64,000 nucleotides of DNA, from the NCBI GenBank assembly GCA_963834385.1, contig CAWIBO010000002.1, forward strand, positions 1,283,967-1,347,966. Direction: 5' to 3'. The notes under the pieces were generated by a model. The model was not told the origin of the DNA and searched no databases. It saw only the letters and a list, made by a program, of their open reading frames with translations. The position numbers were made by a program, and so were the translations under genes. Positions 1-64,000 of the stretch are shown piece by piece. This DNA is from an uncultured Verrucomicrobiae bacterium. Lineage in GTDB: Bacteria > Verrucomicrobiota > Verrucomicrobiia > Chthoniobacterales > UBA10450. The stretch's first letter is position 1. Each line of letters begins with the position of its first letter.

Positions 1-484
1 CAGCCAGAACAACGATCCCGAGCGCAAAAAGCCGGAGCTGGAAGCGAACCTCGCGCAGTTCGAACTCACTCCCGGCGATGTTGTAAAGCCAGGCCACTCC
101 GGCGATGAGGCTGAGGAGGCAACCAAAGGTGACCCAGGGCTGCGGCGAAACCGTGCCGGGAAGCGGGATCTCAAAGTCCGCGGTCACCGCGGTGCGCCAG
201 GCCGGGGCGGCTCCGAAAAGGTCGGCCGGGAGAAAGGCGAGGATGGCATAGCCGACGAAGGCCAGGAGAAGAAGGTTGAACCAGAGGCCGAGGGAACGCA
301 GGGGGGGATCGACCAGAAGGAGGAGGCCCACCAGCAAAACCACGATGCCTTCCGCCCATTTTTCCGTGGCGCCGCCGAGGAAACAGGCGATGACCGGGAT
401 CCAGGCGGCGGTGGCATTAAGCCAGCGCGGCTGGCCGATCAGGCGGCGGGCTGAGGAGGAGGGAGCGGGAGGGGCTTGGGCCAT
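1..484 (-). CDS. Multi-pass membrane protein, probably O-antigen ligase/polymerase-like (runs off window edge)
   Basis: Manual translation from ATG 484: MAQAPPAPSSSARRLIGQPRWLNATAAWIPVIACFLGGATEKWAEGIVVLLVGLLLL...PQPWVTFGCLLSLIAGVAWLY...; open to position 1, several TM helices; family inferred from EPS context. Confidence 0.6.
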   Translation of the reverse strand, partial: MAQAPPAPSSSARRLIGQPRWLNATAAWIPVIACFLGGATEKWAEGIVVLLVGLLLLVDPPLRSLGLWFNLLLLAFVGYAILAFLPADLFGAAPAWRTAVTADFEIPLPGTVSPQPWVTFGCLLSLIAGVAWLYNIAGSEFELREVRFQLRLFALGIVVLA

Positions 485-503
485 TGGGTGGCGGCAACAA
501 CTT

Positions 504-520
504 TTGGTATGCTAATAGCT
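504..520 (+). promoter_or_regulatory. Putative sigma-54 (-24/-12) promoter for priming glycosyltransferase
   Basis: TTGGTATGCTAATAGCT: GG 506-507, GC 518-519, GG-N10-GC spacing. Confidence 0.45.
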
Positions 521-631
521 CAATCTGTCTCAGCTTCTTCCTGCTGTGCTTACTTCCAAATTTCACTCCCGCCAAGCCTCCGTTACGGTGCGACCGTGCC
601 GGTCCCGGCCTGGCCGTGAAGGCCGACTCCG

Positions 632-2038
632 ATGGTAACACAGCGGACGGAGGGCCTTTACCGCCTTTTCCTGCTCTGCCAGATCGCGGTGGTGGCCGCT
701 CTTTTCTGGTTCGGGGTCTGGATCATGGTGACTTTTTACTCGGAAAGCGCCGAACTGACCTGGCGGCGTTACAGCATCTATTGCTTCGCCCTCATCCTCG
801 GCCTGACCTTTGAGTCGCTCAGCCGGAACGGGGCCAAGACCTACTTCATGCAGAGCGAGCTGCTGCGGCAGCATCGGCTGAGCCTGCGGCAGACTTTCGC
901 GAGCACGGGCGCGCTGGTGCTTTACCTGATCGCGACGAAGGACGCTTTCATTTCGCGAATCTTTTTCTTCAACTTCATTCCGTGGCTCTACGTCGCGCTG
1001 CTCTTTTCCCATCACTACCTGCCGGCCTTCCTGGCCCGTGGAATTTTTGCGGGGGTGCGCGAGGAGAAAACTTTGCTCGTGGGGACAACGCGGAAGGCGA
1101 CGCAGTTGAAGCCGTGGTTGCGGCGGAAAAGCGAGATCGGGCTGCGCGCCGTCGGCATGTTGTGCGACGAGGGCATCGCCTCGACCGACGACGGCATTCC
1201 GGTGCTGGGCCGGACGGACGACGTGGAGCGCGTGGTGCGGGAGCATGGGATCACGCAGATCATCCTGCTCGAGTTTCCCGAGTTCAGTGCGGTCAGTGAG
1301 CGGCTGATCCGCGCCTGCGACCAGCTGGGCGTGCGCCTGATTATCGTGAGCGACCTGGAGGAGAAACTAAAACACCCGATCCGTTATTTCGAGGACGACG
1401 GGTTTCGCTTTATCGGTCTGCGGGAGGAGCCGCTCGAGAATCCGCTCAATCGCTTCCTGAAACGGGCCATCGACGTGTCGATCTCGCTGCCGGTGACCCT
1501 TTTCGTCCTGCCTCCGCTCGCTCTCCTGGTCTGGATCGTGCAGCGCGTGCAGTCGCCCGGGCCGCTCCTGCATGCCCAGGTCCGGGCCGGCCTGCAGAAC
1601 CGCCAGTTCACCATCTACAAGTTTCGCACGATGCGCCCGGACAACGACGAGGTCAGCCGGCAGGCCGCGATGGACGACGAGCGCGTTTATCCCGCGGGCC
1701 GTTTTCTACGGAAGTTCAGTCTCGATGAGGTGCCGCAGTTCCTGAATGTTCTGCGGGGCGAGATGAGCGTAGTGGGTCCCCGGCCGCACTTGATTGAGCA
1801 CAACAACCAGTTTGCACAGTTGATGCAGGACTACCATGTGCGGGCCTTCGTGAAACCGGGCATCACCGGCCTGGCGCAGGTCCGCGGCTTCCGGGGAGAA
1901 GCGCGCGACAGTTCCGATATCGCGAACCGGGTGGCCTGCGACATCGAGTTTCTGGAAAACTGGAACCTTTCGCTCGAGCTGGGCATCATCCTGCGCACCT
2001 TTGTGCAGGTGGCGTTTCCGCCGCGGTCCGCCTACTAG
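632..2038 (+). CDS. wcaJ: Exopolysaccharide polyprenyl glycosylphosphotransferase (WcaJ-like priming glycosyltransferase)
   Basis: 4 N-terminal TMs, Rossmann-like middle, C-terminal sugar transferase motifs [37 protein letters not shown]. Confidence 0.9.
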
Positions 2039-2901
2039 CGGACAGCCGCAGGAGACTGCCGGCGTTTGCGAAGCTCGTAGGTTTTCGCCACCGAGAGCAA
2101 CTCGTAAAAGGCATGGAGCCGCGCGAAGTAATATCCTTCGCGGCCGTCGAGAAAGCCTTTTTGCCAGACGTAGATGTAGAGGAAACGGAGGAGCGGGCGG
2201 AACGGAAGGCGGTGTGAGAGCGTCTTGAGGCGACGGCGCCGGCTCACGGGTTGCGCAGCGAGGGATCCGGAACTGCCGACAAGATGTTCGGCAGCGGCGA
2301 CGCGCGCTTCCCAGTTCGAGTAGCGATTGTGCTTCTCGACAAACACGGCCACGGAGGGAAAGGCGTAATGGTCCATCTCAGAGCGGAGCCGCGCGGTCGG
2401 TCCCTGCACAATGACATGCTCGTGGACTTCGTTGTCGCCGCTCTCCGTCACCGCATCGGTCAGTTTTTCGTAGCGGCCAAGGGCGTGACGGAAGAGACGC
2501 AGATTCCAGTTTGGATAATAAGAGTGGCGCAGCCATCGGCCCATGAACATGAAGCGGCGGTTGATCCAGTAACCGGCGATCTCACCGGCCTCGGCGATGG
2601 CGTGCCGAAACTCCTCCTCCGCCTCCGGCGGCAGGACTTCGTCCGCGTCCAGGATAAAGACCCAGGGATGGCGAAAGGGGATGCTTTCCAGCGCCCAGTT
2701 CTTTTTCTTCGGCCAGGTGCCGCCGAAATGAAACTGGACCACGCGGGCGCCGAGACCTTCGGCCACCCGCACCGAATCATCCGTGCTCTGCGAGTCGACC
2801 ACGATGATCTCCTCCGCCCAGGCGACGGACCCGAGGGCGCGCGGGAGATTCTCCGCCTCGTTGCGAATCGGGACGATGACGGAAACGGGAACCTTATTCA
2901 T
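2035..2901 (-). CDS. Glycosyltransferase family 2
   Basis: Start MNKVPVSVIVPIRNE; VVDSQSTD, ILDADE, VHEH motifs; stop overlaps convergent wcaJ stop. Confidence 0.9.
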   Translation of the reverse strand: MNKVPVSVIVPIRNEAENLPRALGSVAWAEEIIVVDSQSTDDSVRVAEGLGARVVQFHFGGTWPKKKNWALESIPFRHPWVFILDADEVLPPEAEEEFRHAIAEAGEIAGYWINRRFMFMGRWLRHSYYPNWNLRLFRHALGRYEKLTDAVTESGDNEVHEHVIVQGPTARLRSEMDHYAFPSVAVFVEKHNRYSNWEARVAAAEHLVGSSGSLAAQPVSRRRRLKTLSHRLPFRPLLRFLYIYVWQKGFLDGREGYYFARLHAFYELLSVAKTYELRKRRQSPAAVR

Positions 2902-3631
2902 GCTCAAGGGCGCGAGGGTCGAGAAAGATCCAGTAGAACGGGCCGGAGCGATGTTCCCACTGGAGGTAGCGCGAAAGCCAGCCGTGCCCGCCGGCCCGAG
3001 GGCCGGGCAGAGGACGCGGCTGGGGCTTGATCCAATGGGCGTCGTGCGTCGCCGCGAACCGTTGGCAGATCTCGCCTCCGAGACCGTCGTCCGGGGCATG
3101 GACTTCGGAAAGGATGGTGGCGTGGCGAAGCCCGGGCACCCGTTCCGGATCGAGGAGGATGCGTTCGTAGCCTTCCACGTCCGTGACCAGGAGCGACCCG
3201 GGGCGCAAGGCCTCCTGCAGATCGACCGGTTCACAGCGTCCCCGGATGGCGATCATCTCTTCGACGCCGTTGGCGCAGGCCAGTTTCTGGAGAAGGTCAC
3301 GCCCTTTTTTTTCCTGTTCAAAAGCGACCACGCTGGCCCCTGGAAGGGCGCGCGCGAAGCCCACGGCGTAATATCCTTCCGCCGCCCCGACATCGACGAC
3401 GTGGTCGAAACGGCGGCGAAGGAGCCGGTCAATGATCGGATGCAGTTCGGCTTCATAGGTCCCGAGCAGCTTCGGGCCAAGGGCGCTTCCGATGGAAGTC
3501 AGAATATAATCCATCCCGACAAAGGGACCGCTGGAAACCTTGCCGCCGGTGAGAAGGAAAGCGACCAGACCCGGGATGGTGCGCTGGCGAATGGCGCCGA
3601 GAAAAATGCGGAGGCGAAAACGCAGCTTCAT
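2894..3631 (-). CDS. Class I SAM-dependent methyltransferase (FkbM-like)
   Basis: VVDVGAAEGYY motif I, VAFE, TDVEGYE; within EPS operon. Confidence 0.8.
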   Translation of the reverse strand: MKLRFRLRIFLGAIRQRTIPGLVAFLLTGGKVSSGPFVGMDYILTSIGSALGPKLLGTYEAELHPIIDRLLRRRFDHVVDVGAAEGYYAVGFARALPGASVVAFEQEKKGRDLLQKLACANGVEEMIAIRGRCEPVDLQEALRPGSLLVTDVEGYERILLDPERVPGLRHATILSEVHAPDDGLGGEICQRFAATHDAHWIKPQPRPLPGPRAGGHGWLSRYLQWEHRSGPFYWIFLDPRALEHE

Positions 3632-4728
3632 GCGACGGGAGAAGAGGTGGGGCGAAGGAGAGTGGTGTAGCCGGAAAGATAACCATCGAGCATGCGGTCG
3701 GTGGTGAAACGCGCGGCATTTTGCAGGCCTGCGGCCACCAGCGCATCGCGGAAGGCCGGATCCCGGAGGGAAAGGATGTGCTGAACAATCTGGCCTGCCT
3801 CAGAGGGATCGTGATAAAGCGCACCGGCGCCGCCGATCTCGGGAAGAGAGGTGGCGTTGCTGCAAATCACGGGGCAACCACAGCTCTGCGCTTCGATCAC
3901 CGGCCAGCCGAAGCCTTCATAAGTGGAGGGGAACAGCAGGGCAAAGGCGCTGGAATAAAGCGCCTCCAGTTCCCGGTCATCCGGATGCGGCACGGTGATC
4001 AGGCGGTCTCCCGCGCCCGCGGAGGCGAGGAGAGCCGCGTCGGGCGGGTCGCCGGCGAAGACAAGACGGAACTCCGAGGAATCGAGGAGGGAAAGGGCCT
4101 GGACAAGCACGGCCCGGTTCTTCCGGGCGTAGTTGGCCCCGACATGGAGAAGAAACGGCCGGTCGAGCAGGCGTTTGTCGCGGAGACGCTGTGCGCATTC
4201 GGCCCGGGAGAGGCGTTGATAGGAACGCTGCTGGCCGAGGTGGACAACGCGAGCCGGGGGAGCGGCCGGCCCGAACAGGCGCCGAAGCGTTTCGAGGGTA
4301 AAACCGGAATCGCAGAAGGCGAGCGAGGCGGCTTGCAGGCCCCGGCGGAGGCGTTGCGAAAGAATGGAGTGCCAAATCCTGTCGAGGCCGCCGCGCGGTT
4401 CCACGCGATCCTCCAAAGCGGAGAGGTCGTGGCAGGTGACGACGGCGGGTCGCCGGGGTGAACGCGCGATGGCGGCATACCAGGCGTTCCCCTGGTCGGC
4501 CACGTGCACCAGGTCGAAGCGTTCATCATCCAGCCGGCGCAGACGCTGCTCGAAGCGCCATTTCTCCAAACGATTGTGCCAGCGTCCGCCGCGCCCGGGA
4601 CTTGTTTCCGGCTGGAGGAGAACAGCTTCAAGGCCGCGGCTGACCAGGCCTTCCTGCAGCAGACGCGCGAAGCGGTGCATGCTCTCGCGGGGATCGCCGG
4701 GATGATTGCCGAGAATCGCGATCCTCAC
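3628..4728 (-). CDS. Glycosyltransferase family 4
   Basis: TCHDL, LHVGANYARKN, PSTYEGFGWPVIEAQ (EX7E). Confidence 0.9.
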   Translation of the reverse strand: MRIAILGNHPGDPRESMHRFARLLQEGLVSRGLEAVLLQPETSPGRGGRWHNRLEKWRFEQRLRRLDDERFDLVHVADQGNAWYAAIARSPRRPAVVTCHDLSALEDRVEPRGGLDRIWHSILSQRLRRGLQAASLAFCDSGFTLETLRRLFGPAAPPARVVHLGQQRSYQRLSRAECAQRLRDKRLLDRPFLLHVGANYARKNRAVLVQALSLLDSSEFRLVFAGDPPDAALLASAGAGDRLITVPHPDDRELEALYSSAFALLFPSTYEGFGWPVIEAQSCGCPVICSNATSLPEIGGAGALYHDPSEAGQIVQHILSLRDPAFRDALVAAGLQNAARFTTDRMLDGYLSGYTTLLRPTSSPVA

Positions 4729-5294
4729 GATTCGCGATCATGCTCGCGAACAAGTGGCCGCGCGGGATTTCCCACCACGGTTGTCCCCGGGGCGACGTCA
4801 CGGGTGACCACGGCGCAGGCCCCAACAATGGCGCGCTCTCCCACTGTGACACCCGGCATGACGAAAGCGCGGGCGCCGACGAAGGCATCAGCGCCGATGG
4901 TAATCCTGGCCACCTGCAGAGGGAGGGCTTCCTCGCCGAAATCGTGCGTGCCGGTATTAAGATAGGCTTCCTGGGCGACGGTGGCGCGCGGGCCGATCTC
5001 GATTTCGCCGAGGGAATAGGCATTGGCGCGGTCGCCCAGGCAGGCGCGGTCGCCGAGGGTGAGGTTCCAGGGAATGGCAATGCGAGCGCGCTGATGGACA
5101 AAGGGAGTGCCGTCAATCCGGGCATTGAACACACGCAGCCAGAAAAGACGCCAGACGTTCGCCGGTTTCGGCGTCCAGACGCAGAAGACGACCCAGCAAA
5201 ATTCCCAGAGGACCCGCAGCAAACGGTCACCCGCGGGCCAGGGCGACTCGAACTGCGACGCCTGCGCTGGTTTAACCGTGAGTTGCTCGTTCAT
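4725..5294 (-). CDS. wcaF: WcaF-like polysaccharide O-acetyltransferase
   Basis: Start MNEQLT; WRLFWLRVFNARI, IPWNLTLGD, TGTHDF, hexapeptide repeats, VGNPAR. Confidence 0.85.
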   Translation of the reverse strand: MNEQLTVKPAQASQFESPWPAGDRLLRVLWEFCWVVFCVWTPKPANVWRLFWLRVFNARIDGTPFVHQRARIAIPWNLTLGDRACLGDRANAYSLGEIEIGPRATVAQEAYLNTGTHDFGEEALPLQVARITIGADAFVGARAFVMPGVTVGERAIVGACAVVTRDVAPGTTVVGNPARPLVREHDRES

Positions 5295-6405
5295 GCTGGG
5301 AAAGGAGGGATTGAAAGTCGGCCAGGAAGAGGTCCGCCATGTTAGATAGCGAAAACCTTGCCGTTTCGCGATATCCTTTGTCGGAAATCTCAGCCAGGCG
5401 ACTCTCGTCCCCGGCCAGCGCCACCAGCTTTTCCTGCAGGGCCCGGGCCTTGTCGCCCCGGCGGTGGTCAAAAACAAAGCCGGTCTCGTTTTCGCGCACG
5501 AATCCGCGAAAACAGGCGAGGTCGGAAACAAGGACGGCGCATCCCGCGGCCATGGCCTCGAGCGCGGCCACCCCGAAGGTTTCACCCCGCTCCGCCAGGG
5601 AGGGATAAACGAAAAGCCGCGCCTGCTGCAGCTCGCGGGCCAGGGCGCCGTCGGCAAAGAGTCCACCCGTGAAAACCACCGGGGCATCGCCGGCCGTTTC
5701 CTTGAGCCGGGCGAGGTAGGGTTCGCCGCCGCCGCCGTGTCCCGTTTCCCAGGGGCCCACGATGCGCAGGGTCCAGTCCGAGAGCGGACCGCGCCAGGCC
5801 GCGGCGAATGCCTCCACGAGAAGGTGCACCCCTTTTTCCGGGTGAACCCGGCCGGCGTAGGTGATGATGGGGGATCTCCCGCGAAACGGGGAGGGGGGCG
5901 GCCCGGTCTCCACCGGAAACGGGATCACGCGGACCCGCTCCGCCATTTCCGGCACCTCGCTGATGATGGCGTCCCCGATGGCGGGTGAGAGGGCATGCAG
6001 CCGGGCGGCGTTGGTATAGAAGCGCAGCTGGCCCTTGGGGAAACGCCCGACATGGATATAAAGGCGGCCCCGGGATAGCGGAGGGCGGAGCAGCGGCAGC
6101 CAAAAGGTGTTACTGACCAGGATGTCCGCGGGAGGAAGAAGCCTCCGCACCCGCAGCGAATAGCCGAGATCGAGAAGCTTCAAGAGGAGGAGCGAATCCG
6201 GCGTATCATGACCCCTGGCGCGAAGGTGATGCACTCCCTCGCTCGTCTCCTCCTCCGCCCAGCCCGGCAACAGCCGCGAGATCATGGTGATGTCATGGCC
6301 CCGCCGGGCGAACTCCTTCGCGAGCGCGAACCATACCTTCTCCACCGCCCCGCCTTTGACCGGCGGCACGGGAAGAAAGGCGCCGGTAACGAGCGTTATT
6401 TTCAC
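5272..6405 (-). CDS. Glycosyltransferase family 4
   Basis: PPVKGGAVE, YAGRVHPEKG, ETFGVAALEAMAAG. Confidence 0.9.
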   Translation of the reverse strand: MKITLVTGAFLPVPPVKGGAVEKVWFALAKEFARRGHDITMISRLLPGWAEEETSEGVHHLRARGHDTPDSLLLLKLLDLGYSLRVRRLLPPADILVSNTFWLPLLRPPLSRGRLYIHVGRFPKGQLRFYTNAARLHALSPAIGDAIISEVPEMAERVRVIPFPVETGPPPSPFRGRSPIITYAGRVHPEKGVHLLVEAFAAAWRGPLSDWTLRIVGPWETGHGGGGEPYLARLKETAGDAPVVFTGGLFADGALARELQQARLFVYPSLAERGETFGVAALEAMAAGCAVLVSDLACFRGFVRENETGFVFDHRRGDKARALQEKLVALAGDESRLAEISDKGYRETARFSLSNMADLFLADFQSLLSQHERATHG

Positions 6406-7553
6406 GAGGCAAATTCCTCCAGGACCTTCAGCAGACCCTGGGTGGCCTGCCCAATTTCAAAGCGTTCAGTGAAACAGCGCCGTGCCTGCCCGCGCATTTC
6501 TTCCTGAGTTCCGGGGGTGAGCGCAAGCCATCGCCGCAACAGGCGTTCGGTGCCCGCGAGGTTGTCCGGTTCGACGAATCCCGCGCCGTCCTGCTCGATT
6601 TCCCGCCAGATGTTGACCCGGTCGGAAAGAAGAACCGGCAATCCATGCGCGAGGGCTTCCGCCACCGCCAGGCCGAAGTTCTCCTGATGGGAAGGCAGAA
6701 TGAAAACATCGGCGGCGGCCAGGGCGGCCTGCTTCAGTTCGCCCTCCAGCATGCCGGTGAAGAGGATGCGGTCGCGGCAGGCGCTGGCGGCGGCCTGCCG
6801 GCGGAGCCGGTCGCCCCAGCCGGCGAGGTCGGGTCCGGCAAAAACAAGCGCGGGATCGGCATGATCGCGCGCGATCGCCTCGAAGGCCTCGAGGAGGAGG
6901 TCGCCTCCTTTTTTGGGATCAAGACGTCCGAGGTAAAGGATCACGCGACGGTTGTTCAACCCGGGGAAGGTGGCGCGGAAAAGATCAGCCTTCGGCTTTT
7001 CCAGGGCGGCCGGGTCCTCCACGCCGAGGGGGGAGACCCGCTCCCGGGCGCGATAGAGCCAGAATGATTTTCGCGCTTCGAGCTTTTCCTCCTCGCAGGT
7101 GAAGATGACGGCGGCGGCATCGCGCAGGACGCGATACTCGGCCCAGGGCCAGTAGAGCCATTTTTTCAGGTGCTTGAGCGGGTAGGTCCGCTTGAACCAG
7201 GGGTCGAGCATGCCATGGGGAAAAACGAAATAGGGTGTCTCGGAGCGCGCGTAACGCCGCCACGCCGCGAGGCTGAGATGCTGCCAGAGTCCATGCACGA
7301 CGACGGCGTCGAAATCGGCGCCATGTTCCTCAAGCCAGGCGGGGAGACGGGTCGAGAACTGATAGGAGCCGAGGCCTTTGCCCAGCGCGGTGACGCTGCC
7401 ATCCGGTGGGACCCAGGCCGCGGCCGGGTCGTCGATCGCGACCACATGCGACAGGTGACCGAGCGCCGGGAGCGCGCGGTGCAAGCCAAGGACCGCGCGC
7501 GCCACGCCGCCGGTGGCGGGGTCGAGGGTTTGCACCAGGTGCAGGATTTTCAC
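6402..7553 (-). CDS. Glycosyltransferase family 4
   Basis: GTG start VKILHLV; HGLW, PHGMLDPW, LGRLDPKKG, PSHQENFGLAVAEA. Confidence 0.9.
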   Translation of the reverse strand: MKILHLVQTLDPATGGVARAVLGLHRALPALGHLSHVVAIDDPAAAWVPPDGSVTALGKGLGSYQFSTRLPAWLEEHGADFDAVVVHGLWQHLSLAAWRRYARSETPYFVFPHGMLDPWFKRTYPLKHLKKWLYWPWAEYRVLRDAAAVIFTCEEEKLEARKSFWLYRARERVSPLGVEDPAALEKPKADLFRATFPGLNNRRVILYLGRLDPKKGGDLLLEAFEAIARDHADPALVFAGPDLAGWGDRLRRQAAASACRDRILFTGMLEGELKQAALAAADVFILPSHQENFGLAVAEALAHGLPVLLSDRVNIWREIEQDGAGFVEPDNLAGTERLLRRWLALTPGTQEEMRGQARRCFTERFEIGQATQGLLKVLEEFAS

Positions 7554-8218
7554 TAAACGACAAAGCCGGTCTGGCGCTGGAAATAGGCGAGGTCGGGGGA
7601 AAGCGCCTGCAAACGCGTGGCAGGGATGCCGCCGTAAAGAGAGTGCGTTTCCGTCATGGCCTTGTTCAGGAGTGATTTGGCCCCGAGGACCGAATAATCG
7701 GGCAGGGTGGCGCCGCCAAGAAAGACGCAGTTGGTGCCGACAAAGCAATAATTCCCGATGGAAACCGGGGCCGAAGCCTGCCGATTGCGCGCGAGATCGA
7801 TGGAATGGGTCAGCACCTGCGACTGGAACCCCGCGAAGGTGGTGAAGTCGCCGAGGCGGACAGCGCTGGTGCAGTCGATAAGATGGCGGTGCGTGATGGC
7901 CGAATGGCGGCCGATGACCAGTTCGGGCCGGCGTTCCGATTCCTCGGCGAAGTGAGACGAGGGGCCGGAAGGGAACCCGGTGATCCAGTTGCCTCGTCCG
8001 ATGGAGGAGGAGTCGCCGAGCTGAAGAAGATCGAGGCCTTTGCAGACGGTGAGATGGCCGATGGTCGCGTTCGCTCCGAGAACCAGCCGGCGCGGAAAGA
8101 TCCAGGCGAACCCGAGGTGGCTCGTGGGATGCAGCGAGAAACCGAAGAAGCGTTCCAGAAATATCCGGCGGATCGGCCAGGGAAGCAGCAGGCTGAGGAG
8201 ACCGAGGAGCGTTCTCAT
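7553..8218 (-). CDS. Hexapeptide-repeat (left-handed beta-helix) acyltransferase
   Basis: Start MRTLLGLL; hexapeptide repeats, LTHSID, YGGIPA. Confidence 0.8.
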   Translation of the reverse strand: MRTLLGLLSLLLPWPIRRIFLERFFGFSLHPTSHLGFAWIFPRRLVLGANATIGHLTVCKGLDLLQLGDSSSIGRGNWITGFPSGPSSHFAEESERRPELVIGRHSAITHRHLIDCTSAVRLGDFTTFAGFQSQVLTHSIDLARNRQASAPVSIGNYCFVGTNCVFLGGATLPDYSVLGAKSLLNKAMTETHSLYGGIPATRLQALSPDLAYFQRQTGFVV

Positions 8219-9342
8219 AGGTTCGGGGCCATGCTGCGATAGAGTTCGAGGTAACGCGAAACCATTTGGCGCGCGGTGTAGCGCCGGGCATTTTCGAGTC
8301 CGCGCTCCCGCCACCCCTCGCGGCGGGCGGGATCAAGCATTTCCATCACGCCCCGGGCGAAAGCTTCTTCATCTTCCAGCGGGCAGACGATGGCGCCGTC
8401 GCCCGCGACCTCCGGCAGTGGGGGCCGGTCGCTGCAAATGACGGGGCAACCGCTGGCCTGCGCTTCGATAATCGGCCAGCCGAAGCCTTCGAAGCGCGAA
8501 GGATAAAGCAGCGCGAGCGCACCGTTGTAAAGCGCTTCCAATAGTTCGTTGGCCGGCCCGGGGACATTGACAATCTGGCCGGACAACCCGAGGCGGCTGG
8601 CCTCCTCCATCAGCCCGTGCGCGAGACTGTCGCCCGCGAAAACGAGCTGCGGCCGGCTTTGGGCGGGAACGCGGGCGACGATGCGCAGAATCGCTTCGCG
8701 GTTCTTGCGGCGGAGATTTGAGCCGACATGGAGAAGGTAGGGCCGGTCGGGGGAGAGAGCGGGGAGGGAAGAGAGACGGGACCAAACTTCCAACCGGTCG
8801 AGCGGGCGATAAGGGAAACTGAGACCGACCGGGACCACGGTGAGCCGGGGTTTGGTGGAGTCCGGGCGTGTGATCAGGCGGGCCGCGTCCTCGCGGGTGG
8901 CTTCCGAATCACAGGCAAGGACGTCAGCCTGGCGGAGACTCCGGCGGATCCAGCGCTGCAGAAAGACGCCGGTGGACGAGGCCGGGGAATCGGTCTCCTC
9001 TCCCAGGGCGCCCCGGACGGCGAGGAGATCATGGCAGGTGGCGAGGACCGGTGCGCGCCCGGCGTGGGCGGCATACATCGCGTTGGAGTGATCGCAGATG
9101 TGGACCAGGCTGGCCTGCGCCGCCCGGCGCCGGAGACGGGCGGGAAAAAGAACGAACTTATCGATGTAACCCAGCCACTTGGCGACGGTGAAACCGAACC
9201 GCTCGAAACGGCCGAAGAAGGGGTGCGGCGCCACCAGCTCCGCTGATATGCCGGCTTCCGTCAGACCCCGGTGCATCATGTCAGCGAATCGCTGCATGCT
9301 CTGCTGCCGGTCGGGAGCGTAGTTACCGACCAGCAGCACCAT
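8215..9342 (-). CDS. Glycosyltransferase family 4
   Basis: SMQRFA, TCHDL, PSRFEGFGWPIIEAQ; paralog of 3628..4728. Confidence 0.9.
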   Translation of the reverse strand: MVLLVGNYAPDRQQSMQRFADMMHRGLTEAGISAELVAPHPFFGRFERFGFTVAKWLGYIDKFVLFPARLRRRAAQASLVHICDHSNAMYAAHAGRAPVLATCHDLLAVRGALGEETDSPASSTGVFLQRWIRRSLRQADVLACDSEATREDAARLITRPDSTKPRLTVVPVGLSFPYRPLDRLEVWSRLSSLPALSPDRPYLLHVGSNLRRKNREAILRIVARVPAQSRPQLVFAGDSLAHGLMEEASRLGLSGQIVNVPGPANELLEALYNGALALLYPSRFEGFGWPIIEAQASGCPVICSDRPPLPEVAGDGAIVCPLEDEEAFARGVMEMLDPARREGWRERGLENARRYTARQMVSRYLELYRSMAPNL

Positions 9343-10789
9343 TCTTGCTGACGGCAGCGGATTGATGAATTCTCTCCGCGAAAATCGAGCGGCGGGGGAC
9401 GGAAGAACGCGTGGGCGCTGGCGCGGGCCCGGCCGGGGCGGACGGGGCCGCGTTCATGGCGGCGAGGCAGAGGCCGCCCAGGAGAACGGAGAAGCCGAGG
9501 GAGGTGGGCTGGCCGAACTGGCCGTTGATAATTCCGAGGAAGGCCGCGCTGAAGATGAGGATCGGCAGGGTGTTGCCCTGGCGGAGCGATTGAAGGCTGC
9601 GGTAGCCGAGGTAAAACATCAGCAGCGTGCGCCAGAGGAGAAAGGCGATGCCCAGGGCGGGTCCGCTTTCGAGCAGCACCCGCGCCCATTCGCCCTCCGC
9701 GAGCAGGAATCCGGCGCGGCCGGTGAGGAAGCGCGCGCCGCCGTTTGTGCCGATGCCGAGGCCGTAGCCGAAACGGGGGATCCGGTCGAGGACGCGGAAG
9801 CCCTCGATAAAGCCGGAGAATGTCCGTTCGATCATGCCCCCGGCCACGGTGGTTTCGGCGGCCTCCGCCGATTCGACGAAACGATCCGAGAGGATGCCGA
9901 CCCCCTGCTGCATGATGGGGAGAAAGCTGGAGATCCAGGCGATGGCGGCGGCGAGCAGAAGGAGACGGCCGAAACGCGTCATGGCATCCGGACGGACGAA
10001 AAGGATGAGCGCGAGGGAGAGCACCACGAGGCCCACGGAAGCGACCGCGGAGCGGCTGCCGGAAACGGCGATCGCGCCGAGGAGGGAAAAGCCGCAGAGC
10101 GAGAGAAGCCAGTTCTCCATGCCGCGGGTGAGGGCGCGATGCATGAGGAAGGCGGTCCCGGCGCTCAGATAAAAGATCACGCCGGAGACGAAGGAGAAAG
10201 TGGCGGGAGGCCGGATCTTGCCGCCGCCGGCGGTGATCTGAAGCGACTCGCCCAGGCCGACGGTGCGGTTGATGAAATGCTCCGGCGACGCCTGGAACTG
10301 CACCGCCATGAGGGCGGCCGTCGGAATGATCCCCACGGCGATCCACCAGCCCATCTTGCGGACGTGCTCGATATGAAAAACCTGCGGGATGACGAAGAGG
10401 AGCGGCAAATGCAGAAAGTTCGAGCGATAGCCGTAAAGGGTGACGAAGAGAAACTTCGATGGCGGAAGAAAAGGCTCGAGAACGAGGATCCCGGCGAGGA
10501 ACGAAAGAATGCTGATGCCGAGGAGGGAAAACATGAAGCCGTTCCAGGGGAAGGCGCGGCTCCGCAGGGCGAGGGCGTAAATGAGCAGGACGACCGGGTC
10601 CCGGATGAGAAGGAGCGGATTGGAAAGCTGGGGCAGGGCCCATTTTCGCAGGGCGCCTTCCAGGACCAGGAGGATCAGGTAAACCCAGATCAGTTTGCGG
10701 ATGGCTTCCCGCAGCCGGCCGGCCTCGCCCACCACGGGTGGAGCGGCGCCGGGTGCGGCGCCTTTTCGGATGGGGGGAGCGGGTCTCAT
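9323..10789 (-). CDS. Putative Wzy-type polysaccharide polymerase
   Basis: About 11-12 hydrophobic helices, SGSRS and GYGLGIG motifs typical of O-antigen ligase/polymerase-like proteins; mid-operon. Confidence 0.65.
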   Translation of the reverse strand: MRPAPPIRKGAAPGAAPPVVGEAGRLREAIRKLIWVYLILLVLEGALRKWALPQLSNPLLLIRDPVVLLIYALALRSRAFPWNGFMFSLLGISILSFLAGILVLEPFLPPSKFLFVTLYGYRSNFLHLPLLFVIPQVFHIEHVRKMGWWIAVGIIPTAALMAVQFQASPEHFINRTVGLGESLQITAGGGKIRPPATFSFVSGVIFYLSAGTAFLMHRALTRGMENWLLSLCGFSLLGAIAVSGSRSAVASVGLVVLSLALILFVRPDAMTRFGRLLLLAAAIAWISSFLPIMQQGVGILSDRFVESAEAAETTVAGGMIERTFSGFIEGFRVLDRIPRFGYGLGIGTNGGARFLTGRAGFLLAEGEWARVLLESGPALGIAFLLWRTLLMFYLGYRSLQSLRQGNTLPILIFSAAFLGIINGQFGQPTSLGFSVLLGGLCLAAMNAAPSAPAGPAPAPTRSSVPRRSIFAERIHQSAAVSKNGAAGR

Positions 10790-12021
10790 CGAGCCTGCTG
10801 GAGGATCACATCCTGTGCCATTTCCACGGTCAAACCCCGGTAAGTTTCCCAGGAAAGCGCGGCCGCTCGCCGGGCCGCCGCGGCCGCCATCTCCGCGCGC
10901 CGGTTTTCCTCGCGAAGAAGAAGTTCGAGCTTCTCCGCAATGGCGGCGGAATCACGGATGGGAACGATAAACCCTTCCTCGCCATCCCGAATCAGATCGG
11001 GGGCGGCGGTGTGGGGAGTCGCGATCACGATGGTACCCTGCGCCATGGCCTCGGTGATGACGAGTCCGAATCCCTCGAAAAGGGAAGGGAGCACCAGAAC
11101 GTCATGAGCCCTGATCTCGCGCAGCAGCTCGGGATGGGGCAGTGACGGAATCCAGCGGTGGCGGCGCACCGCCTCGTCCAGGGGCGGACACTTGTCCGAG
11201 GTTTTCCGTCCGAGCAGGGTCAGTTCCACGGAGCCTCCGAGGGTGGCCGCCGCCTCGAGCAAATAGGAGATCCCTTTGCGCTGGCCCAGCGAGCCCACGA
11301 AAATCACCCTGAGTTTTCCCGCGGACGAAGCCGGACGTCCCGTCATCACGGGGGGCGCCCCGTAGGGAATAATGCTGACCGGAACATCGAGGCCGGCCTG
11401 CTTCAGGGTGGAGCGGGTGAAAGTGCTGGCCACGACGACGTGGCTGGCCAGGCGCAGTTCCGCTTCCTTGCGGGCAAGTTTTTCCTCGCTGTCACGGCTT
11501 CCCGTGAGGGTCATGGACCACGCTGGCTCGCGGAGCGCTTCCTCGGCATAAATGGCGCGGGCGGATTTCCAGTAACCGATCGGCAGGTCGTAAATGCGCG
11601 CCAGCCCAAGGCGCCGGGCCATTTCGAACGAGTGGAAGGCGCCATCTTCGTAGGCATAAACCGCGCGGCACTTCGCGCGCTCGCCCAGTCGCGCGGCCAC
11701 CCGCCGGTCGAGGGCGCGCATCACCTGGTCGATGCTGCAAGGCGCCGTTTCCTTTGCGGCGAGGAAACCCAGGCCAAGGCGGCCGCAAAAGAGGCGGCAC
11801 AATTCCCGGCCCGGCATGGTGCGCGTCACCGCGCCGAGGGAGGAAGGAAGCGCGCGGCGCGCAAACTGTTCGCGAAGTGTCGCCGGCAGCAGGGAGTGAA
11901 GCCGGTTTTCGCGCTCCCAGCGCAGGCAGGTCCAGAATTCATCCAGCAAGCCGGCATCGCGCAGGGCCAGCGCAGCCTGTCGGACATTCTCGTTCCCGGT
12001 GGGATGGGAAAGAACAATCAT
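10786..12021 (-). CDS. Glycosyltransferase family 4
   Basis: Start MIVLSHP; FVGSLGQRKG, PSLFEGFGLVITEAMAQG. Confidence 0.9.
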   Translation of the reverse strand: MIVLSHPTGNENVRQAALALRDAGLLDEFWTCLRWERENRLHSLLPATLREQFARRALPSSLGAVTRTMPGRELCRLFCGRLGLGFLAAKETAPCSIDQVMRALDRRVAARLGERAKCRAVYAYEDGAFHSFEMARRLGLARIYDLPIGYWKSARAIYAEEALREPAWSMTLTGSRDSEEKLARKEAELRLASHVVVASTFTRSTLKQAGLDVPVSIIPYGAPPVMTGRPASSAGKLRVIFVGSLGQRKGISYLLEAAATLGGSVELTLLGRKTSDKCPPLDEAVRRHRWIPSLPHPELLREIRAHDVLVLPSLFEGFGLVITEAMAQGTIVIATPHTAAPDLIRDGEEGFIVPIRDSAAIAEKLELLLREENRRAEMAAAAARRAAALSWETYRGLTVEMAQDVILQQAR

Positions 12022-13025
12022 GATACGACAGACTCCATCAGCTCGAGGTGACGCCGCGCGACAAGCTGGCTTGAGAACGCCGGGAGGTGCCCTTCCGCGG
12101 CCTGTCGCAAAGTTTCGGCGAGGCCCGGTTCGTATAACACCCGCCTGACCGCCGCGGCGAGCAGGTCGGCGCGCCCGTTGGGAAAGGTGATGCCGGCGGG
12201 ACCAATGGCCTCGGCCAAACCGCCTTCGGCCGAGCCGATGACCACGCAGCCGGAGGCGAGTCCCTCCAGGGCCACGACGCCGAAAGGCTCGGGCCAGCGC
12301 GAAGGAACAACCATGATCTGATGCTCGTTTAAAAGCCGGCCGAGTTCTTCGCCCTGCCGGATCCCGGCGAAGGTGACGCAATGGTCGAGGTTCAATTCTC
12401 GGGAGAGAGCCTCGAGCACCGGACGCTCCGGGCCTTCGCCGACGATCGTGAGGTCGACCTCCAGACCGTCGCGGTGAAGGGCGGCCAGCGCCTCCAGGAG
12501 AAGATCGGCCCCCTTGTCGGAGACGAGGCGACCGACGAAAACGAGGGTGCGCGGTCGCGGGCCAGAATTGGTTACGCGGAAAACGTCGGTCCGAAAGGGG
12601 TTCGGGATGATTTCACACCGGACGTCGAGGTCGGCGGCAACAGCCCGGCTGATGGCGGCGTTGGTGACAAACGGAAGAGCGAGCCGTTTGAGCCGGTCAT
12701 TCCAATGCAGGCCGCCGTCCGCTCCTCGAAGCCAGGTTTGGTGGAGGACCACCACGGGTTTGCGCAAGACGAGGGCAGGAAGAAGAACGCGGAGACTGAT
12801 ATTATTCTGGAAGACCACGTCGGCCGATCGGATTGCCGGGAGCAACCGCCGGAGACCGGGGCGGCGAAGCACGAAGAGTCCCTCGTGTTTTTCCGGACCG
12901 GCCGTTTCGGTCACAATCGTGACGTGATGCCCCGCGTCCGCAAACTGTTCCACCAGGATGGCGGAAACGGTTTCAATGCCCCCGACCGACGGCGGAAAGG
13001 CGTAGGAGGAAAAAAGGATGTTCAT
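12018..13025 (-). CDS. Glycosyltransferase family 4
   Basis: Start MNILFSS; PSVGGIE, FVGRLVSDKG, PSRWPEPFGVVALEG. Confidence 0.9.
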   Translation of the reverse strand: MNILFSSYAFPPSVGGIETVSAILVEQFADAGHHVTIVTETAGPEKHEGLFVLRRPGLRRLLPAIRSADVVFQNNISLRVLLPALVLRKPVVVLHQTWLRGADGGLHWNDRLKRLALPFVTNAAISRAVAADLDVRCEIIPNPFRTDVFRVTNSGPRPRTLVFVGRLVSDKGADLLLEALAALHRDGLEVDLTIVGEGPERPVLEALSRELNLDHCVTFAGIRQGEELGRLLNEHQIMVVPSRWPEPFGVVALEGLASGCVVIGSAEGGLAEAIGPAGITFPNGRADLLAAAVRRVLYEPGLAETLRQAAEGHLPAFSSQLVARRHLELMESVVS

Positions 13026-13897
13026 CGAATCGAGGAGGGGGCGCCGAACCGGCCCCAATAAAAGTCAGCGATGGCTCGGCCTTGCGCGCGCAGGGAGAAG
13101 GCAAAGGACCGGTCGCGCTTTGACCTGACCATCTGGCGAAGGGCGGAAACCAGAATGATGCCCGCACGCAGGAACGCGCTGGCCCTGCCGAAGTGGTCGT
13201 GGACGAGGAGAAGTGAATTGCGCGCGAAGAAATAGCTTCGGAGCGGGCTGGACACCCAGGTGCCGGGGTTTACCACGGTGGCGCCCCAGAGCAGGACCAC
13301 TTTCCAGCCGGCGCGGGTGGCGCGCGCGCCGAGATCATGTTCATCGCCATAGGCGAAATAGCGCTCATCGAAGAGGCCGATCTCTTGTAGACATTGCCGC
13401 CGCGCCATCATGAGCGTGCCGTGTGGGACATCGATGACGGTTGGCCCGGCAGGCTGGCCCGGGGGTGCGACCGACTGCCGGACGCCATGCAGCCGGGAAA
13501 GATGCGGAATCGAGCGATCAGGATATTGCGGACAGGCCAGGCCAAGACGCGCATCCGCCTTCCCGGCCTCCAGCAGGCGCTGAAGACAGCCGGGCGCGGG
13601 TATGGCGTCGTGCGCGCTGATAAAACAAAAGTCCTCACCCGCCTCGAGCCAGGGCTTGAGCGCGACGTTAAGCGCTCCGCCCCAGCCAAGATTCTTCGGC
13701 AGCGTGATCAACTCCGCGGTGGTCGGGGTGAGCGCCTTCCGCAGGGTCGCCAGGTTTTCCGGGGTGGAGGCGTTGTCGATGACAACAAGGCGGAGAGCAA
13801 TCTCTTCTTCGAGGAACCGGTGCACCGCGGCGGCGCACTCCTCCGGGCGATTCCAATGCACCACAAAGACCGTAGCGGAAGGGGAAGCGGCATTCAT
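13022..13897 (-). CDS. Glycosyltransferase family 2
   Basis: VVHWN, VIDNAS, NLGWGGA, GLFDERYFAYGDEHDL. Confidence 0.85.
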   Translation of the reverse strand: MNAASPSATVFVVHWNRPEECAAAVHRFLEEEIALRLVVIDNASTPENLATLRKALTPTTAELITLPKNLGWGGALNVALKPWLEAGEDFCFISAHDAIPAPGCLQRLLEAGKADARLGLACPQYPDRSIPHLSRLHGVRQSVAPPGQPAGPTVIDVPHGTLMMARRQCLQEIGLFDERYFAYGDEHDLGARATRAGWKVVLLWGATVVNPGTWVSSPLRSYFFARNSLLLVHDHFGRASAFLRAGIILVSALRQMVRSKRDRSFAFSLRAQGRAIADFYWGRFGAPSSIR

Positions 13898-14973
13898 CGG
13901 GCGAGTTTCGCGATCAGGGCGCCAGCCTCTCGACGGCCCGCCCGTTCCCGATACCATTGGTGAAACGTGAAGGCCGTCTGCGGCAAATGCTTTGCGGAAG
14001 GAAGATGCATCTCCCGAGGGGAGATCCAGGCCGGGTCGGGCAGGCTGCCCCCTTGATAACGCTTCAGCGGATGGGGAAAGACGGGCAGGACCCCATGCGC
14101 GCAGCAGGCGGTGAAGATGCTCGATTTCATCAGGATCTCCATGGGGCGATCGGGCCGGTCGAAATAGTCGAGCCAGGCCAGGGCGGATTCACGAAGAACG
14201 GCCGCGGCCTCGTCGCGGGCAAGGGCCGGGAGAAAAACAGTTTCGAGGGAGGGTTCCGCCTGCAGCCGGGCCAGGAGTTCCCCGTCTGGCCGACCGCCGA
14301 AGAGAGTCAGTTTTTTCGGGGCCAGTTCCGGCGGCAACCGACGGAACAGTTTCAGAAACGAAGAGAGAGAACGCCGGACCAGGGCGGGACCGCCGCAGAT
14401 GACCCAGCGTTGCGGATCGCGCGCGGCAAGGTCGGCCAAGGTCAGATCACTTTCGCCGAAGTTGGAAGAAATGGGCTGGAGGGTAATTGTGGCGCCGGGC
14501 GCGAGCGCCTGCAGTTGATCGGCCACGATCGGATTACTCACGAGAGAGACGTCAGAGCGAGAGGCCAGGGCGGAGGCGATCTGTTTTTGCACGCCCTGCA
14601 GCCAGAAGGCGCTCCGCCAGGGAGGCCCCGACGCGTAAAGTTCATGGAAGAAAGTGAGCCAGCGCGCCCCCGATCGGGTGGCTCGCGTCCGCTGCAGCCA
14701 GGGAAGCAGCCATCGCGGCACGCCGCGCGGCTGGTAGGCGTAGTTCACATAATGGAACAGCACCAGGTCGATCCCTTCGAGGTCGAGACCCGGAACATGG
14801 AAAGGAAGCACCGGAAAATCCTCCACGGGACCGGGATTGGTCTCGGAAAAAATGCAGAAGGAGGTCTCGATCGACTGGGAGACGCGCAGTTCCCGGGCGA
14901 TGTTCAGGGCGTAATCGGAAACGCCGCCAAAAGAGCCGGGACGATCCGGCACGATCTGGAGCAGCCGTTTCAC
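13894..14973 (-). CDS. Divergent GT-B (GT4-like) glycosyltransferase
   Basis: GTG start VKRLLQIVP; GGVSDYA, FFHELY, KSSIF; lacks canonical EX7E. Confidence 0.6.
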   Translation of the reverse strand: MKRLLQIVPDRPGSFGGVSDYALNIARELRVSQSIETSFCIFSETNPGPVEDFPVLPFHVPGLDLEGIDLVLFHYVNYAYQPRGVPRWLLPWLQRTRATRSGARWLTFFHELYASGPPWRSAFWLQGVQKQIASALASRSDVSLVSNPIVADQLQALAPGATITLQPISSNFGESDLTLADLAARDPQRWVICGGPALVRRSLSSFLKLFRRLPPELAPKKLTLFGGRPDGELLARLQAEPSLETVFLPALARDEAAAVLRESALAWLDYFDRPDRPMEILMKSSIFTACCAHGVLPVFPHPLKRYQGGSLPDPAWISPREMHLPSAKHLPQTAFTFHQWYRERAGRREAGALIAKLAR

Positions 14974-16181
14974 GCGTCGGCCCGCATGGTTGTTCCGCGG
15001 ACTGGGCTTGCCGGGGTCAGAGCGGCCCGGTAGGCCTCGAGTGTCTCCGCCGCAATCTGCGACCAGGAATAATCGGCGGCGCGCGCCTGACAGCGTTCGG
15101 CCAGCTGTGCGTAATCCGGACCGTGCATGCGCAGGAGTTCGACGATGCGCCGGGCAAGAGCGGCAACGTCCCCGGCCGGGCAGAGCAGTTCCCGCCGCAG
15201 CGGCGCCAGGATCTGTCGCGGCCCGGAGACATCGTAGGCCACGCAGGGAAGACCGGCCGCGAGCTGTTCCAGCACGGCAAAGCCGAAACCCTCGACATAG
15301 CTCGGAAAAATTCCGAGGACGGACGGTGCCAGGAGCGCAGGCAGCTGTTCCGGTTCGAAGTCGCGCACCAGCCTGATCGCAGGGTCGTCCCGTTCCACCT
15401 TCAGGTCGGCCCGGACCTGGTCGTCGCTGGTGAGAGTGCCGAGGAAATGAAACTGGACCGACGGAATTTCGCGGCGAACCCGCTGCACGATCTCCGCCCA
15501 GTCCCGCGCGCCTTTGCGCACGCTCCACATGCCGATGAAGGAGAGGATTTGCCGCTGCTGACGCTCGAGGGCGGGGTTGCTGGCGCCGGCGAGGGCGCGG
15601 CCGAACTCCGCAGTGAGACCGTAGGGTTGGACGAGAAGGCGCGCCTTGATCGTGGGATCCGCCTGCAGGAGCGCGTTCTCATCGCTGTTTGGGAGATTGA
15701 TCAGGTCGGCTTCCTGGAGCGAGCGTTCAGCCGCGCGGCGCATGCGGGAGGAAATGAGCCGGTAAAAGAAACGTCCGAGAAAACGGCCGCGGGGCTGGTT
15801 GGGCCAGCGAGTGTGGGCGAGCCGCGCAAATTCCTCGTAGGCGCGGGGCAGACCGACGGAACGGGCCACGAGCAGGCCGCGAAAGCCGAGGCTGGCGCGC
15901 GGGAACGGCAGGGTCCCGGCGAGGGCGTCCACGACGTCGTAACGAGAACCGGCCTGGCGAAGAAAGCGGCCCGCGCGCACGGCGAAGCGGAGCTGTCGCA
16001 GCGCGGTCAGGGCGGGCTGCGACGTCTCGGAGGGGAAGGCGTCGGTCAGGCAAAAAATATCGACGGTATGCCCGGCGCTGCGCCATTGCCCGGCCAGTTC
16101 CGAGAAAACGCGGACCGCGCCCAGGCGGCGGTCCCAGGGCAGATTCAGCACCATGAGGATGCGCAGGGGCCGGTCGTTCAT
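14970..16181 (-). CDS. Glycosyltransferase family 4
   Basis: IGMWSVRKG, PSYVEGFGFAVLEQLAAG. Confidence 0.9.
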   Translation of the reverse strand: MNDRPLRILMVLNLPWDRRLGAVRVFSELAGQWRSAGHTVDIFCLTDAFPSETSQPALTALRQLRFAVRAGRFLRQAGSRYDVVDALAGTLPFPRASLGFRGLLVARSVGLPRAYEEFARLAHTRWPNQPRGRFLGRFFYRLISSRMRRAAERSLQEADLINLPNSDENALLQADPTIKARLLVQPYGLTAEFGRALAGASNPALERQQRQILSFIGMWSVRKGARDWAEIVQRVRREIPSVQFHFLGTLTSDDQVRADLKVERDDPAIRLVRDFEPEQLPALLAPSVLGIFPSYVEGFGFAVLEQLAAGLPCVAYDVSGPRQILAPLRRELLCPAGDVAALARRIVELLRMHGPDYAQLAERCQARAADYSWSQIAAETLEAYRAALTPASPVRGTTMRADA

Positions 16182-17014
16182 CGGGGAAAAGTGCTCCAGA
16201 ATTTATGCCGGACCGGGTTCACGTAGTGGCGCAGGACGAGGGAGGGTGCGGCGTAGCGATCCGGATAAACGAATTGATCGTCGAGCTGCAGGACGAAACG
16301 GGCGGGATCAAGCGGGGCGGCGCCGTTGGCGTGCAGGACGAGGTGGGTCAGAGATTGATTGGTAAAAAAATTGGGCGGGCCCGGCAATGAAAGAAAGCGA
16401 TCACAGGCCACGGTCCAGTCGAGAGGACGAAAGAAGATGAGGAAACCGGTGTTCACCGGGGTCTGCTGCTTTTCCTTCTGGTTTAGGACACGTTCGTCGG
16501 CGGAGAGCTGGCAATCGGCCAGATAAAGGGCGGGGGCGCCGCCGGGCTCGGCGAGCAGCTCAGGCAGGGCGGCGGCGCCGGCAAAAAAGCGGACATCGGA
16601 ATCGGTATAGATCACAGGTTCGTCCACCGGCAGGGACATGATCAACGCGAGTTGTTTGCCGGTGGGATGGGAGGTGAGATAGCGCTGCAGGCCGGCGGGA
16701 GCGGCCGGCTTGAACTCCGAGACGGCGCGGACGCCGACACAGGGGTCGATCGAGGTGAGGAAACGGCGATCCGCCGGCGAGATGGTGCCGTCGCTAACGA
16801 CGGTAAACCGGCGCGGCCGGCCGGCGTGGCGCAGGAAGGAGCGAATGGAAGCAATCTGCTCCGCGAGGCCGGCAGCGCCGCAGTAGCTGTAGACCTGAGC
16901 GGCCAGCGGGCGGGGCGCGACCCGGACCGGGCCGCGCAGGCTGCGGGTGGCGAAGTAGAGCCGCCGAAGAGCGTCACCGCGGGCCCGGGCAAAATGGTAG
17001 CCGAAATTGATCAT
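16178..17014 (-). CDS. Putative GT-A fold nucleotide-sugar transferase
   Basis: IYTDSDV (DxD), VNTGF, NQSL and C-terminal HY resemble GT8-like enzymes. Confidence 0.55.
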   Translation of the reverse strand: MINFGYHFARARGDALRRLYFATRSLRGPVRVAPRPLAAQVYSYCGAAGLAEQIASIRSFLRHAGRPRRFTVVSDGTISPADRRFLTSIDPCVGVRAVSEFKPAAPAGLQRYLTSHPTGKQLALIMSLPVDEPVIYTDSDVRFFAGAAALPELLAEPGGAPALYLADCQLSADERVLNQKEKQQTPVNTGFLIFFRPLDWTVACDRFLSLPGPPNFFTNQSLTHLVLHANGAAPLDPARFVLQLDDQFVYPDRYAAPSLVLRHYVNPVRHKFWSTFPR

Positions 17015-18336
17015 GTGGGTCCGTCCGGGAGGGGGCGGCGGAAGCCGCGGTAACTCAGCACGGCATTCACCAGGAGGTTGGGAGTTGCGGAAACGAGATT
17101 GAAAAGGAGAACGCCGTGCACGCTGGAGAGATCAAGAAAGGGGATGAGGGCCGCCTGGGTGGCAAGGGTGAGGGGGATGTAAGTCCAGGAACCGGTCACC
17201 CAGGCCTTGGAGGCATTGAGCGACCAGACTGCGCTGGTGAGCGCGCTCAGGACGGAGGCCGCCACCATGAGCAGGAGCTCGTTTTCGAGGTGCGCGTATT
17301 TGTTGCCGAGGATGAAGAGGAGCTGGTGCGGGAAGAGGAGAGCGACGAACAGGACCGCGGCGCTGAAGGCGGCGACCGCGCCCACGATCCCGGTATAAAG
17401 CCAGCGCAGGGTGCGGGCGTTGTGACACCGGGCAAAGGCGGGCACGAAAATGTTGGCCAGGAGAGTGCTGAGAACGGTGAAAATCATCCCAAGGCGGCCC
17501 AGCGCTCCCACCTCGGCGACCGAGCTGGCGCTTCCGCTCAGGAGACTGATCAGAAGAATGGTGATCTGTCCCTGGAAGCAGTAGAAGAGGGCGTTGGCCG
17601 CCTGATTGCGGATGAATCCCATCATGGCCCGGCGGTCGTCCGGGTTCGCCTGCGTCCGGAGATTGATGACCCCGGCGACGTAGCGCCGGAGAAGAAGATA
17701 CTGGAGGAAGAAGGCGACGGTGAAGACGGCCACGGCCACGCCGGCGTTCAGGAAAAAGAAGACAAGGACGAGGAGAATGGCGAGACGGACAAACGCGCCG
17801 GTCAGGTCGATCATCTGGATGACCCGGATGTCGGAGCGCAGCCGCGGCACGACCCCGAGGACCCCGACGGAGAGCTGCACCCCGGCGCCGAGGAGGACGA
17901 TGCCGGTGAGGAGCGCGGTATAACCGGCAGAGGCGCCGTTCTTCCGGAGCATGTAAATGAGCACCGGGGTAACGACGAGAACGGCACCGACCCCGAGGAG
18001 CCGCCGGAGACGCAACCCGGTGACGATGAGCTGGCCAAAGCGATCGCGATCATGCCAGACGCGGCCGCCAATCGAGACCAGGCCGATGCTGATGCCGATA
18101 TCGGCCAGCAGGTTGATCGTGCCCTGCATGGTGTTGGCGATGGTGTAATAGGCGTATTCGCTCTGGCTGAGGACGCGCACCAGGAGAATACCGGCGAGGA
18201 AGCCGACCACCTGGACGAGGCCCTGCACGGTGATGAAACCGGTGACGATGCGGGCCCGGGCAAAGGCCCGCCGGAGGCCGGGTGCGTTCAGTTCCGTCAC
18301 GGGCGAGGAAGGCGGCGTCGGTCCGAAAAAGTTCAT
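17011..18336 (-). CDS. wzx: Wzx-type flippase / polysaccharide biosynthesis membrane protein
   Basis: About 12 TMs, LVRVLSQSEYAYY, ADIGI; directly downstream of wzc. Confidence 0.8.
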   Translation of the reverse strand: MNFFGPTPPSSPVTELNAPGLRRAFARARIVTGFITVQGLVQVVGFLAGILLVRVLSQSEYAYYTIANTMQGTINLLADIGISIGLVSIGGRVWHDRDRFGQLIVTGLRLRRLLGVGAVLVVTPVLIYMLRKNGASAGYTALLTGIVLLGAGVQLSVGVLGVVPRLRSDIRVIQMIDLTGAFVRLAILLVLVFFFLNAGVAVAVFTVAFFLQYLLLRRYVAGVINLRTQANPDDRRAMMGFIRNQAANALFYCFQGQITILLISLLSGSASSVAEVGALGRLGMIFTVLSTLLANIFVPAFARCHNARTLRWLYTGIVGAVAAFSAAVLFVALLFPHQLLFILGNKYAHLENELLLMVAASVLSALTSAVWSLNASKAWVTGSWTYIPLTLATQAALIPFLDLSSVHGVLLFNLVSATPNLLVNAVLSYRGFRRPLPDGPT

Positions 18337-18453
18337 GACGCCTTTAGGAGGAGGGCGCAGGGCGACGGAAAGGAGTCCGCGGGCGGCGGGGCGGAGGAGG
18401 GAACCGGCGCGGGCTGAGCGCGGCGGCGGGAGACGGCGAGGCGGGGCGCGTTT

Positions 18454-20598
18454 TTAGACGCGTCGCCCTTCTTCATGGCGCGAAGCCCCCACGCTTTCGC
18501 GCTCCTCTTTCTCGGTCGGCACGTTGTAGTACTCGGAATACTGGTAGTAGTAGTATTCCGGCAGCGAAGTATCGACCTGATTCAGGATGACTCCGGGGAC
18601 ATTGACCTGGCGATTGTAAAGCAGCTCGAGTGATTTGCGGGTGAGCCGGGCCGAGGTGTAGGAGAGACGCACGACGAAGAGAGTGGCGTCGATCTTGGGC
18701 GCGAGGCTGGTGGTATCGTCGGCCGCGAGGACAGGCGAGCTGTCGATCAGGATGTAATCGTACTGGCTGTAGATTTCCTTGATGAAGTTTTCCGTGGAAT
18801 CGCGCAGGAGATGCTCGCTCGGCTGGGAGATGGATTTGCCGCGCGGCAGAAGGAAAAGGTTCGGGTAGGAGGTGGGCACGACGACTTCGCGCCAGTTGAC
18901 CTCCTGTTTCAGGACCTCGGCGAAACCGATCCTGGAAGAGATGCCAAAGGCCTCGCGAAGCGCGCCGCGCCGAAGATCGCCATCAATCAGAAGGGTGCGG
19001 GCGCCGGAAAGCGCCATGGTGATGGCGAGGTTGGAGGAAACGGTCGATTTGCCCTCGTTGGGAACCGCGCTGGTGATGAGCAGGGTTTTCGGGCGGGGAC
19101 CGTCGTAGGGCATGAAGAAAATGGAGGATCGGACGTTGCGGTAGGATTCCGCAAAGATATGCCGGGCATCGTCCGTCTGGAGGAGGGTCACGTTGCCCTT
19201 GGTCTTTTCTCGCGGAATCTGGCCGAGGACGTTCTCGGTGAAATGGTGCTGGAACTCGCTGAACGAGGCCATGCGATCGTCGATCCGGTCGAGCAGGAGG
19301 AGGATGGCCAGGCCCGCGAGGGCGCCGAGGCCGAGACCGATGAGGAGACTCTTGATCAGGCCGGGCCGAACCGAAACGGGCGCGGTGGCCTGTTCCATGA
19401 TGGCCACCTGATCGTTGCTATCGACGATCTTGGAGACGTCGACGTCCTTAAGGTTGTTGGTCAGCCGGTCGTACAGAACCTTGAGCCGGTCCACCTTTCC
19501 CTTGAGGCGGTTGTACTGGGCCAGGCGCTGGCTGAGGTCGAGTGCCTTGGCTTCCCATTCCTTGATGTTGGTCTGCAGGTTTTCCATCTGTTTGCCGATG
19601 GAACCCCGGCGGTTCTCAAGCTTCTCGACGGTGTCGGCCCGGTAGAGGGAGATGAGGTTTTCCTGTTTCGAAATTTCGTCGTTGAGCCGGAGGATTTTGG
19701 GATGCTTTGGACGCAGGTCCTTCGCCAGGGTGTCACGCTCGGCCTTGAGCAGCTGGAGATTCTGCTTGGCCTTGAGGTAGTCACCGCCCGGCCCAAGGTC
19801 GGCAAAGGAGAAGGCATTGGAATTGGCCTCGGCCGCGGTCGGGGCGCCTTCGTCGGCCTGGCCGCTCACGCGATCGAGGTTCTGGTCGAGATCGAGGAGG
19901 TTAAGCAGGTCGTGCTCGGTTTTGAGCTGGGCAAATTGCTGGTTGAGCTTGACCAGGTAGGAGGCGGCGCTGTTTCCCTCTTCCTGGAGAAAACCGATGT
20001 TGTTCTCCTTCTGGAAATCGAGCATCTCGTCCTCGGCGTTGCGGAGATCCTTCTCCGTCTGGATAAGCTGCTCGGTGATGGCGGTGGTGACGGTCTGGCC
20101 CTGGTCGTCCCGCATGGTCTTCTTGAAGTCGAGATACTTCTGCATGACCGCGTTGAGGAAGGCCTGGGTATAATCCGGGGAGGGTCCGATGGCGGTGAGG
20201 TCGAAGATGGAAGTGCGCGGCTTCTGCACCACGGCAATTTCCACCGGGACCGACTGCATCTCGGGGTGGGTGGAGCGGACGAGCGCCTCGGCGCTGCGGC
20301 GCACCTCGGCGCTTTGCATGAGCTGGATCTGCGTGCCGTAGAAGTTAACGTTGTCTTCGCTGTAGACCGCGCCCTGGGCGAGATTGAGCTTGCCCGCGAG
20401 CATCATCTTGGCCGCGGAAAGGAACTGGGGCGGGGTCTGGTAGATCAGCCAGGCCTGGACGAACATGCCGATGCAGATGGTCAGGACCGGAATCCACCAG
20501 CGCCGGGCGAGGAGCGACCGGTAGCGGTGCAGCCTCGTGACAAGCGAGGTCGACCACGATACAGGCATGGTGCGGTCGGCGGGGGCGGAGGCGTCCAT
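18454..20598 (-). CDS. wzc: Polysaccharide co-polymerase / BY tyrosine autokinase
   Basis: Two TMs flanking coiled coil, Walker A SAVPNEGKST, IDGDLR, ILIDSSP, tyrosine cluster EYYYYQYSEYY. Confidence 0.93.
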   Translation of the reverse strand: MDASAPADRTMPVSWSTSLVTRLHRYRSLLARRWWIPVLTICIGMFVQAWLIYQTPPQFLSAAKMMLAGKLNLAQGAVYSEDNVNFYGTQIQLMQSAEVRRSAEALVRSTHPEMQSVPVEIAVVQKPRTSIFDLTAIGPSPDYTQAFLNAVMQKYLDFKKTMRDDQGQTVTTAITEQLIQTEKDLRNAEDEMLDFQKENNIGFLQEEGNSAASYLVKLNQQFAQLKTEHDLLNLLDLDQNLDRVSGQADEGAPTAAEANSNAFSFADLGPGGDYLKAKQNLQLLKAERDTLAKDLRPKHPKILRLNDEISKQENLISLYRADTVEKLENRRGSIGKQMENLQTNIKEWEAKALDLSQRLAQYNRLKGKVDRLKVLYDRLTNNLKDVDVSKIVDSNDQVAIMEQATAPVSVRPGLIKSLLIGLGLGALAGLAILLLLDRIDDRMASFSEFQHHFTENVLGQIPREKTKGNVTLLQTDDARHIFAESYRNVRSSIFFMPYDGPRPKTLLITSAVPNEGKSTVSSNLAITMALSGARTLLIDGDLRRGALREAFGISSRIGFAEVLKQEVNWREVVVPTSYPNLFLLPRGKSISQPSEHLLRDSTENFIKEIYSQYDYILIDSSPVLAADDTTSLAPKIDATLFVVRLSYTSARLTRKSLELLYNRQVNVPGVILNQVDTSLPEYYYYQYSEYYNVPTEKEERESVGASRHEEGRRV

Positions 20599-20603
20599 GA
20601 GAA

Positions 20604-21338
20604 CTAGAAATTGACCAGCCGCTGCGGCACGTAGATCTGGTCGTCGGGCTGGAGGACGACATCGTCCTCCATGCGACCGCGCTCGATCACATCCTTGAGA
20701 TTAACCACGAAGGATTCGCCGCTGCGCCGCGTAATTTTTACCTTCTTTTTGTCGGCGAAATCGCCAAAACCGCCGGCGCGAATGATGGCCTTGCTCGCGG
20801 TGTAGGTCTCATCCGGCGGAATCTCCTGGGGCCCCTGGCCTTTGACCGAGCCATAGACATAAACCTTGCCGCGCGACTTCTCGCTGACGCGATCCACCGC
20901 GAGGATAACGGTGGCGTTGTAATAGTATTCCTTCTCGAGCATGCCTTGGATCGTGTAGGCGAGCTGCTTGCAGGTCTTTCCGGAGGCGGGCACCAGGCCC
21001 ACGTAGGGAACCTCCAGTTCGCCGTTATCGTTGACGCGGAGGCGCTGGGACTCCTCATCGCGGTCCTCCACGACGCGGAAGCTGACGAAATCGTTAGGGC
21101 CGAGCTGCTTCTTGTCGTCCAGGACGGTCATGGAATTGGTGCGCATGACCGTGCTGGAAACGGGAGGTGGTTCCGCCGCGGTGGCGCGGGGCACCATCCC
21201 CATGGGAGTGGGTTCCTGGGCGAAGGCCGTCCCGGCCAGGAGAGCCGGGAACGTCGCGATGACCGCAACCTTCAACACCCATGGAGAAAGAGGATGACAA
21301 AATCCCTCCGGAATAAATCTAGAAACTGTACGTCGCAT
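20604..21338 (-). CDS. Polysaccharide export protein (Poly_export + SLBB, Wza-like)
   Basis: LGPNDFV, VNDNGELEVPYVG, VYVYGSVK, AGGFGDFA, LQPDDQIYVP; start uncertain. Confidence 0.85.
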   Translation of the reverse strand: MRRTVSRFIPEGFCHPLSPWVLKVAVIATFPALLAGTAFAQEPTPMGMVPRATAAEPPPVSSTVMRTNSMTVLDDKKQLGPNDFVSFRVVEDRDEESQRLRVNDNGELEVPYVGLVPASGKTCKQLAYTIQGMLEKEYYYNATVILAVDRVSEKSRGKVYVYGSVKGQGPQEIPPDETYTASKAIIRAGGFGDFADKKKVKITRRSGESFVVNLKDVIERGRMEDDVVLQPDDQIYVPQRLVNF

Positions 21339-22617
21339 CAAGGGAAACGCGGTTCTGCTGGTAGTCGCGGAAGTCGCGGTTGGAATCCTTTTCCGTGTAC
21401 TGGTAGCGGGCCCCGACCGTGACATTGCGGGTGAGCTGGTAACCGAGGGTAATCGCGCCGCCGTAGCGGTTGGAATCCTCATTGATGACACCGCCGGATT
21501 CATCGGCGTCTTCAAAGAAGAGCTCGGTGGAAAGGAGGGTGTTGCGGATGATGTTCCAGTTCGCGGTGTGCCGGATGTAATTCAGCTCGATGAAATTCGA
21601 GTTCACGCCCAGGAGGCTTTCATGCCCGGCGGAGAGTGAATGCGTAATGGCCTCGTTCAGGCGGTGCGAGATCAGGATGTTGGCGTAGAAATCGTTGATG
21701 TCGTCCTGGTCGGGGAAGAGGAACGGGAGGCCGCCCCCGCCGCCGACGAAATTGCCGTTGTCGAAGAAGATCCCCTGATAGCCGCCGGCGACGCGCACCT
21801 TGATATTACTGGTGACCTGCGTCTCGAGGAACAGACCGCCACTGGTGGTGGTCGAGTCGTTCAGGAGCATTTCGTCGTAGTTGGTGAAGATGAGGTTGCC
21901 TTCCACGCCCACGCCGGTGGTATTGGTCACGGCCATGAAAAGGCTGCCGCTGATGATTTCGGCGCTGCGGTCGAGATAGGAGAAATCACTCTCGGTCGAG
22001 ATGAAGTTGTAATGGTCGAAGCCGAGGGTGGCGACGACCGCGTTGGCGTCCCAGAGAACGGTGACACCGGCGGTGTTCTGGAAGCGGCCGTAATCGCTCA
22101 CGTTACTGAAGCCGATTTCCGAGACGGGATCCTGCTCGAGGGAGAAGCGATCGTGGAAGTTGATGCGGAAATCGCCCACGAAGACATCGAAGCTGAGCTG
22201 CGAGCCCGGGGTGAGGAGGAGGCCGTTGGTATTGTTACCGGGATGATCAAAGTAGAAGGCGTAACCGGTGCCGATATCGAGGCGCAGGGTATTGAGCTGC
22301 GTCACCGGCCAGAGGGCGTGGAGGTTGATCTGGGGGCGGAAAATGAAGTCATCGCGTTTGCCGCTCTCGGCGAGGTCGATGTTGTCATTGAACTCGATCC
22401 CGGTGGTGGCGCTGAGGCGGAGGCGGATGGGGCCGGCCTGGAGGTTGTAGGGGATGTTATCGATGGAAAGTCGACGGGCTTCCGCGGCCTGTTCACCGGC
22501 GAGGGAGGGCCGGATCGCATCCTGAGCCTGGACCAGCGAGGTGGCGAGGATAAGGGCGAGCAAGAAAGCACCGGTGCGGGGAAGCAGCGGGCGGGTCGAG
22601 GAGAGATGGTTGCTCAT
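21319..22617 (-). CDS. Outer-membrane beta-barrel protein of EPS export locus
   Basis: Signal peptide, alternating amphipathic strands, C-terminal SLDATYSF (BAM-type aromatic end); first gene of operon. Confidence 0.8.
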   Translation of the reverse strand: MSNHLSSTRPLLPRTGAFLLALILATSLVQAQDAIRPSLAGEQAAEARRLSIDNIPYNLQAGPIRLRLSATTGIEFNDNIDLAESGKRDDFIFRPQINLHALWPVTQLNTLRLDIGTGYAFYFDHPGNNTNGLLLTPGSQLSFDVFVGDFRINFHDRFSLEQDPVSEIGFSNVSDYGRFQNTAGVTVLWDANAVVATLGFDHYNFISTESDFSYLDRSAEIISGSLFMAVTNTTGVGVEGNLIFTNYDEMLLNDSTTTSGGLFLETQVTSNIKVRVAGGYQGIFFDNGNFVGGGGGLPFLFPDQDDINDFYANILISHRLNEAITHSLSAGHESLLGVNSNFIELNYIRHTANWNIIRNTLLSTELFFEDADESGGVINEDSNRYGGAITLGYQLTRNVTVGARYQYTEKDSNRDFRDYQQNRVSLDATYSF

Positions 22618-22639
22618 AGGAGATGCGGTTTGGGTAGTT

Positions 22640-22656
22640 AGCAGATGGAGTACCAA
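22640..22656 (-). promoter_or_regulatory. Putative sigma-54 promoter of the EPS operon
   Basis: Minus strand TTGGTACTCCATCTGCT (GG-N10-GC) ending 23 nt before ATG 22617. Confidence 0.6.
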
Positions 22657-22886
22657 CATGCTGGGGCTTGTGAATTCTGTGCAGTGACCGGTTCGATGAA
22701 GCCCCGAACAAGCACATGCTTGATCGTGGTTTCGCCGCCCCGGACCTTATAATTTATGTAATCGGGACCCATTGTTATCCATGGGCAGGAAGGGAGGCAA
22801 GAGAAAATCCGGGGAACGGTTGAAAGGCGGGGCGGGGCGGGGAGAAGGCCTGCTGGAAAGGGCCACCCGGCAAAAAGTTACGGCGA

Positions 22887-22902
22887 TGGCGCGATTCAAG
22901 CT
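22887..22902 (+). promoter_or_regulatory. Weak sigma-54-like promoter
   Basis: TGGCGCGATTCAAGCT, GG 22888-9 and GC 22900-1, just upstream of ATG 22916. Confidence 0.3.
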
Positions 22903-22915
22903 TTTGCGGTGACTC

Positions 22916-24094
22916 ATGAAGAGTTTTTCGCGCCTCCACCAGACAGCGCTCCCGCTCTGGGCGGCCTGTCTCAGTCTGGTTCTTTGCGGAGCAGGCCTTT
23001 CTCATTCTGTCTGGGCCGGTCCGACCGAGGAACCGATGACTGACTCGACCAATTTCGCCAAGAACCTGGCCCGGATGAATGCCGGCGCCAAGATCGAGGC
23101 CGTCTCCGGGGCAGGGAAGGAGGCCGCGGGCGTGCTGGTGATGGAGGATGGCACCATCTCCTGTCCGCTGCAGCAGGGCGAAACCAATTTCGTGGTCAGT
23201 CTCGCGAAAGTCTCGATGCTCGACCGGCTGACTTTCATCAACGAGAACGCCGCGGCGCGCGGCGAGTTGAAAATTGCGGTTTCCAACCGCCGGCTCCCGG
23301 CCGATTCCAATCTCTGGCAGGATGTGGAGGGGACAGTTCCCTTTAGTGAGAAGCGGATGTTCAATCTTTCCCTCGTGGGCGTGGAAGCGAAGTATGTGCG
23401 TCTCTCCTTCCGGGTCGACCAGGCGGGCAGCGTCGCCGGCCTCGGCCTGTATGGCAGCCGCAGTCTCCGGGAATTTTCCGAGCGTTTTGAGCAGCCCCTG
23501 ACCATGGCCTACGCGGCCCCGGCCCGGTCGGCCAAGGATCAGCTTAACTTCAATTTCGCCAACCTTTATGCCCGGGCGCGCGTGGTCTATGTCAGTTCGG
23601 GAGCGCTGCCCGCAGGCGTGCGCATGATCGATGATGATGTCATGACCGCGTTTCGGTTCGCCCCGGCCGACCGGCATCCCACCGTGATCCTGGAACTGTC
23701 GGAGAGCGAGCGCCTGAATCGGGTGAGCGCAATTTACGCCATGGAAAGCGGCGAACTTTCCGTCTACCTGCTGGACAAGCTCCCGGAAAACCCGGCCAAT
23801 CTGTCCGGCCTGCGTCCGACGGCCACCACGGTTGATCGCAAGGCCCACGGCAAGGCGGCAGTCGATTTTCATCCGCAGGGCGCGCGCTTTGTCCTGCTGC
23901 GCTGGACACGGGACGCCGCCGCCGAGGCAAGCCAGGGGTTTGAGATCGCGGAGGTGCACGCCTTCGGCAATGTTCCCTTCGCCTACCTGGACCAGGACGG
24001 GGCCCCGGAACTTTTCGCGGCCCAGGCGCCGCGGGGGGGCTGGGATTTCGGCAATCCGCTCGGGGTGCCGAGCGTGCCGGTCGTCAGTCCGTAA
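22916..24094 (+). CDS. Secreted protein with two tandem galactose-binding/discoidin-like repeats
   Basis: Signal peptide; internal duplication (NLARMNAGAKI..MEDG..AKYVRLSF vs NLYARARVVYV..IDDD..ARFVLLRW). Confidence 0.7.
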   Translation: MKSFSRLHQTALPLWAACLSLVLCGAGLSHSVWAGPTEEPMTDSTNFAKNLARMNAGAKIEAVSGAGKEAAGVLVMEDGTISCPLQQGETNFVVSLAKVSMLDRLTFINENAAARGELKIAVSNRRLPADSNLWQDVEGTVPFSEKRMFNLSLVGVEAKYVRLSFRVDQAGSVAGLGLYGSRSLREFSERFEQPLTMAYAAPARSAKDQLNFNFANLYARARVVYVSSGALPAGVRMIDDDVMTAFRFAPADRHPTVILELSESERLNRVSAIYAMESGELSVYLLDKLPENPANLSGLRPTATTVDRKAHGKAAVDFHPQGARFVLLRWTRDAAAEASQGFEIAEVHAFGNVPFAYLDQDGAPELFAAQAPRGGWDFGNPLGVPSVPVVSP

Positions 24095-24263
24095 GGGAAC
24101 CGCCGTCGGCGATCGGCGCCGCTGCGTGCGCGCCGGACCAGGGTCCGGGCTGCTCCCGGTCCGGGAAATCGGAAAGGCGCGGGTTGAGCCTGTCCGTCCC
24201 GGGAATGCGCCATCAGCCGGTGCGCAGGCAGGAAAATCAGTCGCGGCCACTACGTAAATGGCT

Positions 24264-24279
24264 GGGCATGAGGGGTGCT
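24264..24279 (+). promoter_or_regulatory. Putative sigma-54 promoter of PEP-CTERM gene
   Basis: GGGCATGAGGGGTGCT, GG 24265-6 and GC 24277-8, 28 nt before ATG 24307. Confidence 0.55.
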
Positions 24280-24306
24280 ATATCCCTCAGCACACTCTCC
24301 TTGGCC

Positions 24307-25125
24307 ATGATTCTCCAACGCTCTTTCCTGTTCATCCTCATTTCTCTTGGCACCCTTGTCTCGCCGGCGCGGGCCGTGTTGCTGGACTGGGATGCCGTGG
24401 CCTGGACGGCCGGTTCGCTCAGCAATTCCTACGACATCGACCCGAGTCACTCGGGCAACGACGTGACTGTGACGATCAGCGGGAGCACGGGACAGTTGCG
24501 GAACTCGATCTTTAGCGGGAGCCCGGCCACGCCCGCGGTGACCACGCAATTTGCCGGGGGCCTGACGCCGACGCCGGGCACGCTCAACCTTGCCCTCGAT
24601 CTCTCGAACTCGGCCACGCAGGCCATCACGCTGACCCTCAACTTCTCGAACCAATATGGGAACGGGATTTACGACCTTGTGTTCACGATCTTCGACGTCG
24701 ACTACTCGAATGCTTCGGGGAACACCTACCAGGACCAGGTTTCGGGCATCTATGGCACCACGCCCGGCGGCGCGCAGGTTGCGCCGGTCATCACCACCAG
24801 CGCCAACAATGCGCTTTCGGGGTCGGGACTGACCCAGGTCGTGAACGGAACGGCCAGCACGGCAGACAGCGGCGCGAGCTCCGCCAATGGCAACGTCGTC
24901 ATCAGCTTCGGCAATGTCGGGCTGAGTTCGTTCACCTTTACCTACGGAAACAGTTCCGCCTTCGCCAATCCGACCTACCAGCACATCGGATTCTACGATT
25001 TCAGTTATTCGCCGGTGCCCGAGTTGAATCCGGCCATGGTGACCGCGGCCATTTGCGTTTCTGCCATCGGGCTGACGCATTGGCGGCGACGGCGCGTTCG
25101 TCTCACCAGCAGTCTGGAGAACTGA
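24307..25125 (+). CDS. PEP-CTERM-type (VPE variant) surface protein, Ser/Thr/Asn-rich
   Basis: Signal peptide ending ARA; C-terminal PVPELNP + TM + WRRRR. Confidence 0.85.
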   Translation: MILQRSFLFILISLGTLVSPARAVLLDWDAVAWTAGSLSNSYDIDPSHSGNDVTVTISGSTGQLRNSIFSGSPATPAVTTQFAGGLTPTPGTLNLALDLSNSATQAITLTLNFSNQYGNGIYDLVFTIFDVDYSNASGNTYQDQVSGIYGTTPGGAQVAPVITTSANNALSGSGLTQVVNGTASTADSGASSANGNVVISFGNVGLSSFTFTYGNSSAFANPTYQHIGFYDFSYSPVPELNPAMVTAAICVSAIGLTHWRRRRVRLTSSLEN

Positions 25126-25128
25126 CCC

Positions 25129-25485
25129 ATGTCGCGAGCCGTCCATCATGTTGTCCTGCTTTTGGCGGGCGCCATGCTTTGGGCGGCCTTCCTTCCCGGC
25201 GCGCAGGGGTTTCATTGTTCGCCCGCTTTCACCCTGCCTTCCATGGAGGAAATTGGGGAGGCGACGGTGGAAGGCCTGGGGGCATCCGGGACCTTTCATA
25301 GTCCATTCTCTCCGCCGGCGGCCGATCCTGCGATCGCGAGCCCGGTGCGCCCCCGTTTCCAACACTATTTTCGGCGTGGACACCTGTTGAACATGCCTCC
25401 GTCCGCGGTGTTGTGCGGCTTCTCCTTTGCGGCGGCACTCGGCCTGCTCTTCCTGCATCGTGCGAAGGTCCGGTCACGACGATAG
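25129..25485 (+). CDS. Small exported protein with C-terminal TM and basic tail
   Basis: N-terminal hydrophobic signal, Pro-rich middle, NMPPSAVLCGFSFAAALGLLFLHRAKVRSRR. Confidence 0.45.
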   Translation: MSRAVHHVVLLLAGAMLWAAFLPGAQGFHCSPAFTLPSMEEIGEATVEGLGASGTFHSPFSPPAADPAIASPVRPRFQHYFRRGHLLNMPPSAVLCGFSFAAALGLLFLHRAKVRSRR

Positions 25486-25504
25486 CAGGGCGCAGGTCGC
25501 GGCG

Positions 25505-27232
25505 GTGGAACGACGGGAGTTCCTGCGTCGCTGGGGACTGCGCCTGGGGATCGTCTTTCTCCTGGTGGCCTTGGGATTGATCGCGGCCGAGACCGGCCGG
25601 TCCGTGCACCGGCGGCAGATGGCCCACCAGGCGCGAGTCTACCTGGAGGCGGGCGAAACAACGCGGGCCGCCGATCTCGCGCACACTCTGCTGCGTGCCG
25701 ACGAAAAAAACGTGGCTGCCTGTCGAGTCCTGGCTGAGCTGGCCGAGCGTGCGAATACCGCCGAGGCGGTGACGTGGCGGAAACGAATTTTTCATCTGGA
25801 ACCCGGACGCGCTGATAACCATCTCGACCTGGCCGCGGTCTCCCTGCGTTTTAATCAGATCGACCTGGCCCGGCACGCCCTGGAAGCACTGCCCGCCACC
25901 TTCCGCGCGTCCGTCCGATTTCAGGCGCTGGCGGCTGAGCTGGCCCTGGCCACCGCCAACCCTGCGGCTGCCGAACATCATTTTGCCCAGGCGCTCGCCC
26001 AGGAGCCGGAAAATGTGCGGTATCAGGTCGGGCTGGCCCGGCTTCAATTGGCGGCGCCAAACCGGCAAAAGTCCGGGGAAGCGCGCGGGACGCTGCGCCG
26101 GCTGACAGCCGACAAACGGGTGCGGACGGAAGCGTTACGAGCCCTGGCTGGGGAGGCGCTGGAGGGCCGGCGATTCGCGGAAGCTCGAAGCCTGGCCACC
26201 GCCCTGAAGGAGGAACGGGACAGCTCATTCGACGATACCCTGCTCCTGCTGGAAGCTGCACACCGCTCGGGAGGAACCTCGGAGGTGCTCCCGGCCGCGA
26301 AAGCCGAGGCCGGCCGGAGTTGCCGCGAGGCGGCCCGCCTGATCTCCTGGTTGAACCAGCACGTTATGATGAGCGAAGCGCTCGAGTGGTCGGCGTTGCT
26401 TCCGCCGGAGGTGGCACAGGAACCCGTGGTGCGCCTGGCGCTGGCCGAATCTTATGGCATCCGTCGCGACTGGCGTGGTTTGCAAACATTCTGTCTCGAC
26501 CAGGACTGGGGTGAAGGGGAGGCGGCGCGGCTGGCCGTCCTGAGCCATGCTCATCGCCGGCTGGGCGGAAAGGATCGGGCGACGCCGGAAGCAGACACTT
26601 TCTGGCGCGCGGCCGTCCAGCAGGCGGCTGACCAGCCTGCCCGATTGCTCCTCCTCGCGGAACTGGCGGATGGATGGGACTACGCCGAGGAGGCCGAGGC
26701 TGCCTACTGGTCGGCGGCAGCCGCAAGTTCACAGACCAGGCAGGTCCTGACGGCTCTGGAACGGTTCTATCGGAAGCGTCAAAACACGCATGGTCTTCTG
26801 CGCGTGGCCCGGCGTTTATGCGAGGTGGACCCGGGCGATCTTGCCGCGGCCAACAAGGCGGCCACGCTGGGTCTTCTCCTCATGGGCGACGTCTCGTCGC
26901 GGCGCCTGGCCGCGCGGATGCACCAGCAAAACCCGCAGAATGCCGCCTTCGCCTGCACCCATGCCTTTGCCTTGTTGAAACAGGGGCGGGTGGGAGACGC
27001 CCTGCAGGTGATGGAAGCGTTGCCACCCTCCCTGCTCCGGCAGCCGCCTCAGGCCGCCTACTATGTGATGATGCTGGTGGAGGACGAGCAGTTCGAGCGC
27101 GCGGGCGAACTCCTGCCCCTGGCCCGGCAGGCTGAACTTCTGCCGGAGGAACAACAACTCCTGCTCGCGGCCAGCCGCAAGATCGCGGAACGAGCCCCGG
27201 CGAAACCAGCCACCGAACTCGCCAAATCGTAA
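25505..27232 (+). CDS. Tetratricopeptide-repeat protein with N-terminal TM
   Basis: Ala/Leu-rich helical repeats (AAAEHHFAQALAQEPEN etc.); start uncertain (ORF open from 25427). Confidence 0.75.
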   Translation: MERREFLRRWGLRLGIVFLLVALGLIAAETGRSVHRRQMAHQARVYLEAGETTRAADLAHTLLRADEKNVAACRVLAELAERANTAEAVTWRKRIFHLEPGRADNHLDLAAVSLRFNQIDLARHALEALPATFRASVRFQALAAELALATANPAAAEHHFAQALAQEPENVRYQVGLARLQLAAPNRQKSGEARGTLRRLTADKRVRTEALRALAGEALEGRRFAEARSLATALKEERDSSFDDTLLLLEAAHRSGGTSEVLPAAKAEAGRSCREAARLISWLNQHVMMSEALEWSALLPPEVAQEPVVRLALAESYGIRRDWRGLQTFCLDQDWGEGEAARLAVLSHAHRRLGGKDRATPEADTFWRAAVQQAADQPARLLLLAELADGWDYAEEAEAAYWSAAAASSQTRQVLTALERFYRKRQNTHGLLRVARRLCEVDPGDLAAANKAATLGLLLMGDVSSRRLAARMHQQNPQNAAFACTHAFALLKQGRVGDALQVMEALPPSLLRQPPQAAYYVMMLVEDEQFERAGELLPLARQAELLPEEQQLLLAASRKIAERAPAKPATELAKS

Positions 27233-27421
27233 GGGAGGGACCGGGACGGGCTGGCCCGGCCCGGGGATTTTCTCAGTCCTGGGAGTCCGGAACCCGATTG
27301 GCGCGCTGATTGAGAAAGAGAAACGTGGTCCCGGATTTCAGTCGGCACGCGCGAGGGCAGAAAACACGGGCTGCTACGGAAATTAGAGCCGGTCCGGGCC
27401 GCTTTCGGGCGCGGAAAACAA

Positions 27422-27437
27422 GGGCATGGAAGTAGCT
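27422..27437 (+). promoter_or_regulatory. Putative sigma-54 promoter of hybrid kinase
   Basis: GGGCATGGAAGTAGCT, GG 27423-4 and GC 27435-6. Confidence 0.45.
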
Positions 27438-27454
27438 GTTTCTTCGCATGTCTT

Positions 27455-29122
27455 ATGGCCGGATCTGCGAGGGAACGGTCAAAGGCTCCAGGGAAACAAA
27501 CTGTGTTCGCACAATACGAGGGTCCACCATTTGCCAACGCCATCCAAAATGAAGACACGCAAGCTCCGCTTCCCGTCACTGCACCAGGGCCCGGCCCGGA
27601 ATATTCTGCGCTTGTCGCGCGGGCTACGAATGATGCTGTTCGGGATTGGGATGTAACCAGCGGCAGGCTGAACTGGCCGCAGGGCCTGCGCGAGCTCTTT
27701 GGGTTCGATCCCGCGGCGGTTGAGCCGGCCATCGGTTTCTGGCAGCAGCGCCTGCACCCGGAAGACCGGGCCCGCGCTGCCGCCGCCATCCGCGATGCGG
27801 TCAAGGGCGAGGCCGGGCATTGGTCGGGCGAATATCGTTTCCGGGCCGCGAACGGCACCTATCTGCAAATCCTGGAACGGGCCTGCATCCAACGGGATGA
27901 GAAAGGCCGGGCAGTCCGGTTTGTGGGTTCCCTCATGGATATCACGGCGCGCCGGCAACTCCAGGAACAGGTCTGCCGTTCGCAGAGAATGGAGGCATTC
28001 GGCCAGCTGGCCGGCGGGGTGGCGCACGACCTGAACAATTTCCTCACCACCATCCTTGGTTACAGCGACCTTGTCCTGGCGGATGCGCCCGCGCGCGGCC
28101 ATCTGCGCAACCATCTCGGAGAGATTCGCAAGGCCGCCCAGCGCGCTTCCACCCTGGCGGGCCAGCTCCTGGCCTTCAGCCGGAAACATCCCTTGCAGCC
28201 GCGGGTCCTCGAGATCAACACCGTGCTCGCGAATCTGGAGAGCACGCTCCTCCCGTTGCTGGGCGAGAACATTTCCGTTGTCGCCCATCCGCTGAAGACG
28301 GCGGGAGCGCACGTGCGTTTCGACCCGGGCCAGCTCACCCAGGTGCTGCTCAACATTTGCCTGAACGGCCGCGATGCCATGCCCGAGGGAGGTCAGCTGG
28401 ATCTCTCCACCGGGCTGGAGACGGTGACCTCGCTGCCGAACGCTCCTTCTCTTCTGGAACGCATGGCTCCCGGGCGTTACGTCGTCATCACCATCCGCGA
28501 TTCCGGCACCGGCCTGGCCGAAGAGGCGCGAGACCATCTTTTCGAGCCGTTTTTTTCCACGCGCGAGGGCCGCAGCGGCCTTGGCCTTGCCACCAGCTAC
28601 GGCCTGATCCGCCAAAGCGGCGGTGACATTTCTCTTTCCAGTCAAAGCGGCCAGGGGACGGAGGTCCGCATTTATCTGCCGCTGGTGCCGGCGCCATCCG
28701 AGGCGGCTCCGCGCCGGAGTGAACGCAATCCGACGGGATCGGAAACGATTCTTGTCCTCGAGGACGACATTGGCGTGCGTCACTTTTCCATCCGGGTGTT
28801 GCGTTCGCTCGGTTACAACGTCCTGGAAGCGGCCAGTTCGGATGACGCCCAGCGTTTTATCTCGGAGCGCTCCCATCCGGTGCACCTGCTCCTGACCGAC
28901 ATCGTCATGCCAAAGATGAGCGGGCGAAATTTTGCCGACTGGCTGGGCCGGACCAGCCCGGAGACGAAAGTGGTCTTCATCTCCGGATATCTCGACGAAT
29001 CCCTGCCCGATCCGTCGCCGGAGAGCGACCTGTTCTTCCTGGCGAAACCGTTCAGCCCGGAGCAACTGGCGTTGAAAGTGCGGACGGCGCTCGACCGGGT
29101 GCCGCCCCGGGCCCGGGTCTAG
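27455..29122 (+). CDS. Cytoplasmic hybrid histidine kinase (PAS-HisKA-HATPase-REC)
   Basis: LHPEDR PAS/PAC, H-box GGVAHDLNN, LNICLNGRDAM, DSGTG, GLGLA, receiver LTDIVMP/AKPF; start uncertain. Confidence 0.9.
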   Translation: MAGSARERSKAPGKQTVFAQYEGPPFANAIQNEDTQAPLPVTAPGPGPEYSALVARATNDAVRDWDVTSGRLNWPQGLRELFGFDPAAVEPAIGFWQQRLHPEDRARAAAAIRDAVKGEAGHWSGEYRFRAANGTYLQILERACIQRDEKGRAVRFVGSLMDITARRQLQEQVCRSQRMEAFGQLAGGVAHDLNNFLTTILGYSDLVLADAPARGHLRNHLGEIRKAAQRASTLAGQLLAFSRKHPLQPRVLEINTVLANLESTLLPLLGENISVVAHPLKTAGAHVRFDPGQLTQVLLNICLNGRDAMPEGGQLDLSTGLETVTSLPNAPSLLERMAPGRYVVITIRDSGTGLAEEARDHLFEPFFSTREGRSGLGLATSYGLIRQSGGDISLSSQSGQGTEVRIYLPLVPAPSEAAPRRSERNPTGSETILVLEDDIGVRHFSIRVLRSLGYNVLEAASSDDAQRFISERSHPVHLLLTDIVMPKMSGRNFADWLGRTSPETKVVFISGYLDESLPDPSPESDLFFLAKPFSPEQLALKVRTALDRVPPRARV

Positions 29123-29172
29123 GCTCGCGCAAATCAATTGCCGAGCGGGGCGGCGGGGTTTATGCACCTCGC

Positions 29173-30384
29173 GTGGTGACCTTTCAGGAGATCGAAGCCG
29201 CCCGTGAACGGATAAAGGGCGCGGTCTATTATTCGCCCTGTCCGCCCTCCATCCCGTTGAGTGAACTGACCGGGATGGAGATCTACTGCAAGCTCGACAA
29301 CCTGCAGCGGACCGGAAGTTTCAAGGAACGAGGGGCGCGCAACGCCCTGGCGCAGTTGCCGCCGGCGCAGCAAAAGCGCGGCGTGATTGCCGCCTCTGCG
29401 GGAAACCATGCCCAGGCGCTGGCCTACCAGGGCAAACTGCTCGGCATTCCCGCCACCGTGGTCATGCCGAAGTTCGCCCCGCTGATCAAACTGCGGAACT
29501 GCCAGAAGCTGGGCGCCACGGTGGTGCTGCATGGAAAGGATTTCGGCGAGGCCAAGGCGCGGGCGCACGAGCTCGCGGAGGAACGCGGCCTGGCCTACAT
29601 CGATGGCTACGACGACCCGGCCATCATCGCCGGGCAGGGCACCATGGGTCTTGAGATCCTCGAGCAGGTGCCTGAGGTGCAGACAGTGGTCGCGCCGGTC
29701 GGAGGCGGGGGCCTTTGCGCCGGCGTCGCGCTCGCGATCAAAAGCGTGAGACCGGAGGTCACCATCGTGGCGGTGGAAGCCGAGAACGTGGCCAGCTTCA
29801 AGGCCGCGATGGAGGCGGGGAAACCGGTCCCGATCTCGACGCGCGCAACCTTGGCCGATGGCCTGGCCATCCCGCAGGTGGGAGCCAATGCCTTTGAGAT
29901 CTTGAAAAAATATGTCGACCGGCATGTGACCGTCTCGGAGGAAGAGATTGCCATCTCGATCCTGCGCATCGTGGAGCTGGAGAAAGGTGTGGTCGAAGGC
30001 GCAGCCGCCACCCCGCTGGCCGCGGTGCTTTCGAACCAGCTCGATGATCTCGACGGCCGCAAGACCGTTCTCCTGTTTTGCGGAGGGAACATCGACCCGA
30101 ATGTCCTGAGCCGCGTGGTGGAGCGCGGGCTGGTGGGCGACGGCCGGCTCTGCCGCTTTACCGCCGTCATCAGCGATCGGCCCGGCGGCCTGGCCGATCT
30201 GACCGCGCAGATCGCCTCCACCGGGGCCAGCATCAAACAGGTGGTGCATGACCGGGCCTTTGCCGGCTCCGACGTTTCCGCGGTGCACGTTCTTTGCACG
30301 GTCGAGACCCGGGATCACGAGCATCTCGCGGAGGTCCGACGCCGCCTGCAGGAGCATGGCGTGCAGACCCTCGACTCCCGTTAG
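29173..30384 (+). CDS. ilvA: Threonine ammonia-lyase with C-terminal ACT domain
   Basis: TGSFKERGA (PLP Lys), [27 protein letters not shown]. Confidence 0.92.
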
Positions 30385-30443
30385 TGGCCGGGTTCCCGGC
30401 CTTCCTTTACTTGAAGGAGGCGACGCGCTCCGTAATCTCTCCC

Positions 30444-33368
<2,925 letters not shown>

Positions 33369-33452
33369 TCCTGCCGGTGGTCGGCGTGGGTCGGCCGGTC
33401 AGGAGATGGTTCTGAACGATCGTTTCCGCGCCCCCCGCTGCGGGCGGCGAGT

Positions 33453-34970
33453 CTAGCCTTCCGTGGCCAGCTCGGTCGCCGGCAACCGGCGCGGCACCAG
33501 GCGCAGCGCGCTCCCACTTGCCTGCTCGGCGGCGGCGTCGCCGGCTTCGTGATACTCCGCGTCGCCGTTGACCGCCCAGACGTCGTAGAGCCTGGAATCC
33601 GCGATGATGTTCTCGGCGCAAAGCATGGCCGTCATCATGGCGTGATCCTGGTTGTTATACTTATGCATGCCGTTCCGGCCGACGAGATGGAGGTTGGGAT
33701 AACGCTCCTCAAGTTCCTCCCGGATCGTGGCCACGTGCGTTGCGTAATGATCGTCGTAGACCGGGTAAGCCTTTTTCTGGCGCACGACACAGCCGTCCAC
33801 GACATCGCCTTCGCGGGCCAGGCCAATCTGGCGAAGCTCACGTTCGGCCAGCTTGATCAGTTCCTCGTCGCTTGAGTCCCAAAGTCCGTCATGCTCGAAA
33901 CAGAAATACTCGAGGCCGTAGCAGGCCTTGTCGGCCTCCGGGACCATCTCGGGAGACCACGACCGAAAATTCTGGATGCGACCCACTTTCACGCTCGGGT
34001 CGTGGATGTAGATCCAGTTGTCATCGAACATGTTTCGCTCCTTCAGGATGAGCATGACGGTGAGGAAGTCGCGGTACTTCAGGTTTTCGGCGGCGTGGCG
34101 GGCGCGCTCGGAGACCGCGGGGGCCAGGCCGCGGATCAACTCGCGCATCGGGGCGGAGGAAATGACATGCTCGGATTCGAGCTGTTGCTCGTGCCCGGCG
34201 GCGTCGCGATAGGTCACGGACCAGGTGCGCGCCTCTTCGTTGTAACTGCAGCCGGTCACGCGCGCGCCCATGGAGATGGCGCCTCCTTGTTCCTGGACGC
34301 GGCGGGCCGCGGCCTCCCACATCATGCCCGGGCCGCGCCGGGGATACTTGAAGGAATTGATCAGCGTCTTGATCACTTCCCCGCCCTTCCGCGGCTGGCG
34401 CTGGGGCAGGAGAGCGTTCTTGATCGCGCTCCCGAGGGAAAGCCCCTTGATGCGCTGGGCCGCCCAGTCGGCCGAGATTTCCCGGCAGCTCATGCCCCAG
34501 ACCTTTTCGGTGTAGCTCTTGAAGAAAATCCTGAAGAGGCGTTTGCCAAACTGGTTGCTCACCCAGTCTTCAAAATTCGCCGGGTCGCGCACTGGGAACA
34601 CCCTGGCCTTCATCCAGGAGAGAACGCACAGGATCGAGTTCAGCACGCCCAGTTTTCGCAACGCCTCAAAAGCCTTGAGCGGGTAGGAGAAAAATTTCCC
34701 GCCGTAGAAAATGCGGGAGGAACGCGGCCGCTCGAGCATGTCATCGGGCAGGATTTCCTCCCAGAGAGCGTTGACCTCTTTGGACTTGGAGAAGAAGCGG
34801 TGACCGCCAATATCGAAATGGAAACCCTTGTAGGTCGCGGTGCGTGAAATCCCGCCGACGTAGACGGGATCGGCCTCCAGCACGGTGACGCCGACCTGGT
34901 GGCGGGAGAGAAGGTAGGCCGCGGTCAAACCCGCGGGCCCGGCTCCGATGATGGTGACGTCTGTCTTCAT
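33453..34970 (-). CDS. NAD(P)/FAD-dependent oxidoreductase (UDP-galactopyranose mutase/HemY-like family)
   Basis: [37 protein letters not shown]. Confidence 0.8.
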
Positions 34971-34976
34971 TCTTTC

Positions 34977-36197
34977 TTAAGCGATCCAGTGGCCCCGTGT
35001 GAAGTTCCAGACGAACCAGGCCTGAAGCCCGAGGCTCGCCGCGCCCAGCAGCGCGAGGGCGGCCAGGCCAGACACCCGCACGGGGAGGGACGGGGTGCGA
35101 ACGTGACTGAAAAAATGCAAAAGCGCCAGCACGATCAGCGCATGGGCGCAGAACTGATAACGCAGCATGCTTTCCATGTGCACGCTGGCCACGCCGCTGA
35201 CGGCGATGTAAAACGTGGTCAGACCGCAAAAATAAAGACCGAGCCGCGCCGGCCAGGCGGTGCGTCGACGCAGGGCGGTCACCGCCTCCGTGGCGAAAAC
35301 AGCCAGGAAGACCACGGCGCCGAGCGTCACCGTCAACTGGCTCATCCCGGTTGGATGATGAATCGAGGCCGGTTCCCAGCGGTAACTGGACGGTTTGAAG
35401 AGTGCCAGGTAATCAGGAAAAATCTGCCAGCCGGCCTCCTGCGTCAGCATGTAGAGGTCCCAGCGCCCGAACCGGACAAAGCAGTAGAGGAGAAAAGCCG
35501 CGCCTCCCAGCATCGAGACAGCGGAAAGCACGGCGGCTCCGCCGTAGCGACTCCACCAGGTGCGCGGCTGGACCAGGCCGGCCCGCCCCTCCCGCCCGAG
35601 ACGATGCACCAGCGGAAAAAGGGCGCAGGGCAGGCCGACGATGCGCGTGGCCGACATGACCGCGCCATGCAGGGCCGCGACGATCTTCGCCGCGCGTCCG
35701 TTCGCCGTGCTCCAATAGATAAAGCCCAGCAGCGCCATGAGAAAAAGCGATTCGGAGTAGCCGGCGATCATGAAGAAGGCGGTGGGATGCACCGCCACGG
35801 CGAGGGCCGCCGCTCCCTGGGCCGGCGATGACACCCCCCAGCGACCGGCGATGAGGAAAAAATAGGTCCAAAAACCCCAGGCGGCGGCCTGCGCCGTCAC
35901 CAGCAGCGCCGTGTAAGTGCTCAATCCGAAGAGATTGCCCACGCCGCCGGCGAGGAGGGGATAGGCTGGGAAAAAGGCGACGTTCGACACCTCCATCAGT
36001 TTGCGGGGCGTCGGCGGCAGCGTGGTCTGATAGCCGCGATCGATGATGTTGGCGAACCAATGGCTGTCGTGCTGGATCAGAGTGTGAAAACGGGTGAGGG
36101 CCGGTCCTTCCGGGGCCAGCCACCAGACCGCCATTGCCACCTGGAGCAGGGTGATCAGCAGGCCGGGAACAAGCGCGCGGATAAGAAAGCCGCGCAT
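34977..36197 (-). CDS. GT-C membrane glycosyltransferase (PIG-V mannosyltransferase-like)
   Basis: HDSHWF..I.DRGY, AFFPAYPLL, AGYSESLF, ATRIVG, SMLRY; multiple TMs. Confidence 0.75.
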   Translation of the reverse strand: MRGFLIRALVPGLLITLLQVAMAVWWLAPEGPALTRFHTLIQHDSHWFANIIDRGYQTTLPPTPRKLMEVSNVAFFPAYPLLAGGVGNLFGLSTYTALLVTAQAAAWGFWTYFFLIAGRWGVSSPAQGAAALAVAVHPTAFFMIAGYSESLFLMALLGFIYWSTANGRAAKIVAALHGAVMSATRIVGLPCALFPLVHRLGREGRAGLVQPRTWWSRYGGAAVLSAVSMLGGAAFLLYCFVRFGRWDLYMLTQEAGWQIFPDYLALFKPSSYRWEPASIHHPTGMSQLTVTLGAVVFLAVFATEAVTALRRRTAWPARLGLYFCGLTTFYIAVSGVASVHMESMLRYQFCAHALIVLALLHFFSHVRTPSLPVRVSGLAALALLGAASLGLQAWFVWNFTRGHWIA

Positions 36198-36378
36198 CAG
36201 ATTCGTCCGCCCGGCGAGAGTGGAAAGCCGGGTCGCATCCCCGGCGCGAGCCGGGAGCCCGGCGCCGAGCCGCGAGCAACGCGGGGAAAGAGGACTGAGG
36301 GGGAGCATCCATGAAAAAAGCCGTGATTGGACGCGCATGACGAGGGTTTATTCGGAGCTCGGCGGACCGCCCGGGCGC

Positions 36379-36741
36379 CTAGTGCCCTCCCGTGACGGTA
36401 TAGCCTTCGCGCCGAAGATCATCCGCCAGGTCGCGCTCCATTTCCTGGGCCGCCTCGAACGGCATCGGGTTGAGGTGTTCGTAGAGATCGGGCAGAAGAC
36501 GCACCCCGTACTTTTCGACCACCCAGGAGGCCTTGTAACCGTTTTTGTGGTTCTCAAACCGGTGTTCCGGCGGGATGCCCGTCATGCCCACGTAAACGCA
36601 CGGCCTGGCCGGGTCGCGCGTCGGATTCTCGGCCAGGACCGAGCGATGTCGCGCCGCTCCCGGATCAAGCAGGATGACATAAACATGATGGTGATGGACC
36701 GGGGCGCTGGCCGGGCCTTTCCGCGACCGGCGCCGCGTCAC
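36379..36741 (-). CDS. Small GIY-YIG-like nuclease superfamily protein
   Basis: HVYVILL...VYVGMTG, R.ENHKNG, C-terminal E; overlaps glgA-like stop (ATGA-type). Confidence 0.65.
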   Translation of the reverse strand: MTRRRSRKGPASAPVHHHHVYVILLDPGAARHRSVLAENPTRDPARPCVYVGMTGIPPEHRFENHKNGYKASWVVEKYGVRLLPDLYEHLNPMPFEAAQEMERDLADDLRREGYTVTGGH

Positions 36742-38189
36742 GCGGAGAGGCGGACGTTCTCCGGGAGCAGCCCGGTGTAGAGCGCCTCATATTTCTCGGC
36801 CGCCGTTTCCCACGAGAAGTCGCGCTCCATGGCGCGGAGGACCAGCTTTTGCCAGCGCGCCGGCTCGGCATAAAGGGCGCGGGCGCGCTTGATCCCGTCC
36901 CAAAGCGCCTCAACCTCGTGCGGGAAATAGAGGAACCCGTAACCCGTCTCCGCGGTTGGATCGTAGTCCTCGATGATTTCCTGGATGCCGCCGGCGGCGT
37001 GCGCCACCGGGAGCGCGCCATACTTCAGCGAATACATGGCGCTGAGCCCGGCCGGGTCGAGCCGCGACGGAATCAGGCTCGCGTCCATCCCCGCCTCGAT
37101 GAGGTGGGCCACGCCCTCCTCGTAATGGCGGCGATAGGCGAACTTGTGCGGAAATTTCCGGGCCGCGAGGGCGAGCGCGGTCTCGAAGCGAGGATCGCCC
37201 TCGCCCAGGATGATCAGCCGGACGTCATCGGGCAGCAACCGGTCGAGCAGCGGCATGAGCAGGTCGAACCCTTTCTCTTCCACGGTGCGGGTGACCATCC
37301 CGAAGACCGGGCCGGAGGGATCCGGGGCGAGGCCGAACTCCTGCAGGAGCGCGGCCCGATTCCCGGCCTTGCCCTCGATGCTGGAGGAATCGTAGCGGTG
37401 CGGAATGAGATCGTCGGTCGCCGGATCCCAGCGGCGATAGTCGGCCCCGGGCAGGATCGAGATGAGCCGGTGCGCATTCTCGCGCAGGACCGGATCGAGC
37501 CCGTGGCCGCCGGCGGGCGTTTGCATCTCCTGCTTGAAGCGCTCGCTCACCGTGGTGATGGCGTCGGCATGGAGAATGCCGCCTTTGAGGAAGTTCAGGC
37601 GCCCGAAATACTCGACCCCGCGCAGGGTAAAAAATCGTTCGGGCAGATTGGTCAGGGCAAAATCGAGGCCCCAGAAGCTGCCCTGTTCCTCCAGGTGATG
37701 AATCGTGAGCACGGTTTGGAAGGGCAGACGGTTCGCCCGGACGAAGACGGGGATAAGGGCGGCGGCCCAGTCGTGCGCGTGCAGGATCTGCGGAGAGGGG
37801 GAGAGCCGCCGGACCAGCTCGAGCGCGGCCTTGTTGAAAAAAATGAAGCGGCTGGCGTTGTCCTCGTAGGATTCGCCTTTCTCCCCGTAAAGCCCTGCCC
37901 GGTCGAAAAAGGCATCGTTGCGCACGAAGAAAATCTGCACGCCGCTGGCCGTGCGGCTCTCGAGGAACTCGGCCACGAAGGTGCCGCCGCCCACGCGAAT
38001 ATCGACGGTCACGCCGGTATCCCGGAGATTGGCCGGCGGATTCTCGCGGATCTCGCGATGGAACGGCTGCACGATCCCGATTTCATGCCCGCGCAGGCGC
38101 AGCTCGCGCGGGAGCGCCTCGATCACGTCGACCAGGGCGGTGGCGCGGGAGAGGGGCGGACCTTCCGCCGTGATCATGAGAAGGCGCAT
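36738..38189 (-). CDS. glgA: Glycogen synthase homolog (GT5) with degenerate catalytic motifs
   Basis: DNASRF, HAHDW, NFLKGGI, TTVSE, YGALP, DFSW; KTGGL replaced by RATAL, EPCGL by DPAGL. Confidence 0.85.
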   Translation of the reverse strand: MRLLMITAEGPPLSRATALVDVIEALPRELRLRGHEIGIVQPFHREIRENPPANLRDTGVTVDIRVGGGTFVAEFLESRTASGVQIFFVRNDAFFDRAGLYGEKGESYEDNASRFIFFNKAALELVRRLSPSPQILHAHDWAAALIPVFVRANRLPFQTVLTIHHLEEQGSFWGLDFALTNLPERFFTLRGVEYFGRLNFLKGGILHADAITTVSERFKQEMQTPAGGHGLDPVLRENAHRLISILPGADYRRWDPATDDLIPHRYDSSSIEGKAGNRAALLQEFGLAPDPSGPVFGMVTRTVEEKGFDLLMPLLDRLLPDDVRLIILGEGDPRFETALALAARKFPHKFAYRRHYEEGVAHLIEAGMDASLIPSRLDPAGLSAMYSLKYGALPVAHAAGGIQEIIEDYDPTAETGYGFLYFPHEVEALWDGIKRARALYAEPARWQKLVLRAMERDFSWETAAEKYEALYTGLLPENVRLSA

Positions 38190-38284
38190 GGCGTTACGCT
38201 AATGATTTTTCTTTCGCTGTCACCCGCCGCACCGCCTCCTGCTTATGGATTGACCAGATCCGCTGTCCCCGGCGCATCTCATCC

Positions 38285-39613
38285 CTAAGACCCGGCAGGA
38301 TATTCCCGCGTCACCCAGGCCAGCGCCTCCTCCCGGGTGGTGAGAGCGCCTTCGAGCTGGCGAGTCTCGATCGCCTCGAGAATCTCACTGAACTTTGGCC
38401 CGGGCTTGAACCCAAGCGCGATCAGGTCGTGCCCGCCCAGGAGGGGCGGCGGGATGATCGGTTCATGGGCAAACTCCTCCCGTTTCTGGAGCAGAAACTC
38501 GTAGTTATCCAGCATCTGATGGCTGCCGGCGCAATCGACCCGGTGCAGCTCCAGCTCGTCGGGGAACGTCGGCCGGGCCATGAACCGTTTCAGTTTCGCC
38601 ACGCGCATGTTCGGCACGTCCTTGAAAACCATGTGCTGGCGCACCATCTCCACGGTCGCGTCAATCTCGGCCCGCGAAAACCGGAGGCGCTCCATGATTT
38701 GTTCCGTCATCTCGGCGCCGACGCGGTCGTGCCCGCTGAACCGGATGCGCCCCGTCTCGTCGACCGCGTAGGTGGCCGGCTTACCGATATCGTGAAAAAG
38801 CACGGAGAAAACCAGCGGCAACGATGTTTCCGGCGGCAGCAGTTCGAGCATCAGCCGGGTATGCCGGAAGACATCGCCTTCCGGATGAAACTGGGGCGGT
38901 TGCTCGCACCCTTTCAGGGCCGACAGCTCCGGCAAGACCGCCTGCATCAGGCCGCTGCGGTCGAGCAGGTCCCAGCCCCGGACACGCTGCGGCGACAGGA
39001 AGATGCGAATGAGTTCCTCGCGGACCCGTTCCGCGCTGATTTCGCTGATGGAAGGGGCGGCCTCCCGCAGCGCTTCCCAGGTGTCAGGATCAATCTCGAA
39101 CTCGAGGGTGGTGGCGAAACGGACCGCGCGGAGCAGGCGCAACCGGTCCTCGGCGAAACGTTTTGCCGGGTCGCCGATGGCGCGGATCACGCGCTTCTCG
39201 AGATCGGCCTTTCCACCCACGAAATCGATGACCTCGTCGGTCGCCGGATCGAAGAACATGCCGTTGATGGTGAAATCGCGCCGCTGCGCGTCCTCCTCCG
39301 GCGTGGAAAAATGGACGGCGCTCGGGCGGCGGCCGTCGAGATAGGCTGCATCGGAGCGAAAGGTGGCGACCTCGAAGTTCATTCCGTGCTCGAGCACGAC
39401 GATGACGCCGAAATGCGCGCCGACCGCGTAGGTCCGGGGGAAAATCTTCTCGACCTGTTCGGGGGTCGCGTCGGTGGCGAGATCGAAATCCTTGGGCGGA
39501 ACGCCCCGGGCCATGTCGCGCACGCACCCGCCGGCGAAGTAGGCCAGGTGCCCCTGGCGGCGCAGGGTGGCGGCGAGGTCGCGCGCGGTCTGTTCCATAT
39601 CGCCGGAAGACAT
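38285..39613 (-). CDS. cca: CCA-adding tRNA nucleotidyltransferase with HD domain
   Basis: GGCVRD, DFDLAT, EDAQRRDFTING, EDRLRLLRAVRF, FHDIGKP; lacks poly(A) polymerase GRRF signature. Confidence 0.88.
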   Translation of the reverse strand: MSSGDMEQTARDLAATLRRQGHLAYFAGGCVRDMARGVPPKDFDLATDATPEQVEKIFPRTYAVGAHFGVIVVLEHGMNFEVATFRSDAAYLDGRRPSAVHFSTPEEDAQRRDFTINGMFFDPATDEVIDFVGGKADLEKRVIRAIGDPAKRFAEDRLRLLRAVRFATTLEFEIDPDTWEALREAAPSISEISAERVREELIRIFLSPQRVRGWDLLDRSGLMQAVLPELSALKGCEQPPQFHPEGDVFRHTRLMLELLPPETSLPLVFSVLFHDIGKPATYAVDETGRIRFSGHDRVGAEMTEQIMERLRFSRAEIDATVEMVRQHMVFKDVPNMRVAKLKRFMARPTFPDELELHRVDCAGSHQMLDNYEFLLQKREEFAHEPIIPPPLLGGHDLIALGFKPGPKFSEILEAIETRQLEGALTTREEALAWVTREYPAGS

Positions 39614-39825
39614 GGCGCAGCTTAGCGCGGCCCGCCCCCGGCCGTAAACAACTTGGACATGGTTCCCCGACCTGAGCTCACTCCTTGTCTCTTTCCTGCA
39701 GCCTGGATATCCTGGCGGACGTGATCACCCGGTGGCGTCGCAGGCCGTAAAAAAATGCGGAGCGGCGATCCGACCGAAACGCTTTTGTCTGATCCCGCGA
39801 CCTTGAAAAACCAGCTGCAAAGAAA

Positions 39826-40269
39826 ATGAGACCGTCCCCCTGCGCATTGGCTTCGACGGTCGCGGTTCTGCTTCTGATCCCGGCGCTTCCGGTACTCGCG
39901 CAGCAGCGCGGACCGCTGATCAGCACGGCGGTGGATGTGAATGGTGTTCGTTTCACCCACTCGAGCAGTTCAGGGAAGGAACCCCCGTGGATGAAAGACG
40001 TGGTCAGGAAAGTCGCCCCAAAGTATCCCTATGCGGCACGCAAAGCTCGCTTGGAAGGAAGTCTTGTTGTCCGGTTGACCATCGACCCGAGGACGGGCGC
40101 GGTGACAAATGTCACCGTTCCGAGATCGACGGGGACCTCGGTCCTTGATGGCGCGGCCATGCTAGCCTTGCGTGAATGGCGGTTCCGACCCATGCGATGG
40201 AAAGAGGTCGACATTCCGATCGCGTTCGTCCTTCCGCGGACCATCCGTCGCGTGATTCCGCCCAAGTGA
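39826..40269 (+). CDS. TonB C-terminal domain protein (energy transducer family)
   Basis: Signal peptide then PKYPYAARKARLEG...STG..LDGAA..ALREWRFRP. Confidence 0.8.
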   Translation: MRPSPCALASTVAVLLLIPALPVLAQQRGPLISTAVDVNGVRFTHSSSSGKEPPWMKDVVRKVAPKYPYAARKARLEGSLVVRLTIDPRTGAVTNVTVPRSTGTSVLDGAAMLALREWRFRPMRWKEVDIPIAFVLPRTIRRVIPPK

Positions 40270-40439
40270 TCGGGCGCGATCCCACGCTTTCAAGAACCAG
40301 CAGCCCAAGGGTGTGAGATTGGTCGCCTTGGCGCATCGTGCATCATTACGATGAAATCAGCGGCCGTAACGCATGGCTCTGGCGGGTAACGTTATCCGCC
40401 GGGCTGAAAAGCGGAGTTATCGCGTTTTGTGAGGTTCGG

Positions 40440-40468
40440 GGGGTCCTTCGCTTCGCTCAGGATGACGG
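40440..40468. repeat. REP-like element copy 1
   Basis: GGGGTCCTTCGCTTCGCTCAGGATGACGG; 28/29 identical to 41671..41699. Confidence 0.8.
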
Positions 40469-40507
40469 AAGAGAGCGGGCGGCGCGTGGGGAGGGGCTGA
40501 CGGTTCG

Positions 40508-40546
40508 CGATTACGATTACGATTACGAGTAGGAGCAGGAGTAGGA
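40508..40546. repeat. Degenerate hexamer tandem repeat (GATTAC/GAGTAG/GAGCAG)
   Basis: CGATTACGATTACGATTACGAGTAGGAGCAGGAGTAGGA. Confidence 0.8.
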
Positions 40547-40561
40547 AGGGAAACGGCGTTG

Positions 40562-41548
40562 TCAGGTGGGCGGGAGGAGCAGGGACCGGTCGCGCGCGGC
40601 GACGCAGCGCAATCGATCGAGCTCGAACCGGTGATAGAATATTTCCGCGCGGCGCCCATCGCTCCAGTAACCTGCGGCTTCGCCGGCGGCGTGGCAGACC
40701 AGGGCGAGGAGGAGCGCGGGCAGCGCGGCCAGCAAGCCGCTCTCGCGCAGCTTCCCACGGGCAATCAGGTCGCGCAGCAAACGGTAAAGCCGCAGGCCCG
40801 GGACGAGCGGGGCGAGAATCGTGCGAGCCAATTTTTCCCACCACGCCATGAGAACGGCGCGATGCGCGCCGAAGATCTGGCCGCCCGCCCAGGCATGGCC
40901 AAGGGAAGCGCTCAGACGCGAAATGTTCACGTGCCGCGTGACCGCCCGCGGCTCGATCAGAATTCTTCCACCGCGCGTGGTCATGCGCGTATTCAGCGCC
41001 CGCTCGCTCGCGTAGAGACGACTCAGTTCCTCGCGATAAAGCTCGAGCGCAGCCCGTTTATAGGTGGTGTTATGACCCGGACCGGCCACGACCTCCGCGC
41101 GGTCCCGGTGCCCGTACCATTCAACAAAGCTGCTCAGGAAACTGACCCTCCCGATGACCGAGCGGGGGTCGTTGCCGTTTTCCATGGCGGGCGCGACCCC
41201 AACGCAATCCTCCCGGTGCGCGGCGAGAATTCTTTCCGCCCATTCGCGATTCAACGTCACGTGATCTTCGATGTAGGCAATGATCGGCGCGCGTGTTTCG
41301 GCAAAAGCGAGCGCGAACCCCTGCGGCACGGAAGCGATTTCGCGCTGGGCGAGGAAACGCGCGGAATGAAAGCAATCGAACTGGCCGCGTGCGAGGGTGA
41401 GTTCGCCCGCGGTCGCGGCGGCATGGACGAGGACGATCTCGATCTGCTCGCGCACGGTTTGATCGCGCAGACTGGCCAGGGCCCGGGCGATGCGCGTGAA
41501 CGAGTATGGGACGAGGAAAATGGCGCTTAGTGCCGGGGGAGCGGACAT
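40562..41548 (-). CDS. Glycosyltransferase family 2-like protein
   Basis: Start MSAPPALSAIFLV; EIVLV, IIAYIEDH, GHNTTYKR, C-terminal TM region. Confidence 0.7.
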   Translation of the reverse strand: MSAPPALSAIFLVPYSFTRIARALASLRDQTVREQIEIVLVHAAATAGELTLARGQFDCFHSARFLAQREIASVPQGFALAFAETRAPIIAYIEDHVTLNREWAERILAAHREDCVGVAPAMENGNDPRSVIGRVSFLSSFVEWYGHRDRAEVVAGPGHNTTYKRAALELYREELSRLYASERALNTRMTTRGGRILIEPRAVTRHVNISRLSASLGHAWAGGQIFGAHRAVLMAWWEKLARTILAPLVPGLRLYRLLRDLIARGKLRESGLLAALPALLLALVCHAAGEAAGYWSDGRRAEIFYHRFELDRLRCVAARDRSLLLPPT

Positions 41549-41575
41549 GGGGCGAACTCCGGGGATGGAGGGGGA

Positions 41576-41608
41576 GAGCACGAGCACGATTACGAGTATG
41601 AGCAGGAG
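41576..41608. repeat. Degenerate hexamer tandem repeat, second copy
   Basis: GAGCACGAGCACGATTACGAGTATGAGCAGGAG. Confidence 0.75.
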
Positions 41609-41670
41609 GGGAGGGTGGCGGGAAGTTTTTGCCGAGCGCAGGGCGGGACCGAAGTTTATTCGACGTTTGC

Positions 41671-41699
41671 GGGGTCCTTCGCTTTGCTCAGGATGACGG
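41671..41699. repeat. REP-like element copy 2
   Basis: GGGGTCCTTCGCTTTGCTCAGGATGACGG, 7 nt past lspA stop. Confidence 0.8.
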
Positions 41700-41706
41700 C
41701 AGGGCG

Positions 41707-42189
41707 TTACGCGGCGGTTTTTGGTTCTTCGTCCGGTTTGGCAGCGAGCGAATGGATGATGAAACAGACCACGGCGATGCTGATGGCGGCGTCGGCGACG
41801 TTGAAGGCGGCGAAGGGGTTGGCAAACGGGACGTGGAGATCGAAGAGAAGGAAATCGACCACGTGGCCGTGCAGGAGGCGATCGGTCAGGTTCCCGATCA
41901 CGCCGGCAAGGAGGAGGGCGAGGGAAATATCGCGCCAGAGATCACGCGCATGCGGACGCAGCAGGAGAATGGAGATGAGACCGAGCGCGGCGAATTTCAG
42001 GATGATGAAAAAGAGGTTGTTGCCGCGAAAAGCGCCAAAGGCGGCGCCGGTGTTGGTGACGTGGACGAGGTCGAACCAGCCGGGGATGACGGGGAACGCT
42101 TCCTCCGGGCCGATGTGCTGCAGGACAAGGAACTTGGTGGCCTGGTCGAGCAGATAAAGCGGCAGGGTGAGGAAGAGGATAAACTTCAT
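41707..42189 (-). CDS. lspA: Lipoprotein signal peptidase II
   Basis: DQATK, NTGAAFG, GNLTDR, VVDF, FNVAD. Confidence 0.95.
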   Translation of the reverse strand: MKFILFLTLPLYLLDQATKFLVLQHIGPEEAFPVIPGWFDLVHVTNTGAAFGAFRGNNLFFIILKFAALGLISILLLRPHARDLWRDISLALLLAGVIGNLTDRLLHGHVVDFLLFDLHVPFANPFAAFNVADAAISIAVVCFIIHSLAAKPDEEPKTAA

Positions 42190-42201
42190 CGCCCGGAAGT
42201 G

Positions 42202-43710
42202 TTAGCCGGACGGCGCGGCCTGTCGAATGTCGTAGAGCCGCAGCTCGGGATTAAGGATGTAGACCGGGCCCGGTTTCCGGCGCCAGACGAGTTTGCCCCG
42301 GGTGAAAAGTTCGCGGTAAAACTCGGCGCGCCGGTGAAACTGCTCCTCCGCGCCTGGGAGGGGGCTGGTGCCTTCAAACCGGCGAAATCCCTGGCGGGTG
42401 ACGGCGACGTGCGTCACGCCCCGGGCTTGCAAGGCGGAGAACGAACCGAAGTCGCCGGCAAACGGAGCGGGCGGGAGCAGATGTTTTTCGGGCAGGAACC
42501 GGCCGAGATGGCAGCGGTTCTCGTAAGCGACGAGATGGTCGGGCGGCAAATGCGCGCGCATCCATTCCGCCAGGTCGCGCCGGTGATCGCGTGTGAAAGC
42601 GCGATGAGTGGCGAGAGCGACGTGGCCCAGTTGAAGGAGAAGGGCCAGGGAGAGAAGAGCAACCATCAGGATGGCGGGACGCCGAAGGCGGGGCGATGCG
42701 AGGGGCGCGAGTTGCCAGAGCCAGGCGAAACCAAGGCCTCCGACGAACATTAAGGTGACATCGGCCGGCAGGAGGTAGCGACCGGTCTGGTGTGCGCTGG
42801 GAGAAAGCAGGAGTCCGTAAAGAAAAGGGAAGCAAAGAAGAAAGAGGCCGGGAGCGAGCAACCGCGTCCGACGACGGACCCAGAGACTGGCGGCGAAAAG
42901 CGCAGAGAGGGTCCAGAGAGCGACCGGGACGTCGCGCATCAGACGCTCCAGCCAGCGAAAGGGGGGAGAGGGGAGACGCACCCCGGAGGCGTTATTGAGG
43001 CGGTTGAGTTCCCCGGTGACGCCGGCGAGCCAGTGCGACGGGTGGGCCAGGGCGGGCCAGTTCAAGAGTGCCATCGTCCCGAGAAAGGCGAGAAAGGTGA
43101 GGCCGGCCAGGCGCAGACGGGACGAAGCCGGGCTCCCGGAAACCGGCAGGGAGGGATGTCGGAGGAAAATGAGGAGGGCCGGCGCGAGCAGGACCGCGCC
43201 GATATATTTGCCGGAAGCGGCCACGCCGACGGCGAGCCCAAGGAAGGCCGCGCGGCCGGCGGAAAACTGTTCCCAGACCAGGTGAAGGGCGAGGAACGAA
43301 AGGGCGATCCCGAAAAGGAGGGCGGTGTCTTCCTTGAAAAAATGGGCAAACTCGAGCAGGCGCGGGTGGAAAAGGAGGACGGTGCCGCCCGCGAGACCTC
43401 CGGCCAGGCCAGCCAGGCGAAAGCCAAGAAGCGAGAAGAGCGCGACCGCCCCGGCGGCGAAGAGTGCGGCGGCCAGTCGGCCCGTGCGCGCAATGGCTTG
43501 TTCGCCGGAACCGTCACGAAAGCTCTGCAGGAGCGTGGCCGCATTGAGCAGGAGCAGAGGATGATGAAAATTGCGCGAACCCGTTTGCACCTGCCTGACC
43601 TTGCTCATCTCGTCCGGATGATAAGAGACGGGGAAATGCAGGTGTTGGGAGAAGAGAGTGAACGCTCCCGCAAAGAAGAGAAGGGCGAGGAGGAAGGGCC
43701 TGGTCCTCAT
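42202..43710 (-). CDS. ArnT/PMT-like GT-C glycosyltransferase
   Basis: Start MRTRPFLL; YHPDE, HPLL, FKED, GKY, RYLLP; multiple TMs. Confidence 0.75.
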   Translation of the reverse strand: MRTRPFLLALLFFAGAFTLFSQHLHFPVSYHPDEMSKVRQVQTGSRNFHHPLLLLNAATLLQSFRDGSGEQAIARTGRLAAALFAAGAVALFSLLGFRLAGLAGGLAGGTVLLFHPRLLEFAHFFKEDTALLFGIALSFLALHLVWEQFSAGRAAFLGLAVGVAASGKYIGAVLLAPALLIFLRHPSLPVSGSPASSRLRLAGLTFLAFLGTMALLNWPALAHPSHWLAGVTGELNRLNNASGVRLPSPPFRWLERLMRDVPVALWTLSALFAASLWVRRRTRLLAPGLFLLCFPFLYGLLLSPSAHQTGRYLLPADVTLMFVGGLGFAWLWQLAPLASPRLRRPAILMVALLSLALLLQLGHVALATHRAFTRDHRRDLAEWMRAHLPPDHLVAYENRCHLGRFLPEKHLLPPAPFAGDFGSFSALQARGVTHVAVTRQGFRRFEGTSPLPGAEEQFHRRAEFYRELFTRGKLVWRRKPGPVYILNPELRLYDIRQAAPSG

Positions 43711-43721
43711 GGGACCGGGGC

Positions 43722-46451
43722 TCAGGCGACCGGAAGGTGGGTAACGACGTTGGTGCAGCGATCGCAAAGCTCGGGGTGTTCCGGATGGCGCCCAACACTG
43801 GCGCGATGGCGCCAGCAGCGCGCGCATTTGGCGTGCGGGGTGCGCGAGATGGTGGCCGACGGTTCGCCCCCTTCGGAGGTCTCGAGGGTGAGATCGCTCA
43901 GGATGAAAAATTCCTCCAGCTCCTCCGGAGCGAGACCGGCCACGGCCGACGGGTTGCAGCGGAGAAGAACGGCGCCCTCGAGCGCATTCCCGATCAATTT
44001 TTCCTGGCGCGCCTTCTCGACGGCCTGGCCAATGACGGCGCGGAGTTTGAGCAACTGTTCAACCTGCTCCAGCGCGGCCGAGGCGCGCGCGGGCGCGGCT
44101 TCCGGAAAGGTTTGCAGGTGAACCGAGTCGCCGGGATTGAGATAGCCCCAGGCTTCCTCGGCGGTGAATGCGAGGACCGGGGCCAGAAGCCGGCAGAGCG
44201 CGTCATAGATCCGGCGCATGACCGCCTGGGTGGCGCGGCGGCGCGGCGAATCAGCGAAATCGCAATAGAGTCGATCCTTGGTGATATCAACGTAGAGACT
44301 GCTCAGATCGACCGCGCAGAACTGGTTGATGGTGTGGTAGACGCGATGAAATTCGAAGTCCGCGTAGGCGGCGCGGCATTCCGTGATGACGGCGTCGAGC
44401 CGCTGTGAGGCCCAGTGATCCACCACCGTGCCGCCGGTCGCGTCGAGACCGGCCGGGGCATCGGAAAAATTGCCGTGCAGGATGCGAAGGGTGTTGCGGA
44501 TGCGGCGGTAGGTGTCGCCGAGCCGGGTGAACATCTCCTCCGAGAACGGGACATCGTCGGTGTAATTGACGCTGCTGACCCAGAGGCGGACGAGGTCGGC
44601 GCCGTGTTTGCCCACGAAATGGCCCGCATCCATCGGCTTGTTGTAGGTGCTCGACTTCGAGATCTTCCGGCCGTCGACGTCGACCACGAAGCCGTGCGTG
44701 ACGCAGGTGCGGTAGGGCGCCCGGCCATGCAGGGCGACGCTGGTCATGAGCGACGATTGAAACCAGCCGCGGTGCTGGTCGGTCGCCTCGAGATACATGT
44801 CGGCCGGGTCGTGCAGCTCGGGATGACTCGCGCAAACGGCGGCGTGCGAGACACCCGAATCGATCCAGACGTCGATGGTGTCATTGCGATGACGGGTGCC
44901 GGCGGGCAGGTCGAGTTCGCGGGCCAGGGCCTCATCATCGAGCTCGAACCAGATGTTGGAGCCGCGCTGCGCCACCTTGTCGGCCAGGCGGCGGATCCAG
45001 TCCGGCTGGAGCAGCGCTTCACCGGTGGCGGAATAAAACACGGGGAGCGGGACGCCCCAGCTGCGCTGGCGCGAGATGACCCAGTCCGGGCGGGACTCGA
45101 CCGTGCCGGCGATGCGGTTCTCGCCCCAGGCGGGGATCCAGCGCACCTGCTCATGGATGGACTCGAGCGCGGTGGCGCGGAGATCGTCGATGCGGATGAA
45201 GAACTGCTCGACGGCGCGGAAGATGATCGGCGTCTTGGAGCGCCAGCAGTAGGGATAGGAGTGCTGATATTTCCGCTCGGCCACGAGCAGGCCGCGCTTT
45301 TCCAGCAGTTGCACGATGTCGGCGTTGGCGTCGAAGACGTATTTCCCCACGAGGTCGGGCAGTTGCGCCGCTTCCGTGTAACGACCCTGGGGATCCACCG
45401 GCGAAAGGATCTGAAGCTTGTGCTGGCGACCGAGGTTGTAGTCATCCTCGCCATGGCCGGGCGCGATATGGACACAGCCGGTGCCGGTGTCCATGGTGAC
45501 AAAGTCGGCCGGCAGAATGACCGAGTCCCGCTCGAGAAAGGGATGGCGCGCTTTTTCTCCATCGAGGGTGCGCCCCGGAAATGAGCGTAACGGTTCTCCG
45601 GTCGGTTCCCAGCCGGTCTCCTGGCAAAACGGGCCCACCAGTTTGTCGGCCAGGATCAGGATTTCCGTCTTCCCGTCGCGCTGGAATTCCTGCGCCACGT
45701 AGGTTTCCTCGGGATGCACCGCGAGGGCAAGGTTGGCCGGCAGGGTCCAGGGCGTGGTTGTCCAAATGACGATGGAGACGTCCCGATTCCCCGCCCAATC
45801 CTGCTTCGGGAGGGGGAAGCGGACGTGCACGGCCGTGTCTTCGCGGTCCTGATATTCCACCTCCGCCTCGGCCAGCGCGGTTTGCGCGCCTGTGCTCCAG
45901 AAGACCGGCTTGAGCGATTCGTAGACCAGGCCTTTCTCGACGAAGACGGCGAAGGCGCGCAGGATCTCCGCCTCGTACTCCGGGGCCATGGTCAGGTAAG
46001 GCCGTTCCCAGTCGCCGAGGACGCCGAGCCGCTTGAATTGCGTCCGCTGGATATCGACAAATTTGCGGGCAAAGGCTTCCGATTTCTGGCGCACCTCGAG
46101 CGGCGTGAGGCCGCGCGTTTCTTTCACGACCTTGTACTCGATCGGGAGACCGTGGCAGTCCCAGCCGGGAACGTAGGGAGCGCGAAACCCAGCCATCGTT
46201 TTCGATTTCACGACAAGGTCCTTGAGGATCTTGTTCAGGGCGGTGCCCATGTGGACGTCACCATTGGCAAAAGGCGGTCCGTCGTGCAGAACAAAAGTTT
46301 CCGCGCCGGCGCGAGCTTCCTGGATGCGCCGGTAGAGACCGGATTCCTCCCAGCGGGCGAGGATCTCCGGTTCGCGCTGGGCCAGGTTGGCCTTCATCGG
46401 GAAATCCGTCTTCGGCAGGTTGAGGGTTTCCTTGTAGTTCGGCGGCGCCAT
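43722..46451 (-). CDS. ileS: Isoleucine--tRNA ligase
   Basis: [13 protein letters not shown] (HIGH variant), [23 protein letters not shown]-terminal CARCW..CDRC. Confidence 0.97.
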
Positions 46452-46762
46452 GGGAGCGGCGAAGCTACCACCCGGTATTTGCGTAGGCAACGAGCGCGAA
46501 GCGCCAATTGGGATCGCAGCGAACCACCACGTAGGGGAAAGAATTAGCGCGCGACGATTCCCCGGAGGAATCGGGGAGGGGCGGTGAAAAGTGCAGGGCG
46601 CCGGAAAATTTTCCGCGTCCGCCGGCTGGGGCAGCGGCGTAACCCGGTTGCTACGGCAAAACAGGGCAGGCTGCGCGGCAGGGGACGAAGCTTCGGCAAC
46701 GTCGCCGCGCAGCCATTGCCGGGCGAGGCGGATCCACGACACTTCCGGAGCACCCGCGCAAC

Positions 46763-46792
46763 AAAAAGGCCGATCCTTTTCGGATCGGCCCT
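46763..46792 (-). terminator. Rho-independent terminator
   Basis: Minus strand GGCCGATCC-GAAAA-GGATCGGCC followed by TTTTT, downstream of 46820..47119. Confidence 0.8.
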
Positions 46793-46819
46793 TCGCAATT
46801 TTCCTTGGTCGCTCGCTCG

Positions 46820-47119
46820 TTATCTTCCGAGAGCAGGGTCGGCTTCCGCCGCAATCTCCGCTGCGGTGCTGCGTCCCGCCCTGGAACTCTGCTCGATTTC
46901 CTTACGTCCCACGACACGCAGATTGCTCTGGGTCGCGGTCCCGATTGATTTGACCTTAACTTTTTGCGGGATGTACGAACCGGTCAGCATCACGCGCTGA
47001 GTCTTTTGCTCCTTTGTTTTGGCATATGGCTCGATCATTTCATCCGCCACGGCGGTGAATGCCAATCCCACGCCAACGACTGCTGCCAGCGCCATCCCTT
47101 TGGCCACGTTTGTTCTCAT
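46820..47119 (-). CDS. Small exported protein resembling TonB-box/plug N-terminus
   Basis: Signal peptide; [21 protein letters not shown]; own extended -10 (TGGTATATT) and terminator. Confidence 0.7.
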
Positions 47120-47302
47120 AGTAATATAATATACCATCGGCAGGGAGGTTTGTCCCCGCCTCCTCCTACTTTTTATTCGCAACGCGAAGAATAACGGACG
47201 CACCGGGCAGGCGGGCCGGAAAAATAACTGCATCTCCCCGGCCGAACGGCCGCGATTGACGATTCAGAAGGGCGCGCCCCGGCCTTCGGCTCCGTCAAGA
47301 CA

Positions 47303-47713
47303 ATGCCTGATTCCAAGCTTCGATTGCTCCTGGTGGAGGATCATCCCGCCACGTTGCGGGCGATCACGTCGTATCTGGAGCAAAGCTACGAGGTGGAAGC
47401 GGCGGCGGATTTTGCCACGGCCCTGGAAAAGGGGACGCGCTCGGGGTTCGATCTCATGATCGCGGATCTGAGCCTGCCGGACGGGAACGGCTGGGAATTG
47501 CTGGAACGGTTGCAGCGGCGCAGTCCGGTCAAGGCGATCGCGATGAGCGGTTACGGCGAGGAACGCGATCTGGCGCGGAGCAGGACGTCTGGTTTCCTGG
47601 AGCACCTGGTGAAACCGGTCACCCCGGAGGAACTGGAGGAAGCGATCATCCGCGCGCTCGCTGCCGGCGAAGGAGAAGCCTCCGAGCCGGGAAAAGGGTC
47701 CCGGACAGAGTAA
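47303..47713 (+). CDS. Single-domain response regulator (REC)
   Basis: LLVEDH, IADLSLPDGNG, MSGY, LVKP. Confidence 0.9.
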   Translation: MPDSKLRLLLVEDHPATLRAITSYLEQSYEVEAAADFATALEKGTRSGFDLMIADLSLPDGNGWELLERLQRRSPVKAIAMSGYGEERDLARSRTSGFLEHLVKPVTPEELEEAIIRALAAGEGEASEPGKGSRTE

Positions 47714-47730
47714 TCGAGTCCGAAAGGAAG

Positions 47731-47759
47731 AGGGCGGACCCCTTTCGGAGTCCGCCCCT
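47731..47759. terminator. Hairpin between convergent genes (possible terminator)
   Basis: GGGCGGAC...GTCCGCCC stem. Confidence 0.5.
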
Positions 47760-47771
47760 GATCAGCAGCCT

Positions 47772-47951
47772 TTAGTGGCCGGTGGACTGTCCCGGTTGAC
47801 CGGACTGTCCTGGTTGTCCCGTCTGTCCGGGTTTTTGTCCGGGCTGGCCCGTCTGTCCGGGCTGGCCGGTTTGACCCGGTTGCCCGGTCTGGCCCGGCTG
47901 ATTCTGCTGCTGTCCCGGCTGCGTGCCGGATTTTTCCTGTTCTCTGTCCAT
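47772..47951 (-). CDS. 59-aa Gly-Gln-Pro/Thr repeat small protein
   Basis: AGGGAGG Shine-Dalgarno before ATG; MDREQEKSGTQPGQQQNQPGQTGQPGQTGQPGQTGQPGQKPGQTGQPGQSGQPGQSTGH; synonymous variation between repeats. Confidence 0.7.
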   Translation of the reverse strand: MDREQEKSGTQPGQQQNQPGQTGQPGQTGQPGQTGQPGQKPGQTGQPGQSGQPGQSTGH

Positions 47952-48135
47952 TGATCCTCCCTGTTGAACCCATGGTGCCCGCGTCGGCGGACACTCATGG
48001 AGAAATCGCCGGAGGCGACCGGTGCCGGATGGCAGAAAAATGCCGCGGGATTTTCACCAGCCGGCACGATGTTCAGCGGCGTAGTGTTCCGTGGGACGTG
48101 AGCATTGCTTCGCAATGGGCGTTGTCCCACAGTGA

Positions 48136-51100
48136 ATGAACACGATGTCAGAACTGAAAACGCCGTCGGAAGCCGCCCCGGATCCTGCGGCCACGGATGA
48201 GACGAGCGAGAACGCGCGCCATGGCGTGGCGAAACGGCGCGACGCGAGCGAACCAGACGCGGTGGTTGGTCTCGGCGCCTCTGCGGGAGGTGTCGCGGCG
48301 CTACAGCAGTTTTTCAGCGAGATCCCCGCGAAAACGGGCGTGGCCTTCGTCGTGGTGATGCATCTCTCTCCCGAGCACGAGAGCAACCTGGCTGCCGTCA
48401 TCCAGCAAAAGACCGCCCTGCCGGTCCTGCAGGTAAACGGGCCCGTCCGGGTGAACCCGGATCATGTCTATGTGATTCCGCCCAGCAAGCAGATGACGTT
48501 CGCCGAAAGCACGCTGCACCTCGTCGAGCCGCAGCAATCAATCGGGCGCCGGGTGACGATCGATTTGTTTTTGCGCACGCTGGCCCAGGCCTACGGGCAG
48601 CGGGCGGTCGGGATCATTCTCTCCGGGACCGATGCGGACGGCGCGATCGGGATCAAGCATGTGCGGGCGCAGGGCGGGGTGACCATGGCGCAGGACCCCG
48701 GGGAAGCGGAGCACAGCAGCATGCCTCTTTCCGCCATCAGCACCGGGATGGTGGACTGGGTGCTGCCAGTGGCGGCGATGCCGCAGAAGGTGGTTGAGTT
48801 TGTCGAGAACGAGCGGCCGGATGCAGTTGCCCCCGGAGGTTCGGGATGCGCCGGAGGCGAACTGTAAAGGTGAGCGACGCGCCCGGGGGCGAAACGATCT
48901 CAACGGAAACGCGGGAGTCGGAGGATGAATCCGCGCTGGTGGAGGTACTGGCGCACCTGCGCGGCCAGACCGGTCACGACTTTGCGCATTACAAGCGGGC
49001 GACGGTGCTGCGACGGGTGGCCCGGCGGTTGCAGGTCAATTCGCTGGAAACCATCCCGCAGTATCTCGGTTTTTTGCGGCGGCACCCGGCGGAGGCCCAG
49101 GCGCTTTTACAGGATCTCCTGATTGGCGTGACCCATTTTTTCCGGGATCAGGAATCCTTTGCGGCGGTGGAAGCCCATATGCCGCAACTCTTCGCCGGGC
49201 GGGAGAAAAAGGATGACCTGCGGATCTGGGTGCCGGGGTGCGCGACCGGCGAGGAGGCCTACTCCCTGGCCATGCTTCTCTGCGAACAGGCGGAGCGCCT
49301 GCCGGCGCCGCCTTCGCTCCAGGTTTTCGCGAGCGACATTGACGAACAATCGGTGCACGAGGCGCGCCAGGGTTTTTATCCCTCCACCATCGAGGCGGAC
49401 GTCTCGCCGGCGCGGCTCGAGCGTTTTTTCCGCAAGGATCACGGCCGCTACCGCGTGCGCAAGGAGCTGCGCGAGAAGGTTCTTTTCGCGGTGCATAACC
49501 TCCTGAGCGACGCCCCGTTTTCGCGGATCGACCTTGTCTCCTGCCGCAACCTCCTCATCTACCTGACGCCGGAGGCGCAGGAGAGAATCTTCGACATTTT
49601 TCATTTTGCGCTGCGCCCCGGCGGGCTGCTGTTCATGGGCGGCTCCGAGGGCGCGGGCATCGAAGCATTCTTTGCTCCGGTCGATTCGAAGCACCGGCTT
49701 TACGTCCGGCGTTCGGTCCCGCGGCCGGCCTGGCGGGTGCCGATCCTGCCGCTGGCGCCCCGGCGGCCGACACCGGTCTCACGCGGGATCATGGGCAGTC
49801 GCATCCTGTCGCCGCTCGTCCAGGCGGGCTTGAAAGAGGCGGGCATCGGCAGACCCCGGGACCCATCACGGGGGCCACGAGCGCCGCGCCGCGCTCTTCG
49901 GCGAACTGCACCTGAAGCTCCTCGAGCAATATGCCCCGCCCTCCGCGGTCGTGAACGAGGAGCACGACATCATTCATCTCTCCGAGAAAGCGGGGCACTA
50001 CCTCCAGTTCTCGGCCGGAGAACCCTCGGCCAATATTCTCTCTGTGATTCATCCGGCGTTGCGGGTGGAATTGCGCACTGCGCTTTTCCGGGCGTCACAG
50101 GGCGGCGAGGAAACGGTTTCAGGCGCCCATTGCACAGTCGAGCTCGGAGGCACCACGGAAGACGTGGCCCTGCAGGTCCGGCGCCTGCACGGCATCTCCT
50201 CGGAGGTATTTTTTCTCATCCTTTTCGTCCGGCGCGAGGGCGCAGCGGAGACCCCGCCGAAATCGGCGCAGGGCGTGACCGGCGATCTCGAGGAAGAGAT
50301 TCTCTTCCTGAAGAATCAGTTGAGCAGCACGATCGAGCAAAGCGACGCCTCGAGCGAGGAGTTACGGGCCTCGAACGAGGAGCTCCAGGCCATGAACGAG
50401 GAGATGCGTTCGGCGGCGGAGGAGCTGGAAACGAGCAAGGAGGAGCTGCAATCGGTAAACGAGGAGTTGCTCACCGTGAACCAGGAGCTGAAGAGCAGCG
50501 TGGAGGAACTCAGCCGGGCCAATACCGACCTGAGCAACCTGATGGCGGCCACCGATATCGGGACCATTTTTCTCGATCGGACCCTGCGCATCCAGCGGTT
50601 CACGCCGAGCGCGCAGCGTATCTTCAACCTGCTTCCTTCTGATCTGGGCCGGCCGCTGGCCGATATCACGCACAAACTGCAGTACGAGGGATTGATCGAG
50701 GAGGCGTCCCACGTCCTCCAGGACCTGGGCACGGTCGAGCGCGAGGTGCCCATGGGCGAGAAAAGCTGGTTCCTGACCCGCCTGGCTCCCTATCGCACGA
50801 GCGAGGATCGCATCATGGGAGTGGTGGTGACCTTTGTGGATATTTCCCGTCGCAAACAGGCGGAGGAAGAGGTGCAGGGGACGCTTTCCCTGATCCAGCT
50901 TGCGACCGACGCCGCCCGGGCTGGATGGGGTTCATGGGAGGTCGGGACTGGCAAGGCCACCTGGGACGCGCGGGCCCGGCAAATCATCGGATTCGAATCA
51001 GATGAGAAGGCATCCCGGGCCGAGGGGTGGCGCGAGCGGATCGTGGCCGAGGATCGGGCAAAAGTGGAACAGGAGATGACGAAATCGGCCGAGGAGAAAC

Positions 51101-52734
51101 GGGATTTCAGCCTGGAATTCCGTATTCTTCGTGACCGGGGGGACGTCCGCACAGTGCGCATCACCGGGCGTTTTCAATATGATGTGGAGGGACAGGTCCA
51201 ACGGGGCACCGGCCTGGTGGTCGATTACACCGAGCAGCGGGAATTGGAGGAGCGGTTGCGCTGGCTTGCGATCAGCATGGATTCATCCCACGACGCGATC
51301 ACGACCTTCACGCCCGAGGGCAGGATCTTGAGCTGGAACCATGGCGCGCGGCTGCTTTACGGCCGGAGCAGCGAGGAGGCGCTGGGACAGGACATTTCGT
51401 CGGTGTTACCGGCGGAAAGCGCGCGGGAGACGCGTGCGATTTTTGCGCGGCTGCGCGAAGGGGAACCGGTTTCGCAGCTGCAACTGGAGCTGCCCGGCCC
51501 GAAACGGGGCCGGGTTGTGGCCTCGCTGACCTTTTCGCCCGTCCGTTCGCCGGGGGGCGATGTCATCGGCGTGGTGGCCATCGGCCAGGATGTTACCTCG
51601 ATGAAGGAGGCGGAAAAGCAGGTGCGCGAGAGCCGGGAACGTTACCGCCTGCTGGTCGAGGGCGCGGCGGATTACGCCATGTTTCTGATGGATTCCTCCG
51701 GGATCATCACGCACTGGAGCACCGGCGCGCAGAAAATTTTCGGGTGGAGCCCGGAGGAAGCGGTGGGGCAGTCGGGCGGAATTATTTTCACGGCGGAAGA
51801 CCGGGCCAATGGGGAGGTGGACAAGGAAGTGGAGGTGGCCCGCGCCAAAGGGGCCGCCTCGGACCGGCGCTGGCATGTGCGCAAGGACGGTTCGCAGCTC
51901 TGGGTGGATGGAATCATGCGCCGGTTGGACGATGAGAAAAGCGGCGAGCTTCGCGGCTTTGCCAAGATTTGCCGTGATGCGACCGAATATCGCCGCAGCC
52001 AGGACGCGTTGCGGCACGCCCACGAGGAACTCGAGCTCCGGGTGCGGGAACGGACGGCGGAACTCCAGGCGATGAACGATACACTCGAGGCGGAGATGGA
52101 ACGGCGGCAAAGCCTCGAGCGCGAGATTTTGCAGGTCACGGAACGGGAGCGGGCCCGGATCAGCCAGGACCTGCACGACAGTCTTTGCCAGGAGCTGACG
52201 GCCACGGCGTTTCTCTTGAAGCTCAGCGCCAAGCGGGTGGCGAAGGAGGACGTCTCAAGCGCCGAGGCTTTCCGGGAGGCGGCGGAGACGGTGAACCGCA
52301 ATGCCGGCCTGGCACGTGAGCTGGCCCGGGGCCTGCACCCCATGGTGCTGGGCCCGGGCGGTCTGCCTTCCGCCTTGAAGGAGCTTTGTTCGCGGCTGGG
52401 CGGTTCCGTTAACTGCAGTTGCGAATGTCCGCGCTCCGTCCGGATCGCGAGCCCGGATATCGCCTTGAACCTCTACCGGATTGCGCAGGAGGCCGTGGCC
52501 AACGCCATTAAACACAGCAAGGCCACCGGCATCACGCTTTCACTTAAACGCGATAAAAAGGACCTGGTTCTCACGGTCAGGGACAACGGGACGGGGCTTG
52601 GACGGAAAAAAGGGAGGGGAATGGGCATCCACTTGATGCAGTACCGTGCGAACGTTTCAGGCGGGACGCTCGAAGTTTCGTCGCAACGAAACAAGGGCAC
52701 GACCGTCACATGCCGGGTTCCATTAAAAAGATAG
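48136..52734 (+). CDS. CheB-CheR-PAS-histidine kinase fusion (about 1530 aa), broken by three apparent +1 frameshifts
   Basis: CheB GASAGG/VMHL/DADG; CheR GCATGEEAYS/CRNLLIY; EELQSVNEEL coiled coil; PAS domains; HisKA_3 QDLHD; shifts near 48817, 48865, 49860. Confidence 0.85.
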
Positions 52735-53414
52735 CTAACGGAGAGAAAAGCGAGACCGCGGAGAAGATCCGCCGGATCCTGGTCGTGGATGACCACCCGC
52801 TTTTCCGCAAAGGCGTGGTGCAGCTTCTGAACGACGAGCCGGATCTCCAGGTAGAGGGGGAAGCGGCGAGTAATAACGAGGCCCTCGGGGCCATTCGTCG
52901 CGAGCCTTTTGACCTGGCCGTGGTCGATATCGGCCTGGAAGGGAGCACCAACGGAATCGAGTTGACCAAATCGATCCGCGCGGAGAAGCCGGATCTCCCC
53001 GTCCTCATCCTTTCCATGCACGACGAGGCGCTTTTCGCCGAGCGGGCCCTGCGCGCGGGCGCCCGCGGTTATGTCATGAAACGCGAGGCGCTCGACCAGT
53101 TTATCGTGGCGGTTCGGACCGTCCTGCGGGGCGACATCTTCATCAGCGAAGAGATGTCGCGGCGGATGGTATTCGCCCACATCCAGGGCGGGACCGAGCC
53201 GCGGGCGCCGATCGACCGCCTGACCGACCGCGAGCTGGAAGTGCTCCAGTTGATCGGGAAAGGACGCGAGGTGAAGGAGATCGCGAAACAGTTGAACCTG
53301 AGCGCTAAGACGGTGGAAGCGCACCGGGCCCACATCAAGGAGAAGCTCAACCTGGCCAACGCGCGCCAGGTCGCGCGCTTCGCCATGGAATGGGTCAGCC
53401 AGAGCGAATCGTAA
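52710..53414 (+). CDS. NarL/LuxR-family response regulator
   Basis: VVDDHPLF, VVDI, LTDRELEVL, SAKTVEAHR. Confidence 0.92.
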   Translation: MPGSIKKIANGEKSETAEKIRRILVVDDHPLFRKGVVQLLNDEPDLQVEGEAASNNEALGAIRREPFDLAVVDIGLEGSTNGIELTKSIRAEKPDLPVLILSMHDEALFAERALRAGARGYVMKREALDQFIVAVRTVLRGDIFISEEMSRRMVFAHIQGGTEPRAPIDRLTDRELEVLQLIGKGREVKEIAKQLNLSAKTVEAHRAHIKEKLNLANARQVARFAMEWVSQSES

Positions 53415-53426
53415 GGGCGCCTTGGC

Positions 53427-53612
53427 TCAGGGCCGCGGCCCGTCGCCGTCACGCGCCCGTTTCATGATTCGGCGGGATTCCCGGCCGATGCGATCGCTTT
53501 CCGCCAGGAGCAACTCCAGGTCGCGCCCAAGAAGGGTCCCGGTCGCGGCGGCTTTTCCGCCGGCGCTCTTGGATTGTCGGGCGCGACTGCGCTGTTTGGC
53601 CGGTTTTGCCAT
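53427..53612 (-). CDS. Small basic hypothetical protein
   Basis: 61-aa ORF with ATG filling intergenic space; no motif. Confidence 0.35.
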   Translation of the reverse strand: MAKPAKQRSRARQSKSAGGKAAATGTLLGRDLELLLAESDRIGRESRRIMKRARDGDGPRP

Positions 53613-53776
53613 GGTTAGTTGGTGAACAATTTTTAATTTCGTCGCAAGAAGAAGTGCGGATGCACTCCCTGTCGGCGGTCGGGAAAGAAAATTCTCCGGC
53701 CCCCTGACCGGCCGAAAGTGCTCTTATCGACGAAACTGCTGGCAGCTTTATTCGCCTCCCCTAGATTCCTGCTCCG

Positions 53777-54430
53777 ATGAAACGCTCTCTGCCTCTGCTC
53801 ATCGTTATCGTGGTTGCGCTGGCGGCTTCGGCGGGCGCCTTCCTTCTTTACCAGGAGATGAAGCCCGCAGTTCTTACCTCCACCGGAAACGCCGCGGAGC
53901 CGGCGGCGGCCGAGCCTCATGCCCGGGGCCCCAAGACCGCGCGAGTGACTCTCGAGGAGTTCGCCGATTTCCAATGCCCGCCGTGTGGCAAGCTTTCGCT
54001 CCTGTTGAAGGGGATGCTGAACGAGTTCCCGGGCGATTTGCGCGTTGTCTTTCGCCATTTCCCGCTCCGGGGCCACCAGCACGCGAAGGAAGCCGCCGCC
54101 GCGACCGAAGCGGCCGGGCTGCAGGGAAAATTCTGGGAGATGCACGATCTGCTTTACCGCGAACAGGCTCTCTGGAGCCGGCAGCCTGAGGTGGGCGCGC
54201 TCTTTGAGAACTACGCCGGACAGCTTGGGCTCGACCTGGAAAAATTCCGGGAGGATCGCGCCAGCGCCGCGGTCCTGGAGCGGGTGGCGGCCGACCAAAA
54301 ATACGGGACCGGCCTGGGGGTGAACAGCACCCCGACTGTTTTCGTGAACGGGCAGCAGGTTCCCGCCAAGGGGTTGAACACGGAGAGCGTGCGCAGGGCG
54401 ATTCGCGCCGCGCTGACGCCGACGCCATGA
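53777..54430 (+). CDS. DsbA-family thioredoxin-fold oxidoreductase
   Basis: N-terminal TM, EFADFQCPPC, RHFPL, GVNSTPT. Confidence 0.9.
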   Translation: MKRSLPLLIVIVVALAASAGAFLLYQEMKPAVLTSTGNAAEPAAAEPHARGPKTARVTLEEFADFQCPPCGKLSLLLKGMLNEFPGDLRVVFRHFPLRGHQHAKEAAAATEAAGLQGKFWEMHDLLYREQALWSRQPEVGALFENYAGQLGLDLEKFREDRASAAVLERVAADQKYGTGLGVNSTPTVFVNGQQVPAKGLNTESVRRAIRAALTPTP

Positions 54431-54900
54431 GCCAGACGCGCCGCCAAAAAGAAAGGGCCGCGGCGGTGACCGCCGGCGGCTCCCGCTTCAGAACGGTTGT
54501 TTTCACCGCGATGGCTCTCCTCGCCGTGGTGGGGTTGGCTGATGCGATCTTCCTGACGGTGGCCCATTTCACCGGGGCCACCGCGGTTTGCGGGGGCTCG
54601 AGCGGATGTTCCGCCGTCCTGACCAGCCAGTACGGGAAGATCGGGCCGGTTCCGCTGGCGGCTTTCGGGGTCGCGGGCTATTTCACCGTCTTTGCTCTGG
54701 CGACGTTCTCCGCTTTTGGAAGGGTTGCGGCCGAGAAACTTTTGCGACCGCTGGTCTGGCTGATGTTCGGCGGGACTCTCTGGCTGTTGTTTGTGCAGGC
54801 GGTGCTGTTGAAATCGTACTGCCGTTACTGTCTGCTCTCGGCCGCGATCACGTTTCTGATTGCCGGTCTGCTGGTGGCCCTGCCGCGCCGCGAGTCCTGA
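54427..54900 (+). CDS. Vitamin K epoxide reductase (VKOR) family protein
   Basis: CGGSSGC loop, VLTSQY, CRYC in TM; coupled to dsbA-like gene. Confidence 0.9.
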   Translation: MSQTRRQKERAAAVTAGGSRFRTVVFTAMALLAVVGLADAIFLTVAHFTGATAVCGGSSGCSAVLTSQYGKIGPVPLAAFGVAGYFTVFALATFSAFGRVAAEKLLRPLVWLMFGGTLWLLFVQAVLLKSYCRYCLLSAAITFLIAGLLVALPRRES

Positions 54901-54980
54901 CCCTCCGCGCGAGAGGGGGAATTTGGTTTCGGCTGGTCGCCGCCCGGAAATGGATATAGAAAATCCTTGTAAACCGGTAT

Positions 54981-55008
54981 TTGTCTTGGTCAATATGACT
55001 CCTATAAG
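54981..55008 (+). promoter_or_regulatory. Putative sigma-70 promoter with GTCA-N3-TGAC palindrome in spacer
   Basis: TTGTCT-N16-TATAAG in AT-rich intergenic stretch. Confidence 0.35.
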
Positions 55009-55197
55009 GAAATGGGAGCTTCCAGCATGAGGCAATTTTCGGCGCAGACGGCCGCGCGCACTTCCGCGACGACTTCGATTCGCTCGAATTTTTTTTTGAA
55101 CAAAAAGCATCCGGGATACGTCAGGCGGCGTGCCGACACACGAAGAGGGTTCAGTCGAATCCCCACAGTTCCCGTAGTTCAACCCAAGGAATTCCCT

Positions 55198-58100
55198 ATG
55201 TTTCATCTCTTCGCTTCCACCGTGACGCGCCTCGGCGCCTCTCTCGCGATCGCCCTTCTGTTCTGTTGTTTCATCGTGGGCAACGCGCTTGGCCAGGCCA
55301 ACTGTTCCGCCCCGGGGATTCAGGTTCTGGCTGATCCGGCCGGCGATCACAACGCCGCCGCGGGCACCTCGAAGCAGGATGTCCTCTCCGTCTCGATTGC
55401 CGAACCCGGCTCTCTGAGCAGCACCCTGGTCTTCACCATGAAGGTTGCGGATTTGAGCGCGCCGCTCCCGATTAACGCCTTTTGGAAAATCTACTTTAAC
55501 GTGGGAGCGACGGTGCATTTCGTGGAGATGTCGACCGATGAGCTGGGCGTGGTGAGTTACAACGAGGGGACCTCGGCGACGAACCTGGACACAACCGAAG
55601 GCCCGATCTCCGGCAGTTATACCTCCGATGGGACTATCACGCTGTTTGCTTCCGTCTCCGCCGTGGGAAACCCCGCGGTGGGCTCGCAACTGACCGCAAT
55701 CTCGGCCCGGACACAGACGCTGATCGGCGTGCTGGGCACCGGCGGGCTTGATCACGATTGATAACAGCAACAACCAGACGGGAACGAAGGCTTACACGCT
55801 GATTGGCAACGCGGCCTGCACCGGCAGTACGCCGACCCCGACTCCGACGGCTACGCCCACCCCGACGCCTCCCGCAGGCGGCAGTGCCTGCACCCTGAAT
55901 CCCGCCGGCCCGAATTGTGTCTGGGACGGCACGGCCCCCGGTGGTTCGTCGCCTGAAGGCGAGGACACCTGCGTGGAAGGCGTGAACTGCCAGACCTTCC
56001 TGCTGACTCTCTCCGGCACGCCGGCTGACTGGATCGGAAAGAAGGCCCGCATCACGATCAGCGCGAACGATGCCAACAACGATTACGACGTTTACATCCA
56101 CAAGGGCCCAAGCAATACCGGGCCGATCGTGGGCTCCGGGGGGGCTCCGGGTACACCGCCGGAGGTGGTCGAGCTCGACCCAAACAATTCGAGCATCGGC
56201 ACCGGCGTGTTCGCGGTCCGGGTGGTTTATTGGCTGACGCCGACCGGCGTGACCGATCAGTATCATGCAGTGGCCGAGGCGGTCGGCGCGCCGACCCCGA
56301 CGCCCACGCCGAGTGTGACCCCGACGGCGACGCCGACTCCCGGAAACGCAGGGCAGCCGCGCTTCTTTAACCACTACACGGGCCAGGGCGTCGCGGACGA
56401 TGCCGGTGAGCCGACCCTTGGGGTGAACTGGAACACTGAGAACGTGAACCGCGATGCGTCCGTCGTCGCGCCTCCCGGAGGTCGGACCACCGGCCAGACG
56501 TTCAAAAATTACACCCGCGCCAGTGACGGAACGTTGACCGAGAACCAGACTTTCAACGGCGGAACGACCAATTACTACGGCGGATTCCTCGCCTACATGC
56601 TCCGCTACAACTTCGATGACTGCGAGTCGCCCGCGAACACGCTTATCGACCAGATGCCGATCACCCTGCCGGCAGCTCCGCGTGTCTACGGCGATCCGAT
56701 TCTTTTCGTTGATCGCATCACCGGCCGGACCTTCGTCTCGCAGTTGCTCGGCCTGACGCCCGGCGGCAGCACCATGGAATACACCGATAACGATGGGGAA
56801 ACCTTCCTGCCGAGCGAGGGCGGAGCGCCGTCGCAGATCGATCACCAGACCATCGGCGGCGGTCCGTTCCGCCCGATCGGGCCGATCACGCCGACGGGCC
56901 CGTATCCGCATGCCGTTTACTACGCGTCCCAGAGCGTGGCCACCGCCACCTCGCAGTTGAGCGTGGACGGCGGCATCACCTTCCCCGCGCAGACGCCGAT
57001 GTTTACCATCGCCGACTGCGCCGGTCTTCACGGGCACCTCAAGACGGGTGACAACGGCATCGCCTACGTCCCGGACAAGGCCTGCGCTGCCGCCGGCGTT
57101 CCCTTCGTCTTCGGCGGCGAAGCCTCCGTGGTGGTCTCCGAGGACAACGGCATCACCTGGGATGTTCGTCCGGCCACCGGCGCGCGCAGTGACGCCGGGG
57201 TGGATGATCCCTCCGTGGGCGTTTCCATGTGCCCTGACCCGACGGATTGCCCGGACAAGGACGCCCGCAGCAACACCATTTATCTCGGGTTCCTCTACTC
57301 GGACGATCCGGCCACACCGGGCGTGATTGAGCGGGCTCGCCCTGGCATCATCAAGTCGACCGATGGCGGTATGACCTGGTCGGCGCCGGTGGACATCGGT
57401 GCGATCTCCGGGGTGAAGCATGCCGCCTTCCCGGCGGTGGTTGCGGGCGACCCGGATCGCGCAGCCTTCGCCTTCTTCGGGACCACCACCGAAGCATCCA
57501 ACTTCGATCAAGCCGAGTTTGCCGGTGTCTGGTATCTCTACCTCGCGACCACTTTTGATGGAGGCGCGACCTGGGATGTGCAGAACCTGACCCCGAACGA
57601 TCCGATCCAGCGGGGCGGTATCTGCGGCGACGGCACCTGCCGCAACCTGCTCGACTTCTTTGATGCCGAGATCGACAAGCGCGGCCGCGTCCTGCTGGCC
57701 GGTGAGGACGGTTGCATCGGGGGCTGCGTCAACGGCGGGCCCAACTCCTTCACGGCCAAGGCGTTTGTCACCCGGCAATCGGGCGGCCGCCGGATGTTCG
57801 CGGCCTTTGACGGCGAGACCGACACGCCGGGCAACCCGACCGTTCCGGGAGCGCCGGCGGTTTCGGGCCAGCTTGATGCCGGCAACACCAAGGTGACCCT
57901 CGACTGGCCGGTGCCGGATAATGGCGGCTCACCCATCACGGCCTACCGGATCTACCGGTCCTACAACCAGGGCGGGCCTTACAACGATGCCTCTCTGATC
58001 GCGACGGTGACCAGTCCCGGCTTCATGGACATCACTTTCGATCCTGCGGAGACGGACAAGTTCTATATCGTCACCGCGGTAAATGCGGAGGGTGAAAGCC

Positions 58101-59308
58101 CCTTCTGCCGCGAGTTCGCACCAGTGGTTTCGCTGGTTGACCCGATGCCATGGTGCAGCCTGCCCGGCGTCCTGGTCACCAACGATGTCCTGCCCAACGG
58201 CGCGGACAATGACTCGGGCCAGAACACGCCGGTCGATCCGCGCGTCAACGCCAAGGTTCTCCATATTGCAGAGCCCTTCGTGGACGCAACGACTGAGCAA
58301 TTCTTCTTCACCCTCCAGGTTGGCCCTTCGGCGGAAAACTCGGCTCCGCCGAACAGCCAGTGGTTCATCATCTGGAACCGGCAGATGCCTGATTCCAATT
58401 ATGACCGGGCCTACGTCGCCATGCGGACTGATGCGAGCGGTAATCCGACCTTTGAGTATGGCAAATTCGGCGTGCCAATCCCGCTCGACCCCACGAACCC
58501 TGTTATTCCGACGGGCACGGAGAATACGCCGGTGAGGGAGGGTGACGCCGATGCTGGCAGCTTCTATAACCCGCTCACCGGGGTGATCCGGATCGTGCTC
58601 GCCAAGAGCAAGCTGCGCGCGTTTGAAGGAGCCGCCACATATCAGGCCGACTCCGACCTCGCCGGGACCAACGTTCGGACTTACTTCAACCGTCCGGATC
58701 CGGGTCAGCGTTCGCAGAACAATGCCTCCGACATCACGGGCGACGGCACCTACACGATCAAGGGGAACGTCTCCTGCGCGATGCCGCCGGATCTGGTGAG
58801 CGCCTTCTCGCGCAAGACCCATGGCACGGCCGGGGCCTTCGATGTCAAGCTGGCCCCGCTCGTTCCCGCCACGGCCGTGGGCGTGGAAAGCCGGAACAAG
58901 GGTGACGACAGCCACCAGGTGGTATTTGTCTTCTCAAGCCCGGTCAGCTTCACCGGTGCCACCGTGACGCCGGGAAGCGGCGGGACAGCGGCCACGCCCA
59001 CAACGAGCACAAACGGAAGCGAGGTTCTGGTGAACTTCACTGCGTCGAATATGCAGACGGTCACGGTGACTCTTCAGGGCGTTTCCGCCGGGGGTGTGGC
59101 CGCAGATATTGCCGTGCCGATGGGAATTCTGCAGGGCGACGTCAACGGCACGCGCACCGTCTCGGGCGCTGACGTGAACGCGGTCAAGGCTCAGCAGAGC
59201 ATGCCCGTCGTCCGCGACAACTTCCTTACCGACGTCAATGCGACCGGAACGATCACGGGCGCCGATGTGAATGCAACCAAGAGCAAGCAGAGCACCGCAC
59301 TTCCCTAA
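55198..59308 (+). CDS. Large secreted Asp-box/BNR (sialidase-like propeller) protein with PPC-like, FN3 and C-terminal dockerin-like domains (about 1370 aa; +1 frameshift near 55748)
   Basis: Signal peptide; PT linkers; DYDVYI; Asp boxes TDNDGETF, SVDGGITF, SEDNGITW, STDGGMTW, TFDGGATW; FN3 W..P.DNGGSPITAY..AVNAEGES; GDVNGTRTVSGAD/TDVNATGTITGAD. Confidence 0.85.
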
Positions 59309-59343
59309 CCAACCCAAAACCCAACCCAAATAGAAAAGCAGCC

Positions 59344-59961
59344 ATGATAAAAATGAAATACATCTACTCCATTGCCGCCGCGCTGATCATCTCGGCCGGA
59401 TCGGCTCTTGCCGACGTCAACCTCGTCTTCGGTTCGCCGAGCGCCTCGGTGGCGCCTGGTGGAACCTTTGACGTGACTCTTAACCTGCAGGTCACCGGAG
59501 CGGAACAGGTCAACGGCGTGAACTACTTCCTGCAGGAGCTCTCCTCCGCGGGATTCTTCATCGTCAGCCGTACCATCACCGGTAGCCTCTTCGACGATCC
59601 CTATTTTTCCAACGCGACCGTGGCGACGTCGCCCGGCAATGCGCTTGATCCAATCAACAATTCGGACCTGGGCGCCACCACCGATACCGGCGTCTTCGCG
59701 GGTGCCGGCAGCCACTTCCTGGCCACCTACACCATTGGCGTGGGCAGCGGCGTTACACCCGGCAGCTTCACTCTGAGCACGACCGACACCACCGGCATCG
59801 GCTGGAGCGGCACGGGCGGTGACCCCAGCGAGGAGAACCCTTTCGACAGTCACGCCAGCATGAGCGTGACCGTGGTGCCGGAGCCGGCCACCTGGTCGCT
59901 CCTGGCCCTCGGCGGCCTTGGCACCATCGGCATGACGGTGCTGCGGCGTCGCCGCGCCTAG
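59344..59961 (+). CDS. PEP-CTERM protein with cohesin-like beta-sandwich
   Basis: Signal peptide ALA; VAPGGTFDVTLNL..NGVNYFL..LATYTI; VPEPATWSLLALGGLG..RRRRA. Confidence 0.85.
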   Translation: MIKMKYIYSIAAALIISAGSALADVNLVFGSPSASVAPGGTFDVTLNLQVTGAEQVNGVNYFLQELSSAGFFIVSRTITGSLFDDPYFSNATVATSPGNALDPINNSDLGATTDTGVFAGAGSHFLATYTIGVGSGVTPGSFTLSTTDTTGIGWSGTGGDPSEENPFDSHASMSVTVVPEPATWSLLALGGLGTIGMTVLRRRRA

Positions 59962-59986
59962 TCCTCGTTCGCCGGATGCTTTACAG

Positions 59987-60022
59987 CGGGCTGATCGGTG
60001 ATCCGGTCAGCCCGTTTTGTTT
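59987..60022 (+). terminator. Rho-independent terminator
   Basis: CGGGCTGATCGG-TGAT-CCGGTCAGCCCG followed by TTTTGTTT. Confidence 0.75.
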
Positions 60023-60558
60023 ATTGCCTGGAGAGATGCTTCAGGACGGCACGGGCCAGGCTGGTGTTCTCGTCGATCTGTTCCGCCATGCTGGCACCGC
60101 TGCGGTGCTGAGACGGACATAGAGACTGGCGGAGGCACATAAAGTGCCCCGGCCTTGTGATCGCCCATCCAGAAGGCCTCTTCGCCGACATTCTTGACGC
60201 TTTCCGGGCGCCGCTTGGTCTTCTGCTCCTGGATCATTTGGAAAGCCGCGGGAGAGAATGTTTCCCGCCAGACTTCCCGCACGCTCCGCCCCTTTTCGCC
60301 GGCGGAACGGACCACGCGAAGGGTGACCGACTTCTTCGGATCCTTGGCCACGTAGAGACATTGCGCGATGTGAAGGCCGTTTTTCGTCTCGGTGATCGAT
60401 TTGACGTCAGTGATCTCGGTTTCCTGGAGACGGGCGATTTCTTCCCGCGGAAAAAGGGTGCAGGCATCCGGTCCATCGCCGGACGGCGGGGGCGTTTGCG
60501 CCACGACGAGCGGGGCCGCCAGAAGCGCGGTCAGGGCGAGAAATGAAGAGAGGTGCAT
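60021..60558 (-). CDS. Secreted protein (DUF3558-like), frameshifted near 3' end; paralog of neighbour
   Basis: Signal peptide; DACTLF, CLY, VGEEAFW; alternative frames restore LYVRLS..MAEQIDENTSLARAVLKHLSRQ* ending 60021. Confidence 0.65.
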
Positions 60559-60561
60559 GAT

Positions 60562-61200
60562 CTACGATCCTTTCGTTGGGTGCAGTTGGGAAAGCAGGTG
60601 GGCCGCCAGTTTCCTGGCGCGTGCCAGTCTGTCCTCCTTGGTGCCGGCACTGCCGACACTGGCCATGATGATGTAATCCGGCGCCAGCACGTGCAGGGCG
60701 TTCATGCGGTCGTCGACCGCCCAGAGCGCCTGCCGGCCGAGGCCCTCCACTTTCTGCGGGGCCAGTTTGATTCCCCCCTCGGCCCGCGGATGATCCACCA
60801 GGCTGTTGGCCGGGAACATTTCCTTCCAGTGAACCTGGAGCGCATCGGCGCCGGCGCCCGGGCCAAGCTGCCAGACGGTGAGATTGGCGGAATTGGCGGG
60901 GGAAGAGGCGGCGAAATAGCAGCTCGAAACCACCAGGCCGTTTCGTTCGAAACGATTGGGCGTGGTGGCGACCGGGGCTTCACCCAGCGCGGCCTGCATC
61001 ACTTCGCCGGAAAGAAGGGTGCAGACTTCGACCGGGGAGTGTCGCTGGTCGCCGACCGATTCCAAAGAAGCGGATGATGAGGGACCAGTTCGGTCCGAAC
61101 AACTTACGCCGGCGAGGGCGAAAACGAGGCAAAGCAGAGCCGGCCACGCCCCGGGAGAATACTTTTGAGGAGAAGAAAAACGACGGGAACGGACGCGCAT
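60562..61200 (-). CDS. Putative lipoprotein (DUF3558-like)
   Basis: LAGVSC lipobox-like; EVCTLL, SCYF, LGRQALW; start 61200 or GTG 61212. Confidence 0.7.
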   Translation of the reverse strand: MRVRSRRFSSPQKYSPGAWPALLCLVFALAGVSCSDRTGPSSSASLESVGDQRHSPVEVCTLLSGEVMQAALGEAPVATTPNRFERNGLVVSSCYFAASSPANSANLTVWQLGPGAGADALQVHWKEMFPANSLVDHPRAEGGIKLAPQKVEGLGRQALWAVDDRMNALHVLAPDYIIMASVGSAGTKEDRLARARKLAAHLLSQLHPTKGS

Positions 61201-61260
61201 TCTGGGGACCACGCACGATTCTAGCCCTTTGAGCGCTTTGCGCATCGCAAATCTATTTTT

Positions 61261-64000
61261 ATGAAAAAAGCCACCCAGGATAAAGCCTTCTCCCGCACCC
61301 GCCTCCTCGTCGCCCTCGCGCTGATGATGAGCAGCAGTGCTTTTGTTTACATGGCCATCGCCGCCAATCCTTCGTCCGGAACGATCACGCCGGCCGGGCC
61401 CACCCTCACCTGGGTGGGAACAGGTAACGGCCTTCCGCCCGCCGCGGGCGGCCGGGCGGATTGCATCGAGGGCCAGAATTGCGACTCCTACACACTGACG
61501 ATTTCGGGCAACCCGGCGGACTGGGTGGGCAAACAGGTAAAAGTCAGGATCAACAACACCCTGCCCAGCACGGACTACGATCTCTATGTCCTGAAAGGCT
61601 CGCTCAACGGCGCGGTGGTGGGATCCGATGGCCGCCCGCCGAGCACCTTCGAGGAAGTGGTGCTTGATCCGAACAGCCCGAGCATCGGGACGGGCGTGTT
61701 TGTGGTGCACGTCGTCTACTTCGCGGTCCCCCCGGGCGACCAGTATAACGGTGAGATTTCGATTTTGACTGGCGGCGTGATCCCGCCGGTTCCCGCCCCG
61801 CAGGCGAGTGGCGTTGCTCCCCGTTTCCAGGTGCACACCCCTCCGCCCGCGGGCGCAAACACCCTGGGAATCGACGCGGCCGAACCGTCGATTGGGGTGA
61901 ACTGGGACAGCGAAACCGGCACCAACGGCGGTCGGGCCATGTATATCGCCCTGCTGGAGACACTGCGGATCACTTTTGACGACACCTGCCCGTCGTCGCC
62001 CTCGGCCCTCTGGGAGGATGTCTCCTTTGCCGGCACCTCGGCGATCACGTTCGACCCCATTCTTTTCACCGACCACGGGTATCCGGGGGGGTCGGGCACC
62101 GGGAGAACGTTTGTTTCTCAACTGGTCTTTCCGGCAGGATCAATCGCGAGTGCCTCCGCCTATACGGATGATGATGGAACCACCTGGTTGCCGAGCACGG
62201 GCGCCGGGCCGGGGTCCGGTATCGATCACCAGACGATTGGCGGCGGCGGTCCTTATGCCGCTCCGGTTCCGCTTAACCCGGCTTATCCCAATCCTCTCTA
62301 CTATTGCGGCCAACTCCCGAATGCCACCTGCGCGCTGAGCGTTGACGGCGGCCAGAGTTATGGCCCGGCCATTCCGGTGGACGCTGGCGGCGAATGCGGC
62401 GGCTTGCACGGCCACATCAAAGTCGGTGTGGACGGCAGCGCCTATCTTCCGAACAAAGGATGTGGTTCCGGACAAGGCGTCATCGTGAGCCATGATAACG
62501 GGCTGACCTGGGATGTCCGGACCGTGCCGGGCAGCGCGGCGGGCGAGAGCGACCCCGCGGTTGGGATTGGGCGCGGCGACGAAACCGGCGGCAAGGGTCG
62601 TGTTTATCTTGGCTATGCCCATGGCGATTCCAAGGCGGTGATCACGGTTTCAGACGATCGCGGCTTGACCTGGAGCACACCTTACGATGTCGGGGCCAAG
62701 TTCGGCGTGAATGGCGTGGCTTTCCCGGCGGTGGTGGCCGGTGATGATGATCGCGCCGCGTTTGCCTTCTACGGCACGCCCACGATCGGCAGTGTGCAGG
62801 GGGCGAAGTTTGCCGGCGTCTGGCACCTTTACGTCGCCTACACTTATGATGGTGGAGCCAGCTGGCATACGGTGGACGTCACACCCAATGATCCGATGCA
62901 GCGCGGCTGCATCTGGCTGCAAGGCGGCTCAAACATCTGCCGCAACATGCTCGACTTCATGGGCGCAGATGTGGATGCGCGCGGCCGTTTCCTGGTGGGC
63001 TACAACGATGGGTGCGCGGGCGCAGAATGTTCGCAGGCCACCCCTGGCGCGGTGGGTAATTCCTACACGGCACTCACAGCCATCGCTCGTCAGTCCGGCG
63101 GCAAGGGCCTTTATGCCGCGCACGACGCGCTTTTCCCTGATGCGGCCGCAGGTGCCGGGTGCTCCCTATCTGACCGCGCGTCGCAACGGCGTGAACTCGT
63201 ATGTGCAGTGGTCGGCCTCGAACGACGGCGGCTCACCCATTACCGGTTTTCGCCTGGAAAGCTCGACCAGCCCGGCAGGTCCGTTCTCGACCGTCGCCAA
63301 CGTGGGCGCGTCGCAGATGCGTTACATCGACACGGTCGACATCTCCGAGCCGATTGTTTATTACCGCGTGGTCGCAATCAACGCCGTCGGCGAATCCTGC
63401 GGAGGCCTTGCCATTCCAGCGCCTTATAACGGCGATTCCTCGGCTCCGACCGGTTTCCGGATCGCGAACGATCCCGCGGGCGACCAAAAAGATGCGCCGG
63501 CTGATCCCGATCTCGATGTGCAGACCCTCGCCATCCATGAGCCGGCCACCGGCCCGCACGCTGGGAAGATGGTCTTCCTGATGAAGCTGGCCGGACCGCC
63601 CAGCGGCAACGACAAGCGCTGGCGCATCATCTGGGATTCGCCGAATGCGGTTGATTTCACCCAGGATCCTCCGGCCAACGTCGGACAATTCTATGTCGGC
63701 ATGGTTACGAACGAGGCGGGGCAGACCAGCTTCGATTACGGGACGGTGGAGACCGGCGTGGTCGGGCTCGTCCTGGGCGTGCCGGAGACCCGGCCCGCGG
63801 GTGTGCCCGACGCGGGCATCATCGGAACGGACGGCTTGATCACGATCGTCGTCTCCAAGGACAAGATCGGCAGCATTAACGTCGGTGATTTGATGGGCAA
63901 CTTCTCGGTGCGCACCTATCGCACACCGGGGAACAATTACGTCCGGTCGACCGACGCCATTGATGCCACCACGAATGCCGATGCGAACGACCTGGCGAGC
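61261..64000 (+). CDS. Second large secreted Asp-box/BNR protein, paralog of 55198..59308 (partial; +1 frameshift near 63146)
   Basis: Signal peptide; DYDLYV; Asp boxes; IDHQTIGGG, CRNMLDF, RQSGG; shifted frame continues PQVPGAP..FN3..DPAGDQ open to window end. Confidence 0.85.

Follow-up and report, generated by a model that had tools for sequence, protein, structure and literature searches.

A PEP-CTERM cohesin-fold protein as candidate cell-envelope socket for dockerin-tagged secreted proteins in Chthoniobacterales

Most of what is known of cohesin-dockerin display comes from the cell walls of Gram-positive bacteria. In C. thermocellum, OlpA, OlpC and SdbA carry an SLH anchor and bind dockerin-ended enzymes directly at the cell surface. 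OlpA and OlpC (type I single cohesins; 3UL4, 4DH2) and SdbA with the CipA X-dockerin (2B59) share with the locus described here the combination of a single cohesin and dockerin-ended proteins. The partner of ScaE from R. flavefaciens is likewise an X-dockerin, consisting of an Ig-like module and a dockerin. As for PEP-CTERM proteins, we know of no function for most of them.

ScaE itself (2ZF9) joins one cohesin to a C-terminal sorting signal and catches dockerin-ended proteins, as described in the available portion of PMC11557425, and this arrangement recurs here. Non-cellulosomal systems comprise the C. perfringens GH33/GH84 cohesins (2VO8, 2W1N) and those of Archaeoglobus fulgidus (2XDH), together with, going by the accessible parts of the respective reports, the 'planctosome' (PMC6461901), the scaffoldin with CTD of Ca. 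Stygibacter (PMC8542988) and the ANME proteins (PMC9012536). They share with the present system a non-cellulolytic cargo, often peptidases, and some occur in diderm PVC bacteria. With the PEP-CTERM/exosortase system (Haft 2006, PMC1569441; excerpts) it has in common the canonical signal, exosortases in the genome and a frequent occurrence in Verrucomicrobia.

Organization of the locus and its cargo protein

The window, the whole stretch of 64,000 nucleotides that was analyzed, contains a candidate two-gene unit with the following features.

55198..59308, + strand: cargo gene for a large secreted protein of ~1,370 aa, interrupted at 55750, where the assembly likely has one base too many
55294..55810, + strand: beta-rich domain at the N-terminus; a homologous domain lies further on in this protein, at ~58154-58783
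56348..57820, + strand: BNR/Asp-box beta-propeller (from AF2, Foldseek and conservation)
58784..59134, + strand: SRKxHG beta-rich module, Ig-like by pattern, directly N-terminal to the dockerin
59135..59305, + strand: C-terminal dockerin, two repeats of a 12-residue Ca-loop plus helix, with G10, A11 and K17 in both
59344..59412, + strand: Sec-type signal peptide of the anchor, ending in ALA (assigned by eye)
59413..59874, + strand: predicted cohesin-fold domain (from AF2, Foldseek and VIA), of a family missed by Pfam Cohesin
59875..59961, + strand: PEP-CTERM sorting signal with VPEP, TM helix and RRRR (VPEP-RRRR at 59875-59958), matching PF07589 and TIGR02595
59985..60026, + strand: terminator-like hairpin of 14 pairs with a T tail (stem 59985-60016), closing the candidate unit

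An earlier, sequence-only reading had proposed an SRKTHG module, two DxNxxxxxxxxD loops and, after a gap of 35 nt, a 205-aa protein ending in VPEP-TM-RRRR, and every one of these elements was found in place. The SRKTHG motif occupies 58808-58825, dockerin loop 1 (DVNGTRTVSGADVNAVK) 59138-59188 and loop 2 (DVNATGTITGADVNATK) 59231-59281; the stop codon of the cargo gene at 59306-59308 is followed after 35 nt by the 205-aa ORF at 59344-59961. The same reading treated 55198..59308 as one gene, which in the window is not one open frame: the ATG frame starting at 55198 runs into a stop at 55761, and the C-terminal frame (55748-59308) begins before 55748. A single short-read contig (n=1, depth 5.1) from a public run, possibly of the same or a related sample, covers 55705-55932 without one base at 55750, and in the homologs P0229, P0268, P0197 and P0223 the N-terminal domain fronts one continuous polypeptide. 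For these two reasons the frame break is most likely an assembly error and the cargo a single gene, with a signal peptide at 55198-55293 (by eye).

The terminator scan found no site between the cargo gene and the 205-aa gene. As its total of 7 sites, against 7.0 in shuffles, lies at chance level, only the long 14-pair stem counts, and this stem with its T tail at 59985-60016 bears out the shared terminator proposed earlier. In the surroundings, a paralog of the propeller cargo at 61261-64000 is frameshifted (61261-63429; 62711-end) and cut by the contig end, so that its tail region lies outside the sequence. A gene spread over three frames, probably by further assembly indels, is located at 48136-52734 and is followed by a response regulator (52710-53414); from its sequence pattern we take it to be CheB/CheR-PAS-histidine-kinase-like. 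Judging by their motifs, the genes at 53777-54900 presumably encode a DsbA-like thioredoxin with CPPC and a membrane protein of the VKOR type; they lie just 5' of the cargo gene, whose Cys-rich product may owe its disulfides to them.

The N-terminal domain of the cargo matches its own C-frame residues 803-905 (BLASTP, E=0.002) and homologs with E down to 1e-40. The propeller, with the invariant motifs DHQT and GLHGH and an AF2 model of pLDDT 87.4, has 2,213 homologs at E<=1e-30. The close homologs with a name, P0157 (68% identity), L179 and L181-L183, belong to Chthoniobacterales, which suggests a Verrucomicrobium of this order as host; a dockerin is carried by 38 of 119 propeller-cargo homologs. 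Its Foldseek matches are sialidases and lectins at TMq of 0.24-0.45 only, a remote likeness. GH33 sialidases are six-blade propellers with a FRIP motif and an Arg triad. The FRIP motif is absent from both the propeller sequence and the family consensus, and Foldseek gave a TMq of 0.3-0.4; the label 'sialidase' was not taken up. The BNR propeller is likely a hydrolase or lectin, and 'enzyme', as the earlier reading calls the cargo, is a putative designation.

Tagged proteins elsewhere include S8, M12A and M12B peptidases, Kelch, WD40-like and BNR propellers, LamG, RHS and pectate-lyase-like proteins. No cellulase (GH5/9/48) was present among 41 tagged proteins scanned from the window's own genome (G000), G001 and G020, a sample that includes 20 of 59 copies of G001 and 18 of 31 of G020. 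What persists of the term 'cellulosome-like' is the logic of assembly.

The dockerin tail and the candidate cohesin-fold anchor

According to the available text of PMC6780208, a dockerin repeat has 22 residues with Ca-ligands at positions 1, 3, 5, 9 and 12, the reputed recognition sites are positions 10, 11, 17, 18 and 22, and similarity of the two repeats is taken to mean dual-mode binding. A profile of 30 family dockerin copies (A2) matched the dockerin of C. thermocellum Xyn10B in the PDB (2CCL_B, E=3.9e-10), with dockerin-bearing chains, 2B59_B among them, filling the list, and 29 of the 30 members match PF00404 at E<=0.1. The cargo C-terminus is therefore, by its sequence, a dockerin. The earlier call stands through the family profile and not through the window copy alone, which at 18.3 bits remains under the Pfam cut-off of 22.9; in full-length form, 24 of the 41 tagged proteins exceed that cut-off at E<=1e-5.

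For comparison, 100 copies from 11 genomes were picked as best matches to the window module, a biased choice, and 96 of them could be parsed (4 unparsed). D1 and D12 are invariant in 96/96, positions 3, 5 and 9 are mostly N, D, S or T, and position 17 is K or R throughout. In the window dockerin, Ca-ligand position 5 is Thr in either loop, a residue seen in one of 96 relatives per repeat. The symmetry noted before, GA/GA at positions 10/11 and K/K at 17, is correct, from which we infer that the dockerin may bind in dual mode.

The preceding SRKxHG module is invariant at S9, H13, G14, D20, E35, R37 and Q91 in 38 copies and gave no significant match to a Pfam or PDB family. Its position is analogous to that of the X module in X-dockerin dyads. 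It was found in 3 of 121 phylum-wide genomes; outside the family, the Ig plus dockerin tail also occurs in L184-L188, MAG contigs of Casimicrobiaceae, Burkholderiales and Phycisphaerae.

The tail of the anchor exceeds the cut-offs of both PEP-CTERM models (PF07589, 24.6 bits vs 20.7; TIGR02595, 25.4 vs 16). Cohesin homology of the domain in front of it did not emerge by sequence: phmmer against the PDB found none, PF00963 (Pfam Cohesin) matched 0 of 15 family members, and profile A1 hit no cohesin in the PDB, its top match being an unrelated GH at 0.011. Profile A3 yielded weak matches to R. flavefaciens cohesins (E 0.09-0.15), and an Atlas lead pointed to a cluster with 13% PF00963 at a score of 0.84. 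As evidenced by the structure searches, the AF2 model (pLDDT 94.7, alignment of 146 rows) resembles cohesins: ranks 1-8 in Foldseek (TMq up to 0.68) and ranks 1-16 in VIA (Z 13.1-10.2, rmsd 2.6-3.2) are all cohesins, the best VIA match being 2VO8 (Z 13.1, rmsd 2.7, 130 residues aligned). Note that the first non-cohesin, CLIPPER (9IFR), follows at Z 10.0, just 3 under the best. The model fits the nine-strand jelly-roll beta-sandwich of ~140-155 aa by which cohesins are recognized, and R54, N83, D86-L87-G88 and G118-x-Y120 are conserved in the family. In line with the earlier suggestion of a cohesin-like domain, the predicted structure makes the domain of the 205-aa protein a cohesin-fold module, and of a new family, as sequence methods miss it. 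A complex prediction with cohesin, dockerin and 2 Ca scored 0.21 against a mark of 0.32 and was used neither way.

A profile of 15 sequences retrieved 638 representatives at E<=0.001. All 151 homologs inspected are single-cohesin proteins, with no multi-cohesin scaffoldin among them; 124 bear a PEP-like tail at the C-terminus, and membrane tails of other kinds occur among the rest. In P0081, P0085, P0086, P0107, P0131 and P0139 an acidic linker precedes a Cys-Gly motif, TM helix and basic tail, and VPD-type tails are found in P0015 and P0076; with tails this different, several sorting systems serve the family. Three to five cohesin-family genes per 10-25 kb are clustered in G128:C1:47766-67157, G109:C2:872501-882115 and G096:C11:88354-113470, a dispersed substitute for a multi-cohesin scaffoldin. 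Of the name 'mini-scaffoldin' for the protein in the window only the single-cohesin anchor is retained; 'scaffoldin' was dropped, there being one cohesin in the protein and one in its own genome.

The tails also bear on where the pair would act. It might bind without surface display, the cohesin being released by exosortase into the EPS matrix, or serving as periplasmic chaperone or retention point at which cargo is parked. Such a course would agree with the proposal of Haft 2006 (PMC1569441, in the passages available) that the protein is passed to an unknown nucleophile and built into the exopolysaccharide layer, the fate of cleaved PEP-CTERM proteins being itself a model there, and with three cohesin-family proteins that have no anchor tail at all (L013, L050, L058). 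The alternative membrane tails, in turn, suggest that tethering is the conserved purpose, and secretins are present for export; we judge a pair without display to be improbable.

The genome of the window (89.6% complete) has 4 Ig plus dockerin tails and 1 cohesin, five exosortase matches over the cut-off (PF09721) at 4 gene places, and secretin genes. Among the 11 PEP-CTERM genes listed, the sole cohesin-family gene adjoins a dockerin gene; the PEP-CTERM fragments C3:349002 and C3:349832 matched via their tails only and were rejected as cohesins. The paralog C5:514990 has the same GA/K code, and the dockerin C1:222052 has another one, S10 G11 R17, for which a second, matching cohesin was not found in this 89.6% complete genome. 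At G000:C1:219861-224952 (L273) two tagged genes stand in tandem, one of them encoding an S8 subtilase whose tail is frameshifted; the dockerin that is intact there reads S10 G11 R17.

Co-occurrence, linkage and co-variation of the two modules

The SRKxHG-Ig plus dockerin tail was found in 103 of 151 family genomes (a set that includes the unpublished G159), with up to 61 copies per genome (59-61 in G001 and G012). Members of the cohesin family were detected in 54 of the 151, all 54 of which also have the tail, and in none of the 48 tail-less genomes, counts in which related genomes are not independent. Where a single pair of enzyme and anchor had been envisaged, the picture is one of a many-to-one, family-wide system.

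With profile A1, 49 of the 103 tail-bearing genomes gave no cohesin match. This favors the reading that the tail acts without a cohesin, as a signal for secretion or surface retention, for instance as a T2SS recognition tag or by binding lipid or polysaccharide in a Ca2+-dependent way, and that the PEP-CTERM protein with the cohesin fold is a surface protein transferred along with it that has a different ligand. G003 (96% complete, 11 tags) lacks a cohesin even with a deeper profile, the Ig part has invariant residues of its own, and cohesin-like folds, e.g. CLIPPER, are known from Gram-negative adhesins. The deeper profile, applied to five tail-rich genomes apparently devoid of cohesins, nevertheless revealed full-length members in two, so that 2/5 of the 'missing' cases were sensitivity misses; in G003, G080 and G161 there was still no full-length cohesin, and Pfam Cohesin had no match in any of the five. 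The newly found PEP-tailed cohesins (G148, G017) both lie directly behind dockerin genes.

Gene pairing is kept in about half of the relatives, as the earlier reading would have it: in 15 of 29 of their best cohesin loci (16/30 with the window itself) a same-strand dockerin ORF ends no more than 706 nt upstream, and in a further 2 of the 30 one lies within 1.3 kb. As a control, non-cohesin PEP-CTERM genes of four tag-rich genomes, collected with TIGR02595, which missed some genes, adjoin a dockerin in 2 of 53 cases. Divergent cohesin-family PEP-CTERM genes of the same sample (G012, G020, G137) do so in 1 of 8, and the pooled figures are 16/37 for cohesin genes vs 2/53 for other PEP-CTERM genes. 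A related-locus search from a single protein returned 14 loci; one holds a cohesin fusion, and in none of them does a separate cohesin gene lie within 1.5 kb. Cohesin and Ig-dockerin are fused in one chain in L011, P0007, P0032 and L188, from G001, G069 and a Phycisphaerae contig. L011 (G001:C4) consists of cohesin and Ig-dockerin only, and L062 (G069:C18)/P0032 strings Ig-dockerin, cohesin, a repeat domain and a second Ig-dockerin into one adaptor-like chain; such fusions could serve for chaining or branching.

A mirror test on 17 cognate cohesin-dockerin pairs excluded L047, whose module is truncated at the end of the locus, L051, the second of two cohesins in tandem, and L293, as G148 has no RpoB. 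The divergence of cohesins correlated with that of dockerins (rho 0.57), in contrast to cohesin-RpoB (0.04) and dockerin-RpoB (-0.06). Given RpoB and the Ig module, the partial cohesin-dockerin correlation is 0.53 (0/5,000 permutations); given dockerin and RpoB, that of cohesin with Ig is 0.10 (p=0.23). Together with the empty tail-less genomes, the fusions and the sensitivity misses, a cohesin divergence that follows the dockerin and not the Ig part or RpoB makes a cohesin-independent tail unlikely in our view. That an ordinary PEP-CTERM beta-sandwich merely happens to stand beside an unrelated EF-hand-like tail would agree with a window dockerin under the Pfam cut-off and a cohesin unmatched at the sequence level; fold searches, adjacency, co-occurrence, fusions and the mirror test largely refute such a coincidence, and we consider it barely credible.

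The mirror signal could in part reflect co-transfer of adjacent DNA. In the 96 dockerins, position 11 is the same in both repeats of 0.56 of the molecules vs 0.23 across genomes, and its identity is 0.54 within vs 0.25 between genomes. Within-genome permutation gave p=0.004 for position 11 (uncorrected, 20 positions) and p=0.14, not significant, for position 10; similarity at the genome level extends to the non-recognition positions 5, 9, 13 and 20. R17 occurs in at least one repeat in 7/8 copies of G005, and K17 in the second repeat in 19/19 parsed copies of G130 and G137, which belong to the same genus. By genome, the codes read GA/K in G000, AG/K in G001, xG/R in G005 and SG/R in G006. A code common to mostly unlinked dockerin copies counts against co-transfer as the full account, and this comparison of 96 dockerins supports a specificity code that is unlike ST/KR, as had been suggested.

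Proposed mechanism and comparison with known display systems

Considering dockerin homology, the predicted cohesin fold, the PEP-CTERM signal, the exosortase and secretin genes, linkage, co-occurrence and correlated divergence, we are fairly confident that the PEP-CTERM cohesin acts as a cell-envelope socket for secreted SRKxHG-Ig plus dockerin proteins, the upstream propeller being one likely client. Anchor and cargo would both be exported by Sec. Exosortase would then cut the PEP tail and fix the cohesin to a component of the envelope, if the Haft 2006 model applies. Ca2+ would fold the dockerin, which may dock on the cohesin sheet via the helix residues 10/11/17/18, with two alternative orientations being probable. 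A genome with one or a few anchor genes could in this way present a variable assortment of peptidases, propellers and adhesin-like proteins, 1 to ~60 in number, under a code that would be specific for the genome.

This is likely an undescribed route by which double-membraned bacteria hold dozens of exchangeable proteins at the cell surface. In its widest form the idea is that SRKxHG-Ig-dockerin is a family-wide second-tier sorting tag and one exosortase-sorted cohesin the universal socket in a Chthoniobacterales family for up to ~60 secreted proteins; socket and code would switch jointly between genomes, even within a genus, keeping enzymes private in soil, and PEP-CTERM proteins would gain their first defined adaptor role. 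We see the arguments for and against this extended version as evenly balanced.

Such a system would account for the many dockerin-tagged proteins secreted in an uncultured Verrucomicrobial family. With a soluble cohesin of 155 aa and a dockerin of 65 aa, binding can be assayed simply, a dockerin-fused reporter could trace the final location of exosortase substrates, and new, possibly orthogonal cohesin-dockerin codes may be of use for enzyme display in Gram-negative hosts.

Non-cellulosomal cohesins, some of them in diderms, are the subject of PMC11557425, PMC6461901, PMC8542988, PMC6487960, PMC6780208, PMC9012536 and the bioRxiv reports 2023.11.21.568195 and 2023.06.07.544157, and in the portions of these available to us no PEP-CTERM anchor is met. 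Our literature search, in which a mention within subscription papers or supplements could be missed, returned no report on cohesin, dockerin and PEP-CTERM together, and nothing on PEP-CTERM with cohesin, Udaeobacter with dockerin, or Chthoniobacterales with PEP-CTERM. The non-cellulosomal systems differ in their anchors, which are a lamin-tail domain, a CTD, an S-layer or none, and in the accessible text they come without PEP-CTERM or the SRKxHG-dockerin tag. Unlike typical PEP-CTERM proteins, the anchor has an assignable fold and a likely partner and would be an adaptor for signal-less proteins. OlpA, OlpC and SdbA differ by their SLH anchor and ST/KR code from the PEP-CTERM anchor and small-residue/K or xG/R codes found here, and identity is 8-16%, with VIA giving Z 12.0 and 11.6 against 3UL4 and 4DH2. 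ScaE, for its part, relies on LPXTG and sortase instead of PEP-CTERM and exosortase in a diderm, and in fold (Z 9.0) it is more distant than type I and C. perfringens cohesins (Z 13). The ScaE system further has a multi-cohesin scaffoldin and cellulases, neither of which turned up here, among 151 cohesin homologs and 41 tagged proteins respectively. By analogy, the pair described here would thus stand outside the cellulosomes, which combine these two components, and would work in the manner of anchoring by ScaE or OlpA.
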